In this document: positions 1 through 63,560 of the stretch, in pieces
Layout of the letters: the number at the start of each line of letters is the position of its first letter
Position numbering within the stretch: position 1 is the stretch's first letter
From: Chitinophagaceae bacterium
GTDB lineage: Bacteria; Bacteroidota; Bacteroidia; Chitinophagales; Chitinophagaceae
Reading direction: 5' to 3'
Assembly (NCBI GenBank): GCA_046598205.1
Contig: JBKJIX010000022.1
Coordinates: forward strand, 1 to 63,560
DNA length: 63,560 bases
Notes under the pieces: generated by a model
Database searches by the model: none
What the model saw: the letters and a program-made list of their open reading frames with translations, nothing else
Told to the model about the DNA's origin: nothing
Program-made: the position numbers and the translations under genes

Positions 1-141
1 TAGTGTTATGTTAACCTTAAAGAGGCGGATGAATAAACTTATTCAATAAAAAATATTAATCAGTGTTTCTGTGCTTCAGTGGCAAAAATAACCCGCCAAA
101 ACATACTTAACTTAACACTAGATAATATAAATCAATAATAA

Positions 142-684
142 ATGCTTACGGTTAAACATCCCTGGCATGGTGCCCACTTTGGTGAGAAATCTCCGGCAAC
201 TGTAAATGCATTGATTGAAATTCCACAAGGATCAAGATCAAAATATGAAGTGGATAAAGATACCGGGCTGCTTCGCTTAGATAGAGTAATTTATTCATCA
301 TTTCAGTACCCGGTTAACTATGGCTTTATTCCCCAAACACTGGGACAGGATGGTGACCCGTTAGATATTTTAGTACTCTGCTCTCAATCTATTCAATCGC
401 TTTGCCTGGTAGAAGCCAATGTAATTGGCAATATGCAAATGATAGATAACGGCCAAGTGGATGATAAAATAATTGCGGTAGCTGCTAAAGACCCTTCCGT
501 TAATCATATATGCCGGATGGAAGACCTTCCCCATCATTTTTTGCTGGAGCTAAAAAATTTCTTTGAACAATATAAAGTGCTGGAGAATAAAAAAGTGGCT
601 ATTGATAATTTCCAGGACCAGTTAATTGCGTATAGAATTATTAATGAAGCAGTTGAACTGTACAAACAGACCTTCGAGCAATAA
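142..684 (+). CDS. ppa: Inorganic pyrophosphatase (family I)
   Basis: KYEVDK...YPVNYGFIPQTLGQDGDPLD signature. Confidence 0.95.
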   Translation: MLTVKHPWHGAHFGEKSPATVNALIEIPQGSRSKYEVDKDTGLLRLDRVIYSSFQYPVNYGFIPQTLGQDGDPLDILVLCSQSIQSLCLVEANVIGNMQMIDNGQVDDKIIAVAAKDPSVNHICRMEDLPHHFLLELKNFFEQYKVLENKKVAIDNFQDQLIAYRIINEAVELYKQTFEQ

Positions 685-687
685 TTG

Positions 688-1128
688 ATGGAAACCAATC
701 AAAAACATACTATGGCAACTCAATTAATAATAACAGCACTGCTGATAGGCCTTGCTGCCGGTATGCTGAGTGGATTAGTAGGCGTTGGCGGCGGTATCAT
801 CATGGTGCCGGCCCTTATTTTTTTTATGAACTATACGCAACACCAGGCACAGGGCACTTCTTTGGCAGTGCTTACGTTGCCGGTTGTCATTCTCGCATCA
901 TTATATTACTATCATCAATGTCAAAAAGCCGGAACACCAATTGATTTAAAAATCGTTGGCCTACTTAGTGCCGGATTTATAGTTGGAGCTTTCTTTGGCA
1001 GCAAACTGGCCATAGCAATAGACCAGGCCATGCTGAAAAAGATTTTTGCTGTTATTCTTTTTTATACAGCTTTCAAGATGTTGAGTTGGGATATAATGAT
1101 TGTAAAATGGGTGAAGAGCATCTTATGA
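688..1128 (+). CDS. Short TauE/SafE (sulfite exporter-like) membrane protein
   Basis: GLAAGMLSGLVGVGGGIIMVP...AQGTSL motif, hydrophobic; start 688 or 712. Confidence 0.85.
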   Translation: METNQKHTMATQLIITALLIGLAAGMLSGLVGVGGGIIMVPALIFFMNYTQHQAQGTSLAVLTLPVVILASLYYYHQCQKAGTPIDLKIVGLLSAGFIVGAFFGSKLAIAIDQAMLKKIFAVILFYTAFKMLSWDIMIVKWVKSIL

Positions 1129-1748
1129 AAATAAAACTATTCATACTTCTTTCTCTATTATGGCAAACAATCTGTTCGCAACCCTTTTACAAGGCTACTG
1201 AACAGTATTTCCGCCACGATCCTTTTAAAACCGAATTCAGCAAGTTCTTAAATAAACTCATCAACGATCCCTTGCTTTCTCAAAAAGAGGTTATTAAAAC
1301 GACAGACTCTACCCTTTTTTTCCTCCAGGGCATTTATGCCACACATTCGCCTTTTTTCTTTCCCACAATAAACTGTAAAGTGGTGTTGGCTGAACGATTA
1401 GAGTATCCTGACAGTTTATCACCCACACCTGTCAGGTATTTTATTTATCAGTTGGTTGGCTATGCCCCACCGGGGGAAGACGGTTTTAAAGATGTAAAAA
1501 AAGAGTTTGACAAATTAAACAGCCGCCTTAAAAAAGGATTGGAGTTAGCTGCACAAAAAGACTTGAAACATGCAAGTGGAAAATCTGGTATGATAATTAA
1601 CTATACTTATGGCGGGATGATTTTTTCGCCGCTTACTGTTGCCTGGACCAGTTCTGCAGATAAAAAAGAAAACATAGTGGTACTTACTGTCCGTTTTCTT
1701 ATGAAGAACAACCAGGCATATCTACCAATACCGTTTGATAGCCCTTAA
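1125..1748 (+). CDS. Hypothetical exported protein
   Basis: ATG at 1125 overlaps upstream TGA (ATGA); signal-peptide-like N-terminus MKIKLFILLSLLW. Confidence 0.7.
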   Translation: MKIKLFILLSLLWQTICSQPFYKATEQYFRHDPFKTEFSKFLNKLINDPLLSQKEVIKTTDSTLFFLQGIYATHSPFFFPTINCKVVLAERLEYPDSLSPTPVRYFIYQLVGYAPPGEDGFKDVKKEFDKLNSRLKKGLELAAQKDLKHASGKSGMIINYTYGGMIFSPLTVAWTSSADKKENIVVLTVRFLMKNNQAYLPIPFDSP

Positions 1749-2489
1749 ACATATATTTGGTGAGCCTGTTTTTTTATTGGTAATCCCTTTTTTATCAATC
1801 CCATCTATCCTCACTTTACCTGATGAATGAATAACAATCCCATCGCCAAGCAAAATGCCGACATGAACAATATCCTCTTTATTATCAAAAAAGGCCAGAT
1901 CTCCGGGTTGTAAATCAGCAAATTTTTTCACCGTCTTTCCTTCCTGTGCCTGCTGCCATGCATCACGGGGCAGGTCAATTCCCATTAACTTGAATATTAC
2001 CTGTACAAAACCACTGCAATCAACTCCCAATGGAGTACGGCCTCCCCACAAATAAGGTGCATTTAACCATTTTTCACTTAGCTGTTTTACCAATTCGGCA
2101 GAGGGCCGCTGTTCATCCCGTTTAAAATAATGACCGGAAAAGCTGTAATCAACATTACCTAATCTCCCTTTCCCATTCTCAAAAAAGGGCAATGATGAGC
2201 CAACGGGTATATTCATTTGCTCGTCGGCAATCGAAATTATACTCAGCATGTCTGTTGTGGCAAAAGGATTGGTCGATTTAGCCACCTTTTCATCAACTTG
2301 TTGCAACATTGTGTTTGTCATCCAGCCTTCATAACCGTCATGGAGGCTCCTGATCTTAACCCATAAACTTCCTTCTGTCTTCAGCACTTTTACTGACTCT
2401 CCAAATAATAATTGGCTTACCATTTCTTTCCGGTGATTCGGTTTGCGCCGAATGGGTGCCGCCGGTACTGCTATAACCGCATATTCCAT
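1722..2489 (-). CDS. NlpC/P60 (C40) cell-wall peptidase with N-terminal SH3-like domain
   Basis: PYLWGG...DCSGF...HVGI catalytic motifs; SQLLFGE SH3b-like start. Confidence 0.92.
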   Translation of the reverse strand: MEYAVIAVPAAPIRRKPNHRKEMVSQLLFGESVKVLKTEGSLWVKIRSLHDGYEGWMTNTMLQQVDEKVAKSTNPFATTDMLSIISIADEQMNIPVGSSLPFFENGKGRLGNVDYSFSGHYFKRDEQRPSAELVKQLSEKWLNAPYLWGGRTPLGVDCSGFVQVIFKLMGIDLPRDAWQQAQEGKTVKKFADLQPGDLAFFDNKEDIVHVGILLGDGIVIHSSGKVRIDGIDKKGITNKKTGSPNICLRAIKRYW

Positions 2490-2666
2490 TTTGATAAAGT
2501 TTTAGCCCCTCCAAACCTCCCCTGCGGGAAGGCTTCAAAGTTTGAATTTCGAAAATATCCTTTTTCCTTTGAAATATTTACGATTGAATTGCAAGTTATA
2601 GCAACAGGTTTTATTGAATTATTTAAACCCTGCATCTTACTGGCAACAAATAGCTATTTTTCAACA

Positions 2667-3260
2667 GTGAAAGCTGACAAATACCAGCATATAACCGACA
2701 AGGAACTGCTCGAACAGTTTTATGCCGACCATAATAATGAATGGTTGGGCATTTTACTGCAACGATACACCCTGCTACTGCTTGGTGTAAGCATGAAGTA
2801 TTTAAAAAATGAAGAAGAAGCGAAAGACAGTGTGCAACAGATCTTTTTGAAAGTGATACAGGAACTACAGAAATACAAAGTAGAGTATTTCAAATCATGG
2901 CTGTATATGGTAGCCAAAAACCACTGCTTGATGAAGCTGAGGGAGAGGCAGGGAAAAATTACAGCCGAGATAAGTGATAAGCTAACTACTAAGCCTGAAG
3001 ACGAAACCGACCTGCAGGCATTAGTGGCCAATGACCACACTCTTGAACTTATGGAACTGGCATTGAAAGAGCTAAACCCGGAGCAGCAGCAATGTGTAAC
3101 TTTGTTTTATCTTCAAAAGAAAAGCTACCAGGAAGTGAGTGACGAAACCGGCTTCAGTATGCTTCAGGTAAAAAGCTATATCCAGAACGGCAAACGAAAC
3201 TTAAAAATATTAATCGAGAAAAAATTAAGTGAATCTGCCTTCCGGCAGACAGGGAAATGA
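2667..3260 (+). CDS. ECF RNA polymerase sigma-70 factor
   Basis: Region 2 (AKDSVQQIFLKV...FKSWLYMVAKNHC) and region 4 (SYQEVS...VKSYIQNGKRNL); likely GTG start at 2667 rather than 2412. Confidence 0.9.
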   Translation: MKADKYQHITDKELLEQFYADHNNEWLGILLQRYTLLLLGVSMKYLKNEEEAKDSVQQIFLKVIQELQKYKVEYFKSWLYMVAKNHCLMKLRERQGKITAEISDKLTTKPEDETDLQALVANDHTLELMELALKELNPEQQQCVTLFYLQKKSYQEVSDETGFSMLQVKSYIQNGKRNLKILIEKKLSESAFRQTGK

Positions 3261-3273
3261 ACAAGAAATAAAA

Positions 3274-3639
3274 ATGTCAGAAAATTATAAAGACATATTA
3301 TCCAATTTGTCCACAGACGTTGACCAGGAAACACTGTTGCTTTACCTGCAAGGCAAACTATCTGAAGAAAAGAAACATGAAGTGGAAAAGCAGCTTTTAC
3401 AAAATGAGTTTGACGAAGATGCCGTTGATGGTTTGCAGGAAATTAAAGACAAAGAGCAACTGCAATACATGGTGGAGATGCTAAACCGTGACCTGAAAAA
3501 GAAAACAGAAAAGAAAAAAAAGCAGCGGGAAAAGATGAAAATAAAAGACCAGCCCTGGTTATATATTTCCATACTGATATTAATACTGCTGGTAGTACTT
3601 TGCTATATTGTAATCCGGCGAATGATCAATAACGATTAG
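3274..3639 (+). CDS. Putative membrane anti-sigma factor
   Basis: Directly after ECF sigma; LLYLQGKLSEEKKHEVE motif and C-terminal TM helix. Confidence 0.7.
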   Translation: MSENYKDILSNLSTDVDQETLLLYLQGKLSEEKKHEVEKQLLQNEFDEDAVDGLQEIKDKEQLQYMVEMLNRDLKKKTEKKKKQREKMKIKDQPWLYISILILILLVVLCYIVIRRMINND

Positions 3640-4121
3640 TATTTTTTCTTGCCATCCCATTTTTTCCAGGCATCAAATACTTCTTTCGCCTTTGGATGCG
3701 GATGATGAACAAATGGAATTTTTCGGTCACTCATTTTTGCGTTGATCTCGTTATAAATAAACTCATCATCAAATTCTACCTCCGCCGCCTCTTCCCTGGT
3801 GTTTGCATATACTACACGTTTTGGCCTGGCCCAATAAATAGCACCGAGACACATCGGGCAGGGTTCACAACTCGTGTAGATTTCGCAATCAGTTAATTGA
3901 TAAGTACCTAATTTTTCGCAAGCATGGCGAATAGCCACCACCTCGGCATGTGCAGTCGGGTCGTTAGAGGAAGTGACTATATTATTGCCTTCACCCACAA
4001 TTTCATCTCCCTGTACGACAACACAGCCAAAAGGACCGCCGTGGCCACTTTCCATTCCCTGTTTTGACAATTCTATTGCCATTTCCAGGAATTTTCTGTC
4101 TCGTTCTTTCAGTGTATTCAT
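3636..4121 (-). CDS. Nucleoside/guanine deaminase (CDA fold)
   Basis: HAE and CEPCPMC zinc motifs, GGPFG. Confidence 0.9.
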   Translation of the reverse strand: MNTLKERDRKFLEMAIELSKQGMESGHGGPFGCVVVQGDEIVGEGNNIVTSSNDPTAHAEVVAIRHACEKLGTYQLTDCEIYTSCEPCPMCLGAIYWARPKRVVYANTREEAAEVEFDDEFIYNEINAKMSDRKIPFVHHPHPKAKEVFDAWKKWDGKKKY

Positions 4122-4295
4122 TGTTAATACTTAAACATTTTAAAGCTAAAATGTGCATTACTGCCAGATTTTACACAGTTTATGCACCCAAAGTATTCCA
4201 ATATGAAGTTAATATTAATTTTAGGTTAAGTAGTCGTTACTAATTAAAACGATTGTATTTTCTCTGTCCAAATTGCACTACTTAAAACTAAAACT

Positions 4296-4802
4296 ATGAG
4301 ATGGGAATCAGTTGCCTCCACTTCTAACAACGAAACTTACCACCTGTACAAAGATGATAAGAAACTACTTACGCTGATCTTAAATCCTTTTTCCAACACA
4401 GCAAGAGTGGAATGTGATAAACAGAAAAGAGTTTTTCTTATCCGCAAAGAAGGCTTTCTCCGTAATAAAGTTGTTCTTCGAAATGAGTATGGTGTAAAGA
4501 TTGGCGAATTAGGTCAGGAGAATAAAGAAAATTTTATTGATGTTAATAATCAACGTTTTTTCTACACTACACATAATAATCCATTGGCAGAATTAGTGTT
4601 GTATAAAGAATCTAAAGAAAATCCTTTTGTAACCTGCGGTCTTAGTACCAAAGAAGGAAATGCAGAGGTACATTTTACAAAAGACAAACAGCTATCCGAT
4701 ACCTCGCATCCGGGCTTATTAATGGCCTTGTGCTGGTATATGTTCCTGCCGGTAACGAAGGAGAATGTAGCTGACCCGGTAGCTATCGGGTTTGCTTCCT
4801 GA
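4296..4802 (+). CDS. Hypothetical protein
   Basis: 168-aa ORF with A-rich leader; C-terminal PVAIG comes from a palindromic repeat. Confidence 0.7.
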   Translation: MRWESVASTSNNETYHLYKDDKKLLTLILNPFSNTARVECDKQKRVFLIRKEGFLRNKVVLRNEYGVKIGELGQENKENFIDVNNQRFFYTTHNNPLAELVLYKESKENPFVTCGLSTKEGNAEVHFTKDKQLSDTSHPGLLMALCWYMFLPVTKENVADPVAIGFAS

Positions 4803-4812
4803 TTTATTTACT

Positions 4813-6189
4813 TTACAAGTTCTGCCAGGTTTGTTTGGCAAATTGTTCCAGCGATGGATCTCTTGCTGCCATTAATAATAGTACGCAGTTATCAGTAAGA
4901 TGGGGACGGATTTTTGTTAAGAAATCGTTTCTATTTTCTACAAAAAATGCCTGCTTGCCTAATCTTTTTAAATCATTGATGAGGTCATTGGCTGAAATAT
5001 CTTTTACCGCAGTGCCACCGGCATAAAAAATTTCACTCATCCAGATTTCATCTTCCGGCCGCAACGCCTTTGCAATTTCTTTTACAAAATCTTCCTGTAA
5101 AAATTTCGTAGGTTTATATCCATGAGGCTGAAACCAGGCAATAACTTTTGGCGAAACAGGCTGACAAGCTTCAATAGCAGCAGCACATTTGACAGGGTTA
5201 TGTGCATAATCATCAATCAACCATACGCCATTCTTTTTGCCATATACCTGGTGACGGCGATAGATGCCCTCATAACCCCATAATGCTTCTGCACAGGTTT
5301 CAAGGCTTACACCTATTCCATTTGCAATAGTAACAGCAGCTAAAGCATTTTCCATATTATGCCTGCCAGCAGTATTAATGGAAAATGGAATACCGTGAAT
5401 TAAAAATTGAATATTAAATCCAGACTGTTTAAAATCCGTAGCCATGTATCCTGCATAGATATCGGGATCGGTAGAAAAATCCTGTTGCACTTCTTGTGAA
5501 AGTTGTTGCGCCAGCGGATGCGATTGATTCACCACAAAACTCTTACTGTTATTCTTAAACACACCGAATACATTCATCAATTCATCTATTTCCTGGTGGT
5601 CTTTATCTATATTCAGCAATAACCCGATTTCTGGTTTATACTGTACAATGGAACCGTCGCTTTCATCAGCTTCTATTACTAACCACTCGCCTGCTCCAAC
5701 TTTTGCATTCCCGATTTTTCCTTGTTTAATAATACTTATCAATCCTGCCCCACTGATGATGCTTGGCTGAAAACCGGCATGCTCTAAAATATCAAACAGC
5801 ATTGCACTGGTGGTACTCTTGCCACTGGTGCCACCCACTGCAATTGTTTTCTTACTGGATGCAATCAAAGACAGCAATTCTGATCGTCGCATTATCGGAA
5901 TATTCAATTGCTTTGCCTTCTGCACTTCTGCCACCGTATCTTCTATTGCTGTTGATACTACAATGAGGTCAGTTGATTCAGTAATGCCTTCACCGTTTTG
6001 CACAAAACAGCGAATACCCTCTGCTTCTAATTTCTCCTGCACTTCATTATATACACCGGGGGCAAAAAAACGGTCGCTGCCGGAAACAGTTTTGCCAATG
6101 CCTTTCAGGTATTGGGCAATAGCACTCATACCAACACCGGCTACACCGATAAAAAAAGGATTGCGAAAATCTTTTAAAGAGGAAATCAT
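4813..6189 (-). CDS. MurC/Mpl-like Mur ligase (paralog outside the dcw cluster)
   Basis: GVAGVGMSAIA, GTSGKSTT P-loop, EADESD, DDYAHNP. Confidence 0.88.
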   Translation of the reverse strand: MISSLKDFRNPFFIGVAGVGMSAIAQYLKGIGKTVSGSDRFFAPGVYNEVQEKLEAEGIRCFVQNGEGITESTDLIVVSTAIEDTVAEVQKAKQLNIPIMRRSELLSLIASSKKTIAVGGTSGKSTTSAMLFDILEHAGFQPSIISGAGLISIIKQGKIGNAKVGAGEWLVIEADESDGSIVQYKPEIGLLLNIDKDHQEIDELMNVFGVFKNNSKSFVVNQSHPLAQQLSQEVQQDFSTDPDIYAGYMATDFKQSGFNIQFLIHGIPFSINTAGRHNMENALAAVTIANGIGVSLETCAEALWGYEGIYRRHQVYGKKNGVWLIDDYAHNPVKCAAAIEACQPVSPKVIAWFQPHGYKPTKFLQEDFVKEIAKALRPEDEIWMSEIFYAGGTAVKDISANDLINDLKRLGKQAFFVENRNDFLTKIRPHLTDNCVLLLMAARDPSLEQFAKQTWQNL

Positions 6190-6391
6190 GCTGCAAATAA
6201 AAGAAATTATCGGAGAGAAGGATTTTTAGTTCCTCAGCCGTCAAAGCCGCATCCATACTATCTTTTTTTACCTGTAGTATGAATAAAAAAAATCGTAGTA
6301 TCTTAAACTTTAAATCTGCCGGTCAGTCAGAAGCCGGAACCACCAAAAGCCCCGACTATGTTTGCCCACCTCCCCGTTAGGGTACAAGGTG

Positions 6392-6904
6392 TTATTTTCC
6401 CTGCGAGGCTCGTAACATTTCCGGATAGCCCCATTTTTTAGAAAGAGCATTTACAGCCATCGTAATTCGCTTTACCGTGGTTGGTTCAGTTTTAGCATCA
6501 TCAATCCATTTGCTAAAGTATCGTTGATGAGAACCATTTAAACTTTGGAAAAAATCTTTAGCGGTCGGTTCATCATTCAGGCAATCCATAAAATCTTTAT
6601 TGAAAACAAACTCACTTTTATCTTCTGTGAACTGAACTTTTACCATTGCCCCATGTTTTTTACCAATAGCTTTTCGAAGAGCCGCATTCAGCACAAAAAT
6701 AAACAGCCCGCCACCCATTGGGAGTAATGACACTCTTTTGACAGGATGGGCATCCAGCCTGCCTTTTACTTTAAATTCTTTACGGTTGCCCGGTTTTAAT
6801 TCCTGCACCAGATCAGGTTGTACTTCAAAATAAGTCCATCCTGTTTTTTCGCCTTGTGAACCAAACCGTTTTATCGTTGCCGTAAATTCAACCATACCAG
6901 ACAA
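6392..6904 (-). CDS. DUF1905 / YdeI-OmpD-associated family protein
   Basis: GEKTGWTY...VKG..LLPMGGG N-domain; FFQSL..SHQRYFSKWIDDAKTEPT C-domain. Confidence 0.8.
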   Translation of the reverse strand: MSGMVEFTATIKRFGSQGEKTGWTYFEVQPDLVQELKPGNRKEFKVKGRLDAHPVKRVSLLPMGGGLFIFVLNAALRKAIGKKHGAMVKVQFTEDKSEFVFNKDFMDCLNDEPTAKDFFQSLNGSHQRYFSKWIDDAKTEPTTVKRITMAVNALSKKWGYPEMLRASQGK

Positions 6905-6977
6905 CCAAATGATTTAATTTTAATAATTAATTCTGACAAAGTAAATCTACAAACAGTTCAACTTTAAATCAATTGTT

Positions 6978-7463
6978 ATGAAAATAAAAAATAAATTTTC
7001 CACCGGTTTCGAAAAATTTGCCAGCAAAATAACCAAGGCTACAGGTAGCTCAACTGCTTTTATACTGGCATTTCTGGTAATTATTATTTGGGGTATTACC
7101 GGGCCTGTTTTCAATTTTTCCAATACCTGGCAATTGGTTATTAACACCGGCACTACTATCATTACTTTCCTGATGGTGTTTGTAATTCAGCAATCGCAAA
7201 ATAAAGACACCGTAGCCATTCAATTAAAACTGAATGAACTTATAGCTGCCAGTGCCACCGCCAGTAACCGGCTGATTGATGTAGAAGACCTTTCTGCAAA
7301 AGAATTAGAAACAATTAAAAAATTTTATGTGCAGTTATCTGAACTGTCAAAAAAAGAAATAGACATCCACAGCACCCATTCCATTGATGAAGCGGCTACC
7401 ATTCACAAGAAAAAGAAAAGCCAGGTAAAAAATCAGGGTTCTGAGCCACCTGCTAAAAGTTAA
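6978..7463 (+). CDS. Low-affinity iron permease family protein (Fet4-like repeat)
   Basis: TWQLVINTGTTIITFLMVFVIQQSQNKD..AIQLKLNELI. Confidence 0.9.
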   Translation: MKIKNKFSTGFEKFASKITKATGSSTAFILAFLVIIIWGITGPVFNFSNTWQLVINTGTTIITFLMVFVIQQSQNKDTVAIQLKLNELIAASATASNRLIDVEDLSAKELETIKKFYVQLSELSKKEIDIHSTHSIDEAATIHKKKKSQVKNQGSEPPAKS

Positions 7464-7554
7464 ATGATTTGAAAAGTATTCGTTAAAGCCAATGAAAACT
7501 TTCATGCCCCGCCTATTTGGTTATTTTTGCGACATCTCACTAACCAGTATAGCT

Positions 7555-9981
7555 ATGTACAAAAGACTGCTCCTTATCCTTCCAAAACTATTTGTTGTTA
7601 CCCTCTTGCTTATATTTTCAGCGCCTTGCTTTGGGCAAGAAACTCCTGTCAGCATCAAAATTACCAATCAAAAAAAAGAGCCGGTAGCTTTTGCAACTGT
7701 AACCGTAATCAACAGGCTTGACAGTACACAAATTATAAAGAAAGTAGCCGATAGCAGCGGTATTGCCAGGTTTAATCTCGCAAAAAACAATCAATACACG
7801 GTCAACATTACTTCTACCAATTATCAGGCTATTGAAAAAGGCATTTCAACATCCGGCAATCAAACTTCTTTCAGCTTTGTTGCTGAGCCATTGGGAAAAA
7901 CATTAGAAACAGCCATCATTACTTCCAAAAAACCATTGATGAAACAGGAAGATGATAAACTGATTGTTGATCCTGAAAACCTGGTAGAAGCCTCTACCAG
8001 CGGGTATGAGGTTATTGAAAAAACCCCCGGCTTATTCGTTGACCAGGATGGCAATATTTATATCAGCAGTATGACACCGGCCACGGTTCAAATAAATGGC
8101 AGGGATATGAAAATGAGTGCTGCTGATGTAGCTACCATGCTTAAAAGTTTACCACCGAATTCAATTTCGAAAATCGAGATACTAAAAACTCCTTCTGCTA
8201 AGTATGATGCATCCAGCAGTGGTGGTATTGTAAATGTGGTATTGAAAAAAGGTGTGAAAATTGGAACGACGGGAAGTGTAAACGGTGGCTTGCAACAAGG
8301 CACTTATGGAAACCAGTTTATCGGCTTTAGCCTTAATAACAACGATGGTAAAAAAAGCTCTTCGATCAACCTGAACTATGGAAAAAGAAACAATTATGAA
8401 AAAATAATAACAGACCGCCTTTTTGCACCCGACTCCATGCTAAGCCAGAATGCATTTACCAACTATCCTGCTAATACATTTTTTGCCGGTTACAGCCTCG
8501 TATTTCCTGTAAGCAAAAAATGGGATATTGATTTTGGAACAAGTGCAAGCCTGAATGATTTTGACAATAAAACAGATAACTGGAGTACAATTAAAAAAAT
8601 CAGCACCTCACAAACTGTAACCAATAACCTGAACCGGGTAAGCAATGATGGAAGTTCTTTAAACTTCAGAAGTGGAGTTAATGGCAAACTAAAAATTGAC
8701 TCTCTGGGCTCGGAATGGTCAAATGATATGTTTTACAACTTTACACATAATAAATCGGAGCAGGTTTTTGGAACTAACTTTTACGCCCCATTTTTGATAC
8801 TGACCGGCGGTGATGGCAAGATCGACAATAAACGAAATCTTTTTAACCTTCAGTCTGACCTGAAACTAAAAATGAAGAAAAAATTCACTTTTGAGTCGGG
8901 CATTAGGGCAATTTTTTTGAACTATCGTAGTGTTACTGATTACTTCAAAGAACAACCTATTGGAAACAGGCAAAAAGATCCTAACCGGACAAATACTTTC
9001 AACTATGATGAAAATATAAACTCTCTGTATTTACAAGGCTCAAAAACACTGGGAAAAGATTTTGTAATAAAAACAGGTGTACGATTGGAGAACACCAACA
9101 TGGAGGGACGACAAATAATTCCTGATGATACCACATTCAATATACACCGTACCGATTTATTTCCGTACATCTATCTAAGCAAAAGCCTGATGAAAATTGC
9201 CGGTTATGATTTAAGGGCCTACTTAGTTTATCGCCGCACTATTGTAAGACCAGGGTATGAACAATTGAACCCTTTTTCAAGATTTATTGACCAGTATCTT
9301 TCTGAAACAGGCAATCCTTCGCTGCGTCCGCAATTCAATCAGAATTACGAAGCTAATGTGAGTGTAGATGAACGTCCTATTCTTGCCGTTGGTGTAAATG
9401 ATACGAGAGATATTTTCACTAATGTAATTTATCAATCTGATACCAGCCAGAGTCAGGCATACAGAACGTATGATAATCTTGGGAAGAACAAGGAGTGGTA
9501 TTTCCGTGGTCTTGGGGCCATACCTCCAGGTGGCAGGTATTTCTTTGTACTGGGTGCACAATACAATCACAATTTCTACCAGGGATTGTATGAAAACAAA
9601 CCTTTGTCTTTCAAAAAAGGCACCTGGACATTATTTACTTACCAAACTTTCAAAGTTGATAAACGTTCAGTTATTACCTTAAATGGGTTTATGCGATTAA
9701 AGGGGCAGCAACAGTTCTACGAACTCACCACTTTTGGTGCATTAAACACCAGCATCAACAGGAAATTCTTAAAAGAAAAATTAGTAGTAACGTTTAGCCT
9801 CAGTGATATGTTTGCCACCAATAAAAATGATTTCACCATTAAACAAGGTTCTGTTGATGCAAGCGGTTTCCGGCAATCAGATACAAGACGGTTTGGCATC
9901 AATTTCCGTTATAGCTTTGGTATCCACAAAAAAGAAGAAGGTAATAATATGTTTAATGCAGAACCTCCAATAACTAATTAA
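7555..9981 (+). CDS. TonB-dependent-like outer membrane beta-barrel protein
   Basis: Signal peptide, plug-like IEILKTPSAKYDASSSGGIVNVVLKK, GNPSLRP; likely start 7555. Confidence 0.85.
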   Translation: MYKRLLLILPKLFVVTLLLIFSAPCFGQETPVSIKITNQKKEPVAFATVTVINRLDSTQIIKKVADSSGIARFNLAKNNQYTVNITSTNYQAIEKGISTSGNQTSFSFVAEPLGKTLETAIITSKKPLMKQEDDKLIVDPENLVEASTSGYEVIEKTPGLFVDQDGNIYISSMTPATVQINGRDMKMSAADVATMLKSLPPNSISKIEILKTPSAKYDASSSGGIVNVVLKKGVKIGTTGSVNGGLQQGTYGNQFIGFSLNNNDGKKSSSINLNYGKRNNYEKIITDRLFAPDSMLSQNAFTNYPANTFFAGYSLVFPVSKKWDIDFGTSASLNDFDNKTDNWSTIKKISTSQTVTNNLNRVSNDGSSLNFRSGVNGKLKIDSLGSEWSNDMFYNFTHNKSEQVFGTNFYAPFLILTGGDGKIDNKRNLFNLQSDLKLKMKKKFTFESGIRAIFLNYRSVTDYFKEQPIGNRQKDPNRTNTFNYDENINSLYLQGSKTLGKDFVIKTGVRLENTNMEGRQIIPDDTTFNIHRTDLFPYIYLSKSLMKIAGYDLRAYLVYRRTIVRPGYEQLNPFSRFIDQYLSETGNPSLRPQFNQNYEANVSVDERPILAVGVNDTRDIFTNVIYQSDTSQSQAYRTYDNLGKNKEWYFRGLGAIPPGGRYFFVLGAQYNHNFYQGLYENKPLSFKKGTWTLFTYQTFKVDKRSVITLNGFMRLKGQQQFYELTTFGALNTSINRKFLKEKLVVTFSLSDMFATNKNDFTIKQGSVDASGFRQSDTRRFGINFRYSFGIHKKEEGNNMFNAEPPITN

Positions 9982-10026
9982 TGTTCTTGTTAACAAAATA
10001 AAACTAACAAAGTGATATTTAATACA

Positions 10027-10034
10027 TATCTTTG
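10027..10034 (+). promoter_or_regulatory. Bacteroidota -7 promoter element (TATCTTTG)
   Basis: Matches TAnnTTTG upstream of the RRM gene. Confidence 0.55.
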
Positions 10035-10182
10035 TCCTGATATTTTGAGTTATACGACATTTTGTAAGTGAACGATTTTTTCTGCTACGCCCTAATCCTG
10101 AGTTTATCGAAGGATCTGCTAATAGTTAGTCTTCTTTACCCTTTCGTTTTTCTCAAGCATTTTTAAAAGTTAATTTTTTTAC

Positions 10183-10476
10183 ATGAACATTTATGTTTCA
10201 AATTTAAGCTTCGCCGTAGTGGATGAAGACTTGAAAAGTTATTTTGCTGAGTACGGAGAAGTGACTTCAGCTAAAGTTATTATGGACAAATACACAAACC
10301 GCAGCAAAGGCTTTGGTTTTGTGGAAATGAGTGATGATGCAGCTGCTCAAAAAGCAATTGCTGAACTGGATGGCGCTACTGTTGATGGACGTTCTATCAA
10401 AGTAAGTGTTGCCAAGCCAAAAGAGGAAAGACCTGAAAGAGGCGCAAGACCTGCTTACTCAAACAATCGTTGGTAA
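10183..10476 (+). CDS. RRM (RNP-1) RNA-binding protein
   Basis: IYVSNL (RNP2) and KGFGFVEM (RNP1). Confidence 0.95.
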   Translation: MNIYVSNLSFAVVDEDLKSYFAEYGEVTSAKVIMDKYTNRSKGFGFVEMSDDAAAQKAIAELDGATVDGRSIKVSVAKPKEERPERGARPAYSNNRW

Positions 10477-10496
10477 CATCAACTGATTTCTAGTTT

Positions 10497-10581
10497 AAAA
10501 GCCCCGCTCAATTAAATGAAACGGGGCTTTTAGATTTGTCAATCTTGCATAAAAAAATCCCGTCTCAATTTGAAACGGGAT
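10497..10581. terminator. Two adjacent intrinsic terminator hairpins between convergent genes
   Basis: AAAAGCCCCG...CGGGGCTTTT (10497-10531) and AAAAAAATCCCGT...ACGGGAT (10551-10581). Confidence 0.8.
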
Positions 10582-10606
10582 AAACTTCTTATTGGCTAAT
10601 TATCAT

Positions 10607-11197
10607 TTATGCTTTTTGCTTTGCCTTTGCTGCAGGTTTTTTAGCAGCAGGTTTGCTCTTGCTTTTCTTTATTGCTGCATCTAATGCTGCACTCAGATTT
10701 GCAAAAGTTGGTTTCAGGGTAAACGGTACATCATTGATAAAGAAAGCAGGTATTTCTTTAACCCCACGGTTAATGCCTTCTTTCAAATCATCCTGCACCT
10801 GCCAGCCATATACACCGTTCACTAACTCATCCAGGAATTTTTTATTATTTACACCTGCTTCTTTACTATGCAGTTTTAAACTAGTAGTGCCCAGATTGCG
10901 ACGGTTTGCAAATAACACATTGTGCATTTCCCAAAACTTACCTTCTTGTCCGGCAGCTACTGCAGACTCACTTGCCTTAAGGCTACGTTGGTGAATCAAT
11001 GTCAATGGGAAGTGACGGAACTGAAACCTGATCTTTCCTTCATACTCTGCCAACAATTGCTTTACCACTTCGTTTACTTTGGCACATTCTTCACTTTCGT
11101 ATTCACCGAATTCTATGAGTGTAACGGGGGCATCTATATTGCCCACAAACATCTCTTTCGGTTCAATAATAATTACATCATCTTTTTTAAAAGCCAT
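10607..11197 (-). CDS. DsbA/thioredoxin-fold protein with SxxC instead of CxxC
   Basis: GNIDAPVTLIEFGEYESEEC...FRHFPL...GKFWEMH; K/A-rich tail. Confidence 0.85.
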   Translation of the reverse strand: MAFKKDDVIIIEPKEMFVGNIDAPVTLIEFGEYESEECAKVNEVVKQLLAEYEGKIRFQFRHFPLTLIHQRSLKASESAVAAGQEGKFWEMHNVLFANRRNLGTTSLKLHSKEAGVNNKKFLDELVNGVYGWQVQDDLKEGINRGVKEIPAFFINDVPFTLKPTFANLSAALDAAIKKSKSKPAAKKPAAKAKQKA

Positions 11198-11894
11198 TTT
11201 AGTTCTCCTTTTTTCAGCTCATCCCCTTACCTGGTTTTGAAACTGTTCTATTCATTAACAAATTCCCCGCCGTTTGGTTGAAGGAAAGGCCGTTATGCCA
11301 TTCCGTCTTAATCCCAAAGCGGTTGAAGATAATATTTTTCTGCACCCGGCCAAATCCAGTTACAAGTAATTTCCTAACACGAAAGTCCCATTTTGAGAAT
11401 CAGGCAGTTAAGAGTAATAAAAGAAAAAATTGAGCCGGTAAAAAGACTAATAACGGCTAAACCACATTTATGGTTGTTCTGTTTTATTTATAGTTGGTAC
11501 ATCTGTTGAAATTTAGGGGGAACACTAAATCAATTATGTGAAGTAACTGCATTCACAAGCCATCTTTATAGCTTGAAAAGGCTTGGGTATCTTTGCTCCT
11601 AATGAATTAAAATATTGATAATCATACTTTTAAATTCCCTGATAGTTGATTGGCTGTGCTGATAACAGCAATAACTTGGTTTGGAATGCCAAAATCTCCC
11701 ACCTAATTTTACATCATTAAAGCAACATCAACTTGCTTTTACCCGGAAAAAACTACCTGTCGTCAGACAGACAAAGAAACCGGAAACCCTAACTACACTT
11801 GCCCTTTTGTTTGCCCCTATTTCGCTTGCCCCACGATTGCAACCATCAACTTTTTATTAGTGGTCTCCAATTATTAACCTTTAAACTTTAAATT

Positions 11895-12305
11895 ATGAAA
11901 AAGATCTTCAAGAACAACCGTTTAATCGTCCTGGCATTCTTTACTGTATTTTCAGTGGCAATGTCTCCTGCTGTAATGGCTGGTGAAACCAATCCCGTTG
12001 TTCCTGCAGAATTGAAATTTGCCGGCCTGGTTCAAAATCAGCCTTTGTTTCAATTGAACGTTGCAGGTAATGCACTACAGGATGACTTTACAATCATCAT
12101 TACTGATGAGAATGGCAACGCCCTGTACAGAGAGAACATCAAAGGCCAGAACTTTACTAAGAAGTTTTTGCTGAACACAGAAGAACTTGGTGACAACCCC
12201 GTTCGTTTTGAAATATTCTGCAACAAGACTAAAAAGTCGGTGAAGTATGAGGTAAACCGTAATAGCCGGTTTGTTCAGGACGTAGCGATTAATGAAATGA
12301 AGTAA
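11895..12305 (+). CDS. Hypothetical secreted protein
   Basis: Signal peptide; 136 aa; followed by terminator. Confidence 0.75.
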   Translation: MKKIFKNNRLIVLAFFTVFSVAMSPAVMAGETNPVVPAELKFAGLVQNQPLFQLNVAGNALQDDFTIIITDENGNALYRENIKGQNFTKKFLLNTEELGDNPVRFEIFCNKTKKSVKYEVNRNSRFVQDVAINEMK

Positions 12306-12332
12306 ACTAACCTCTGTTTAATAACATGTCCT

Positions 12333-12368
12333 AAAACTCCACTGGCGATTGCCGGTGGAGTTTTTTTT
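12333..12368. terminator. Intrinsic (probably bidirectional) terminator
   Basis: AAAACTCCACTGGC-GATT-GCCGGTGGAGTTTTTTTT. Confidence 0.85.
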
Positions 12369-12442
12369 GTTTCTCCCTTTTAATAGTACCATCTGAAAGA
12401 GGGTCTTATCTTTTAAATTTTGGAGAGGCCATATTTTAAGGT

Positions 12443-14784
12443 TTATGCAATCTTACTATCATACAAATGCTTCTGAAACTCTATAAACAATGAACTGATT
12501 TTGGCGGCATCACCTAAAACCTCTTTGGCATCTTCGAGTGAATGATACTTGTTGGTAAGCAGGATAGGTAATTTTTCCCTATCCAGTTCTTCCACCCCGG
12601 TTTCAATATACTTAGTGAGTACAAACTCCAAAAACTCTTTCTGGTGATTATCCAGCATAGAAAAAATATTTTGCTGTGCAGAGGCAACTCTTTTTTTCCG
12701 GGTAATGGTTTTAGCTGAATAGGCTACAAACTCTAACACATCAAACAAATCACATTTTTCTGCCTCAATAATTTTCTGAAGATTGGTCAGTTCTTCTTTA
12801 CCAAAACCAGCTTCATCCAATTTGTCTAACAATATTTTTCTTGTAAGTGGGCTACTCCAGATTTTTCTTAATTCAGCTTCGCTATTAAACAGGTCAGGTA
12901 TTTTTCCATACAATGCATTTAAAAACTCTTGTACCGTCATTGGATTACCATCAGGGCCGATAAACGTAGTTGCTACGGAGTGTTGAATTATATGCTCTTT
13001 ACCATTGCCCAGCTTCACTTTAATCTTTACCTGTTTTTCAAAAGGAGCTTGATCCTCTTCAAAAGATTGTGATTCTTCCAGTTCATCTTTTGGCGGCTTG
13101 GGGTCTGTTTCAACTGGTTCTATAGGTTCTCCATCCCATTCAGGGTCTTTAAACCGTTCGCTGGCATTTACAAAATCGTAAATGGTAAAGAAATTTTTAT
13201 CATCAAATAATCTTGTACCACGGCCAACAATCTGTTTAAACTCGATAATGTTATTGACCGGACGAAGCAAAATAATGTTGCGGATATTTCTGGCATCTAC
13301 ACCGGTGGAGAGTTTTTGAGAAGTAGTTAAAATGGTAGGTGTACTTTTTTCATTATCCTGGAACTCCCGTAAGTATTGTTCACCCAGCTCACCATCATTG
13401 GAAGTTACCCGTACACAGTAATTAGGGTCTTTAGAGGCTGAGCTTGTCGAAGCCTTATACTGATTGATTAAATCCCGGATAGCCGCCGCATGTTCCTGTG
13501 TGGCGCAGAACACCAATGTTTTTTCTTTCTGGTCAATCAGGTCCATAAAAATCTTTACTCTTTTTTCTTCTCTTGCTTTTATTTCAATGATTCTGTTGAA
13601 GTCACTTTCTGTATACGTTTTTCCTTCTTCTATTTCTCCTTCTACTACATTATCATCAGCCTGATAAGTATATTCATCCAGCGAAGTAGTTATTTTTTTA
13701 CTTTGAAAGGAGTAAGGTAACCATCTTCTATTCCTTCTTTTAATGAATAGATATAAACAGGCTTTCCAAAATATTTGTACGTATCTGTATTCTCTTTTCT
13801 TTTAGGAGTGGCCGTTAATCCAATCTGAACTGCTGGTGAAAAATATTCCAGTATACCCCGCCAGTTACTTTCATCATTGGCACCGCCACGGTGACATTCA
13901 TCTATAAATATCAAATCAAAATAATCTTTAGGGTATTCTCCAAAATAAGGAACAGGATTGCCTTCCTTATCTGTGCCACTCATAAAGGTTTGAAAAATGG
14001 TAAAGAAGATACTGCCATTGGTAGGTACTGAACCTTTCTTTCTTATTTCGCTTGGTTTGATGCGTACCATCGCATCCTCAGGAAAAGCAGAGAAAGCATT
14101 ATATGCCTGATCGGCGAGAATATTTCTGTCGGCTAAAAATAAAATTCTTGGCCTCCGGTTACCGTTATATTGTAAGTTCCATCTTGTTTGAAACAATTTC
14201 CAGGCAATTTGAAAAGCAATGAATGTTTTACCTGTACCGGTAGCCAATGTCAGTAATATCCTGTTTCTTTTCTCTGCTATGGCATCCATGGTATTATCTA
14301 CCGCCACTTCCTGGTAAAAACGACCACCCATGGTGCCACCCTTTGTTTCGTAAGGCGATAGACTAAACTCTTCCTTCCATTTATTAGGTTTGGGATTGGC
14401 TTTATTCCATAATACTTCTGGTGAGTGAAAGTTGTCTACCAAACCTTCGTTTGCGGAATCCATATCAATATGATAAATCTCAATACCATTCGCTGAGTAG
14501 GTATCATCAATCTGTAATTTTTGAGCATAGTCTTTTGCCTGTGCCACACCTTCACCCACTGGTAATTCATCAGCTTTGGCTTCAACAATTGCAAGTTTCT
14601 TTCCTTTATAGGTTAATACATAATCTGCAATGACGGGTTTCTTTCTTCCTCCCGTTGCCTTTATTTTACCGGCAGCAATAATATATTCCCGGTGTACTTT
14701 TACATCGGGGTTGGCTTTACCATCCCAGCCATTTTCTTTTAGCTTGGGGTCTATCAGTTCGGCTCTTGTTTCTGCTTCGTTCAT
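12443..14784 (-). pseudogene. hsdR: Type I restriction subunit HsdR (EcoAI/EcoEI-like), split by a 1-nt frameshift at an A7 run (13693-13699)
   Basis: N-part MNEAETR, nuclease DY..VEAK, ATGTGKT, DECHRG, GLTATP; C-part LSTGVD, QIVGRGTR; one extra A gives continuous PFKVKKITTSLDEY. Confidence 0.88.
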
Positions 14785-14786
14785 TG

Positions 14787-15449
14787 CTGTATTACGATTT
14801 TCAGGATTATTTGATTGCAGGATTATTTTTGATGTAGTCTTTATTTTCAGGATGATTGACATTGTACACCCTTTTAAATTCAAGACTTTTTGCGCCAAAA
14901 TTTATCAATAATCCGATAGCTAAATTATACGCCTGGCAGTAATTCATGGCCTGTGCCAGGTGAACATCTTCCAACTTTATTATTGCTTTTAACTCAACCA
15001 TAATATTTCCTTCCACAAAAAAATCTACTCTCCGGGTTCCAATATCTACACCTTCATAAAAAATGGTCATCTCCATTTCCCGTTGAAATTGCAACCCCTG
15101 CTTTTGCAGCTCAATAACCATAGCCCGTTGATAAATCACTTCCTGAAAACCGTTTCCAAGTGTGGAATGTACTTTCATTGCACAGCCGATTATTTTATGG
15201 GTTAATTCTTCATACTTCATTATTATGATTTTTATGGTTTAATGATTGTAGGAATGGCTTCTTTACATTTTCCTGTCTGTATTATGATTTTTAGGATTTA
15301 TTGATTTTTGGATTGGTTTCTTTACAGTTGGTGGTATCATATTGCATTCATTTTATTTTTTATAATTGTATTATCCTCTAATCATACCGATCTCTAATCT
15401 TATCGTCCTCTAATCTTATCATCCTTTCATCCCAAAAATCATAATCCAG
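14787..15449. repeat. Four copies of a ~35-38 bp GATT-periodic repeat bracketing the GxxExxY gene
   Basis: Direct copies 14787-14824, 15221-15255, 15277-15314; inverted copy 15412-15449. Confidence 0.75.
14807..15220 (-). CDS. GxxExxY protein (PD-(D/E)xK nuclease-like)
   Basis: LGNGFQEVIYQ (GxxExxY), RRVDFFVE..VELK, GLLINFG. Confidence 0.92.
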   Translation of the reverse strand: MKYEELTHKIIGCAMKVHSTLGNGFQEVIYQRAMVIELQKQGLQFQREMEMTIFYEGVDIGTRRVDFFVEGNIMVELKAIIKLEDVHLAQAMNYCQAYNLAIGLLINFGAKSLEFKRVYNVNHPENKDYIKNNPAIK

Positions 15450-16653
15450 ACAATTGCCCACTAAATGCTTTTTGCAAAACCGATTTTTTCAACTCTTCCA
15501 AATCATTTATTTTTTGTTCGTAGAGGGCTTCAAGTCTATTGGTTTCTATGCTAAGGACATCTAACTTTCTAACGATAATTTGTTGCTCTTTTATTTTCGG
15601 ATACGGTGTTTGAATTTTTCTTAGATCCCCAATATTAATTTGCATTAATGCCGCTCCATATGTTTTTGCTTTAATTTGTTTTTGTACAAAATTTGAAATC
15701 ATAAGATAATATCCGAATTCTTGGTCAATTATAGTTGAATTGAATCTGATAGGAACTATTCCTCTAGTAACATTTCCACCTTTCAGCTCTTTTGTAGCAA
15801 TAGAAATTGTACCAGTTGTTCCCCGGACGCAAAGCAATAATTCATCACCAATTAATTTAGTCCTTTTGTATCCATCAGCCAATTGGGGGTCAATTCGTTT
15901 AAGCCCATTTAAGTTAATATATCTACTTGTCAAATCAGTTGGTCTAATTACAGGCAAACCATTTGAATACTCCTCTCCTGGTTGAACAATACCATACGAA
16001 AGTGTACATTTCTCATCAGCTAAATCTTCTAAACTCTTCTCCTCCCAACCTTCTCCTTTATTTTCAAACACCCCTTGCAAATAACTCTCAAAAAGTTCTT
16101 TTGCATTTTTAAGGTTTTGTTCGGTATTGGCTTTTGCTTTGGCTATGGCGGCAAAGGCTTCATCTAATATGGCTACGATGCGTTGTTGTTCGGGGAGGGA
16201 GGGGAAGGGAATCTTGGTATTTTTAATTTTTATCTGAGAAATGTTGGGTTGTGCCCCACCAACAGCTTGAGAAACTAATTCTTCTTTTTTTGAGAGAAAA
16301 CAATAGAATAAATATTCTGGAATAGTTTTATTGTTTGGTAGAATGCCGCATACAGCTTGATTTGTGCAGGCTTCAAATTTTAATATACCAACTTGACCTG
16401 CAGTTGCGCCATACATTGCAACCAGTACAGTATTGGGAGGAAATAATTTAGCTGAAGAGTTTTTTAATCCTTTTTCTGTAATGAAATTTTTAGCTTCGAA
16501 TATTTCTCCTTGACTTACCTCTCCGCTCATTAGCCAAGGGATAGTTCCGCCTTCATAATAATCTTTATGAGCTTTCAAAGGGGTGCCTCCAGCACCTGTT
16601 TCGCAAACATCACTTAACTTTTTTATTTTCCACCCTTGTTTCATATCAATCAT
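15439..16653 (-). CDS. hsdS: Type I R-M specificity subunit HsdS
   Basis: Two TRDs, each followed by a conserved helix (PSLPEQQRIVAILD; PKIKEQQIIVRKLD), C-terminal LQKAFSGQL; start 16653 or 16644. Confidence 0.93.
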   Translation of the reverse strand: MIDMKQGWKIKKLSDVCETGAGGTPLKAHKDYYEGGTIPWLMSGEVSQGEIFEAKNFITEKGLKNSSAKLFPPNTVLVAMYGATAGQVGILKFEACTNQAVCGILPNNKTIPEYLFYCFLSKKEELVSQAVGGAQPNISQIKIKNTKIPFPSLPEQQRIVAILDEAFAAIAKAKANTEQNLKNAKELFESYLQGVFENKGEGWEEKSLEDLADEKCTLSYGIVQPGEEYSNGLPVIRPTDLTSRYINLNGLKRIDPQLADGYKRTKLIGDELLLCVRGTTGTISIATKELKGGNVTRGIVPIRFNSTIIDQEFGYYLMISNFVQKQIKAKTYGAALMQINIGDLRKIQTPYPKIKEQQIIVRKLDVLSIETNRLEALYEQKINDLEELKKSVLQKAFSGQLSGL

Positions 16654-17746
16654 TCTTTTTAGGCATAAGTATTTTTTCAAAATCTTTGGCGGTAGGCAGT
16701 TTACCCAATAGTTTGCCTGGTAGTTTTTTGCTAAGCTTATATTGCGCTACACCTATTGGTTTTGATACTGTTTTTAATGCATATTCTACTTCCAAGTGAT
16801 TTTTGTGTGGCACCAGCAAAATGCCAATACTCGGCTGGTCATCCGGTTGTTTTAATTGCTCATCTATCAATTGTAAATAAAAATCGAGTTTGCCCACAAA
16901 TTCCGGTTCAAACTCTGTAACCTTTAGTTCTACCGCCACCAGGCATTTAAGTATGCGGTGGTAAAAAAGCAAATCAATAAAATATTCTTTTTCTCCTAAT
17001 GTAATGCGGTATTGATTGGCTATAAAACAAAACCCATAACCTAATTCCATCATCAGGCGTTTTACTTTTTCAACCATATTGGTTTCCAGCTCTCTCTCAG
17101 TAATGGGTTTGTTGATAGCTAAAAAATCGAGAGTATAAACACTTTTAATACTTTCCTGTGCCTGCTCCAGTAAGTGTTTTGGTAAAACGGTTTCAAAATT
17201 ATGTTGTGATGGGTGCAGCAAATAATTACCATACGCATCTGCCTGTATTTGATGTAACAAAACGGAACGACTGTATTTATTTTTAATAGTGGCTTGCAAA
17301 TAAAAAATACGGGCTTTTATATCTTTTACTTTTTGGAGAATTAAAATATTATGTCCCCACGGTACTTCTGAAACAAGTTGTTTCAGTTTCTTAATTTCTG
17401 AAACAGCCTGTTTCAGTTTTGAATTTTTCAATTCTGAATCAGCTTGATTCAGAATTGAGTATTCATTAACCAATTGCCGCATTAACCAAAGGTTACGGGG
17501 GCTCCAGGTTACCCCTTCGCCAATATGATGATTCAAATCTTTACTTAATTGTTCTACTATTGATTTGCCCCAGCCATGTTCTTTTTGTTTGTTAATAATT
17601 AACTCGCCAATACTCCAATACAATGTATTTGAAATAGTTTGTACTGCCTGCACTGCAAGTACACGGTGGTTTTGTACCAGGCTAACAATTTCTGCTAAAA
17701 ATTTTTGATATGCTTTATCAGAACTGTTTTTTTTAATAGTTTTCAT
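16646..17746 (-). CDS. YhcG/DUF1016 PD-(D/E)xK nuclease-domain protein
   Basis: LYWSIG...WGKSIVEQLSKDL; IDLLFYHRILKCLVAVELK; SIGILL. Confidence 0.9.
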   Translation of the reverse strand: MKTIKKNSSDKAYQKFLAEIVSLVQNHRVLAVQAVQTISNTLYWSIGELIINKQKEHGWGKSIVEQLSKDLNHHIGEGVTWSPRNLWLMRQLVNEYSILNQADSELKNSKLKQAVSEIKKLKQLVSEVPWGHNILILQKVKDIKARIFYLQATIKNKYSRSVLLHQIQADAYGNYLLHPSQHNFETVLPKHLLEQAQESIKSVYTLDFLAINKPITERELETNMVEKVKRLMMELGYGFCFIANQYRITLGEKEYFIDLLFYHRILKCLVAVELKVTEFEPEFVGKLDFYLQLIDEQLKQPDDQPSIGILLVPHKNHLEVEYALKTVSKPIGVAQYKLSKKLPGKLLGKLPTAKDFEKILMPKKND

Positions 17747-17814
17747 AACAATTTCAAAATTGAGTATAAAATACTTTCCACCGAGTTTTTATCCAGCGTA
17801 GTAAAAGCAAACCA

Positions 17815-18037
17815 TTCTTCTCCCCTTCGTTTTGAACTGTCGCAAAATTTGCGACAGTTGAAAGTCGGCTAATTCTTCTTTCAATACGTTGGCAATGTGC
17901 TTACAAATGGTTTTAACATCCCTGTCAAATAATAAAGCAATTTGCTGCCGGTTTAGCCAAACAGTATCGCTCTATACTCTTACTTCGAGATGTGCAGTTC
18001 GCTTATCTAACTGATATAAAATGATTTCATCGTTCAT
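17815..18037 (-). pseudogene. RhuM-like gene remnant
   Basis: MNDEIILYQ..HLEVRV*SDTVWLNRQQIALLFDRDVKTICKHIANV; TAG at 17972-17974, then frameshift to TVANFATVQNEG and truncation. Confidence 0.8.
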
Positions 18038-18813
18038 AATTCTAAACATTCAGGTAGCATTAATAAAAAAGGGAGTGCCTTTGTATAATCCAACTGTTCA
18101 TAAAATATACCTAACCGGTTTAGGTTTTTGTAATAATCATTTACATGGTTGTAATAGTTAAGTTCGCTTTGTAAGTACCAGGCGTTGTTGCCTAATTTTT
18201 GGGCTATAAACCATTTTTCTAACAAGCGGCCTGCTCTGCCGTTGCCATCTTCAAAAGGGTGAATGTTTACAAATGACAGGTGTATAAAGGCAGCATAGTA
18301 AAAAACTTCTTCGGTGCTTAATTCTTTTTTAAGTAGAGTTGTAATATCACGCCAAAGTATTTTCATTAAGCCGTCTACTTCTTCAAACAGGGCTGCTTCA
18401 AATTGCACCCTGAATGTTTTATGCTCCATTACCAGCATATTTACTTTGCGGTATTTGCCTTGTTTGTTTTTGGCTAATAAATGGGTAGCTATTATCTGAT
18501 GTGCAGTTAAAAAGTTTTTTTTATTCAACTCATTTTTTTGAGCAAACAAATAGGCATTATAAAGGTCGTTTGGTTTTTGTACCAAATCCTGCTGATAATC
18601 TATGTTCAGCATTTTGTGTTTTACATAGCTGTCTATTTCCAGGGTTTCGCCTTCTATTTTGCTGCTTGCCATTGCCGAAACAGCAGTATAAAAACTAAAC
18701 GATTCGGTACTTATTTCCGCATCCTTTAATGCGGCAAATTTTTCTTCTACATTTTTTACCTGCTCTAAGTAAGCTGGCAGCAGGTCAGTTTTTATAAGTT
18801 GCAGTTTATCCAT
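18034..18813 (-). CDS. Fic-domain protein (class II-like)
   Basis: HPFEDGNGRAGR Fic motif; N-terminal SSKIEG inhibitory motif. Confidence 0.92.
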   Translation of the reverse strand: MDKLQLIKTDLLPAYLEQVKNVEEKFAALKDAEISTESFSFYTAVSAMASSKIEGETLEIDSYVKHKMLNIDYQQDLVQKPNDLYNAYLFAQKNELNKKNFLTAHQIIATHLLAKNKQGKYRKVNMLVMEHKTFRVQFEAALFEEVDGLMKILWRDITTLLKKELSTEEVFYYAAFIHLSFVNIHPFEDGNGRAGRLLEKWFIAQKLGNNAWYLQSELNYYNHVNDYYKNLNRLGIFYEQLDYTKALPFLLMLPECLEL

Positions 18814-20266
18814 TTATCAACTCATTTAAAGTTTCTAACACGGCATTCGCTTCTTCATCCAATATTTTCATCTGCTCTAATATTTCTTGCGGCTGGCGCA
18901 AAGCAGCTTCTTCTTTTTTATTGGGGTTTTTGGCACTCAGGTCAAAAGTGGTGGGGTCAATGTCTTTAACTTTTATAGTCCAGCTATTTTCGCTTTCGGC
19001 AAAAGTCTTTTGCAATTGTACAAAGTCTGCCAAATCATTTTCATTCAGTGCATTTGTTTTACCCAGGTTGCGGTCTAAGTTCAGTTGGTAAAACCATACT
19101 TTTTTGGTGGCGGTTCCTTTTTCAAAAAACAATACCACGGTTTTAACGCCTGCACCGGTAAATGTGCCGCCCGGTAAGTCCAACACGGTATGCAGGTTGC
19201 AGTTTTCCAATAACAGTTTGCGTAAGCTAATGCTGGCATTATCGGTATTGCTTAAAAAAGTGTTTTTAATTACCACACCGGCTTTTCCACCTGCTTTCAA
19301 TATTTTAATAAAATGCTGTAAAAACAAACTGGCCGTTTCACCAGTTTTTATCGGAAAGTTTTGCTGTACTTCGGCTCGTTCTTTTCCGCCAAAGGGTGGG
19401 TTAGCCAATACAATATTATAGCGGTCTTTTTCCTGTATGTCGGCAAGGTTTATTGCAAGGGTGTTGGTATGTATAATATTGGGTGCTTCTACACCGTGGA
19501 GTATCATATTCATAATACCAATGATGTAGGCCAGCGATGCTTTTTCTTTTCCGTAAAAGGTTTTCTTTTGTAAGGTGGTTACATCAGCCGTAGTCAACTT
19601 TTTGCTGCTCTTTAAATATTCAAATGCTTCGCATAAGAATCCGGCACTTCCTACTGCACCATCGTAAATCTTTTGGCCTATTTCCGGGGCTACTACTTTT
19701 ATAATGGTTTTAATCAATGGCCGTGGTGTGTAGTATTCGCCACCATTGCGGTCGGCATTGCCCATGTTTTTAATCTTGTCTTCATAGAGATGAGACATTT
19801 CATGTTTCTCCGCAGAAGTGCGGAAACGGAGCTGGCTTATCAGTTCTATTACTTCCCGCAGCGAATAACCGCTTTGTACTTTGTTTCTTAGTTCGCTAAA
19901 AATTTCTCCGATTTTATACTCAATGGTATCGGCACTTTCTGCATCTGTTTTAAATTTTTTGAAATAGGGAAACAGTTTGCCGTTTACAAAATCGGTAAGG
20001 TCATCCCCGGTTAATGCTTTATGATGGTCAACCTTGCCTTCTTTATTTAACGGCATTGCCCATACATTCCATTGAAATTCTCTTTTAATAATGGGGCTGT
20101 ATGTTTTTCCGGTCAATTCTGCGGCGGTGGCTTTGTCTTTTTCTAAGTCATCAAGGTATTTTAGAAATAGTATCCAGGAAGTTTGTTCTACATAATCGAG
20201 TTCTGTTTGTGAGCCGCCTGCTTTGCGGAGTATATCATCAATATTCTTGAAGGTTTGTTCGAACAT
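18806..20266 (-). CDS. hsdM: Type I R-M N6-adenine methyltransferase HsdM
   Basis: GEYYTPR, DGAVGSAGFL (motif I), ANPPF (motif IV). Confidence 0.95.
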   Translation of the reverse strand: MFEQTFKNIDDILRKAGGSQTELDYVEQTSWILFLKYLDDLEKDKATAAELTGKTYSPIIKREFQWNVWAMPLNKEGKVDHHKALTGDDLTDFVNGKLFPYFKKFKTDAESADTIEYKIGEIFSELRNKVQSGYSLREVIELISQLRFRTSAEKHEMSHLYEDKIKNMGNADRNGGEYYTPRPLIKTIIKVVAPEIGQKIYDGAVGSAGFLCEAFEYLKSSKKLTTADVTTLQKKTFYGKEKASLAYIIGIMNMILHGVEAPNIIHTNTLAINLADIQEKDRYNIVLANPPFGGKERAEVQQNFPIKTGETASLFLQHFIKILKAGGKAGVVIKNTFLSNTDNASISLRKLLLENCNLHTVLDLPGGTFTGAGVKTVVLFFEKGTATKKVWFYQLNLDRNLGKTNALNENDLADFVQLQKTFAESENSWTIKVKDIDPTTFDLSAKNPNKKEEAALRQPQEILEQMKILDEEANAVLETLNELING

Positions 20267-20300
20267 GGTTGGTTTTTGATTGTCTCACAAAATAAGGAAA

Positions 20301-20708
20301 GATTCCGGGGTCAAGCCCGGAATGACAGAGATTGTAAGAAGCAAAATGAGATTTCGAAAATGGCGAGTAAAGAACAGAACGTACAAGAGTGTGACACAAC
20401 TGGGCTGATAGTAGTAATGCAGTTGGGTAAATAATTAATAGAGACAGATACCGGGTCAAGCCCGGTACGACAGCCTATTACCCTTCGACAAGATTCCTCC
20501 TTCGTCGGAATGACAAATTCTCCTATCGTGGGGATGACAAATAATCCTCCTTCGCCACATGCCGTCGCTTAAGCTATGGCAGTTGAAAAGGCTTCGGCGG
20601 ATAAAAAAAACCCCCGATAAGAATATCGGGGGAACAACTAAAAAACACTAGCTAAATGCTAAGTTTCATTGGAACGAACTTCCTTCAGCTGCGCTTCAGG
20701 ATGACAAA
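20301..20708. repeat. Cluster of REP-like hairpin repeats (..GGAATGACA family) plus a CCTTCGCC..GCTTCGG element
   Basis: GATTCCGGGGTCAAGCCCGGAATGACA (20301), GATACCGGGTCAAGCCCGGTACGACA (~20447), GATTCCTCCTTCGTCGGAATGACA (~20492), two further degenerate copies. Confidence 0.75.
20603..20632 (-). terminator. Intrinsic terminator of the dcw operon
   Basis: CCCCCGATA-loop-TATCGGGGG with A8 on the left (U-tract on minus strand). Confidence 0.8.
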
Positions 20709-20724
20709 GCGCAGCAATTATTTA

Positions 20725-22752
20725 TTAATCGGGCTTTTTCCCTTCTAAAAAAGTGTTGATAGTGCTGATTTGTGTTTGATTGTTTTGGTCAGTCTTGACC
20801 TCGTAGCTGCTATAGAAGTTTTCTACATGGCTGTTGTTGTTATACAATTCCATGTTGCGGCGGATATAAGCCGGCACAGTTTCAAACTCATTATTGGGGT
20901 CAGCAGCGTTAACGTTGAAAGACAAGTTTCGCAACTTGTGCAATCTCTCTGCCGCCCTACGTTTTTGTTCTTCGGTTTCGTCCTGCATCGCAGAATCCTC
21001 AACCTCGGGAAACAAAGGTGTCTGAGCCTGATGGGCCAACGGCATATCCGCCGCAGGAATGTCATCCCTCTCAACTATCTGCATTTGCAAATCGAGGAGT
21101 TCATCCTCTTCATTGCTGGCAGATATGGGAGGGACCGGTTTCTCGGCAGAAGTCATTGGGGTAACGACCCCTGTTTTAGATTCTGCGTAGATATTGGACG
21201 GTCTGGCCAGATAACCACCCGAAGCTGCAGGCAACGGGCTTGTACTAGTACTATCTTTAATGCTGCTTATCAGCTCAGCATCTTTTTCTTTGATTGATTG
21301 CTGCATCGAAATTATACTATCGCTTTTCCCTACAGTTGACATTTTGCTCACAGTAGAATCACCTGTCCTGGCTAACGTAGTTTTACTAAGTAGTTTTTCA
21401 TCTTCTTGTATTGCCTTTTCACCGGCGCCGGATTGCAGCTCAAAATGAATGGTAACCGGCTCTTCTTCCTGTTTAATATCAGAGAAATCAATAACAGGGG
21501 CTTGTATCATTGGGAACCCGATAGCTATCGGGTCTTCTACTAATGTTGGCATCAGGTAATCAGTCCTATCCCCCAGCCCCTCTTCTTCAGAGATAGCAGC
21601 TGTGGCAGTTTTCAACTCTTCTTCTGCCGACTCCATCTCATTTTCCAGAGCCGCACATAGCCCGGTAGCTAACGGATCCATTTTAACGACACGTGGCAGC
21701 AATTCTTCAACTTTTGCCAACACCATTACGATCTTTTCTTCTGGTTTTGGCTCTTCCTTCTTTACTATTGGTTTTGCAAACGGATCTTTATGCTCAAAAC
21801 CAGTTGCGATTAAGGTAATACCGATACGATCGCCGAGTGTGCTGTCGTATCCCATCCCAAGAATAACATCCGTGTTCTCCCCTGCCTGGTTCAGTAAATA
21901 GTTTTGAATTATTTCTACTTCATCCATGGTAAACTCATGTTCACCGGCAGCTGAATTAATATTAATCAATATCCATTTAGCTCCTTTAATATCATTGTCA
22001 TTCAGCAATGGAGAATTCATCGCTTCTTCAATTGCCTGCTGTGCCCTGTTCTCCCCTGCTGCTTCTGCATTACCCAATATCGCTACACCGCCATTACGCA
22101 TTACTGTACATACATCGGCAAAGTCAACATTGATCTGGCCGGTACTATTGATAACATCAGTAATACATTTAGCGGCTGTTGCTAATACATTGTCAGCTTT
22201 TTCAAATGCTTCCCGCATTTTTAAATTACCAAACTGGTGGCGTAGTTTATCATTGCTGATCACCAGCAACGTATCTACATATCCTTTTAATATTTTTATT
22301 CCTTCTTCTGCCTGTTGCTGACGTTTCTTTCCTTCGTAAGCAAAAGGAGTGGTAACGATACCGACAGTCAGAATACCAAGGTCTTTACAAATTTTGGCAA
22401 TGATAGGTGCACCACCGGTACCAGTGCCACCACCCATTCCTGCGGTGATGAAAGCCATCTTGGTGTTTACTTCCAGTATGCGTTTTATTTCTTCGAGTGA
22501 TTCCTCCGTTGCCTGGCGGCCAATGTCAGGATTGGCACCGGCACCCAACCCTTGTGTAAGGTGCGGCCCAAGTTGTATCCTGTTGGGTATGCCACTATTG
22601 GCTAATGCCTGTGCATCTGTATTACATATAATAAAGTTGACACCATCTATTTCCTGGCTAAACATGTGGTTAACTGCATTACCACCACCGCCACCTACTC
22701 CTATTACTTTCAGGATAGATGATTTTTCTTTTGGCAAATCGAAATGTATCAT
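20725..22752 (-). CDS. ftsZ: Cell division protein FtsZ with long acidic linker
   Basis: GVGGGGGNAV, GMGGGTGTG tubulin signature, INVDFADV, C-terminal VPAYIRR. Confidence 0.98.
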   Translation of the reverse strand: MIHFDLPKEKSSILKVIGVGGGGGNAVNHMFSQEIDGVNFIICNTDAQALANSGIPNRIQLGPHLTQGLGAGANPDIGRQATEESLEEIKRILEVNTKMAFITAGMGGGTGTGGAPIIAKICKDLGILTVGIVTTPFAYEGKKRQQQAEEGIKILKGYVDTLLVISNDKLRHQFGNLKMREAFEKADNVLATAAKCITDVINSTGQINVDFADVCTVMRNGGVAILGNAEAAGENRAQQAIEEAMNSPLLNDNDIKGAKWILININSAAGEHEFTMDEVEIIQNYLLNQAGENTDVILGMGYDSTLGDRIGITLIATGFEHKDPFAKPIVKKEEPKPEEKIVMVLAKVEELLPRVVKMDPLATGLCAALENEMESAEEELKTATAAISEEEGLGDRTDYLMPTLVEDPIAIGFPMIQAPVIDFSDIKQEEEPVTIHFELQSGAGEKAIQEDEKLLSKTTLARTGDSTVSKMSTVGKSDSIISMQQSIKEKDAELISSIKDSTSTSPLPAASGGYLARPSNIYAESKTGVVTPMTSAEKPVPPISASNEEDELLDLQMQIVERDDIPAADMPLAHQAQTPLFPEVEDSAMQDETEEQKRRAAERLHKLRNLSFNVNAADPNNEFETVPAYIRRNMELYNNNSHVENFYSSYEVKTDQNNQTQISTINTFLEGKKPD

Positions 22753-22861
22753 AAGAAATTGTTTTTGTAATGAATTAGTTATATACGTTAATCGTTGTTA
22801 GTTGACCGATGTCCGTCTTCCCTTACCGAACAACAATCATCGGCAAGCGGTCAACCTTTTC

Positions 22862-24238
22862 TTATAGTTTTTTATCTTCTTCTTCTTTGAACAAATCAAT
22901 GATGCCATCTTTGAATTTGCCCCAGAAGCCAGTCAGATTTTTTCTTCTCGTTACTTCTTTTTCACTTACTTCTACTTCTATTATTTCTATCGGTGCTTCT
23001 TCGGGTAAATTATTCTTCAATCCTTCCGGTACTTCTACTTTCCTGTATTCTTTTTCAAACTGTTTGCGGTTATGCTCATAGTCATCATACCCTTTCAGGA
23101 TAAGACCGATACAGGTGGAGTAAGTTGGTTTTGCTAATTCTTCAATGTGTCCACCAGCAAGATGTTCATTAGGGAAACCAATTCTTGCCGGTAAACCCGT
23201 TACATATTCTGTGAGTTGGATAAGGTGCTTTAGTTGTGAACCACCACCCGTAAGGATGATGCCGCCATTCAACATGCGGTTTTCCAAACCAACCTGTTTC
23301 AGATGATACGTAACAAAGTCCATTATCTCACTCATTCTTGCCTGGATGATGTTGGCAAGATTCTTTACACTGATCTCTTTGGCAGGCATTCCTCTTAATC
23401 CAGGAATGGTGATATAGGCATTTGATTTTGCTTCGTTGGCTAATGCACTACCAAACTGCACTTTCATCTGTTCAGCCTGTGTTTTCAATACGCCTAAGCC
23501 GGTTTTAATATCATTGGTAATATTCTCACCAGCAAAAGGAATAACAGCGGTATGTTTTAAAATACCTTCATAAAAAACAGCAAGGTCTGTTGTACCGCCA
23601 CCAATGTCAACAATGGCAACACCAGCTTCAAGGTCTTCTTGTCCCATAACAGCGGAAGATGAAGCCAATGGTTGCAACACTAAATCTTTTGTGCAAAGAC
23701 CAGATTTCTCTACACTACGGTTGATATTTTTTATCGCATTCTTATCACCAGTGATGATGTGGAAATTAGCACCAATCTTTACCCCGCCATAACCAATTGG
23801 GTTGGGAATGTTTTGAAAATTATCTACGGTGAACTCCTGTGGTATCACATCAATGATTTGATCGCCGGCAGGAATATATGTTTTATACTGATCATCTATC
23901 AGCTGGTCAATTTCTTTTTGTGTAATCTCTTCGTCTGTTTTTTGTCTTACAATATCGCCACGGGTTTGCAAACTTTTAATGTGGTGACCTGCAATGCCGA
24001 CATAGACATCCTTAATGTCTAAGTTTGGATTAGAAGCAAAGCAGTTATCCAAAGCACTTCTGATGGCTTTGATGGTTTCATCAATGTTCAACACTTGCCC
24101 GTGCTTTACACCGTTGGAATTGGATTTTCCAAATCCGAGTATTTCCAGTTTGCCGTACTCGTTTTTACGTCCGGCTATTACTGCAATCTTGGTAGTTCCA
24201 ATGTCAAGACCGACAATAATGGGTTGTTCGTTGTTCAT
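22862..24238 (-). CDS. ftsA: Cell division protein FtsA
   Basis: GLDIGTTKI, VDIGGGTTD, LTGGGSQL; upstream of ftsZ. Confidence 0.97.
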   Translation of the reverse strand: MNNEQPIIVGLDIGTTKIAVIAGRKNEYGKLEILGFGKSNSNGVKHGQVLNIDETIKAIRSALDNCFASNPNLDIKDVYVGIAGHHIKSLQTRGDIVRQKTDEEITQKEIDQLIDDQYKTYIPAGDQIIDVIPQEFTVDNFQNIPNPIGYGGVKIGANFHIITGDKNAIKNINRSVEKSGLCTKDLVLQPLASSSAVMGQEDLEAGVAIVDIGGGTTDLAVFYEGILKHTAVIPFAGENITNDIKTGLGVLKTQAEQMKVQFGSALANEAKSNAYITIPGLRGMPAKEISVKNLANIIQARMSEIMDFVTYHLKQVGLENRMLNGGIILTGGGSQLKHLIQLTEYVTGLPARIGFPNEHLAGGHIEELAKPTYSTCIGLILKGYDDYEHNRKQFEKEYRKVEVPEGLKNNLPEEAPIEIIEVEVSEKEVTRRKNLTGFWGKFKDGIIDLFKEEEDKKL

Positions 24239-24440
24239 AGTTGTTGTTTTTAGTTGTTATTTTTATCGAAATCGTTGTTTTTTCTTTACCCGCCATAATC
24301 TCGTTTATAACGAGACGAAGGCGGGTTTTTATTATTTTTTTACCAGCTTCAGTTCCTTGAGCATCGTCTGTTCCGCCAACTGGCGGACTATTCATCGTTC
24401 TGTAACCCGATAGCTATCGGGTGTATTCATCAAAACATTT

Positions 24441-24504
24441 CGCTCCTACGGAGCTCAGGAAAATTTCACCACCTTTTTCTACTAACATCCCGCCCCTCCG
24501 GGGC
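24441..24504. repeat. Pair of REP-like hairpins CGCYCCTMCGGRGC, 50 bp apart
   Basis: 24441-24455 and 24491-24504. Confidence 0.75.
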
Positions 24505-24520
24505 ATTCATTCACCACACT

Positions 24521-25684
24521 TTAGTTATAACCACTATTCGCATCTTCTGCCGACTTCTTTGGCATTACAGCTTTTGGCTCTTTCTTTTTCTTTTCCTTTT
24601 TTGGTTCATTCGTTTTTGCCGTCTTTGGCATATTTGTTTTTACCGGTTTCGGTTTATCCACCCGATCATCGGGTTTCTTATCAGCCGGTTTTGACAAAAA
24701 AGGTTTCAAAGGGTTGGGACTACTATTCTTCTCAGGGTTAATCTCTTTAGCATCCTGTAGGGTCGGGTCAACTGCAGTTTCCGAATCAGTTTCCAGTTTT
24801 ACAATTGGTGGCATTGCTCTTACTATTGTATCTCTCTCCGCTTCAATAGACTGGCGCAATAGTTTTTCTACATTCCTCCTCAACTGTACGGAATCAATTT
24901 TTGCATTGCCTGCATATTTTGATGCCACTACCTGTCCTTTATATTGTACATCTATTACTTTGTATTTATCAAACCCTGTTTTGCTTAATACCTGTTTGTA
25001 AAAAACCATGAGCCGATGAAACTTCTTGTCAATATTTTCTCCATTGCCCAGCTTCACTAAATGATTTCCAACAACAGGCACCATCTCAAAATTTCTTTCT
25101 GGTGTTATATCAATCTGTGCCACCTGCGACATCCAGAATGAATCATTGATAATAAAATTGGATGTCACTCTTATATCATTCAACAACACACTGTCGTTGG
25201 CCGTCAGTTTTTTCTTTTCAGGAAAGCCAGTGAATACAGGTACTCTTGCACTTAATTTATCTGACAGTGGCATTTTTCTTCCAAGGCTATCTATATAAAA
25301 TGAATTTCCTGCCGTAGTGAATACCCTGGCAACAGGTTCTTTCTCTGTTACTGATATATGTAATACATTCCGGTTATCAAAATAGAGTTCAGCTTCATCA
25401 ATCCAGGTATTATGCTCCAGCATTTGCTCCAGCTCATGCAGATTGAAAGAGGCGATTGGCTGGCCTTTGATATTTCCTTTTGTAGTTTTAACCAATAACT
25501 GCTCCACATCTTTCTGGTCAATAAAGAAATTATTCTTTGTACCTTTTAATGAAATGGTGTAAGCCGTACATTGGCCTTTATTCTTTTTACTGATAGCCGC
25601 CAGCAACAGGGTTAGCATTCCGCCACCGATGCACACCCACACAGCAACAAACAGTACTTTTCTTATGGTTGTTTTTGTGTTCAA
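24521..25684 (-). CDS. ftsQ: Cell division protein FtsQ/DivIB
   Basis: N-terminal TM, POTRA-like region, position between murC and ftsA; TTG start. Confidence 0.85.
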   Translation of the reverse strand: MNTKTTIRKVLFVAVWVCIGGGMLTLLLAAISKKNKGQCTAYTISLKGTKNNFFIDQKDVEQLLVKTTKGNIKGQPIASFNLHELEQMLEHNTWIDEAELYFDNRNVLHISVTEKEPVARVFTTAGNSFYIDSLGRKMPLSDKLSARVPVFTGFPEKKKLTANDSVLLNDIRVTSNFIINDSFWMSQVAQIDITPERNFEMVPVVGNHLVKLGNGENIDKKFHRLMVFYKQVLSKTGFDKYKVIDVQYKGQVVASKYAGNAKIDSVQLRRNVEKLLRQSIEAERDTIVRAMPPIVKLETDSETAVDPTLQDAKEINPEKNSSPNPLKPFLSKPADKKPDDRVDKPKPVKTNMPKTAKTNEPKKEKKKKEPKAVMPKKSAEDANSGYN

Positions 25685-25703
25685 TTTTTTTCTTTTAACA
25701 TGC

Positions 25704-25768
25704 CGCCCCTACGGGGCTTAAATACATTCTCTATCTTCTTTCTACTGACATATCGCCTCTACGAGGCT
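25704..25768. repeat. Second pair of the same REP-like hairpins, 50 bp apart
   Basis: CGCCCCTACGGGGCT (25704) and CGCCTCTACGAGGCT (25754). Confidence 0.75.
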
Positions 25769-25771
25769 TAA

Positions 25772-27283
25772 CTATATCCCTTTTAATTCATTTTTTATCT
25801 GTTCAACCAGCATATCAATATCTCCCGCCCCGGCTGTAATCAATATTTCTCCGAATTCTTTATTCAATGTTTTAGCATAATCATTCTTCACCCAGTTTAG
25901 CAACTCTTCTTTTGTCATTACTCTTTTACCGTGCCCTCCGGCAGGCAGGCTGTCCTTTCCCATTTTATCCAAAATCATTTCGCTGCTCACACCTTCTATT
26001 GGTAATTCCCTGGCCGGATATATTGGCAACAGAATTACTTCATCGGCCAGGTCAAGTACTTCTGCAAATCCATCGGTCAGGTCTCTTGTTCTGCTGTACA
26101 AGTGAGGTTGAAAAATCACTGTACATTTTTTTTGCCTGAACAAACTTTTGGCTCCTGTTATTAAAGCTTTCAGTTCTTCCGGGTGGTGAGCATAATCATC
26201 AACAAAAACTATCCTTTCGTTTTTAATGATGTACTCAAATCTTCTTTTCACACCCTTGAAATTCTCCACCGCCTCTTTGATTTTTTCGTTCTCAATTCTC
26301 AAAGAACTGGCTACTGCAATTGCTGCAACAGCATTTTCTACATTGTGCATCCCTCCCATATTCAGTTTCACATTCTCCAACTTATTATCTTTTATCACTA
26401 CATCAAACTCATAGCTTCCATTCATCATCCGTATATTGGCAGCATATATATCTGCACTTTCGTTTTGCAAACTGTAAGAGAGATAGTTCTGCGTTTTTAG
26501 TTCTTTAGTTCTCTCCAGCCCGAATTTGCCTATTACTACCCCACCTGCTTTTACTCTTTTACTAAAATCAATAAAAGCCTGTTCCATCGCTTCTGCCGTT
26601 CCATATATATCCAGGTGGTCGGCATCCATTGCTGTAATGATGGCCACATCAGGACTTAGTTTCAAAAAACTTCTGTCATACTCATCGGCTTCTATCACAC
26701 ATACATTTCTTACACTGCTCCAGAAATTTGTTCCATAATTCACTGCAATGCCTCCGAGAAAAGCATTACACCCAAATCCACTGTCCCTAAGCAAATGCGC
26801 CACCATCGTTGTAATCGTTGTTTTTCCATGTGTACCCGCAATACATATATTAAAAGAACTTTCGCTTATTATTTGTAATACATCACTTCTCTTTACCACT
26901 TTATATCCATTGGTTCTGTAATACACCAACTCCTCCTGTTCTTCCGGTATCGCCGGTGTGTAAACCACCAGGTCAACTTTCTTAGGAATCAAATCAACAT
27001 TTGCTGAATAATGAACAGCAATGCCGCTTGCTTCCAGTTCCTTTGTCAACTCCGTTTGTGTTTTATCATATCCACTTACTTTCACTCCACCAGCATGAAA
27101 GAACCTGGCGATAGCACTCATCCCGATTCCACCGATACCGACAAAATACACTTCACTTAACTTTTCAATTCCCCGAAAGGGGGTATTCATAAGGACAGTA
27201 TTGATACCCCCACCTCCGCCAACTGGCGGAGAGTATGGAGATAGTCTTCGTATCGGGTAGCTATTATTCAAATTCGAATTCAT
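25772..27283 (-). CDS. murC: UDP-N-acetylmuramate--L-alanine ligase
   Basis: GIGGIGMSA, GTHGKTT, EADEYDRSF, DDYAHHP; start uncertain because of a repeat-derived N-terminal extension. Confidence 0.95.
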   Translation of the reverse strand: MNSNLNNSYPIRRLSPYSPPVGGGGGINTVLMNTPFRGIEKLSEVYFVGIGGIGMSAIARFFHAGGVKVSGYDKTQTELTKELEASGIAVHYSANVDLIPKKVDLVVYTPAIPEEQEELVYYRTNGYKVVKRSDVLQIISESSFNICIAGTHGKTTITTMVAHLLRDSGFGCNAFLGGIAVNYGTNFWSSVRNVCVIEADEYDRSFLKLSPDVAIITAMDADHLDIYGTAEAMEQAFIDFSKRVKAGGVVIGKFGLERTKELKTQNYLSYSLQNESADIYAANIRMMNGSYEFDVVIKDNKLENVKLNMGGMHNVENAVAAIAVASSLRIENEKIKEAVENFKGVKRRFEYIIKNERIVFVDDYAHHPEELKALITGAKSLFRQKKCTVIFQPHLYSRTRDLTDGFAEVLDLADEVILLPIYPARELPIEGVSSEMILDKMGKDSLPAGGHGKRVMTKEELLNWVKNDYAKTLNKEFGEILITAGAGDIDMLVEQIKNELKGI

Positions 27284-28434
27284 TTTAAACTTGCCAATAC
27301 TTCGCTGGCAATCTTAACATCTGCGTCAGTTATTGCTAACGCTGCAATATTTTTTCTTAGTTCATCTTGTTTGCTTTCATCCATTGATAACTCAATTGTC
27401 ATGAACACCAGCTTTTGCATCACTTCATGATCCTTTACCATCAATGCTGCATTCTTTTTTACCAATTGCATCGCATTGACCATTTGATGATCTTCCGCAG
27501 CAAAAGGATAGGGTACGAACAGAACAGGTTTTTTAGCTACACATAATTCAGCAACAGTCATTGCCCCTGAACGGGCCACTACAATATCAGCAGCAGCGTA
27601 GGCATATTCCATTTGTGTAATAAAATCATTCACCCATACATTCTTATTTTCCACTGCCCTTTCAACTGCTTTTGCTGCATACGGTTTTCCTGTTTGCCAA
27701 ATTATTTGCAGCCCTGCATTCAATAAATTATCCAGCCCTTTATCAATGGCCCCATTAATGGATTTAGCACCGAGGCTGCCTCCAACAACAAGAACTGTTT
27801 TTTTAGTTTCATCCAATGAAAAGAATTCTATCCCTTCACTTCTTGTAATTGTTGCATCAGCTATAGAAGTACGTACAGGGTTTCCGGTAACTTTTATTTT
27901 ATCAGCGGGGAAAAATTTTTCCATTCCATCTGTACCAGTAAAAATTTTTGTCGCTTTTTTTCCAAGCATCATATTAGATTTTCCTGCAAAGGAATTAGAC
28001 TCATGAATAAAACTTTTAACTCCCGCTGCCTGTGCAAATCGTAATACCGGAAAACTTGAATAGCCACCAACACCAATTGCTGCATCAGGTTTAAATTTTT
28101 TAAAGATTGTTCGCACCTGCAAAAAACTTTTCATTAGCTTAAAAGGCAATCCTACATTTTTTATCAAAGAGCTCCTGTTAAATCCTGCTATATCTAATCC
28201 TTCGATCTGATAACCGGCTTGTGGCACTTTCTCCATTTCCATTCTACCTTTTGCGCCTACAAACAATATTTCGATACTACTATCAATCTTTTTCAACGCA
28301 TTCGCAATAGCGATTGCCGGAAAAATATGTCCGCCTGTTCCACCACCTGCTATTATCACTCTCTGCCCCCTGCGCCCCCTAAAGGGGGAATCAGAAACTT
28401 TATTATCATTAATACTTTCGCTCATACCAAACAC
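27280..28434 (-). CDS. murG: MurG glycosyltransferase
   Basis: GGGTGGHIFPA, HESN, GNPVR, GGSLGA, RSGA. Confidence 0.97.
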   Translation of the reverse strand: MFGMSESINDNKVSDSPFRGRRGQRVIIAGGGTGGHIFPAIAIANALKKIDSSIEILFVGAKGRMEMEKVPQAGYQIEGLDIAGFNRSSLIKNVGLPFKLMKSFLQVRTIFKKFKPDAAIGVGGYSSFPVLRFAQAAGVKSFIHESNSFAGKSNMMLGKKATKIFTGTDGMEKFFPADKIKVTGNPVRTSIADATITRSEGIEFFSLDETKKTVLVVGGSLGAKSINGAIDKGLDNLLNAGLQIIWQTGKPYAAKAVERAVENKNVWVNDFITQMEYAYAAADIVVARSGAMTVAELCVAKKPVLFVPYPFAAEDHQMVNAMQLVKKNAALMVKDHEVMQKLVFMTIELSMDESKQDELRKNIAALAITDADVKIASEVLASLK

Positions 28435-28437
28435 TCT

Positions 28438-29724
28438 TTATGCATCGCTGCCAACAGGCTGAATATTTGAAGATATTCCTTCCTGTTGCTCAACATTTCT
28501 TGATACACTTAATATAATACCTATTGCCAGGCAGGTAAATATGAAACTCGTTCCGCCCATACTTACCAATGGCAGTGTAACTCCGGTAACAGGGAATAAA
28601 TTCACTGTTACAGCCATATTTGCTACCGCCTGTATTGCCAGTGTAAAACTTAATCCTAATGCCAGGAATGCCCCGAAAGCATAAGGACATCGCTTATAAA
28701 TTCTGATACACCGGTATAAGAACACTAAATAGATGAACATAGTAAATGCTCCACCCATTAATCCATATTCTTCGATGATGATAGCATAGATAAAATCATT
28801 ATATGCCTGTGGTAAATAATCTCTTGTTGTACTGTTGCCGGGACCAACGCCAAATACGCCGCCTTTTGAAATAGCAATCTTTGCCTGGTTTGCCTGGTAA
28901 GCACCTTCATCTACTGCTTCTTTACTACCATACATAAAACTTTCCATCCTGCCTATCCATGTATCAACACGGCCAAACAATGTAGAAGAAGCTTTTGTAG
29001 TGCTGGCAATAACAACGTCTTCATTCTTCGTTTTTCCATGACGAATAATAGCAGCAGAAATCAGGAATAAAATCGGGATTAATGCCACCCCGATTGTCAA
29101 TAAAATATGTTTAGTGCTTACACGACCAATAAACATCAATAACAAACAACTTGCGCCAAGCAATAATGCTGTAGAAAGATTAGCCGGAGCAATTAATGCA
29201 CAGGTAATTACTACCGGAGCTATGATCGGTAAGTATCCTTTTTTAAAATTTTTTATTACATCCTGTTTTTTGCTTATTAATCTTGCGAGATACATAAACA
29301 ACGCAAGCCTTGCAAAGTCAGAAGTTTGCATCGTCATATTAATAAGTGGTAACCTTATCCAACGACTTCCTTCATTCATTTTTACACCAAAGAATAATGT
29401 ATAGAACAGAAGAGGTAGTGAAATCAGGAATGCAATTTTTGCAGCTCTTGAATAGAAAGTATAATTAACTAAGTGAGCAAAATAGATAACCATGATACCC
29501 GCCATAATAAAGGCAATCTGTTTAAAGAGATATACTTCTGTATTTCCCCGGTAATTTTTATATGCTAATGATCCAGTCGCACTATACACAGCCAGCAACG
29601 AAACCAATGTCAGCAATATCACCAATGCCCAAATAACCCTATCGCCTTTTGTTTTGCTGATAAGATTATTTGCATTAAAGGTATTTTTTAATCCTCCAAA
29701 GCGTATGTCTCTTGTTGCTTCCAT
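28438..29724 (-). CDS. ftsW: SEDS protein FtsW
   Basis: Multi-TM; GSRWI, LPQAYNDFIYAIIIEEYG, TGVTLPLVSMGG. Confidence 0.95.
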   Translation of the reverse strand: MEATRDIRFGGLKNTFNANNLISKTKGDRVIWALVILLTLVSLLAVYSATGSLAYKNYRGNTEVYLFKQIAFIMAGIMVIYFAHLVNYTFYSRAAKIAFLISLPLLFYTLFFGVKMNEGSRWIRLPLINMTMQTSDFARLALFMYLARLISKKQDVIKNFKKGYLPIIAPVVITCALIAPANLSTALLLGASCLLLMFIGRVSTKHILLTIGVALIPILFLISAAIIRHGKTKNEDVVIASTTKASSTLFGRVDTWIGRMESFMYGSKEAVDEGAYQANQAKIAISKGGVFGVGPGNSTTRDYLPQAYNDFIYAIIIEEYGLMGGAFTMFIYLVFLYRCIRIYKRCPYAFGAFLALGLSFTLAIQAVANMAVTVNLFPVTGVTLPLVSMGGTSFIFTCLAIGIILSVSRNVEQQEGISSNIQPVGSDA

Positions 29725-29729
29725 TTGTA

Positions 29730-31076
29730 TTATAATTCTTTAACTACTTGTTTAAACTGGTTACCCCTGTCTTCATAGTTTTTAAATAAATCAAAACTTG
29801 CACAGGCCGGGCTTAACAACACCACATCGCCCTTGGCAGCAAAATGAAATGCTGCATGAACTGCTTCTGCTGCTGTGGTTGTGTTTACGATTGTACTCAT
29901 CGAATTACCAAATGCTTCATGAATTTTCCTGTTGTCAGCTCCAAGGCAAATTATAGCTTTTACTTTCTCCTTTACTAATTCTTCAATCAGTGAGTAATCA
30001 TTTCCTTTATCTACACCGCCCAAGATTAATACAGTGGGCTTTGTCATGCTTTCGAGGGCATACCAGGTAGAGTTTACATTGGTGGCTTTGCTGTCATTGA
30101 TAAACTCAACGCCACGGATTGTTGCCACATGCTCCATCCGGTGTTCAAGTCCCTGGAAATCCTGCACGGCTTCCCTGATTTTATCCTTCCGGATATCCAG
30201 TGTCGTCGCTGCCACACAAGCTGCCATTGTATTGTATTGATTATGCTTTCCTTTTAAAGCAAAATCAAATACACTCATGTTTGTAAAATCCTGTCCTGTT
30301 CTGATGTACATGTCCCCGTCTTTAATAAATGCTCCATTTGGTAGTTCTCTTTTCATACTTATTGGCAGTTGGTTAGATTGAATATTGAATTGGTTTAGGT
30401 ATTTCATAGTTACTTCATCATCGGCGCAGTAGATGAAATAATCATCTTTCTGCTGATTCATTGTGATACGAAATTTACTGTTAATATAATTTTCAAATTT
30501 GTAATCGTAACGGTCGAGATGGTCTTCTGTAATATTTGTTAGTATGGCTATATCCGGTCTGAATGTTTTAATGTCGTCCAATTGAAAACTGCTTATCTCC
30601 ACCACATATAAAGGCTTCGGATCCTCTGCAACTCTTTTGGCAAATGAGTCACCAATATTTCCAACTATTGCACAATCAAGACCAGCTGTTTTACAAATGT
30701 GATAAGTCAGTGCAGTGGTAGTTGTTTTTCCATTGCTACCGGTGATAGCGATAATTTTACTGCTTCCTTTGAACCGGTAAGCCAGCTCCACTTCGCTGAT
30801 CACATCAATTCTTTTTGCCCTTACCTTTTTCACTATTGTTGCTTTCTCCGGTATGCCGGGGCTTTTCATCACTTCATCTGCATTCAGAATTTTATCTTCT
30901 GTATGCCGAGCTTCTTCAAAATCAATTCCTGCATTCTGCAACTCGTTACGATACTCATTTTTCAAAGAACTTTCGTCAGAAAGGAATACATCATATCCCT
31001 GTTGTTTCGCCAGCAGTGCAGCACCCACACCACTTTCACCACCACCTAATATGACAAACCTTTTTCCCATTCTCAA
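29730..31076 (-). CDS. murD: UDP-MurNAc-L-Ala--D-Glu ligase
   Basis: GSNGKTTT, EISSFQL, NDSKATN, LSPACASFD. Confidence 0.97.
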   Translation of the reverse strand: MRMGKRFVILGGGESGVGAALLAKQQGYDVFLSDESSLKNEYRNELQNAGIDFEEARHTEDKILNADEVMKSPGIPEKATIVKKVRAKRIDVISEVELAYRFKGSSKIIAITGSNGKTTTTALTYHICKTAGLDCAIVGNIGDSFAKRVAEDPKPLYVVEISSFQLDDIKTFRPDIAILTNITEDHLDRYDYKFENYINSKFRITMNQQKDDYFIYCADDEVTMKYLNQFNIQSNQLPISMKRELPNGAFIKDGDMYIRTGQDFTNMSVFDFALKGKHNQYNTMAACVAATTLDIRKDKIREAVQDFQGLEHRMEHVATIRGVEFINDSKATNVNSTWYALESMTKPTVLILGGVDKGNDYSLIEELVKEKVKAIICLGADNRKIHEAFGNSMSTIVNTTTAAEAVHAAFHFAAKGDVVLLSPACASFDLFKNYEDRGNQFKQVVKEL

Positions 31077-31225
31077 AATTCCGTGTACGGAACACGGCTC
31101 TTCACAAGTATTGGACTTTCAAATACAACTGCACCACAAATTCGATTGGATCAGAACGATAGTCTTCTAAGGGGTTTCGGAATCCTGTTGGTTTTTCAAC
31201 AATTATTTCTCAAAAGCAATTAGTC

Positions 31226-32503
31226 TTATCTCATCTTCAACGTCACAATACTCAATACCACCAGCAACACAGTCACTATCCAAAACCTGTTCACAATTTT
31301 TACTTCATGGTATCCCTTTACCTGGTAATGATGATGCAGTGGTGCTTTTAAAAAAGCCCTTCTTCCAACACCAAACCTTCTTTTCGTGTATTTAAAGTAA
31401 CCAACCTGTATCATCACACTCAACGTTTCCACGAAAAACACACCACAGAAAATCGGTAACAGCAATTCTTTGTGAACAATAATAGCCAGCGATGCAATGA
31501 TTCCTCCCAATGTCAAACTACCCGTATCACCCATAAAAATCTGCGCCGGGTAAGAGTTGTACCAAAGAAATCCGATACAAGCACCTATCATCGCTGCAAT
31601 AAAAATGGACAGCTCTCCCAAATCAGGTATATACATTATGTTGAGATAATCAGCAAACACCAGGTTTCCACTTGCATAAGCGAATATGCCGAGCAATACT
31701 CCTATTATCGCTGATGTTCCCGTCGCCAATCCGTCTAAACCATCCGTCAGGTTGGAACCATTTGAAACCGCCGTGATAATAAATATCACGATCAGTATAT
31801 AAAGCACCCATGTATAGCTCCTCCACGAAGCCGGCAGCAACTTGGAATAATTGAATTCATGATTCTTTACAAATGGAATAGTTGTCAATGGTGTTTTTGT
31901 TTCAGTGAAATATTTTGTTTTACCACTTACTTCTCTCGAAAAAACTGACGTATCTGTTGGCGGTACTTTTCCTACATATTCTCTCCAAATTTTCACCTCA
32001 CTATGGAAATAAAGTGTCGCTCCAACTGTAATTCCCAATCCAACCTGCCCCAAAATTTTAAACCAACCTGCTAATCCATCTTTATCACCCTTTGTGTACT
32101 TCTCCCCTTTTTGTTGTGCTGATCTTTTACCTCTCAGCTTTAAGTAATCATCTATAAAACCAATGATGCCTAACCATACTGTACTAATCAGCATCAATTG
32201 CACATATATCTTTGTCAAATCTGCCAGCAGCAAGGTCGGAATGATGATGGCAAGAATGATGATGATACCGCCCATCGTTGGTGTACCAACTTTCTTTTCC
32301 TCACCTGGCAATCCTTCATTCCTGATACTTTCTCCGATCTGCTTTTTTTGTAAGAACTCAATTAACTTCTTTCCATAGAATGTTGTAATAAATAACGACA
32401 ACAAAACCGCCAGCAACAACCTGAAAGTGATAAATTCAAAGAGACGGCTACCCGGGAATTTTATTCCTTCACTATTCAGCCAATCAAATAAATGATACAG
32501 CAT
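31226..32503 (-). CDS. mraY: Phospho-MurNAc-pentapeptide transferase
   Basis: TPTMGG, DDYLK, NLTDGLDG, FMGDTGS, APLHHH. Confidence 0.97.
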   Translation of the reverse strand: MLYHLFDWLNSEGIKFPGSRLFEFITFRLLLAVLLSLFITTFYGKKLIEFLQKKQIGESIRNEGLPGEEKKVGTPTMGGIIIILAIIIPTLLLADLTKIYVQLMLISTVWLGIIGFIDDYLKLRGKRSAQQKGEKYTKGDKDGLAGWFKILGQVGLGITVGATLYFHSEVKIWREYVGKVPPTDTSVFSREVSGKTKYFTETKTPLTTIPFVKNHEFNYSKLLPASWRSYTWVLYILIVIFIITAVSNGSNLTDGLDGLATGTSAIIGVLLGIFAYASGNLVFADYLNIMYIPDLGELSIFIAAMIGACIGFLWYNSYPAQIFMGDTGSLTLGGIIASLAIIVHKELLLPIFCGVFFVETLSVMIQVGYFKYTKRRFGVGRRAFLKAPLHHHYQVKGYHEVKIVNRFWIVTVLLVVLSIVTLKMR

Positions 32504-32552
32504 TCTGGTTCCTGGTTTCTTGTTACTGGTTTAGTTTCTCTTAAATCAATTA

Positions 32553-34019
32553 TTACTTATCGAGCATCTCAAAAATTTCTTTCACTACTTCTTTATCGTC
32601 AAAGTGATTTTTCACTCCTTTTATTTCCTGGTACTTTTCATGTCCTTTTCCTGCAATCAGTATTATATCTTCCGGTTTTGCTAAACTTATCGCTGTCTTT
32701 ATTGCTTCCCTCCTGTCAACGATTGAGATATATTTTCTTTTTGCCGCGGCACTCAATCCTTCCTCCATATCTTTTATTATCTGTGCCGGGTCTTCGCTTC
32801 TTGGATTGTCACTGGTAAAAATCACCTTATCGCTGTACTCACAAGCTGCTTCCGCCATTATCGGTCTTTTTGTTCTGTCCCTGTCGCCACCACAGCCAAC
32901 TACTGTTATCACCTTTTCAAAACCTTTTTTCAGTTTCTTAATTGTTGCCAGCACATTTAAAAGAGCATCTGGTGTATGTGCATAATCCACAATTGTAATC
33001 ACCTTTTCTTTTGCCGACACCATATAGTCAAATCTCCCTTCCGCTCCTGTCAACACACTTAATGCTGTCAACACTTCCTGTTTATCTTCTCCCAAACAAA
33101 TGGCAGCTCCATATACTGCCAGCAGGTTGTATGCATTGAATTCTCCAATCAACCTGAAATGCACTTCTACATCATTCACATTCATCACCAAACCACTCAG
33201 GCTATTATCCAAAATCTTTCCTTTGAACTCTGCCAGGGTTTTTAAACTGTAGTAATACTTTTTTGCGTTGGTATTCTGCAGCATCACCGTTCCTCTTTTA
33301 TCATCTGCATTGCTGATAGCAAAAGCAGCCGATGACAATGAATCAAAGAAGGATTTCTTCACCCTGATATATTCGTCAAACGTTTTGTGATAATCCAGGT
33401 GATCATGTGTGATGTTGCTGAAAAGTCCGCCTGCATATTGCAAACCAGTTACCCGGTGCTGATGAATGGCATGTGAACTTGTTTCCATGAACACATGACT
33501 GCATCCTTCTTTCACCATCTGACTTAATAATTGATTAAGACTAATGGCATCTGGTGTGGTATGCGTTGCAGGCACTGTTGCGGAACCAATCTGATTTTCT
33601 ACAGTGCTTAGCAATCCACATTTATATCCCAATCTTGCAAAGAGCTTATATAATAATGTTGCAATAGTTGTCTTTCCGTTTGTTCCGGTTACTCCTACCA
33701 GTTTTATTTTCTCTGATGGCCTTCCGAAAAAATTATTCGCCATGTACGCCGCAGCTGCTGCACTATTTTCTACCTGCACATATGTCAGCTGTGAGTTGTG
33801 AGTTACGAGTTGTGAGTCCTCGTACACTATCACCGCCGCTCCATTTTCAATTGCTTTCTCAATGAACTGGTGACCATCTGCCGTTGCTCCCTTCACTGCT
33901 ACAAATGCACTTCCCGGTTTACTCTTTCTCGAATCAATCTGTATATCATTCACTTCAACACCTGTACTTCCTGCCACTGACCTGATCTTTACCTTATATA
34001 GTATATCGCTTAACAGCAC
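32553..34019 (-). CDS. murE: UDP-MurNAc-tripeptide synthetase (DAP-type)
   Basis: GTNGKTT, DYAHTPDA, DNPR, GKGHE. Confidence 0.97.
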   Translation of the reverse strand: MLLSDILYKVKIRSVAGSTGVEVNDIQIDSRKSKPGSAFVAVKGATADGHQFIEKAIENGAAVIVYEDSQLVTHNSQLTYVQVENSAAAAAYMANNFFGRPSEKIKLVGVTGTNGKTTIATLLYKLFARLGYKCGLLSTVENQIGSATVPATHTTPDAISLNQLLSQMVKEGCSHVFMETSSHAIHQHRVTGLQYAGGLFSNITHDHLDYHKTFDEYIRVKKSFFDSLSSAAFAISNADDKRGTVMLQNTNAKKYYYSLKTLAEFKGKILDNSLSGLVMNVNDVEVHFRLIGEFNAYNLLAVYGAAICLGEDKQEVLTALSVLTGAEGRFDYMVSAKEKVITIVDYAHTPDALLNVLATIKKLKKGFEKVITVVGCGGDRDRTKRPIMAEAACEYSDKVIFTSDNPRSEDPAQIIKDMEEGLSAAAKRKYISIVDRREAIKTAISLAKPEDIILIAGKGHEKYQEIKGVKNHFDDKEVVKEIFEMLDK

Positions 34020-34029
34020 ATATCTTACT

Positions 34030-36171
34030 TTAACTCAACTCCAGTATTACAGTTATTCCTTTTGCCAATGCTGTTCCCGGTGCAACAGATTGCATGGTTA
34101 TTTTTCCCCGACCTCTCGCTGCTACCTTTAAGCCCATATTCTCTAACAGATAAATGGCATCTTTCAATCCCATCCCTCTCACATTCGGCATCACTTGCCG
34201 ACGTACAGTAGTTGTTTTCATCACCGGTTGATAGTTATTGGCATACACACTGGCCCATCCGTTTGGCACCACTGAATCCCTGTAGGACATATTCATCGCT
34301 TTAAACACATTCTTTATATCATTGGCATAACCGGCATAGAAAAAATTCGAACTATCTTTTACTGCAGCATACAGAGATGGATTTTTCTTCTCTACATACA
34401 TAGCATGCAGTTTTGTAGCAATTTCTTTAAACACAGGTGCTGCAACTGTACCTCCATAATGTGAAGCGGCATGTGGCTTGGTGCGGATAACAACTATGCA
34501 GCTATACTGCGGTTTATCTGAAGGGAAGTATCCAACAAATGTTGCCTGGTAAACACCATGAGCATATTTAATAGCACCATCTGAAACATGGGCTGTTCCT
34601 GTTTTTCCGGATACAGCAAACGGCATACCTGCCAATGCTTTCCTGGCAGTTCCTTCTGTAACTACTGCTCTCATTGATTCCTGTGCATTTTTAATTACAG
34701 CAGGCTTACAAATACTTTCATCCAAAACTGTTGGTTCAAATTGTTTTGAAAGAACACCATTACTTTGAATACTATTTACCAAATATGGCTTCATCATCTT
34801 TCCACCATTGGCTACTGCATTATAAAGTGTAAGTGTATGCAAAGGGCTAACCTGAATCGCATAACCAAAACTCATCCAAAGCATATTACCCAAACCAGCT
34901 TCCCCTTTTTCCGTAGATAAAGGAGCCATTGTTGGCTTCGGTACATTCATCAGATCAACAGGAGACCTTTCATCGAGAAGAAATTTATGAAAGTATTTTT
35001 TAATCTCTGAAGGGTTAGTTCCGAATGCTTTATAGGCCAGTTTACTCATCCCTACGTTGGAACTATGAGCAAAACAATCTTTTACCGAAAGCGATGATGC
35101 ACTATGTCTTTCAGCATCAACCACCACTTTACCCGGTGCTACTTCCAATCTTCCTGCACCGCCAACCTGCACCATATCATTGATAGAGCTACTGCCTTTT
35201 TCTAATACTGATAAAAGTGTAGCTAACTTAATAGTTGAACCGGGCTCTGTTACCCGTAATGCATAATTATCATCCTCCCAATAAGTACCATCGGGTCTGC
35301 GACCCAGATTAGCCATTGCTTTTATCTTACCCGTATTTGTTTCCATTACAATAGCAGTACCGTACGGACCTTCGCATTGCAACATCATCCGCATCAAAGC
35401 CGTTTCAGCAATGTCCTGTATGTTTACATCAATATTTGTAAAAACATCTTTTCCATTTACCGGGTCAGTCTGCGAACCTTCTACCGGCACAGCAGTACCA
35501 CCAGCTATATAGCGGACTAATTTCAATCCGTCATGACCGCTTAATACTGTATCATAACTTCTCTCTAATCCTACATTCTGTTTTTTTGCTTTGTTATTGG
35601 CATCTTTAAATTCTCTTGATAAACCAATCGTTCTATTAGCCAATAATCCAAATGGTGTTTCTCTTTTACTGTTCACTTCCACTATCACACCACTCTTATT
35701 CCTGCCCAATCTTACTAATGGAAAATCACGGAAAACTTTATACACCTCAAAGCTCAATTTCTTTTTTAGCGGATAATACCTTGCATTGTTTTTAAATGCC
35801 AATTGCAGTTCTTTCTTATACTGTTCAGAAGTTTTATCCTTAAAATGATTAGCCAAGGAAATGGCAAAAGAGTCAACATTCTCTATAAATCGTTTTCCTT
35901 TTTTCTCTCTTAAACCATCCGCATTAAAATCAATGTAGATATCGAATGTGGGGATGGAAGTACTTAGCATTTGTCCGTCGTCGCTGTAGATAGTACCACG
36001 TTCAGCATCCAGCGCAATAAATTTCTGGTGAAGACTATCACTCATGCTGCGCCAATGGTTTCCCTGAAATTTTTGTATGTAGAAGGCTCTGCCGAGGACA
36101 AGTACACTTATCAGTACTATACCGATAAAGCTGAGGTAAACCCTCCATAATATGTCCCGTTTAACGTCCAA
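34030..36171 (-). CDS. ftsI: Class B PBP (FtsI/PBP3) with PASTA domain
   Basis: STIK (SxxK), SSN (SxN), KTG motifs; C-terminal PASTA. Confidence 0.93.
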   Translation of the reverse strand: MDVKRDILWRVYLSFIGIVLISVLVLGRAFYIQKFQGNHWRSMSDSLHQKFIALDAERGTIYSDDGQMLSTSIPTFDIYIDFNADGLREKKGKRFIENVDSFAISLANHFKDKTSEQYKKELQLAFKNNARYYPLKKKLSFEVYKVFRDFPLVRLGRNKSGVIVEVNSKRETPFGLLANRTIGLSREFKDANNKAKKQNVGLERSYDTVLSGHDGLKLVRYIAGGTAVPVEGSQTDPVNGKDVFTNIDVNIQDIAETALMRMMLQCEGPYGTAIVMETNTGKIKAMANLGRRPDGTYWEDDNYALRVTEPGSTIKLATLLSVLEKGSSSINDMVQVGGAGRLEVAPGKVVVDAERHSASSLSVKDCFAHSSNVGMSKLAYKAFGTNPSEIKKYFHKFLLDERSPVDLMNVPKPTMAPLSTEKGEAGLGNMLWMSFGYAIQVSPLHTLTLYNAVANGGKMMKPYLVNSIQSNGVLSKQFEPTVLDESICKPAVIKNAQESMRAVVTEGTARKALAGMPFAVSGKTGTAHVSDGAIKYAHGVYQATFVGYFPSDKPQYSCIVVIRTKPHAASHYGGTVAAPVFKEIATKLHAMYVEKKNPSLYAAVKDSSNFFYAGYANDIKNVFKAMNMSYRDSVVPNGWASVYANNYQPVMKTTTVRRQVMPNVRGMGLKDAIYLLENMGLKVAARGRGKITMQSVAPGTALAKGITVILELS

Positions 36172-36264
36172 TGTCCGTTGTAAACCGCCGGGTTTAGCCC
36201 TTTGGTTTGATTTAGTTGTTATTAGTTGTATTCTTGAGAAGCTTGCCGAAGCAACCTTCGTCTA

Positions 36265-36642
36265 TCAATTACTTGCAATCGAATCTTTTAGTACCACTGG
36301 TGATTTCGTCAATTCTTTCAATCCTAATGGAACTACCACCTTCACTAACTCACTTTGTTTACTCTGGTACATCACTTTACTTTTCACTGCTATATACTCG
36401 TACTTCAATTCCCTTACTTCTTTAGCTGTGCGGTTTATCTTTCGCATGGTCTTATCAGCATAGTGACCATTAAAAATGTAAACCACCGCCAGTGCTGCGA
36501 GGAACAAAAAGAACGGCACCTGCTTTACAATAGACTGATAATTCAGCCACCGCTTCCACCCTGCTTGTCCTGAAGACAAATCAGATTTCAGGTCCCGTTC
36601 TTTTGAATTTTGTCCACCGGATTCTGTGAATTGTTCCTCCAT
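36265..36642 (-). CDS. ftsL: FtsL-like cell division protein
   Basis: Single TM plus coiled coil between rsmH and ftsI. Confidence 0.85.
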   Translation of the reverse strand: MEEQFTESGGQNSKERDLKSDLSSGQAGWKRWLNYQSIVKQVPFFLFLAALAVVYIFNGHYADKTMRKINRTAKEVRELKYEYIAVKSKVMYQSKQSELVKVVVPLGLKELTKSPVVLKDSIASN

Positions 36643-36838
36643 AAATGAGTTGTTAGGCTCGTTGTTTTTGGTTTCTCATTCCTGATTTTCATCAGGAGGA
36701 TTACCTGCCGTAGCTTTAGCGAAGGCAGGGTTGATTTCAAAGGATATAGATTTCCCAAATCTGTACACCTTTATATGTTACTGTTATGAATGCTCCTTTT
36801 TATACCATCATAAACCACCTTCGCCAAAGCTTCGGTCG

Positions 36839-37828
36839 TCAAGTCTTCTCTGCCACTCTCAACTTTGCACTTCTTGATCTTGAATTTTGCTTCATCTCTT
36901 TATCGGCTGGCACTATTGGCTTTTTTGTAATCACTTTCAGTTCACTTACTGGTTCGGTATTGATAAACGGATTCTCATCCGGTTCGTCAAATGAACCCCG
37001 GCGGAAAAAATTCTTCACCAGCCTATCCTCAAGGGAATGAAATGTGATAATAGCCACTCTGCCTCCGGGCTTTAATAAGGATGGGATTTGTTGCAGCATT
37101 TCTTTCAATGCACCTAATTCATCGTTCACTTCAATTCTCAATGCCTGGAAAACCTGGGCGAAGTACTTGTTGGGATTTCCTTTTACTATTTCCCGGAGTG
37201 CATTTTTAAATCCATCAATCGTTTTGAGTGATGCTGTGCTGCGAACATCAACGATCTTTTTAGCTAATGTTTTGGAATTGGTTACTTCGCCATACTGTTC
37301 AAACAATTTGTGCAATCGCTGTTCAGTATAAGTGTTCGCCACTTCAAAAGCTGTCAGCGTCTGCCGTTGGTCCATCCGCATATCCAGTTCAGCATTGTAA
37401 CGGATAGAAAACCCTCTTCCTGCTTCATCAAACTGGTGACTGCTTACGCCGAGGTCGGCCATAATGCCTTCCACCGCTGTAATGTTGTGCAGGCGAAGAA
37501 ACCGTTGCAGGTGACGAAAGTTTTGCGGAACAAAAATGATCCGTTCATCATCCGGCTTGCCTGCCGACAAGGCAGGCAGGTTTTTCCTGGCATCATCATC
37601 CTGGTCAAACGCCACCAACTTTCCTTTTGCACTTAACCGTTCAAGTATGGCTTTAGAATGTCCGCCACCACCAAAAGTGCAATCCACATAAATGCCATCA
37701 GGTTGAATATTCAGGCCATCTATTACTTCATCGAGCAGAACCGGTATGTGATACCCGGGTTGATTGGTTAATTGGTTAATTTGTTTATCAGGTCTTAAAT
37801 TCTCAGTATCTTTTTTTGGCTTTTGCAT
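36839..37828 (-). CDS. rsmH: 16S rRNA m4C1402 methyltransferase
   Basis: HIPVLL, DCTFGGGGHS, DLGVSSHQ, FHSLEDR, RSRSAKLR. Confidence 0.97.
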   Translation of the reverse strand: MQKPKKDTENLRPDKQINQLTNQPGYHIPVLLDEVIDGLNIQPDGIYVDCTFGGGGHSKAILERLSAKGKLVAFDQDDDARKNLPALSAGKPDDERIIFVPQNFRHLQRFLRLHNITAVEGIMADLGVSSHQFDEAGRGFSIRYNAELDMRMDQRQTLTAFEVANTYTEQRLHKLFEQYGEVTNSKTLAKKIVDVRSTASLKTIDGFKNALREIVKGNPNKYFAQVFQALRIEVNDELGALKEMLQQIPSLLKPGGRVAIITFHSLEDRLVKNFFRRGSFDEPDENPFINTEPVSELKVITKKPIVPADKEMKQNSRSRSAKLRVAEKT

Positions 37829-37858
37829 TTCCTGATTACCAATTAACTGATTAACTAA

Positions 37859-38317
37859 TTAACTATCTCCCTTTCCGCCAAGCACCTGGTTACCCAGGTC
37901 ACTTAATGCATCCGAAGAAATTGAATCAAAGAACTGTTTGTACTTATTACTATCCCAGATTTCTATTTTGTCGCCTGTTGCCATCAGCACTATATCTTTT
38001 TCCAGCCCCGCATACATCTTCAAACTTGGAGGCAACAGTATTCTACCCGCAGTGTCCGGTTCCACATAAGTGGCACCGTTTAGAAAGGCCCGTCTGAACT
38101 CCCTTTGTTTTGGATCAAATTCATTTAACCCGCCAATTTTTTCGGAGAGTGGCCCCCATGTACTCATTGGGTAAAGAGCTAAACATTTTTCAAACCCTCT
38201 GTTGATAACATAGCGACTTGTTTCTTCCTCCGGCAATTGCTTCTTTAGCCCTGCCGGGAGGAGGAACCGCCCCTTGGCGTCCAAAGTAGCCTCGAATTCT
38301 CCGAGAAGTCCTATCAT
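37859..38317 (-). CDS. mraZ: Transcriptional regulator MraZ
   Basis: LDAKGR and PDTAGRILLP repeats; first gene of dcw. Confidence 0.96.
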   Translation of the reverse strand: MIGLLGEFEATLDAKGRFLLPAGLKKQLPEEETSRYVINRGFEKCLALYPMSTWGPLSEKIGGLNEFDPKQREFRRAFLNGATYVEPDTAGRILLPPSLKMYAGLEKDIVLMATGDKIEIWDSNKYKQFFDSISSDALSDLGNQVLGGKGDS

Positions 38318-38350
38318 TATCAGTGAATTGGGTCAATTGAAAAAATAATT

Positions 38351-38375
38351 AACACAAAATAACACTTTTTCCCAC
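38351..38375 (-). promoter_or_regulatory. Putative MraZ-binding direct repeats
   Basis: Minus strand GTGGG-N5-GTGTT-N5-GTGTT, 10-bp period, just upstream of mraZ. Confidence 0.65.
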
Positions 38376-38580
38376 TTAACAACTAAATTTTTGAAAATTT
38401 AATTTTCCCCCACTACTTTTTTACCTAAAACCCTTTATGGTTATGGCTTTCGGGGAATGGAAATTTTTTTTATCGAAAAAATGCTGTATAGGCTGTGAAT
38501 AGCAGTGGATAAGCTGTGAATAATACCCAACTGTAAGGTAGAAATGATGAAAACACCCGTACTTCGCAAATAATCAACAG

Positions 38581-39006
38581 ATGCCAACAACTGGTTATTC
38601 TGGAACGCCTTTATTAAAAAAACTCGGTATAAAACCGGAGATGAAAGTGTTGTTGATCAATCCGCCGGATGAATATTATTCATTGCTTGACGTAAACATC
38701 AGCGATCAATTATGCAAGAAGAATGAAATGCCAGACTTTGTTCACCTGTTTGTAAAAACTTCAAAAGACCTGATAGCTATCGGGTTTGAAACTGCAATGA
38801 AGAAATTAAAATCAGTTTGTAAAAAGAATACAACAATTACTATTTGGGTTTCCAGGTATAAAAAATCAGCAAAGATTTCGACTGATGTTACAGAAGATAC
38901 TATTCGTAACTATGCTTTGCAAAATAATTTGGTGGATGTGAAGGTTTGTGCTGTGAGTGAGATTTGGAGTGGGCTGAAATTAGTTGTACCACTAAGTAAA
39001 CGGTAG
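38581..39006 (+). CDS. DUF3052-like protein
   Basis: GYSGTPLLKKLGIK ... LVDVKVCAVSEIWSGLK. Confidence 0.8.
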   Translation: MPTTGYSGTPLLKKLGIKPEMKVLLINPPDEYYSLLDVNISDQLCKKNEMPDFVHLFVKTSKDLIAIGFETAMKKLKSVCKKNTTITIWVSRYKKSAKISTDVTEDTIRNYALQNNLVDVKVCAVSEIWSGLKLVVPLSKR

Positions 39007-39039
39007 TGTTTTTATTTTAATACAACAGTTGGTTGTACC

Positions 39040-40323
39040 ATGACAGACCCAAGAAATTTATCCATCAACGATTATACCTTCTCCCTTCCGGAAGAGAGAA
39101 TTGCTAAGTATCCACTGGCAGAAAGAGATGCTTCTAAACTACTAATATATAAGGAAGGAGAAATATCTGAAGATGTTTACAAGAACATCACTAATCACAT
39201 TCCTGAAAATTCATTACTCGTTTTCAACAATACCAAAGTAGTAGAAGCAAGATTATTGTTTCAAAAAATTACCGGCGGTGTTATTGAAATATTTTGCTTA
39301 GAGCCACATGAGCAATATGCTGATATTACCACAGCCATGCTGCAAAAGGAAAAAGTATTGTGGAAATGCCTTGTCGGTGGTGCTTCCAAATGGAAAGCAG
39401 GACAGGTATTGGAAAAGAATATCAACATTGAAAAGATTGCTTCGTCCCACTTATGGCGGGACTCGCAAGAAATACTACTAAAAGCAAGCTATATTGAAAA
39501 AAGAAATGATTCATTTATTATTGAATTATCCTGGTCGCCGGTAGCATTAAGCTTTGCAGAAATATTACACCACGCCGGTGCTATTCCACTTCCGCCGTAC
39601 ATTAAAAGATTGGCAGAAGAATCAGACACTGAAAGATACCAGACGGTATATGCCCATTTTGATGGCTCAGTAGCTGCCCCTACTGCGGGTTTACATTTTA
39701 CAGAAAATATCTTTAATGAGTTCGAAGAAAAAAATGTTCTAACTGATTTTGTAACCCTTCATGTTGGTGCTGGTACGTTTAAGCCAGTGAAAGCTGACAC
39801 TATGCTGCAGCATGAAATGCATGCTGAGTGGATTGATGTTTCAAGAAATACTATTGAAAACATATTAAAGAACCTTGATAATAATATTATTGCCGTTGGT
39901 ACTACTTCACTTCGCACCGTAGAGAGTTTGTATTGGTTGGGAGTAAAACAATTGGCAGTTGGCAGTTGGCAATTGGCAAAAGAGGCTGAAAGCACTGTAT
40001 CGCTTTTACAATGGGAGGCGTATGAGCTTGTTGAAAAAAAAATACCAGTGAAAGATGCCTTACAGGCTTTATTGAAATGGATGGACATTAACCATAAAGA
40101 AAGACTGGTTACCAAAACACAAATACTGATAGCACCCGGTTATAAATTCAAAATTGTAAAAGGGTTAGTAACCAATTTTCATCAGCCACAATCAACACTT
40201 CTTTTATTAGTGGCTGCATTAATTGGCGATAACTGGAGAAAGGTTTATGACCATGCCCTTCAAAATGATTTTCGTTTCCTTAGTTATGGAGATGGAAGTT
40301 TGTTATACCCCCTGTCCCCCTAA
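39040..40323 (+). CDS. queA: SAM:tRNA ribosyltransferase-isomerase
   Basis: PLPPYI, GSVAAPTAGLHF, LHVGAGTF, TNFHQP, YGDG. Confidence 0.96.
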   Translation: MTDPRNLSINDYTFSLPEERIAKYPLAERDASKLLIYKEGEISEDVYKNITNHIPENSLLVFNNTKVVEARLLFQKITGGVIEIFCLEPHEQYADITTAMLQKEKVLWKCLVGGASKWKAGQVLEKNINIEKIASSHLWRDSQEILLKASYIEKRNDSFIIELSWSPVALSFAEILHHAGAIPLPPYIKRLAEESDTERYQTVYAHFDGSVAAPTAGLHFTENIFNEFEEKNVLTDFVTLHVGAGTFKPVKADTMLQHEMHAEWIDVSRNTIENILKNLDNNIIAVGTTSLRTVESLYWLGVKQLAVGSWQLAKEAESTVSLLQWEAYELVEKKIPVKDALQALLKWMDINHKERLVTKTQILIAPGYKFKIVKGLVTNFHQPQSTLLLLVAALIGDNWRKVYDHALQNDFRFLSYGDGSLLYPLSP

Positions 40324-40491
40324 AGGGAAGACTTAGAACAAATAGACATTATAATTTGCAATCTTGTTCAAAGCAAAAATTTAACCGTCACTAATTGGAA
40401 AATCAGAAGGTTCTTTCCGTAAGACACTTTGCTTTAGTGAGCTATGTAATTAAAAATAAATCATTGACCTAAGTCCCCTTTAGGGACAGGG
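40310..40491. mobile_element. MITE/REPIN-like element bounded by inverted CCCCTAAAGGG repeats
   Basis: CCCTGTCCCCCTAAAGGGAAGACTTAG (40310-40336) versus CTAAGTCCCCTTTAGGGACAGGG (40469-40491). Confidence 0.6.
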
Positions 40492-40493
40492 TT

Positions 40494-41831
40494 CTAAACT
40501 TTCTTCAATGGCAGGTCAAGGGTGAAAGTGCTGCCTTTACCTAAGGTGCTTTCTGCTTTAATGTCGCCATCATGTGCTTCTACCATTGTCTTTACATAAC
40601 TTAATCCAAGGCCAAAGCCTTTTACATTATGTACGTTACCAGTATGTGCCCGATAGAAACGTTCAAAGATCCTTTTTACTGTATCCCGGTTCATACCAAT
40701 GCCATTATCTTCAATCTTCATGGTAAAATGCTTACCGTTTGATTGTGTTGTCAATTTAATAACCGGTGGTATATTGTCTTTTGCATATTTCACAGCATTG
40801 TCAACCAGGTTATTGACAAGATTTGAAAAATGAACTTCATCGGCATTGACTAAATCATTCTGAGCATTTAATTGCAATTCCACTTTTCCCTGCTTATCCT
40901 CTAATTGCAACAGGAAATTATCAACTACATCCTGTATCAATTCATGCACATGCACCGGTTGCAGGTTCAGGTCAACCTCTTGCTTTTCTAATTGAGATGC
41001 CTTTAATATTGTTTCCACCTGCCGGTTCATCCGTTGGTTCTCTTCTTTTATAATACCACTGAAATAACCCAGCTTTTCCCTGTCATTAATTACTTTTTCA
41101 TTTCGCATGGCATCTACTGCCAGCGAAATAGTAGCAATCGGTGTTTTAAACTCATGGGTCATGTTATTGATGAAATCATTCTTAATCTTACCCAGATTTT
41201 TTTGGCGTAGCATTGTCCGGACTGTAAGATAAAATGCCAGCAGGATGATAATAGTAAAAGCGATTGATGTAATAATCCTTCCACGAAGAGATTTTATAAC
41301 CAATCCCTTAATGTTGGGAACTACCACAAACAATATTTCTTTCACACTCAGATTTTCACCTGCGGTACCGCTAAGAGCTTCCAACCCAACATTTGAAAAA
41401 AAATTATTCGCCGTATCTTCTATTGCTGTATTGAAGTTGGCAGAGAATTTTTCGAAAACATTATCGCCATTATTATTAAATGAACCAACTCCAAACTCAA
41501 ACTCAATATCCTTTAACCCGTTCGCCAAAAAGGCATTCGCTAATTTTTTCCTGATTTCTTCTACATCAAACCGCTGTCCGATGGTTTGTGGTTTAAACAT
41601 GTCTATAGAGAAATCATCTGCTAAAAATCCTTTTTTATTGATTCCGGAAGCAACACTCCCTTTATGCTGAACCAGGTCGTTTCCCACTGATTTTGTGCTT
41701 TCCTGCACACTATGCTTAATCTGTTCTTTCCGCAGGAGCACCATATTCTTTATCCAGGAGATCTGGATTGTAATTATGCCTATCATTGACAGGCTTATTA
41801 AGATTGTAATAACGGTAAAAATTCTTTTCAC
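40494..41831 (-). CDS. Membrane sensor histidine kinase
   Basis: Two TMs; H-box THEFKTP, N-box NLVDNAVKY, DNGIG, GFGLGL. Confidence 0.95.
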   Translation of the reverse strand: MKRIFTVITILISLSMIGIITIQISWIKNMVLLRKEQIKHSVQESTKSVGNDLVQHKGSVASGINKKGFLADDFSIDMFKPQTIGQRFDVEEIRKKLANAFLANGLKDIEFEFGVGSFNNNGDNVFEKFSANFNTAIEDTANNFFSNVGLEALSGTAGENLSVKEILFVVVPNIKGLVIKSLRGRIITSIAFTIIILLAFYLTVRTMLRQKNLGKIKNDFINNMTHEFKTPIATISLAVDAMRNEKVINDREKLGYFSGIIKEENQRMNRQVETILKASQLEKQEVDLNLQPVHVHELIQDVVDNFLLQLEDKQGKVELQLNAQNDLVNADEVHFSNLVNNLVDNAVKYAKDNIPPVIKLTTQSNGKHFTMKIEDNGIGMNRDTVKRIFERFYRAHTGNVHNVKGFGLGLSYVKTMVEAHDGDIKAESTLGKGSTFTLDLPLKKV

Positions 41832-42058
41832 TGATTGTTGTTATTGCTGCGTAAGATAAAAAACCCTGCCAAGGATGCAAAAATACATTACTGAACCCGG
41901 TAGATATAGCTGAAGCGGGGTATTTAAGGCATTTTAACGGCGTTTTAGAATAAGTACAATACTCTCCGGGGCCGAATCAGACAACCGTTATTTACATTTG
42001 ACCGATTGATTTCTTCAACCAAAATTTTGAAAAAAGATTTTTCGCCTTAAATTGAAGT

Positions 42059-42610
42059 ATGATTGAACCCGCATCGGGCATATTACTAATAGCTGACCCC
42101 TTTCTGAAAGACCCCAACTTTCTCAGAACTGTCGTCTTTTTATGTGAACATAAGGACGAAGGCAGTTTTGGATTTGTGTTAAACCGCCAATATGAAAATA
42201 CATTGGATGAACTGATTCCTGAACTAGAAGGACATAAACTTCCGGTTTATTATGGCGGACCAGTGCAAATTGACTCTATTCATTTCCTTCATCAATACCC
42301 GACGGAAATTCCCGGTGGACAGGAAGTAATAAAAGGAGTGTATTGGGGTGGCGATTTTGATGCAGTTGTGAACCTGATAAAAAATGAAAATATAGACACG
42401 GATAAAATCCGTTTCTTTATTGGCTATTCCGGATGGAGCGAGGGCCAACTGAAAGAAGAGATGACTGAAAAAACATGGTTGACAGTAAAACCAACCCGTA
42501 AATTAATCTTTCACAACAATTATAATGAAGTGTGGAAAGACTCCCTTAAACATCTTGGAGGTGATTATGGAATGATGGTGAACTTTCCTATTGACCCACA
42601 GTTAAATTAG
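42059..42610 (+). CDS. YqgE/AlgH family protein
   Basis: DPNFLRTVV, GGPV, GYSGW..GQL. Confidence 0.92.
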   Translation: MIEPASGILLIADPFLKDPNFLRTVVFLCEHKDEGSFGFVLNRQYENTLDELIPELEGHKLPVYYGGPVQIDSIHFLHQYPTEIPGGQEVIKGVYWGGDFDAVVNLIKNENIDTDKIRFFIGYSGWSEGQLKEEMTEKTWLTVKPTRKLIFHNNYNEVWKDSLKHLGGDYGMMVNFPIDPQLN

Positions 42611-42652
42611 AACAACAAATCGCCTCCTGCTTTACTTTTAAAAAAAAAGACA

Positions 42653-43366
42653 ATGAAACGCCTTTTACTCATTTTTACAATACCCTTGTTGCTATTACTT
42701 TCTGGCTGTAGCACCTTGAAAAAATTAGGTATTATTCCTTCTGAGCTGGAAATGGCATTGGGTCTGAAAGACGGATTAACGCAAGGGCTATTTAAAGCCT
42801 TCAATGCATTTGCCGACCCCAACGGTAATCCCCTGGTACGGTTTGCCTTTCCCGGTGAAGCAGAAAAAATAGAAAAAACACTCCGGGACCTGGGCTTTGA
42901 TAAAACCATTAACCAGGTAACAGGTAAATTTACGAAAGCTATGTCGTCCGCTGTTACTGTTGCAAAGCCGCTATTCATGTCTTCTATAAAAGAGATGTCC
43001 ATAAAAGATGCTGCCAAAATCCTGGTTACTGATGATCCTCATGCTGCCACCGATTATTTCAAACAATCAATGAAGCCGGGATTAATGACAGCCTTCCGGC
43101 CAATTGTGGACAGTACTATTAAAACGGAAGGTGCAGATAAAGAATGGAGCGGCATTACCAACATTTACAACAGTATTCCTTTTATCAATAAACCATTAGA
43201 AAAAAATCTTACTGATTTTATTTCTGCCAGGGTGGTAGATTTAATGTTCGTTATGGTGGCTAATGAAGAAGAACAGATACGATCAAAGTATGAATTAAGA
43301 AAAACGGATATGATGAAGAAAGTGTTTAGCTACGCAGAACAGGAATTGAAAAAAAGAAGAATGTAG
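42653..43366 (+). CDS. DUF4197-like lipoprotein
   Basis: Lipobox LSGC; SIKDAAKIL...AATDYF...EEEQIR. Confidence 0.8.
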   Translation: MKRLLLIFTIPLLLLLSGCSTLKKLGIIPSELEMALGLKDGLTQGLFKAFNAFADPNGNPLVRFAFPGEAEKIEKTLRDLGFDKTINQVTGKFTKAMSSAVTVAKPLFMSSIKEMSIKDAAKILVTDDPHAATDYFKQSMKPGLMTAFRPIVDSTIKTEGADKEWSGITNIYNSIPFINKPLEKNLTDFISARVVDLMFVMVANEEEQIRSKYELRKTDMMKKVFSYAEQELKKRRM

Positions 43367-43391
43367 TTTTGGTAAACTGCTATTCAATAAC

Positions 43392-44120
43392 ATGAAGAAA
43401 AGTTACACTTTACTCAGCGTATTAGCCCTTGCCTTTCTTTGTTTCTCTTATACAGCGTCAAAAAAGAAAGTCAGGCTGCTGGTGTTTTCAAAAACGTCGG
43501 AATACCGCCATGCTTCCATTACAAAGGGAAAAGAAGCGATCCGGGTGCTAGCTGAAAAAAATAGTTTTACCATTGATACAACTGAAGATGCCAGTTATTT
43601 TACTAAAAAGAATTTAAAGAAATATGCGGCTGTTATTTTTCTAAGCACTACCGGAGATGTGCTGAATGAGGAACAGCAAAAGGCATTTGAAGGTTTTATC
43701 CGTTCCGGAAAAGGTTTTATGGGTATTCATGCTGCTACTGATACAGAATACGACTGGCCCTGGTTTGTAAAATTAGTGGGAGCCAATTTTTTGAATCATC
43801 CTAAACCGCAAAAGGCAAAACTCATCATTACCGATTAGACTAATTTATCTGTTATGCACTTACCCGCCACCTGGGAGAGAATGGATGAATGGTATAATCT
43901 TAAAAACATTAACCCCGGTATAAAAGTGATAATGACCATTGATGAAACAAGTTATGAGGGGGGTAAAAATGGAGCTAATCACCCAATGGCCTGGTATCAT
44001 GAATATGATGGTGGCCGTTCTTATTATACTGCACTCGGCCATACGGATGAATCATTTATTGATCCACTCTTTTTACAACACTTATTGGGTGGAATAAAGT
44101 ATGCCGGAGGCATGAAATAA
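43392..44120 (+). pseudogene. ThuA-like protein interrupted by in-frame TAG at 43836-43838
   Basis: LVFSKTSEYRHASI, GIHAATDTEY in the first half; DEWYN, HPMAW, YTALGH in the second half, same frame. Confidence 0.85.
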
Positions 44121-44162
44121 AAAAACCCTTTTGTTCCGGTACAACCGCAAAACAAAAGGGTT
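44119..44162 (-). terminator. Intrinsic terminator after atpC
   Basis: AACCCTTTTGTT...AACAAAAGGGTT with A-tract on the left. Confidence 0.75.
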
Positions 44163-44216
44163 CAAATTGTTTTCATACTATAGGAAATATCATGGTTTTC
44201 CAGTAACCTAAATTTT

Positions 44217-44492
44217 TTATTCGACCGGTACTGCACCTTCCACCAGCACCGTTACTTTATTATTAAGCACTTCTACAAATCCGCCTTGTATATCGAAATA
44301 CGCAAAATGATTTTGTCCACTGGACCCTGTGGGCTTGTCTTTCAGCACCTTTAGCCGGCCTGCTTTTAATGCACTTACCAGCGGAGCATGTTTTTCCAGC
44401 ACTTCAAACGAACCGCTGATGCCCGGCATTTGCACACCATACACTTCGCCGCTGTAAAGTTTTCTTTCTGGTGTTAGTATTTCTAAATTCAT
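44217..44492 (-). CDS. atpC: ATP synthase F1 epsilon subunit (short form)
   Basis: LEILTPE, GSFEVLEKHAPL, GGFVEV; downstream of atpD. Confidence 0.93.
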   Translation of the reverse strand: MNLEILTPERKLYSGEVYGVQMPGISGSFEVLEKHAPLVSALKAGRLKVLKDKPTGSSGQNHFAYFDIQGGFVEVLNNKVTVLVEGAVPVE

Positions 44493-44624
44493 GCCCCTAT
44501 CCCCTAAAGGGGAATTTTGAGATTAATAATGTTTCGAATTTTCTGTAATCTTGAAATCATATATGCTATAAGAAAAATCCAATATGTAGTAAAGTTTGCC
44601 AAACACCCCTTTAGGGATGGTGGC
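44493..44624. mobile_element. MITE/REPIN-like element between atpD and atpC
   Basis: GCCCCTATCCCCTAAAGGGG (44493) and inverted CCCCTTTAGGGATGGTGGC (44606-44624). Confidence 0.6.
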
Positions 44625-44627
44625 TTA

Positions 44628-46154
<1,527 letters not shown>

Positions 46155-46299
46155 TTAAGACCCAGATTGAATTGCCATTGTTTATTTGGTCAACTTTGAA
46201 AAGAGGGAATGATTTTGAGCTACACGAAGAAACAGCATCATTTTTCTATCAGAAAACAACCAGCAACCTGTAACAAGTAACCAGCCTCTTTTCAGGCGG

Positions 46300-46307
46300 C
46301 AAAGGTA
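46300..46307 (-). promoter_or_regulatory. Bacteroidota -7 element for atpD (TACCTTTG)
   Basis: TAnnTTTG on minus strand upstream of atpD. Confidence 0.55.
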
Positions 46308-46490
46308 AGGGGGTGAAGGTAATTTGCCAATTTGAAAATCAAAGATTTTCAGCTTGTGGAAAAGCATGTTAAGAACCAGTTTCACCCGGGAATAAGCTAT
46401 TGTTGGTTCCGGCTCCCGCAGAAAAGTGTACCCATTTTTAGCTTACTGTATTAATATTGGGCTTTTTTCGACTATCCTTACTTTTGCTCC

Positions 46491-47672
46491 ATGCAACTCA
46501 TAGAAGTAACAACCCCTGCACTTGCCAAAGAATTCATCCGGGTAAATGTGGAAATAAATAAAAGCAACCCCAATTATATCCATCCGCTGGAAAAAGATAT
46601 TAATGAGGTTTTTGATCCAAAAAAAAATAAAGCGTTCCGCTTTGGCGAAGCAATAAGATGGATATTAATAGATGATGCTTCGACAGGCTCAGCAGGAAAA
46701 TTGATTGGCCGCATTGCCGCCTTTAATAATAAAAAATATAAGAACAAAGGTGATGATGTGCCGGTTGGCGGTATTGGTTTTTTTGATTGCATCAATGACC
46801 AAACCGCTGCAGATATGCTTTTTGATGTGGCCAAACACTGGTTGATGCAAAAAGGTATGGAAGCGATGGACGGCCCTATCAACTTTGGTGAAAGGGACCG
46901 GTGGTGGGGATTGCTTGTAGAAGGGTTTCAGCCTCCGCCCTATTGTTTGAATTATAACAGCCCCTATTACCAGGGTTTGTTTGAAAACTATGGTTTCAAA
47001 AATTATTACAACCAGGTATGTTTTGGTCTTGACCCCCACAAAGAAATGAGCCAGAAAATATTGGACAGGCATAAACAGTTATCTCAAAATCCAGCTTATT
47101 CATCCAGCATTATTGATAAAAATAACCTGGAGAAATTTGCAGCCGACTTTGTTATAGTTTATAATAAAGCATGGGCGGGTCATGGCGGATTAAAAGAATT
47201 GAAAAAAGACCAGGTGCTTATGATGTTCAAAAAGATGAAACCGGTGATGGAGGAAGAATTGATTCTGTTTGCCTATCACAATAATGACCCCATTGCAATT
47301 TTCGTCAATCTACCCGACCTGAACCAGTGGTTTAAATACCTGAAAGGCAAATTTGACCTGTGGCACAAACTGAAATTTCTCTGGATCAAAAAAACCAGGG
47401 AAAACCGGCGGTTTACAGGCTTGGTATTTGGTGTCGTTCCGGAATTTCAGGGCATGGGTGTGGATGCTTATATTATCAATGAGATAAAGATGGTTATTCA
47501 ACCCATGAAAAAATATGACGTATATGAAATGCAATGGATTGGTGAATTCAACCCTAAAATGATGAATGTGGTGGAAAATATTGCCGACACTTTCCGCACC
47601 AGAACATTAACCACCTACCGGTATTTATTTGACAGGACGAAAGAATTTAAGCCGCACCCGGTTCTTCATTAG
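46491..47672 (+). CDS. GNAT-fold (YghO-like) protein
   Basis: GRIAAF, GGIGFFDC, GLLVEGF..YNSPYY, GVVPEFQGMG; TACTTTTG -7 element at 46479-46486. Confidence 0.75.
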   Translation: MQLIEVTTPALAKEFIRVNVEINKSNPNYIHPLEKDINEVFDPKKNKAFRFGEAIRWILIDDASTGSAGKLIGRIAAFNNKKYKNKGDDVPVGGIGFFDCINDQTAADMLFDVAKHWLMQKGMEAMDGPINFGERDRWWGLLVEGFQPPPYCLNYNSPYYQGLFENYGFKNYYNQVCFGLDPHKEMSQKILDRHKQLSQNPAYSSSIIDKNNLEKFAADFVIVYNKAWAGHGGLKELKKDQVLMMFKKMKPVMEEELILFAYHNNDPIAIFVNLPDLNQWFKYLKGKFDLWHKLKFLWIKKTRENRRFTGLVFGVVPEFQGMGVDAYIINEIKMVIQPMKKYDVYEMQWIGEFNPKMMNVVENIADTFRTRTLTTYRYLFDRTKEFKPHPVLH

Positions 47673-47761
47673 CCCCCATCCCCTAAAGGGGTGTCAGGAT
47701 TTATCAACATCGAAATGTCTTTTAGTGATACAAGTTTGGGGTTTCTTAAATTGCAGGCAGT

Positions 47762-49606
47762 ATGGAAAAATTCATTGTTTCGGCCCGTAAGTACAGACCA
47801 CAAACTTTCGACACCGTCGTAGGGCAATCGCATATTACTATTACACTTAGAAATGCAATCAAACATCAGCAACTGGCACATGCTTTTCTTTTTTGCGGAC
47901 CCAGAGGTGTAGGCAAAACTACCTGTGCAAGAATTTTAGCCAAAACCATCAACTGCGAAAATCAAACAAAAGACGGCGAAGCCTGCGACAAATGCCAGAG
48001 CTGCATTTCTTTTAATGATGGGGCTTCCATGAATTATTTTGAACTGGATGGAGCTTCCAATAATTCAGTAGATGATATACGGGAATTAGTAACACAGGTT
48101 CGCTTTGTACCACAAACAGGCCGGTACAAAGTGTATGTAATAGACGAGGTTCACATGTTAAGTTCTTCTGCATTCAATGCTTTTTTGAAAACATTGGAAG
48201 AGCCGCCGCCTTATGCCATTTTCATTCTGGCCACCACAGAAAAACATAAGATACTTCCTACTATTCTCAGCCGCTGCCAGATTTTCGATTTCAAACGCAT
48301 CACTACCAGCGATACTGTTCACCACCTGGAAGAAATTTGTGCAAAAGAAGAAATAAAATCCGACAAAGCATCACTACAGGTAATAGCACAGAAAAGCGAA
48401 GGCTGTATGCGGGATGCACTAAGTATCCTCGACAAGATTGTAAGTTTTACCAATGGCGAATTGAATTATGCCACCACTTTAGAACACCTGAACATTCTTG
48501 ATGCCGATTGTTACTTCAAGCTGTTAGAATGTATGCAGCAACAGGATTTGGCGGGTGCCATGTTGCAATATGACGATATAAACCGTAAAGGCTTTGAAGG
48601 AGACCTGGTAGTAAATGGTTTTGCCGAATTTATCCGCAACCTGCTGGTGTGTAAGGATGAGAAAGCAGCTGTTTTACTTGACGTAGTGGAAAGTTTTAAA
48701 GACAAATACATTTCCACTGCCAAAGGGGTTTCCCCTGCTCTTCTTATCAGTGCATTAAATATTTTAAGTGATTCGGAAATAACTTACAAAGCTGCCAGAA
48801 ATAAACGGCTGCATGTAGAATTGGCTCTTATCAAACTCTGCTACCTGCAACAGGCCATCCAACTTTCCGCAGAAGGAAATGGTATTAGTAAAAAAAAAGT
48901 AGTTGACAACGCAAAATCAATTGCTTTCAGGAATATTATACCATTTGCAGTGAAAGAGACAGTTGGCAGTTTGCTCCCGATAGCTATCGGGACTGCTCCC
49001 GATAGCTATCGGGACAGTTCCCGAAAGTCTGAAGAAGCAAAATTGATTATTGAAACTCCTGCCCTGGAAAAAATGATGGTGGCTGAAGAAAATGCCGGTT
49101 ATAATGAACCCGAAACCAATCCTTCAATAAGCTCAGGATTGAAACCCGAAACAACCAAACTTTCCGCCTTAGACAAAATTCGTAAGCAATATCAAACCAA
49201 TGGTGCCAATGGCAACGGAAACATTAACCATCCGTTACAGGAAGAAGAACTACAAACAGCCTGGGCTGAGTATATAATTAAATTGAAGGAAGCAAAAAAT
49301 CCGGCTGCACAACCGTTTCAACTGGCCATACTTCGGATAAAAGATGAAAACTCTTTTGAAGCCGTAACGGCCAATAATATTGAAAAGCAATTTATTGAAC
49401 AGAACAGGAATAAACTCTTTGCTTTTTTGCAGGAGAGGCTGAAAAACAAGTTGCTTCAATTCAACGTAATTGCCGAAGAAAAAACTGAAGACAGGCCACC
49501 CGTAGAAATACCGCTTTCTTCCAAAGAGCAGTTCCTGAAAATGGCTGAACAATATCCATTGGTAAAGGAACTAAAGGATCGCCTGAAACTGGAGCTGGAT
49601 TATTAA
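47762..49606 (+). CDS. dnaX: DNA polymerase III subunit gamma/tau
   Basis: ARKYRP, GPRGVGKTT, zinc Cys cluster, DEVHML, SRC; A9 run at 48890-48898. Confidence 0.97.
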   Translation: MEKFIVSARKYRPQTFDTVVGQSHITITLRNAIKHQQLAHAFLFCGPRGVGKTTCARILAKTINCENQTKDGEACDKCQSCISFNDGASMNYFELDGASNNSVDDIRELVTQVRFVPQTGRYKVYVIDEVHMLSSSAFNAFLKTLEEPPPYAIFILATTEKHKILPTILSRCQIFDFKRITTSDTVHHLEEICAKEEIKSDKASLQVIAQKSEGCMRDALSILDKIVSFTNGELNYATTLEHLNILDADCYFKLLECMQQQDLAGAMLQYDDINRKGFEGDLVVNGFAEFIRNLLVCKDEKAAVLLDVVESFKDKYISTAKGVSPALLISALNILSDSEITYKAARNKRLHVELALIKLCYLQQAIQLSAEGNGISKKKVVDNAKSIAFRNIIPFAVKETVGSLLPIAIGTAPDSYRDSSRKSEEAKLIIETPALEKMMVAEENAGYNEPETNPSISSGLKPETTKLSALDKIRKQYQTNGANGNGNINHPLQEEELQTAWAEYIIKLKEAKNPAAQPFQLAILRIKDENSFEAVTANNIEKQFIEQNRNKLFAFLQERLKNKLLQFNVIAEEKTEDRPPVEIPLSSKEQFLKMAEQYPLVKELKDRLKLELDY

Positions 49607-49684
49607 TGTATGCCCCTTTAACCATGACCATTGGCTATTCAGCATTCACTATTTTACCTTAATTTCGGCAAAAATTAAAAGGCA

Positions 49685-51364
49685 ATGGCCGATGTGATAT
49701 TAATGCCCCGACTCAGTGACACCATGACGGAAGGTGTAATAGCTGCATGGCATAAAAAAGTGGGAGATACTGTAAAAAAAGGTGACCTACTCGCAGAAAT
49801 AGAAACCGATAAAGCCACGATGGAACTGGAAAGCTATAAGGATGGCATTCTTTTACATACGGGTGGCGATAAAGGTGTAAAGATTCAGGTAGATGATTTG
49901 CTGGCTATTGTTGGTAAAGCTGGTGAAGATATTTCTTCATTATTAAAAGGGGGAGGACAGTCGGCTCCCGATAGCAATCGGGATAGCAGTCAGCAGTCGG
50001 CTCCCGAAAGCAAACAATCTACTCCTGCTCCTCAACCAACTACACAAACATCAGCTACACCATCCCTCGATGTTTCTAAAATGGACGAAGTAGTATTAAT
50101 GCCAAGACTTAGCGATACGATGGAAGAAGGTGTAATAGCTGCCTGGCATAAAAATGTTGGTGATACAGTAAAGAAAGGTGAAGTGCTGGCTGAAATAGAA
50201 ACGGATAAAGCCACGATGGAATTGGAGAGTTATAAAAACGGAACACTATTACATATAGGAGCACAGAAAGGTGAAAAAATTCCGGTAAACGGACTCCTTT
50301 GCATCATTGGTGAAAAAAGTAAAGTGGATGTGAATGCAATTGTTGCTGCGGTGAAAGGCGGGGTGAGTACAGAGCCAGGAGTTAAGAGTGAGGAGCCGGT
50401 TTCCGAAAGTTCTAATGCTGCTGCTGAGCCTGCAAAAGAAACAGTTCAAACAGTAGCTTCTTCTTCTGCGAATAATGGAAGAGTAAAAGCATCACCACTG
50501 GCAAAAAAATTAGCCGCTGAAAAAGGGATAGACATTAAAGCCATCAGTGGCTCGGGTGATGGTGGCAGAATTATAAAAGCGGATATTGATAGTTATACTC
50601 CGGCTGCCAAAGCTGATACAACAACTGTTGCAGCAAAAGCTGCCACATCAGTCGTGGTTATTCCTGCGTTTGTTGCGGGACAGGAAGGATACACGGATAT
50701 TCCCAATTCACAGATCCGGAATGTTATTGCTAAACGATTAAGTGAAAGTAAATTCAGTGCTCCGCATTTCTATCTTACGATGGAAATAAACATGGATAAT
50801 GCTATGACAGCAAGGGCACAATTAAATGAAATAAGCCCTGCTAAAATCAGCTTTAATGATCTGGTCGTTAAAGCTGCTGCATTAGCCCTCCGTCAGCACC
50901 CGGCAGTAAATGCTTCATGGATGGGCTCTGCAATTCGTCGTTACAGTCATGTTCACATTGGTATTGCTGTTGCCATCGAAGATGGATTGATTGTTCCGGT
51001 GATTCGGTTCGCCGATCAAAAAACATTACCCCAAATAGCTGCTGAAAGTAAAGAGCTGGCAGGTAAAGCAAAAAATAAAAAGTTACAGCCGAATGAATTT
51101 AGCGGCAACACATTTACTATCTCCAATCTTGGCATGATGGATATTGATGAATTTACGGCTATTATTAATCCGCCTGATAGCTGCATCATGGCAGTGGGAA
51201 GAATAAAAGAAGTGGTAGTGAAAAAAGGAGAAGGTTTTGCGGTAAGTAATTTTATGAAGATAACATTGAGTTGCGACCACCGCAGTGTGGATGGTGCAAC
51301 AGGAGCTTCCTTTCTGCAAACGTTCAAAAAATACCTGGAAAATCCGATTACGATGTTGTTGTAA
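49685..51364 (+). CDS. pdhC: Pyruvate dehydrogenase E2 dihydrolipoamide acetyltransferase (two lipoyl domains)
   Basis: Two ETDKATME lipoyl motifs, ASPLAKK binding domain, DHRSVDG. Confidence 0.95.
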   Translation: MADVILMPRLSDTMTEGVIAAWHKKVGDTVKKGDLLAEIETDKATMELESYKDGILLHTGGDKGVKIQVDDLLAIVGKAGEDISSLLKGGGQSAPDSNRDSSQQSAPESKQSTPAPQPTTQTSATPSLDVSKMDEVVLMPRLSDTMEEGVIAAWHKNVGDTVKKGEVLAEIETDKATMELESYKNGTLLHIGAQKGEKIPVNGLLCIIGEKSKVDVNAIVAAVKGGVSTEPGVKSEEPVSESSNAAAEPAKETVQTVASSSANNGRVKASPLAKKLAAEKGIDIKAISGSGDGGRIIKADIDSYTPAAKADTTTVAAKAATSVVVIPAFVAGQEGYTDIPNSQIRNVIAKRLSESKFSAPHFYLTMEINMDNAMTARAQLNEISPAKISFNDLVVKAAALALRQHPAVNASWMGSAIRRYSHVHIGIAVAIEDGLIVPVIRFADQKTLPQIAAESKELAGKAKNKKLQPNEFSGNTFTISNLGMMDIDEFTAIINPPDSCIMAVGRIKEVVVKKGEGFAVSNFMKITLSCDHRSVDGATGASFLQTFKKYLENPITMLL

Positions 51365-51393
51365 AAAGTATTACTACTTCGGGATAATTTTGT

Positions 51394-51423
51394 AAAGCTA
51401 CTCAAAAGGGTAGCTTTTTGTTT
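51394..51423 (+). terminator. Intrinsic terminator
   Basis: AAAGCTAC...GTAGCTTTTTG. Confidence 0.65.
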
Positions 51424-51567
51424 TGGCACAACGGTCTGGCAAGTTTGTTGCCGCTATCCTTTACTACTTAGAGGGTGTAAGTGTATGGCCTTAAACCAAA
51501 AAGATAAATCCAACGTTTAAAATACCCCGTAGATTTTGATGTTATATAACCAGGTAAAATCAAAACT

Positions 51568-51795
51568 ATGCAAACCGAAGAATCAGATGAGTTTCACTGG
51601 TCAATTTTGTTTTTAGTAACAGGAGTGTCTTCCTTACTTTTTAATATCGCCTTAAAGATGCTGGATGGTAATTTTTCCAGCCTGCTTTTCTTTGTTAGTG
51701 GTTTCACTGCTTTTTTTGGAATAGTAAACTGGCTGGGAAAAACGTTGGCAAGGCAAAGCGAAAAAAAGGGTAAAAGCAGTAGCTACAGTTCCTGA
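51568..51795 (+). CDS. Small two-TM hypothetical protein
   Basis: 75 aa, two hydrophobic segments, A-rich leader. Confidence 0.65.
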   Translation: MQTEESDEFHWSILFLVTGVSSLLFNIALKMLDGNFSSLLFFVSGFTAFFGIVNWLGKTLARQSEKKGKSSSYSS

Positions 51796-51798
51796 TAG

Positions 51799-53667
51799 CT
51801 ATCGGTTGCTTTTATTCTCCAGCAACACAACTTTACCATCCATGGTAGAAGCTATAAGCCGCTGTTTATCCAAAACCCTTACAGTATTCACCATTGAGTT
51901 GTCAATTTTGTAAGCCCAGTTTATTTTTCGCATAGCCGGGTCAATGGAATAGACAACACCGCTTTTTGTTCCAAAGAAAACACTGCCCTCCTTTTCAATA
52001 AGCATAGAAGGAACATGTTCATATCCAAACCCACAATGTAATTTCCAGGCGGCTGATTGTTTTTCACGGCTGGTTGTATAGGCAACGATTGTGTCCTGCA
52101 TTGTTTTTCCATATACCCATTTTCCATTTGTAGAAATACCGATTGACTCACGAACAGTGGCATCATTGTTTCTCCATAATGTTTGCCCGTCCGTACTATT
52201 AATGGCAGTAATATACCTGTCCGGTGCAACCACATATATCACTCCATCATTCGCAACAGGAATACAAGCCGCCGGAGAATAATTTCGTATGGAAGAACCA
52301 TTGTTCCATTTCCAAATAAGTGTCCCCGTTTTTTCATTGAGTGCATATAAGTTTCTGTCCCAGGCACCAAAAATTATTTTTCCTTCATATAATAGTGGGG
52401 TACTTACAACAGGACCTTCCAATCCTGAAAATTTCCATACTACATGGCCCGTTTCCAAATTCAGCTTTCTGAAAGAATGATCACTGCTTCCTATAAATAC
52501 TGTATTGCCACTTATTAGTGGTGCACCGAGAACTGCCGCTTCTGCAACAGCTTTCCATTTCAACTTTCCTGTTTTATTAGCAAGGCAGTATATAGTACCG
52601 TCGGCAGAACCAAACACCACCATACCTTTTGATACGGCCGGTGAAGAAAAAATAGAGCCTCCTGTTTGATAAGACCATTTTTGCTTTCCATTCTTTAAAG
52701 AAAGACAGATCATTTTCCCATTCTGGTTTCCCACTATCACATTATCACCATCTACTGCGGGGGTTGAAATGATATTCGCATCAGAAGAATATCTCCATTT
52801 TGCTTTTACCTGGCTGTACTTATTGTTAATACTATAATCAGGGCGGGTAAATTTTTTGTCCTTTGCAAATTGTCTTGTTTCAATTTTTAAACTTGTCCAT
52901 GATTTTAATGTTTCTCCCATATAGCTATCGGTACCGGGCTTTCTTTCTGCAAAAATCATAGAGTCAGCTCTTACATCAACCAGGTTGTAACCACCAATAT
53001 TCGCTTTTGCCCGAAGGTTTGACCGGCCCATCACACCCGGTATATCTTCAAAATTCATGGCTTTGTTGGCATGGCCATGTCCGCAAAGAATGGCCCATGT
53101 ATTGTAATGGCGAAGCCTGTCTGTTATTTCATACCAGTTGTCCAATCCATTGTCAATGGGATAGTGATTGAGAAATATGACGGGTTGCTGTGGATTTAAT
53201 TTTTTCAATTCTCCATCTAACCAGTTTACCGCATCACGGGGCACATGGCCATCACTCATCCTTAGATATGGACCAGAGGCACAACCAAGGAAACGAATGC
53301 CACTGTATTCAAAACTAAATTTATCATAACCGAATACTCTTGTAAACATTACACCGCCACTTTCACTCCAGCCTGTATCATGATTACCGGGAATGATATA
53401 CCATTTCACTTTCAAGCTGTCTAATATTTGTTTGGCCAGTTTTAATTCCTTATTGGTGCCCAGTTCTGTTATATCACCCGTCAATACAACAAAAGCAATA
53501 TCTGTCATGGCATTAATATCCCTGACAGTCCGCCGAAGATCTTCCTCCGCCGAGCCATTGGGGGAACCAATATGTGTGTCGGAAAGAAAAGCAAACCGGA
53601 AGGATTTAAATTGTGAATTTGCTGCCAGCTGGAAAAAAAGCAGGGCAATAAATAGTAATCGTTTCAT
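51799..53667 (-). CDS. Calcineurin-like metallophosphoesterase fused to PQQ/BamB-type beta-propeller
   Basis: SDTH, GDIT, GNHD, GHGH motifs; repeated SSPAV/GKxxW blades; signal peptide. Confidence 0.9.
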   Translation of the reverse strand: MKRLLFIALLFFQLAANSQFKSFRFAFLSDTHIGSPNGSAEEDLRRTVRDINAMTDIAFVVLTGDITELGTNKELKLAKQILDSLKVKWYIIPGNHDTGWSESGGVMFTRVFGYDKFSFEYSGIRFLGCASGPYLRMSDGHVPRDAVNWLDGELKKLNPQQPVIFLNHYPIDNGLDNWYEITDRLRHYNTWAILCGHGHANKAMNFEDIPGVMGRSNLRAKANIGGYNLVDVRADSMIFAERKPGTDSYMGETLKSWTSLKIETRQFAKDKKFTRPDYSINNKYSQVKAKWRYSSDANIISTPAVDGDNVIVGNQNGKMICLSLKNGKQKWSYQTGGSIFSSPAVSKGMVVFGSADGTIYCLANKTGKLKWKAVAEAAVLGAPLISGNTVFIGSSDHSFRKLNLETGHVVWKFSGLEGPVVSTPLLYEGKIIFGAWDRNLYALNEKTGTLIWKWNNGSSIRNYSPAACIPVANDGVIYVVAPDRYITAINSTDGQTLWRNNDATVRESIGISTNGKWVYGKTMQDTIVAYTTSREKQSAAWKLHCGFGYEHVPSMLIEKEGSVFFGTKSGVVYSIDPAMRKINWAYKIDNSMVNTVRVLDKQRLIASTMDGKVVLLENKSNR

Positions 53668-53723
53668 AGCAGCAAGTTACTTATTAGGCAATAAAAAAGA
53701 GGCTTTTCTAAAAGTGAAAAAAA

Positions 53724-53826
53724 GGAGCACAAAGCTCACAAAGTTTTTCACGAAGAACACAACGTATTAAAAGTAAAGGAAAATTTCGTAGTGAACATTG
53801 TGTTTTCGTAGTGTTCGTTGTGCTCC
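53724..53826. repeat. Gene-less element of CACRAAG-periodic arrays in inverted orientation
   Basis: Perfect 9-bp termini GGAGCACAA / TTGTGCTCC. Confidence 0.7.
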
Positions 53827-53942
53827 AACTAATTTTTATCAACCATCCTTTTCTCTTATCGGATAAGAAAGAAACTTATACAAGTGCAGGCTATCTTTCA
53901 GTGTTTTTTGAAAATTCAAAATCAACCTCGTAGTTTTGTAGC

Positions 53943-54449
53943 ATGAAACTAATAGAAGCAAGACAACAATTTATCAGCAGTTGGGGTGCCTTTGGCACTC
54001 ATTGGGGCATCAACCGTACAATGGCGCAGATACATGCACTACTGCTTATCAGCCCTGATCCGCTAACACAGGATGATATAATGGAACAACTAAACATCAG
54101 CCGTGGCAATACTAATATGAACATCCGGGAACTTATCAACTGGGGGCTGGTGGAAAGGGTACTGCTCTCGGGAGAACGGAAAGAATATTTTACGGCTGAA
54201 AAAGATATATGGAAAGTAGTGACGCAGATAGTGAAGGAAAGAAAAAAACGGGAACTGGAACCAATGCTTCAGCTATTGGACAAGCTGGAAGAAGTGGATG
54301 GTGATAAAAAAGATAAACATGTAAAACTATTTGTTGAAACCGTTAGTGGTATTAAAAAGCTTGGTCGCCAGGCCGATAAAACATTAGACAGGATGATAAA
54401 GGCGGAAGAAAGCTGGTTTATTAGTTCCATGATGAAAATTTTTAAATAA
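53943..54449 (+). CDS. GbsR/MarR-family transcriptional regulator
   Basis: WGINRTMAQIHALL..ISRGNTNMNIREL..GERKEYF; TAGTTTTG -7 element at 53931-53938. Confidence 0.88.
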   Translation: MKLIEARQQFISSWGAFGTHWGINRTMAQIHALLLISPDPLTQDDIMEQLNISRGNTNMNIRELINWGLVERVLLSGERKEYFTAEKDIWKVVTQIVKERKKRELEPMLQLLDKLEEVDGDKKDKHVKLFVETVSGIKKLGRQADKTLDRMIKAEESWFISSMMKIFK

Positions 54450-54837
54450 TTGGATTATACGCAACTACAAGAACTTCGACTTTTTTAGCCAGGTAGTTTT
54501 AATACTGGCAGCATTAGGGGGTTATTTTGATAAAGGTGGCGGTGTAACATCTGTTTCCATAATCGCTTTTGCTGTTCTGCAAATTATCAGCCTTCTTGTT
54601 CATCTTATATATGGCAAACAAAGCTGGAAAGAAAGTTCATTAAGAAAAATCCATCTTATTGGAACTGGCGTTGTAATACTGGTAATGATATATGGCCTGG
54701 TAAAGCCTGCAGAAGACAAATATGACATGAGTGGTTTGGGTATTATCATATATGCACTGATTCCCGCTGCCCTGGTAGCACTATTTTATACCGTTATTAC
54801 TTTTTTAGAGTGGAAGAAATTAAAAAACAGGTCATAG
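54436..54837 (+). CDS. Multi-TM membrane protein missing from the ORF track (no early canonical start)
   Basis: 133 open codons with about four hydrophobic segments filling the gap between the regulator and the CoA-binding gene. Confidence 0.65.
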   Translation, partial: KFLNNWIIRNYKNFDFFSQVVLILAALGGYFDKGGGVTSVSIIAFAVLQIISLLVHLIYGKQSWKESSLRKIHLIGTGVVILVMIYGLVKPAEDKYDMSGLGIIIYALIPAALVALFYTVITFLEWKKLKNRS

Positions 54838-54846
54838 CTTTACAGT

Positions 54847-55212
54847 ATGAATGAAAAGAAAACACTTGTTCTTGGCGCATCTGATAATTCTTCCCGCTAT
54901 AGCTACCTCGCTGTACAACGATTGAAAAATCATGGTCACCCTGTGGTGGCGGTAGGCAGAAAACATAGTTTTGTCGCAGATGTTGAAATTAATACCGAAA
55001 AAAAACAGTGGGATAATATTGACACTGTAACACTTTACCTGAACCCCTTACACCAAAAAGAATACTACGATTATATTCTCTCCCTCAAGCCCAACCGCAT
55101 CATCTTTAACCCCGGTGCCGAAAATGAAGAGCTAATGACTCTTGCTGAAGAGAACGGTATCAATACAATTGAGGCCTGTACATTAGTGATGCTTAGTACA
55201 AACCAGTACTAA
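54847..55212 (+). CDS. CoA-binding protein (YccU-like)
   Basis: VLGASDNSSRYS, IDTVTLY, IIFNPGAE, ACTLVM. Confidence 0.9.
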   Translation: MNEKKTLVLGASDNSSRYSYLAVQRLKNHGHPVVAVGRKHSFVADVEINTEKKQWDNIDTVTLYLNPLHQKEYYDYILSLKPNRIIFNPGAENEELMTLAEENGINTIEACTLVMLSTNQY

Positions 55213-55410
55213 ATAGTAGATAGCCAATTCTTTTGCCGTGCTTTTACGATTGATAAGAAAGGATTACTCCTACTTATTCAAATTTCTTTTACTTCTTTCT
55301 TGCATCTTCTCAAAATTTTCACAAATCTTGTTATACCGTACCCTACTGATAACTGCAACCCCAAAACCAGGTTGCTGAACAATATCCTATTGACCTTAAA
55401 AAAAGCTCAA

Positions 55411-55887
55411 ATGAAAAACCTTCGTACCATCGCAGCATGCATTAGCATTCCGCTTTTCAGCCTCTGCTCTTCTGCACAAACCGGTAACACCATTAAGGTG
55501 AATGAACCCAATTACAACAAGTCAAAATTGTTCCAGGAACTACCGGAAAAAATTCAGGTAAGCATGGATAACATCAGCGATTTGTTTAACGGTGAAATCG
55601 GTAGTTCTATCAGCCTCAATTTATCTGGTGATGAATCATTGCGTTTTAATGGTGATGTAGTTTCGGTAGTAAGTAAGTACGAAAATACCATCCAGAGTGT
55701 GGTTGTTCGGTCTACTAACTACAGCGGTGCCCGGTTAACGGTATCTAAGATTACCGATGCAAACGGCAATATATCCTACACCGGCAGGATAATAAGTATG
55801 CAGCATGGTGATTTGTTTGAACTAAAGAATGTTGACAACCACCTTGTACTCGTAAAAAGAAAATTTCATGACTTGGTAAATGAATAA
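55411..55887 (+). CDS. Hypothetical secreted protein
   Basis: Signal peptide from ATG 55411; directly upstream of a metalloprotease. Confidence 0.75.
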   Translation: MKNLRTIAACISIPLFSLCSSAQTGNTIKVNEPNYNKSKLFQELPEKIQVSMDNISDLFNGEIGSSISLNLSGDESLRFNGDVVSVVSKYENTIQSVVVRSTNYSGARLTVSKITDANGNISYTGRIISMQHGDLFELKNVDNHLVLVKRKFHDLVNE

Positions 55888-55980
55888 AATTTCCTTGTCA
55901 TAAATCTTGATAAATGGTCCGTTTTTACATCCGTATCCTATAATACCCTTTTGAAAAACTATCTTAAATCCGCCTTGTTT

Positions 55981-57576
55981 ATGAAAACCTTTTTTAAACC
56001 CATACTGGTGGCATTGTCCTGTGCCATTGTTATGAATGCAAATGCACAGGTGCCACTGCTCAGCAGTCAGCCTTCAGCACCAGCAGTTATATTTCTTGAT
56101 TTTGACGGACACACTGTAGATGGCACTGCATGGAACTATAATGGGCCAATCTATTGCGGTGCTTCCGGATTAGACAACACAAAAATCACCACCATTTTTA
56201 ACCGGGTGGCTGAAGATTATCGGCCATTCAACATTAATGTTACAACCGACTCTACACAATTCCTGGCCGCACTTCCAACAAAAAGAATGAGGGTGCTACT
56301 TACTGTATCGTATGAATGGTATGGTTCAGCAGGGGGTGTAGCGTTTGTGGGCTCATTCAACTGGGGCGACGATTCCCCTTGTTTTGTATTTAGCTCATTG
56401 CTGAATTACAATGTAAAAAATATTGCTGAAGCTGCCTCGCATGAGACAGGCCATACACTGGGCCTTTTTCATCAGTCAACCTATGATGCCAATTGTGTAA
56501 AAACATCTGACTATAACTATGGTGTGGGTGCCGGTGAAATTGGCTGGGCTCCTATTATGGGTGTAGGATATTATCAAAATCTTACGTCGTGGCATAATGG
56601 CCCTAACTCCTATGGATGCACCAGTTTCCAGAGCGACCTGAATATCATTACCACTTCAAATGGCATTGCCTTCCGGACAGATGATTATGCTGCCTCTTTT
56701 GGTTCAGCCACTAATGTTTCCTTTACAGCCAATCAATTCACTTTAAACGGCATGGTAGGACAAAACAGTGACCAGGATATGATCCGGTTTACACAACCCG
56801 GCTCAGGCCGTTTTCAGTTGGATGCTGTTCCTTATAATGTAGGCACCGGCAATTCAGGATCTAATCTTGATTTACAAATCTCTTTATATAATAATTCTCA
56901 AACCTTACTGAATGTTTATAACCCCGGCGCATTACTAAGTTCTGTAATTGATACCCAGCTAAACCCTGGTACATATTACCTGAAAATAGAAGGTAAGGGG
57001 AATATTTATGCCCCCGATTATACCAGCCTCGGTTCGTATGCACTGCGGGGAGACTATACTGCAAACGCCACACTGGCTGTAAGAAGAATAGAGCTACAGG
57101 GTGAACTGGTTAGTGATAAACACAGGCTTACCTGGATTATTGATGCTGATGAAGCTATTACAAAACAAATACTGGAAGTTTCAACCGATGGTCGAAATTT
57201 CACACCGCTAACACAATCCCCCAATAATTTACGTTCATTCATGTACAAGCCCTTTGTAACAACAACGGCGCAATATCGACTGAATGTAACATTCGATAAT
57301 GGCCGGAAGTATTATTCAAATGTTGTAACGCTTAGCAATAACGCCATTGCCACCTGGCCAAAATTGGTAAGTAATATCGCTAACAATAATGTAACTGTAA
57401 CCAGCCCCGGCACATACAGCTTTACCATTTATGAACTTGGTGGTAAGACAGTAAGCAAAGGACAATTGGCAAATGGTCTTAATACAATAAATACATCAGC
57501 TATTAATGGTGGCATGTATTTCATCCGCTTTGCCAACGGTAACGAACAATGGCTTGATAAATTTGTAAAGCAATAA
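55981..57576 (+). CDS. Metzincin-type zinc metalloprotease with T9SS-like C-terminal sorting domain
   Basis: HETGHTLGLFH (HExxHxxGxxH), Met-turn PIMG, C-terminal IYELGG...GMYFIR...KFVKQ. Confidence 0.88.
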   Translation: MKTFFKPILVALSCAIVMNANAQVPLLSSQPSAPAVIFLDFDGHTVDGTAWNYNGPIYCGASGLDNTKITTIFNRVAEDYRPFNINVTTDSTQFLAALPTKRMRVLLTVSYEWYGSAGGVAFVGSFNWGDDSPCFVFSSLLNYNVKNIAEAASHETGHTLGLFHQSTYDANCVKTSDYNYGVGAGEIGWAPIMGVGYYQNLTSWHNGPNSYGCTSFQSDLNIITTSNGIAFRTDDYAASFGSATNVSFTANQFTLNGMVGQNSDQDMIRFTQPGSGRFQLDAVPYNVGTGNSGSNLDLQISLYNNSQTLLNVYNPGALLSSVIDTQLNPGTYYLKIEGKGNIYAPDYTSLGSYALRGDYTANATLAVRRIELQGELVSDKHRLTWIIDADEAITKQILEVSTDGRNFTPLTQSPNNLRSFMYKPFVTTTAQYRLNVTFDNGRKYYSNVVTLSNNAIATWPKLVSNIANNNVTVTSPGTYSFTIYELGGKTVSKGQLANGLNTINTSAINGGMYFIRFANGNEQWLDKFVKQ

Positions 57577-57630
57577 ACTCTTTTGCGTCCCGCTTGGCGG
57601 GACAATAATCCGTACCCCCTATTGTTATTC

Positions 57631-57666
57631 AGAGGTTTTCCTGTAATTTAGGAAAACCTCTTTTTT
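57631..57666 (+). terminator. Intrinsic terminator
   Basis: AGAGGTTTTCCT-loop-AGGAAAACCTCTTTTTT. Confidence 0.75.
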
Positions 57667-58140
57667 ATGCGATGGAGAAAATTTAATGGCGACCCGATTG
57701 AACTACCCATTATGGAAGCTGTTGAGAATGCTATAAAACGGGAAATTCAAAAGGGATTTCGTTTAAAAGTTTGCATCGGCACCGACTCACAGGTAAAAGG
57801 AAAGGAAACAGAATTTGCTACTGTTATTGTTTTTCTGAGAGAAGGTCATGGTGGTTTCATGTTTATTCACAATGAAAAAACACGGCAGCAGTACACCATC
57901 AAAGAACGGATGCTGATGGAAGTAGCCAAAAGTATTGAGATTGCTTACGAACTCTGCAACCTATTTACCGTGTATGATGTGGACATGGAAGTGCATGCAG
58001 ACATTAACACCAACCCCAGTTTCAAAAGCAACGATGCACTGAAAGAAGCCATGGGCTACATACTCGGCATGGGCTTTGCCTTTAAAGCCAAACCCGAAGC
58101 CTTTGCCAGTAGCAGTTGTGCTAACAAGATGGTGAATTAG
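57667..58140 (+). CDS. RNase H-like YkuK (DUF458) family protein
   Basis: IGTDSQ, EVHADIN, KPEAFASSSCAN. Confidence 0.85.
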   Translation: MRWRKFNGDPIELPIMEAVENAIKREIQKGFRLKVCIGTDSQVKGKETEFATVIVFLREGHGGFMFIHNEKTRQQYTIKERMLMEVAKSIEIAYELCNLFTVYDVDMEVHADINTNPSFKSNDALKEAMGYILGMGFAFKAKPEAFASSSCANKMVN

Positions 58141-58203
58141 ATTAATGTCCGCCAGAAATTTTTGTAAATGCGGAGAGTTCCTCCGGCAGTAAGATTGACT
58201 CCC

Positions 58204-58539
58204 CTACTTTTTCCTTCTCCTCAAACCAATAATAAGCAAAGCCAATAATACCACACCTATACCGATGCGTAGTATGGCCGCTTTTTTCTGTTTAGCCTTT
58301 TGCTCTTTTTGAAGTTGTAAGATGCCATCCATATTCCGGGAAGTATCTTCCTGAATTTTATCCTTTTCAATAACTGGAATAGTATTGATGACGCTGTCTT
58401 TTATTTTCTGCAGTTTTTCAACGGTAGAAGCATCCGGAATAAGCTTACGTTTTTCAAATTTTGGTTTGGCTGTATCGCTATTTTGTGGATAACCTGTAAT
58501 GCCGCTAATTATAAACAGGAGTAAAAAAAACCTCTTCAT
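58204..58539 (-). CDS. Hypothetical protein with signal peptide and C-terminal TM anchor
   Basis: Hydrophobic ends, terminal RRRKK. Confidence 0.7.
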   Translation of the reverse strand: MKRFFLLLFIISGITGYPQNSDTAKPKFEKRKLIPDASTVEKLQKIKDSVINTIPVIEKDKIQEDTSRNMDGILQLQKEQKAKQKKAAILRIGIGVVLLALLIIGLRRRKK

Positions 58540-58595
58540 GGGTTTGTTTGATTAATCAAATCACAAAGAAAAAGAAGAATAATGAGCCCGGCTGT

Positions 58596-58796
58596 TTACT
58601 CTTTAATAAGAACAGGTAACTGTTCCTTAACAGGGGCCGGTAAATGCTCGGTAATCAGCGTAGAAGCGGTACTGGTATTGACTCCGGTGTACATCTTTTC
58701 CATCTTCTTGCTGTCTTCCTGGGCAAGAGAAAAAGTGATAAGCACCATCACGAAAAGCACAATAACCAGATTTCGTTCGGATAAGATTGCTCTCAT
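58596..58796 (-). CDS. Small hypothetical membrane protein
   Basis: MRAILSERNLVIVLFVMVLITFSLAQED; likely start 58796. Confidence 0.55.
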   Translation of the reverse strand: MRAILSERNLVIVLFVMVLITFSLAQEDSKKMEKMYTGVNTSTASTLITEHLPAPVKEQLPVLIKE

Positions 58797-58870
58797 AAGC
58801 AGTATATAATAGGCTGCAAAATAGGGTATTAATCTCACAAAAACATACCCCTTATGTGGTAATTTATTCA

Positions 58871-59491
58871 CTAAAGCTTCGTAAAACTTCTATTTAATCC
58901 GCCGATATAGTCCAGCAACGGCTTACGACCTGTTTTTTTAAGGGCGGAAGTAATAAAATAAGGCGGATTTTCTTCCCATTTTTCTGCCAAAGCACCCAAA
59001 AAAGTTGACACATTTCTGTCCGTTGCGCCCGGTTTATTCTTATCACTTTTAGTAAATAGCAGCACAAAGGGAATCTCCCATTCTCCCAATTGGTTGATGA
59101 ACTCCAGATCAATCGCCTGTGGCTCATGCCGGCTATCAATCAGCACAAACATACAAACAAGGTTTTCCCGTTTACGTATATACGATTCAATCATATTACC
59201 CCAGTTATTTCTCGCCTTTTGAGAAACCGTGGCGGCATAACCATAGCCTGGCAGATCTACGAGGAACCATTTCTTTTTATCAGAAGAAATAATTTCAAAA
59301 TGATTCAGCAGTTGTGTTTTGCCGGGGGTGGAAGATATTTTAGCCAACCCTTTTTTATTGGTCAGCATATTTATCAACGATGATTTGCCCACATTGCTCC
59401 GTCCGATAAAAGCATACTCTGGCTTATCTGCCGACGGGCAATCCTTATAACCGGGACTGCTGATAATATACTGGGCTGATACAATTTCCAT
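58871..59491 (-). CDS. yihA: Ribosome biogenesis GTPase YihA/EngB
   Basis: GRSNVGKSS, DLPGYG, TKSD. Confidence 0.96.
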   Translation of the reverse strand: MEIVSAQYIISSPGYKDCPSADKPEYAFIGRSNVGKSSLINMLTNKKGLAKISSTPGKTQLLNHFEIISSDKKKWFLVDLPGYGYAATVSQKARNNWGNMIESYIRKRENLVCMFVLIDSRHEPQAIDLEFINQLGEWEIPFVLLFTKSDKNKPGATDRNVSTFLGALAEKWEENPPYFITSALKKTGRKPLLDYIGGLNRSFTKL

Positions 59492-59578
59492 GTGTTGCAA
59501 AGTAAGAGTAAACAATCTGCTTTAAAACTATAAACCAGCAACTAAAAACCAGAAACCAGCATTACCTTTGCCCCCGCT

Positions 59579-60331
59579 ATGGCAAACCCATTACCCCACG
59601 ATCATATCATTCCCTTCAAAGATTCTGAAAAAGGCAAAAAAGAACAGGTGGCCGATATGTTTAACCGGATATCTGGCAAGTATGATAAAATGAACCGGTT
59701 TCTGTCTGCCCGCACAGATATTGGCTGGCGCAAAAAAGCTATCCGCAAATTAAAAAAAGATAATCCCCGGCATATTTTAGATGTAGCCACCGGCACTGCT
59801 GATATGGCCCTGCTGGCTTATAAAATGCTGAAACCAGACCTTGTTACTGGCATTGATATATCAGAAGGAATGCTGGAATTGGGTAGAAAGAAGATTGAAA
59901 AAGAACAACTTGGGGACAAAATCCAGTTACACCTTGGCGATTCAGAAACAATAAACTTTGCTGAAAATACGTTTGATGCCGTGATGGTGGCATTTGGAGT
60001 CCGGAACTTTGAAAACCTGGAAAACGGCCTGGCAGAAATGTTTCGGGTATTAAAACCCGGTGGCCGTTTGGTAGTGCTTGAATTTTCAAAACCCCGGCTT
60101 AAAGCAGTTAAAAATTTATACAACTTGTACATGGGCATCGTGGCTCCGGAAGTAGCCCGTTGGTTTAAACAGGACAAAGAGGCTTACCAATATTTAAATA
60201 AGTCGGCCAATGCTTTTCCCGACCGCCATTTATTTACTGACATTTTAAAAAAAGTGGGATACTCCAATACGGAATTCAAACCGCTAAGCTTAGGAATATG
60301 TTGCATTTACTCCGGACAAAAGCCTGCCTGA
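59579..60331 (+). CDS. ubiE: Demethylmenaquinone methyltransferase UbiE/MenG
   Basis: YDKMN, LDVATGTAD, AFGVRNF, RVLKPGG, LEFS; TACCTTTG -7 element at 59563-59570. Confidence 0.95.
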   Translation: MANPLPHDHIIPFKDSEKGKKEQVADMFNRISGKYDKMNRFLSARTDIGWRKKAIRKLKKDNPRHILDVATGTADMALLAYKMLKPDLVTGIDISEGMLELGRKKIEKEQLGDKIQLHLGDSETINFAENTFDAVMVAFGVRNFENLENGLAEMFRVLKPGGRLVVLEFSKPRLKAVKNLYNLYMGIVAPEVARWFKQDKEAYQYLNKSANAFPDRHLFTDILKKVGYSNTEFKPLSLGICCIYSGQKPA

Positions 60332-61053
60332 AAATAATAACCGTGTTGTTGCTGTGCGGATGCCTCCTGCTTCCTCATATAACCACCGCTCAATATTACC
60401 CTTACAGCAAGGTGGAAATGAACCGCACCGATCAGGATAGCAAGCCTTATTATTTTGGTATGAGTATCGGCATCAACCTGGCTCGTTTTCAAACAGAGCT
60501 TCATCCTGTTTTTTTACAAAACGATAGTGTGTATGTGGCCGAGCCCAACAACTCAGGCGGCATCACTTTAGGGTTCCAGGCCACGGCCCGTTTATCCAAC
60601 CGTTTTCAATTACGTTTCAATCCGCAACTGATGTTTGTGGAGCGGAATATTTTTTACCGGCTCAAGTATCCTGATCTTAATGGCGATACCAGTTCGATAA
60701 AGAAAGTGGAATCAATTATAGCAGCTTTTCCTTTTCAATTAAAATTTCAGAGTGACCGCATCGGCAACTTCCGGGTTTACACATTACTCGGCTTTAAGGC
60801 CGATATAGACATGGCCAGCAATGCCCGTGCAAAAAAAGCAGAAGAGTTGGTGAAAATAGAGAAATATGATTTTGGTCCTGAGTTTGGAATCGGTTTCAAC
60901 TTTTACTTTCCCAGTTTTATTTTTTCTCCTGAAATAAAAATCAGTAATGGCCTCCGCAACATACATGCAAGAGATGCCAACCTCAAATACTCCAATGTGT
61001 TTGATAAAATACAATCGAGGATGATTGTGTTTACGATTCATCTGGAGGGATAA
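60298..61053 (+). CDS. porT: PorT/SprT-like T9SS outer membrane beta-barrel protein
   Basis: Signal peptide, KFQSDRIGNFR, FIFSPEIKIS, terminal HLEG; follows ubiE as usual in Bacteroidota. Confidence 0.8.
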   Translation: MLHLLRTKACLKIITVLLLCGCLLLPHITTAQYYPYSKVEMNRTDQDSKPYYFGMSIGINLARFQTELHPVFLQNDSVYVAEPNNSGGITLGFQATARLSNRFQLRFNPQLMFVERNIFYRLKYPDLNGDTSSIKKVESIIAAFPFQLKFQSDRIGNFRVYTLLGFKADIDMASNARAKKAEELVKIEKYDFGPEFGIGFNFYFPSFIFSPEIKISNGLRNIHARDANLKYSNVFDKIQSRMIVFTIHLEG

Positions 61054-61363
61054 AGACAAAAACTTCACCCCCCTTTTTTTTAAATACAATTTGGGGTTCT
61101 CAGCAATAGTAACTCCGGTCAGCAGCAGTCCGCCGCCCGCCTCCAATCTTTTTTGCCCACCACACCAGCTATAAAAAAAAAGGATTTCCGGCTAAGCGGC
61201 GCAGCCCATCAGCTATAGAACAAATCCAGGCAATAGCTGCACATCAAAGCCCCCTGAATTACAGGTAGCATTTTCCATTCTTATTTCTACAAATAAAACA
61301 TAATTGGCCAATTCAGCATCGTAGCCGGATAGGAAGTTGTAAATTCATTTACAAACAAAATAA

Positions 61364-62605
61364 ATGAAGCAGGTAATTCTAAAGCCATTACAGCACCGGG
61401 AACAGGAATGTATCGGTATTTATTTTGAAAACTCATCTGTTCTTAATGGTGCTATTCGTAAGAATGCCGGAGCCAGGTGGAGCCGTACCAATAAATGCTG
61501 GTATGTGCCATTGAGTAAAGAGAACTATAACAAGCTCTTCTTTGCATTAAAAGGGAAGGCAGAAATAGAACAGGCTGCGCTGCTTCGCTATCTTTCAGAA
61601 AAGAAAACTCAAACATCCTCTGTAACTGCATCCAGCAAAGAGTTCTCTGTTAGCAAAATACCCGTCACTCAAAAAAAAAATGCTACGCCCTGGACAACGC
61701 AACGGGTAGCTGTATTTAAAAAAGAACAAATAAGCGCCGCCAATGCACATATCATACCTGCTATGCATCAGCATTTGAAATTGAAAGCCTACAGCCCCTC
61801 GACCATAAAAACGTATCTGAATGAGATGTCGCAGCTACTTAATTTATTAAAAGGCATTCCGGCCGATCAACTTACGGTAGCAGATTTGAAAAGATACCTG
61901 GTATATTGTTTAGAAAAATTAAACCTGAAAGAAAACACTTTGCATAGCCGGATCAATGCTTTAAAGTTTTATTATGAGCAGGTACTGGGTAGGGAAAAGT
62001 TTTTTTGGGAAATACCAAGACCGAAAAAACAATTGCTATTACCAAAATTGCTGAACGAAACAGAACTAACAAAGTTGTTCAATGCCCTTGTAAACAAAAA
62101 GCATAAAGCGATGCTTTTTACTGTTTACAGTTCAGGATTAAGAGTAAGCGAAATTGTAAATCTTAAATTAGAGGATATTGATAGCCAGCGGATGCAAATA
62201 CATATCAGAAGAGCAAAAGGTAAAAAGGACAGGTATGTAAACCTAAGCCCCGTATTGCTTGATATTTTGAGAAGTTATATCAAAGCTGCAAAGCCCCGGC
62301 CTAAAGAATACCTTTTTGAATCGGAGCAAACCGGCAATGCCTACCCCACCCGGACTGTACAGCAGGTATTTACCAATGCCAAACAAAAAGCAGGAATACT
62401 AAAAGAAGTTGGAATACATAGTTTACGGCACAGTTTTGCCACCCATTTATTAGACAAGGGAACTGATATACGTTATATAAAAGATTTGCTGGGGCATTTC
62501 GATATTAGAACAACAGAAAGATACCTGCATGTCAGCAAAAAACAATTGGTTAATATTATAAGTCCCTTCGACGATTTATGGAAAAAGGAAACAATCGACT
62601 GGTGA
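61364..62605 (+). CDS. Tyrosine recombinase (integron-integrase-like, without IntI insertion)
   Basis: SGLRVSE (R), KGKKDR (K), HSLRHSFATHLL (HxxR), LLGH, TTERY (Y); SAM-like YSPSTIKTY domain; ~130-aa N-terminal extension. Confidence 0.93.
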   Translation: MKQVILKPLQHREQECIGIYFENSSVLNGAIRKNAGARWSRTNKCWYVPLSKENYNKLFFALKGKAEIEQAALLRYLSEKKTQTSSVTASSKEFSVSKIPVTQKKNATPWTTQRVAVFKKEQISAANAHIIPAMHQHLKLKAYSPSTIKTYLNEMSQLLNLLKGIPADQLTVADLKRYLVYCLEKLNLKENTLHSRINALKFYYEQVLGREKFFWEIPRPKKQLLLPKLLNETELTKLFNALVNKKHKAMLFTVYSSGLRVSEIVNLKLEDIDSQRMQIHIRRAKGKKDRYVNLSPVLLDILRSYIKAAKPRPKEYLFESEQTGNAYPTRTVQQVFTNAKQKAGILKEVGIHSLRHSFATHLLDKGTDIRYIKDLLGHFDIRTTERYLHVSKKQLVNIISPFDDLWKKETIDW

Positions 62606-62696
62606 ATAGGTAAAAGGCCTTTGGTGGATTGTCCTAATAACAATACAAAATGTATAACACTAATTCATTGATTTTCAGACAGCATTTTTTTTGAAG

Positions 62697-62735
62697 GGTG
62701 CGTCTAATAGCATAAATTTACGTGTTATCGTCAAT
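62697..62735 (+). other. Putative attI-like recombination site (crossover G|TTATCG at 62724/62725)
   Basis: GTTATCG 119 bp after the integrase stop; exact complement of the attC-like left core. Confidence 0.65.
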
Positions 62736-63266
62736 CGTTTCAGCTATTTTTCCGCTCTGCGAAATTTTCTTACTGTAATTAAAAAACATTTTCATCTACA
62801 ACTCTGGTCGTAGTTAGAATATGTTCTCAACTGTGGTAACACTGATGAGCTTTTGTCCCGGCTTTCCGTAACACGGATGAATGCAAGTTGCTTCAAATCC
62901 GAACTGCGTAGTCAGAATAAAACTTCAACATTTGTAACACAGATGAGCTGTAGTTCCAGGCTTTCCGTAACACGGATGGCAAATGGTCGTCTAACGATTC
63001 AATAATAGTCTGCTGATTTATTTTTTGTTGCCAATAGATAAAAGGCATTTGATGGGACGACCGTATTACGAAAGCCGATAACAAGGGGTTTTCTGCTATG
63101 CTGGCTGACGAATATATCCTGATCATCCTGTCCCCTACTCAACTGTAGTCCGGGCTGACCGAATAAATCTCAACAGTATATCTTAACTTCAACATCAGTA
63201 ATTCTATTGGGCTTCAGTTATGGGCTTGACGTTTTTCAAATTCCAGCACAGCAGAAAGCCCTAACG
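62725..63266 (+). mobile_element. Putative gene cassette 1 (ORF-less, 542 bp)
   Basis: Bounded by two GTT cores and ending in an attC-like hairpin. Confidence 0.65.
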
Positions 63267-63272
63267 TTGTAC
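63076..63272 (+). other. attC-like site, 197 bp
   Basis: CGATAAC core, arm GGGTTTTCTGCTATGCTGG, long loop, arm CCAGCACAGCAGAAAGCCC, core GTTGTAC; arms 17/19 complementary. Confidence 0.75.
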
Positions 63273-63560
63273 GTCACCCTAAACGACATTCTGCAAACAT
63301 TTAAGCATCCAAGAATTTGCCGACACGACCCAACGCACCAAGTTAGGCACATTTGCAAGGCACACAAAGCCAACACACAAAAGCCAACCTTGCAAAGAGC
63401 TAAAAATGCCAACGCACAGCCCACCCACCCCGGCTGACGACTATCTATCAACATTTGTTCGACACTTTAGCAATATATCTTTACTCAACACCAAGCCCAC
63501 CCACCACCCAACTGGCGGACACTTAACAATTTGGGATAGACAAGTGCAGCAAACAGGGTT
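63267..63560 (+). mobile_element. Start of putative cassette 2 (C/A-rich non-coding leader; runs off window)
   Basis: Begins at G|TTGTAC; strongly C/A-skewed with internal hairpin. Confidence 0.5.

Follow-up and report, generated by a model that had tools for sequence, protein, structure and literature searches.

Can bacteria of the phylum Bacteroidota collect gene cassettes with a tyrosine recombinase that falls outside the definition of the integron integrase IntI? The question is raised by one end of a contig from a 3.5-Mb Chitinophagaceae draft genome (99.7% complete), analysed here as a single stretch of 63,560 nucleotides (the window), where an uninterrupted recombinase ORF (61364-62605) is followed on the same strand by units that resemble cassettes. 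Because the window is the entire contig, the array is not followable past 63560, where the sequence stops. We consider it likely, from sequence comparison, that this is the head of a chromosomal array, in which the adjacent insertion-less recombinase would excise cassettes as circles and insert them at the GTT of a docking site, probably acting, in the way of integron integrases, on an AAC…GTT hairpin folded from single-stranded DNA. As judged by comparison across loci, the feature is real, as is the cassette platform in relatives, and it is likely a gene-capture system missed by standard integron screens.

The following features are referred to throughout:

61364..62605 (+): tyrosine recombinase of 413 aa, with an N-terminal extra domain, a linker, a SAM_4 core-binding domain, a catalytic domain without the IntI insertion and an IntI-like C-terminal SP(F/L)D motif
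61364..61618 (+): extra N-terminal alpha/beta domain, weakly HARP-like in a structure model (a lead only)
62624..62726 (+): attI-like docking region, matching a motif in relatives, with a putative crossover at G|TT (62724/62725)
62690..62720 (+): candidate cassette promoter by sequence, TTTG-N19-TAAATTTA, overlapping the docking site
62724..63265 (+): cassette 1, 542 bp, apparently gene-less, ends complementary at 4/5 positions, homologue in L008
63080..63268 (+): attC-like hairpin site made up of AAC, a short spacer, a 19-bp imperfect arm, a 138-nt loop, the second arm, a spacer and GTT
63266..63560 (+): first part of cassette 2, which belongs to a non-coding leader family and is truncated where the contig stops, with homologues in L017, L050, L006 and the genome's own contig C52

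Two units next to the recombinase

A preliminary description of this locus had reported a GTT at 62724, a 542-bp unit and a 197-bp AAC…GTT repeat. All three are confirmed, the repeat measuring 189 bp from AAC to GTT and 197 bp with four flanking bases on either side. Since GTT stands at 62724-62726 and again at 63266-63268, cassette 1 is 542 bp long; it contains no ORF of more than 77 aa, and the 955 bp visible downstream of the recombinase are likewise gene-less. It carries an internal duplication (62809-62879 and 62907-62978, spaced 98 bp), and its homologue, with the same two boundaries, occupies the second position in L008. The AAC of its hairpin site lies at 63080-63082, and the arms of the hairpin (63086-63104 and 63243-63261) are 89% complementary. 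The folding energy is not significant alone (z -0.84 for the top strand, -1.84 for the bottom strand), so that the reality of this hairpin rests on comparisons.

The homologues of cassette 2 match from GTT in L017, where the unit comes second; those in L050, where it comes first, and in L006 match from base 8. Its leader (window 63286-63517; L017:12101-16239; L050; G000:C52) forms a repeat family with a summed depth of up to ~600, part of which is found again at the distal end of inserts with several genes, which hints at a nested carrier of large cargo.

A tyrosine recombinase without the IntI insertion

The catalytic residues R260, K288, H352-x-x-R355, H378 and Y387 do not vary among the 49 relatives aligned, in keeping with the intact R-K-HxxR-H-Y signature that had been read from the window before. 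What the protein lacks, also as originally claimed, is the insertion specific to IntI: the K-D-R motif and HxLRH are 61 residues apart, compared with 100 in IntI1 and 66 in the XerD-like protein of the same genome. The alignment with IntI1 (28% identity) has gaps where the insertion would be, the match to IntI4 is split, and TIGR02249 reaches 178 bits, in two stretches, against a cut-off of 265. The recombinase has the SAM_4 domain in common with IntI, as well as an SP(F/L)D motif at the C-terminus; the Pfam matches are generic phage-integrase ones, and the catalytic domain is of XerA/XerD length, with archaeal XerA as the best match in both sequence and fold.

The extra N-terminal domain is modelled with a pLDDT of ~85-90 in the full-length protein. 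Its resemblance to the HARP domain of SMARCAL1 (Foldseek probability 0.80, E 0.12, from a separate single-sequence model with pLDDT 65) is not significant; DUF5710 is matched below cut-off in 32/49 relatives, and some array-linked relatives, such as L098 (289 aa), are too short for a HARP-like domain. The housekeeping genes ubiE and porT lie directly upstream of the recombinase. A weak Flavo-1-like hairpin was also seen upstream (61141-61190, minus strand; 21 bits, gathering score 42, E 0.26).

A fixed docking site and a variable junction

A scan of a genome collection confirmed 330 relatives among 408 candidate stretches, and the best 80 of these 330, mostly from Chitinophagaceae, were analysed alongside the window. 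In 63 of the resulting 81 loci, the recombinase gene is followed by a docking motif of ~100 bp that ends in …CATAAATTTACGT-GTT; among those with at least 130 bp downstream, the count is 58/67, and the pattern missed visible variants of the motif in L077 and L078. Past the R box of the motif, conservation collapses, and the first 50 variable bases are distinct in 49/49 loci (at least one docking call, that of L034, looks false). A comparison of downstream content between relatives, which the preliminary description had proposed, returned different content in every locus compared. Four relatives (L004, L005, L012 and L043) have the same housekeeping neighbours upstream as the window, with the recombinase directly after porT, and the downstream DNA differs in each. 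The same border appears in public metagenomes, where a 958-nt contig is identical to 62008-62726 and has no match for its other 239 bases, and a contig from a second run also stops matching at 62726 (the two runs belong to one study, and one is possibly the source sample).

On this comparison, the recombinase and the conserved docking motif are a fixed platform with an attI-like site next to the integrase, and the variable units begin exactly at GTT, i.e. from G|TT onward; platform, boundaries and mobility are all apparent when loci are set side by side.

The candidate promoter was matched against what we take to be the promoter consensus. A -7-like box is found in 44/63 loci and a TTG 18-21 nt upstream of it in 25/63, while the strict form TAnnTTTG occurs in only 8/63. 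Between the recombinase and the docking site, 7/80 loci (L004, L016, L038, L040, L045, L068 and L075, among the best 80 of 330) carry a gene that is presumably ssb-like, going by its N-terminal motif; such a gene was also seen by eye in L056 and L065. One record labelled Yersinia (L025) has a Chitinophagaceae-type recombinase and docking site and is likely misbinned.

Cassette arrays in related genomes

Downstream of the recombinase, relatives contain a row of small units with co-oriented ORFs and no phage or conjugation module. A model-free scan returned 70 AAC…GTT arm pairs in 234 kb of downstream DNA versus 14 in 593 kb upstream (some sites are counted twice), and a profile trained on downstream sites placed all of its 63 sites downstream, with no match in upstream DNA or on the reverse strand. 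Most of these 63 sites (54) are 180-199 bp long, eight are 110-129 bp and one is 231 bp. The search for further AAC…GTT sites suggested by the preliminary description was therefore productive: they are numerous in relatives and mostly separate single ORFs.

The ends of the units offer a further comparison that excludes the bases of the profile. When the five bases after the opening GTT of a unit are set against the five before its own closing AAC, all five are complementary in 36 of the 46 units shorter than 2.2 kb, as would be expected if every unit had once been circular, with the opening between its hairpin and the GTT. Applied within one site, the comparison finds a match in only 3/46; over 10,000 shuffles, the count averaged 2.05 and never exceeded 9. 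Perfect complementarity is missing in 10/46 units, the window's own unit (4/5) included; ten longer units were excluded from the test, three of which also match. The longest ORF is forward in 33 of the 36 end-complementary units, and of the 33 cargo proteins, six have a Pfam match at 1e-5.

Chains of at least five units are present in 7 of 40 regions (mostly from long contigs; six are cut by contig ends), with shuffles reaching four at most, and the site lengths within chains include 42-46, 67, 120-132, 186-193 and ~223 bp. A recombinase relative at E <= 1e-40 is found in 112 of 301 genomes of the phylum. Having a homologue of the recombinase does not mean having a cassette system: a well-supported clade of 12 short relatives (L101, L103, L108, L110, L112-L115, L117, L119, L129 and L133) has no array downstream.

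Insertion sequences sit just after the AAC of hairpin sites in L049:12510-17070, L054:12870, L083:14020 and L087:14870; those in L083 and L087 are IS110, and L049 has its element in at least two copies. One plasmid array contains four copies of a mini-unit of ~170 bp that is gene-less and self-complementary (L083:10875, 13001, 15382 and 18451).

Anatomy of the hairpin sites

The sites share a distinctive build. In 36 distinct sites, pre-selected for at least 13/18 pairs, a 3-nt left and a 5-nt right spacer are followed by a stem of ~19 bp, with a mean pairing of 16.4/19 as compared with 10.6 when the arms are permuted; many columns show several pair types. One stem column has a top-strand A·C mismatch in 35/36 sites, and another has T·G in 24/36. 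No bulge interrupts the stem in 44/59 sites; a left-arm extra base occurs in 6/59, near the stem end, whereas the classical controls aadB, arr-2, cmlA5 and aadA1 all have left-arm extra bases. The sites therefore lack the extrahelical bases of the R''-L'' arm, yet they do show the imperfect inverted repeat of the type RYYYAAC…GTTRRRY, with complementary ends and with flanks that depart from a strict RRRY consensus. Folding has no strand bias (the bottom strand is more stable in 34/59, p 0.15).

In L054, L083 and L084, group II introns of no assigned class are inserted at A|AC, in the opposite orientation. IIC-attC introns occupy the same A|AC position on the bottom strands of attC sites, according to the passages at hand of PMC7923331.

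The preliminary description had taken the oversized attC-like site as a distinguishing mark. That point falls away, as related sites range from ~42 to 225 bp; the real difference lies in the geometry of the stem.

A proposed mechanism and its rivals

In the mechanism that we propose, the recombinase of the window would be the catalyst that excises units between two hairpin sites, and the resulting circle would be inserted at the docking G|TT. Its substrate would be a single-stranded hairpin, probably of the bottom strand, and new cassettes would enter at the first position, to be transcribed from the promoter that overlaps the docking site. Since there is neither an IntI insertion nor a set of extrahelical bases, strand choice might, speculatively, depend on the 3/5-nt spacer and the near-invariant stem mismatch, perhaps with help from the HARP-like N-terminal domain.

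It is conceivable, if unlikely, that the same recombinase moves cassettes on short double-stranded core sites in the manner of Xer/pdif, and that the long inverted repeats have another role, for instance as RNA structure, in termination or as a repeat element. The Xer-like length and matches of the catalytic domain speak for this, as do the lack of extrahelical bases and of a folding strand bias, and the missing insertion is called essential for integron function in the part of PMC8138268 available. The sites themselves fit such a scheme poorly. Their AAC and GTT are 42-225 bp apart with a loop of free length, more than one duplex site could span; the two arms covary rather than keeping their sequence; the complementary ends make a site only once AAC and GTT are folded together; and introns that target hairpins have entered at the same position.

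We regard it as very improbable that the units were built by a true IntI located elsewhere, which would make them CALINs (ordinary remnants of integrons) and the recombinase a bystander. IntI1 weakly recombines the similar veb1 site, as reported in excerpts of PMC3518468, related sites also turn up across other contigs of the same genome and many recombinase relatives have no arrays, all of which would suit a bystander. Against it, no IntI above cut-off was found in the 99.7% complete draft, the docking motif follows the recombinase in 58/67 loci with enough downstream sequence and has the variable junction at its end, and the sites are without the extra left-arm bases of the four classical controls. 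Least probable of all is that the locus belongs to an ICE or prophage, with the protein as its integrase and the GTT as an attachment site, a case that the preliminary description had itself named as contrary to its reading. The generic Pfam matches would allow this, and relatives do occur at several chromosomal places and on plasmids. No attL/attR repeat was found in the window, where no 14-bp stretch of the upstream gap recurs except for one distant match at 27855. The housekeeping genes ubiE and porT stand directly upstream, as they do in the four relatives whose downstream DNA differs, and downstream of relatives lie small units rather than a phage or conjugation module (a larger element could still have its far end on another contig). 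Membership of such an element, sought through attL/attR repeats and phage or conjugation genes in the window and the flanks of relatives, was accordingly rejected. Recombination of folded hairpins by the adjacent enzyme thus remains the reading that we prefer.

Relation to integrons and rAID-1

The likeness to integrons extends from the SAM_4 tyrosine recombinase with its C-terminal SPLD-like motif to the docking G|TT, the imperfect AAC…GTT hairpins, units with mostly one forward ORF, complementary cassette ends, gene-less cassettes and the presence of group II introns and IS in the sites. Unlike integrons, the system has a recombinase with an extra N-terminal domain, without the IntI insertion (61 versus 100 residues) and co-oriented with the array; the sites have no left-arm extrahelical bases, a 3/5-nt spacer, a stem of ~19 bp with the near-invariant top-strand A·C mismatch, and in this clade lengths of mostly ~125 or 188 bp. 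Co-orientation had been put forward as a departure in its own right. The gene does point into the array here, but integrons with a co-oriented integrase exist, as in Treponema. An 'Inverted_integrase' column in the supplement of PMC4889954 records such an arrangement among true integrons.

Enzymes close to this one have been touched upon before. Sections of PMC8138268 mention an integron-like subgroup of tyrosine recombinases in which the insertion is incompletely conserved, and parts of PMC4889954 mention four integrases intermediate between IntI and Xer, related to IntI, in which it is missing or not conserved. As for the phylum, the portions consulted of PMC9024848 give only In0 elements for Bacteroidetes in 2016 and one complete integron, in Salinibacter, in 2022.

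The nearest described system is rAID-1 of Bacteroidales, which pairs a recombinase of the XerD family with co-oriented immunity genes, between which lie repeated motifs 'reminiscent of' integrons (Ross et al., bioRxiv 10.1101/471110; PMC12247911, each in part). The available text of 10.1101/471110 never uses the word 'attC' and gives no site anatomy. rAID-1 has sites of 42-46 bp with an ATT core and immunity genes, and it is described only for Bacteroidales, whereas here the sites are long, the relatives are Chitinophagaceae and the recombinases form a separate clade. By definition, rAID-1 has a recombinase more than 44% identical to BF9343_RS08045, at least two co-oriented downstream genes of low GC, and orphan immunity cargo in a Bacteroidales host. 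The window recombinase is 43% identical (116/269) to that of L085, a rAID-type array from Parabacteroides against which identity was measured here; none of the 33 cargo proteins belongs to an immunity family (Pfam, 1e-5), and the closest relatives are mostly Chitinophagaceae (best 80 of 330). L085 shows the own-end signature in a chain of eight units with 42-46-bp, ATT-core sites.

The claim of a Bacteroidota cassette-capture system parallel to integrons is thus supported by the comparison of relatives. The accompanying query whether it had already been described can be answered in part, in that rAID-1 covers it for Bacteroidales; no full description was found in the openly readable literature covered. 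The parts consulted of PMC8618304, PMC2864571, PMC3414803 and PMC11523902 added nothing on this system. The system would work like an integron, falls outside the IntI definition and extends rAID-1; a link to resistance cassettes of clinical importance is plausible.

Integron function is taken to require the insertion, and IntegronFinder surveys give almost no integrons in Bacteroidetes; a working platform without the insertion would change both views. If it works, it would offer a directly testable case of hairpin recombination through another recognition route, and it would supply a mechanism for gene acquisition by rAID-1. A new site model would, moreover, show surveillance a large pool of unannotated cassettes, given that 27/33 cargo proteins have no Pfam match.

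Links to resistance cassettes

Cassettes with tet(X), lnu, estT and veb1 are bounded by hairpin sites of the same type, as are genes on plasmids of Riemerella and Empedobacter. Of the 15 cassettes scored, 11 have perfectly complementary ends, and aadS also matches by eye; complementarity is imperfect in the blaOXA unit and in both tet(X3)-type units (2/5 for tet(X3)). The 'xerD/tnpF' gene that precedes tet(X3) in plasmids of Acinetobacter is a short relative of the recombinase (47.7% over residues 167-405). After it come a GTT junction, tet(X3) itself and 98 bases that match the beginning of an Empedobacter site exactly; this stretch is present in 48 Acinetobacter records. A Klebsiella plasmid has a truncated recombinase relative, followed by GTT and blaVEB-3.

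The veb1 cassette now resides within class 1 integrons, yet its site is of similar build. Its two ends are GTTAGCGG…CCGCTAAC, as in the lnu(H) cassette, and its right arm scores 13.4 bits on the site profile, with the left arm below 10 bits. The part of PMC3518468 available describes a 133-bp site with L boxes off the attC consensus and one extrahelical G, which is 50 times less efficient with IntI1 than the aadB attC. The platform proposed here would explain this atypical and inefficient site, the rows of resistance genes on Riemerella and Empedobacter plasmids, and the 'xerD/tnpF' gene beside tet(X3) in Acinetobacter.

From their sequences, we infer a Bacteroidota origin of these resistance cassettes. 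A wider reading, towards which we lean with only slight confidence, is that Bacteroidota run a second, phylum-wide class of integrons, with an insertion-less recombinase acting on bulge-free hairpins and rAID-1 as its gut branch. On this platform, tet(X), blaVEB, lnu(H/I), estT and aadS would have been turned into cassettes. Pieces of it (truncated recombinase, docking site and first cassette) would have reached plasmids of Acinetobacter and Klebsiella, and IntI1 would have captured veb1 from it; it may even preserve integrons in the state that preceded the gain of the insertion.

Sites elsewhere in the genome

Away from the recombinase, whole or half sites of the same family occur on seven other contigs of the same genome (C52, C139, C204, C43, C201, C16 and C50); some adjoin PIN-like or defence-like genes and are possibly solo cassettes or array fragments. 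Finally, contig C208 (minus strand, 637-2668) encodes a distant second recombinase together with an IS91-like transposase, a pairing also seen in L086 and L091, with a hairpin site ~1.2 kb further on.

Follow-up and report, generated by a model that had tools for sequence, protein, structure and literature searches.

The window, i.e. the whole stretch of 63,560 nucleotides that was analysed, is the entire contig C25 of a 3.5-Mb assembly that is 99.7% complete. The features discussed here are collected in Table 1. A tyrosine recombinase gene is followed, behind its 3' end and in the same orientation, by a docking site, a first cassette and the beginning of a second one; the distance from the recombinase stop to the first GTT (62724) is 118 nt. 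On the sequence comparisons below, there is strong support for reading the locus as the head of an integron-like array of cassettes, consisting of a XerA-like recombinase gene, a docking site and hairpin-bounded cassettes with complementary ends. The cassettes were likely inserted as circles in the manner of integrons, because the two ends of each cassette match each other.

Table 1. Coordinates of the features of the cassette platform, in positions of the window.
Feature	Position	Strand	Basis
Tyrosine recombinase gene, 413 aa, XerA-like, without the IntI insertion	61364..62605	+	Pfam, alignments
Additional alpha/beta domain at the N terminus (aa 1-78) with a disordered linker behind it	61364..61597	+	predicted model, pLDDT >90
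Predicted cassette promoter: TTG (62691-62693), 19 nt, TAAATTTA (62713-62720)	62691..62720	+	motif likeness
attI-like docking site, ending in GTT (62724-62726)	62700..62726	+	profile score 30.1
Cassette 1, 542 nt including the hairpin site	62725..63266	+	end complementarity, ORF lists, homolog
Direct repeat inside cassette 1 (two copies, spaced 98 nt, 80.6% over 72 nt)	62809..62978	+	
Left core (R''-like), extended outward by 4 bp; partner of 62724-62738	63068..63082	+	complementarity
attC-like site body: 19-bp stem (63086-63104 with 63243-63261), no bulge, 138-nt loop region	63086..63261	+	pairing
Right core (R'-like), putatively donated by cassette 2	63266..63280	+	2/7 to the left core of its own site
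Start of cassette 2: conserved repeated leader, cut by the contig end	63267..63560	+	leader homologs

Recombinase, docking site and surroundings

The recombinase matches the Pfam families PF00589 (E 1.3e-36) and PF13495, and its catalytic residues R260, H352, R355, H378 and Y387 are invariant in 60 relatives. The nearest relatives of the recombinase come from records nearly all labelled Chitinophagaceae or Bacteroidota. Against the integron integrase model TIGR02249 it scores 177.9, below the cut-off of 265, and is aligned in two stretches. The score of 209.6 for the XerA model NF040815 does not reach the cut-off of 220, and the XerC and XerD models give 179.7 (cut-off 335) and 167.3 (cut-off 330). 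When aligned to VchIntIA, the protein again falls into two stretches, with the offset dropping from 125 to 85 and about 40 residues missing at the IntI insertion; the alignment to XerA is a single stretch with a colinear catalytic domain. XerA is also the best fold match of the predicted structure (pLDDT 83.5). The N-terminal domain has a weak match to DUF5710, found in 32 of the 60 family members, and has no named match in the ESM Atlas or among PDB sequences. Its modelled fold resembles the N-terminal parts of XPB and T4 UvsW with Z values of 6.2-6.4 among fold matches ranked 45-48, a middling likeness that we treat as a lead only. We take this type of fold to be tied to mismatch or branch recognition, and a literature search for such a link found nothing.

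The recombinase gene was present in 22 of the 41 genomes searched, in many contexts and tied to a cassette array, and this patchy presence argues against a housekeeping role. Every match on plasmids was less than 60% identical. In the assembly itself, tblastn returned just two further recombinase matches, both distant. A separate recombinase gene on contig C49 resembles XerD by sequence (a putative label), and on contig C208 (5036-7067) a second, distant recombinase (34% identity) adjoins ORFs that, judged by eye, resemble an IS91-type transposase.

For comparison a family set of 90 non-redundant loci was used, i.e. 80 plus 12 (the window among the 12) minus 2 duplicates. When one of these, L043, is compared with 59562-62603 of the window, the DNA is 94% identical over the ubiE-like and porT-like genes until the porT stop (61054), and the identity over the recombinase is only 73%. 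The insertion spot of the window is common to 6 of 67 loci, and the recombinases found there are 63-79% identical. Both comparisons suggest that platforms may replace one another at a single locus. Upstream of the recombinase lies an intergenic, hairpin-rich stretch (61090-61260) that faintly resembles the site family and has a weak, sub-threshold match to Flavo-1 of Rfam (61141-61190; E 0.25, half of the gathering score); this stretch is missing in L043, L044, L051 and L082, where the gap is short. The idea that the recombinase gene is itself a cassette was rejected, as the scores of the site-like stretch (about 61090-61260) were -0.1 and 9.7, and an upstream left arm was found in only 2 of 85 loci and a right arm in 0 of 85. 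One locus in a record labelled Yersinia (L064) carries a Chitinophagaceae-type recombinase at 64% identity, which is probably a matter of binning or labelling.

A docking-site profile was built from 18 first junctions with the window left out, and a threshold of at least 8 was applied. The window came top of 81 loci, and the control maximum was 6.0. Of the 81 loci, which are spread over about 52 different upstream contexts, 41 have an attI-like motif behind the recombinase (15 of these 41 being profile seeds), mostly 100-150 nt past the stop. The docking sites are variably occupied, with 33 different first-cassette starts behind 39 sites. For the five non-seed sites that have a next site, the core matches were 7, 7, 5, 5 and 1 of 7.

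The docking site also holds a predicted promoter. In 29 of the 41 attI-like sites, TAnnTTTG with at most one mismatch lies 11 to 4 bases before the GTT, and in 23 of 41 a TTG lies 19-21 nt upstream of this -7-box-like motif, both counts being without a shuffled control. The promoter call follows the spacing rule between the TTG and the box in this phylum. The -7 box of Bacteroidota is located at -12 to -5 (PMC9723704). With the box placed there, transcription is predicted to start at about 62725, the first base of cassette 1.

Metagenome contigs from Logan bear on the same boundary. A 958-nt contig is identical to 62008-62726 and departs from the window exactly after the GTT, its other 239 letters being unaligned to the window, and a second contig likewise stops at 62726. 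The runs with these contigs come from a single study, possibly of the source population. The body of cassette 1 is uncovered in three runs (X1-X3), a missing cover that proves nothing; in a fourth (X4), 174 nt of cassette 1 are covered with zero differences. Runs X3 and X4 contained only a small share of the query words.

Anatomy of the sites and matching of cassette ends

The inner hairpin of the window is real, with 17 of its 19 stem positions paired; the mismatches are T·G at 63089/63258 and A·C at 63098/63249. Both recur in the family, where 37 of 49 sites have T·G at stem position 4 and 48 of 49 have A·C at position 13. The spacers of the window are 5 and 6 nt, a minority spacing (9 of 54 sites; 5 and 7 nt in 37 of 54), and the length from AAC to GTT is 185-192 nt in 48 of 54 sites. 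Extrahelical bases of the attC kind were not found: a pairing with a single bulge was better in just 4 of 64 sites, each time at a distal position. GTT opens the L box in 55 of 71 sites, and counted from it the mismatched A is position 11. The same position of the R box is A in 40 of 40 cognate junctions; the base facing it is C in 30 of them, A in 6, G in 3 and T in 1. The two half-sites thus share the form GTT-N7-A, the final A being unpaired and in most cases facing C. In 39 of the 40 junctions position 11 stays unpaired while the blocks on either side pair, as would be expected if selection acts on a folded structure.

The right cores follow the GTTRRRY consensus in 3 of 77 cases, those of the window being GTTATCG and GTTGTAC. 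The base before the GTT is C in 77 of 77 hairpin sites and T in 14 of 18 seed docking sites, and this difference places the crossover within the GTT. The first-pass annotation had put it at G|TT; the comparison brackets it inside the triplet and does not fix the exact base. At the gathering score, Rfam has no match over the site of the window or over the sites in six arrays, and the hairpin site had zero matches in plasmid and phage collections.

At cassette 1, the left core GCCGATAAC (63074-63082) had been proposed as the partner of the start of its own unit, GTTATCGTC (62724-62732), rather than of GTTGTACGT (63266-63274), which now closes the hairpin. Coordinates and letters are correct, including the 8/9 match with the first 7 perfect, and so is the assignment: the left core pairs with 62724 at 9 of 11 informative positions and with the closing GTT at 63266 at 4 of 11. 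Past the GTT there are 5 pairs out of 7, one unpaired A and a 4-bp outer stem (62735-62738 with 63068-63071). Among the 1,158 GTTs on the forward strand of the window, 62724 is the sole one to reach 9/11, and the next best reaches 7. In non-cognate family comparisons a value of at least 9/11 occurred in 1.1%. The 7-mer alone (5/7) is weak, being equalled or beaten by 16 of 76 foreign cassette starts, and the junction of the window is among the weaker ones.

The statement that circularising 62725-63266 would rebuild a fully paired site has to be softened. At 9/11 the rebuilt site would be well paired, but T62731·C63075, A62733·A63073 and A62734·A63072 stay unpaired, and an asymmetric central loop and the two stem mismatches are added to these. 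Nevertheless, a more stable fold is predicted for the rebuilt junction (-32.2 kcal/mol on the bottom strand) than for the chromosomal site (-24.8 kcal/mol), and the family shows the same difference in 28 of 29 cases. Taken as a whole, the chromosomal site folds no better than shuffles (z -1.67 and -0.86).

No ORF of at least 60 aa was found on the forward strand within cassette 1, and its direct repeat has no viral match. One clear homolog (L121, 1500-1795) was found among 61 and among 401 genomes searched. It is 70% identical over the first 155 nt and has the same two boundaries, starting at a GTT behind the hairpin of another gene, not at a docking site, and ending at a matching left core. 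Core position 4 is T-A in the homolog and G-C in the window, which is a compensatory change, and the pair broken at T62731·C63075 is intact in the homolog. The cassette is gene-less in both genomes and keeps a repeated 20-24-nt motif together with both boundaries; as to its role, one can only guess at a small RNA or a binding array.

The rule of cognate ends was examined over the family with a site detector that ignored the outer 7-mers. It called 65 sites on the array strand and 8 on the opposite strand in 244 kb downstream of the recombinases, compared with 4 and 4 in 574 kb upstream. By locus, downstream sites were found in 25 of the 34 loci with at least 1.5 kb of downstream sequence, and upstream sites in 0 of 67. 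After one false call (L116, 7221) was removed, 29 of 36 adjacent pairs in 14 loci had a left core matching the preceding right core at 6 or more of 7 positions, with a mean of 6.0 vs 3.8 for the right core of the same site. The maximum in 100,000 permutations was 11, and 22 when the permutation was kept within loci. In six of the seven misses, matching overlooked sites lay between the two members. With arm profiles that were themselves built from these loci, 40 of 44 pairs (18 loci) were cognate, with 33 different 7-mers, and 4 of 44 were without a match. These counts bear out the earlier proposal that every right core comes from the cassette that follows, and the comparison supports a cognate-end rule that is general across related Chitinophagaceae arrays; related loci and related cassettes are not independent. 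Cassettes are mostly single-gene, and 41 of 67 ORFs have no Pfam match.

The genome has further hairpin sites, partly degenerate, at a great distance from the recombinase, on contigs C43, C50, C52, C139, C201 and C204. Contig C75 (184, reverse strand) ends in a cassette start without a preceding hairpin, like an attG insertion. A left core on C201 (1740, forward strand) matches this start at 6/7, so the two contigs may be joined.

Cassette 2 gives a further view of what moves together. Its leader has a paralog on contig C52 at 84% and is 78-89% identical in other loci, and its 19-base start recurs in 72 other loci. The next site was found in 16 of these 72 (15 non-duplicate), and 14 of the 15 end in CGTACAAC (AACGTAC-AAC), the kind of core that the first-pass annotation had predicted for the end of cassette 2; in the remaining 56 it was unfound, in many but not all cases from missing sequence. 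The units range from 220 to 7,534 nt with a common leader and trailer and so share ancestry. Clustering of their bodies was set aside, being confounded by the common trailer. The following arm is shared by 11 of the 14 units, and the starts are preceded by 63 distinct sequences (21 strong hairpin arms, 17 weaker ones, 7 attI-like motifs and 18 others). With the following arm shared and the preceding arms variable, the hairpin body travels with the upstream cassette, as in integrons. A strong left core complementing the start of cassette 2 was found nowhere in the genome, a 20-base pattern from the contig end was unmatched in metagenome contigs, and the Logan pieces listed end at 63514, short of the contig end. 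The leader is high-copy in soil metagenome contigs, and a similar unit on C52 has ORFs that, judged by eye, resemble a nuclease and a helicase.

Proposed mechanism and competing explanations

We propose that the adjacent recombinase inserts circular cassettes at the GTT of the docking site by recombining the folded bottom strand of the cassette hairpin with the double-stranded attI-like site, a reading to which we give a probability of about 0.78. The intermediate would be a circular cassette with its ends joined at the GTT. The folded bottom strand of its hairpin would be recombined with the double-stranded docking site; a crossover at G|TT and replicative resolution are both assumed by analogy with IntI. 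The bottom strand is the probable substrate because top-strand use would invert the cassettes, while 47 of 53 cassettes carry their longer ORF on the array strand; in 27 of 29 cases, moreover, the bottom stem is the more stable of the two. The unpaired A's of the A·C mismatches may take the place of the extrahelical bases recognised by the extra helix of IntI, and the first cassette would be transcribed from the predicted promoter inside the docking site. The work is assigned to the adjacent enzyme because the linkage holds across about 52 upstream contexts.

That linkage also speaks against a reading in which the circular cassettes are real and are moved in trans by the host XerC/D or another recombinase, with the adjacent gene as a bystander or helper. 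XerC/D are the other tyrosine recombinases known to act on single-stranded substrates (PMC5027507), and the sites on the six contigs away from the recombinase would suit such a mover. We nevertheless consider it unlikely, since the docking motif follows the recombinase stop in 41 of 81 loci, arrays are found downstream of the recombinase only, the catalytic residues are invariant, and the only two other recombinase matches in the 99.7% complete assembly are distant.

It is also improbable that the platform once worked and is now inactive or decaying, which would make the end match a fossil and leave cassette 1 unable to excise. Cassette 1 is gene-less and has a broken core pair that is intact in its homolog, its site has the minority 5/6 spacing, and scattered, partly degenerate sites exist elsewhere in the genome. 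On the other side, the recombinase ORF is intact with all catalytic residues, the docking site scores best of all, and a near-identical contig leaves the window exactly after the GTT.

Very improbable, in our view, is that the units, as small elements bounded by inverted repeats at their termini (GTT...AAC), insert as double-stranded DNA beside stationary hairpin repeats. The unit ends do formally make up a 15-bp imperfect inverted repeat, and 18 of the 63 sequences before cassette-2-like starts have neither a hairpin arm nor an attI-like motif. However, the hairpin body moves with the upstream unit, the 7-mers differ among cassettes (33 kinds) yet match their own partner, one position is unpaired between paired blocks in 39 of 40 junctions, and the cassettes hold a single orientation. 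Chance as the source of the end match is refuted by the family permutation, the profile and the GTT scan: 5/7 matches of the 7-mer are frequent in the family background, but 62724 is the unique best of all GTTs and falls both on the docking site, which was scored independently, and on the boundary seen in the homolog.

Comparison with known systems

With integrons the platform shares a tyrosine recombinase with its catalytic residues, one docking site next to it, an oriented array, hairpin sites with GTT/AAC triplets, two boxes, a central spacer and a 5-nt left spacer, a cognate left core with the right core supplied by the next cassette, and mostly single-gene cassettes of no recognised function. 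The differences are as definite. An insertion with helix I2 defines IntI (PMC2095811; bioRxiv 2022.02.06.479319); unlike VchIntIA (2A3V), from integrons of the sedentary chromosomal type, the recombinase is without it and has an extra N-terminal domain. An attC site has 57-141 bp and two or three extrahelical bases (PMC5027507), whereas the sites here are mostly of 185-192 nt and have fixed A·C mismatches in place of such bases, GTTRRRY is rare, the right spacer is mostly 7 nt and the end match extends over about 15 bp. Unlike in usual integrons, the array lies behind the 3' end of the recombinase, a reversed arrangement that is mentioned for Spirochaetota IntIs. With the IntI insertion, the extrahelical bases and the core consensus all lacking, we do not class the system as an integron despite its integron-like working.

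XerA, XerC and XerD (NF040815; 4A8E, 5HXY) are the best sequence and fold matches of the recombinase, and XerC/D are able to recombine single-stranded substrates (PMC5027507). Unlike them, the recombinase is below the family cut-offs, patchy in distribution and tied to a cassette array. By description it fits the "integron-like" tyrosine recombinases without IntI helices of Smyshlyaev et al. (10.1101/542381), in whose account these closest IntI relatives without the insertion are linked to IS91 and IS3 elements, not to cassette arrays. For Bacteroidetes proper, a single complete integron (in Salinibacter) is named with IntegronFinder 2.0 (PMC9024848). A 2024 preprint counts Bacteroidota among the clades earlier found without integrons (10.1101/2024.07.02.601686). 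The accessible parts of PMC8618304, PMC2426708, PMC13616975 and that preprint do not describe the system, and our literature search, with most subscription journals outside its reach, found no published description of such a platform.

The complete and compact platform of recombinase, docking site and cassette thus combines the logic of integrons with neither the extra helix of IntI nor the bulged bases of attC, the two features by which integrons are defined, and the parts needed for reconstitution all lie within 2 kb of the window. If it is active, a simpler enzyme would suffice for single-strand cassette recombination, and a large cassette pool would be invisible to current tools.

The closest biological parallel concerns Riemerella anatipestifer, also of Bacteroidota and of a different order, in which aph(3')-IVb, lnu(H) and blaRATA are captured by a homology-independent, site-specific process (PMC13148043). 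The captured unit there is a gene with 27-bp 5' and 140-bp 3' flanks, the latter folding like attC; the software of the authors detected no integron nearby, and in the accessible text the recombinase is unnamed and the mechanism left open (PMC13148043). The likeness of the 140-bp flank to our sites is by description and not by sequence. Tentatively, and with the odds against it, one may go further and suppose a second integron chemistry in Bacteroidota, in which a XerA-type enzyme without helix I2 would read folded sites by two symmetric A·C mismatches, perhaps via the XPB/UvsW-like domain, and would drop cassettes onto the transcription start of the attI promoter; this would explain both the Riemerella capture and the near-blindness of integron finders in the phylum. 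If the platform is active, homology-free gene capture in Bacteroidota (PMC13148043) gains a named candidate.
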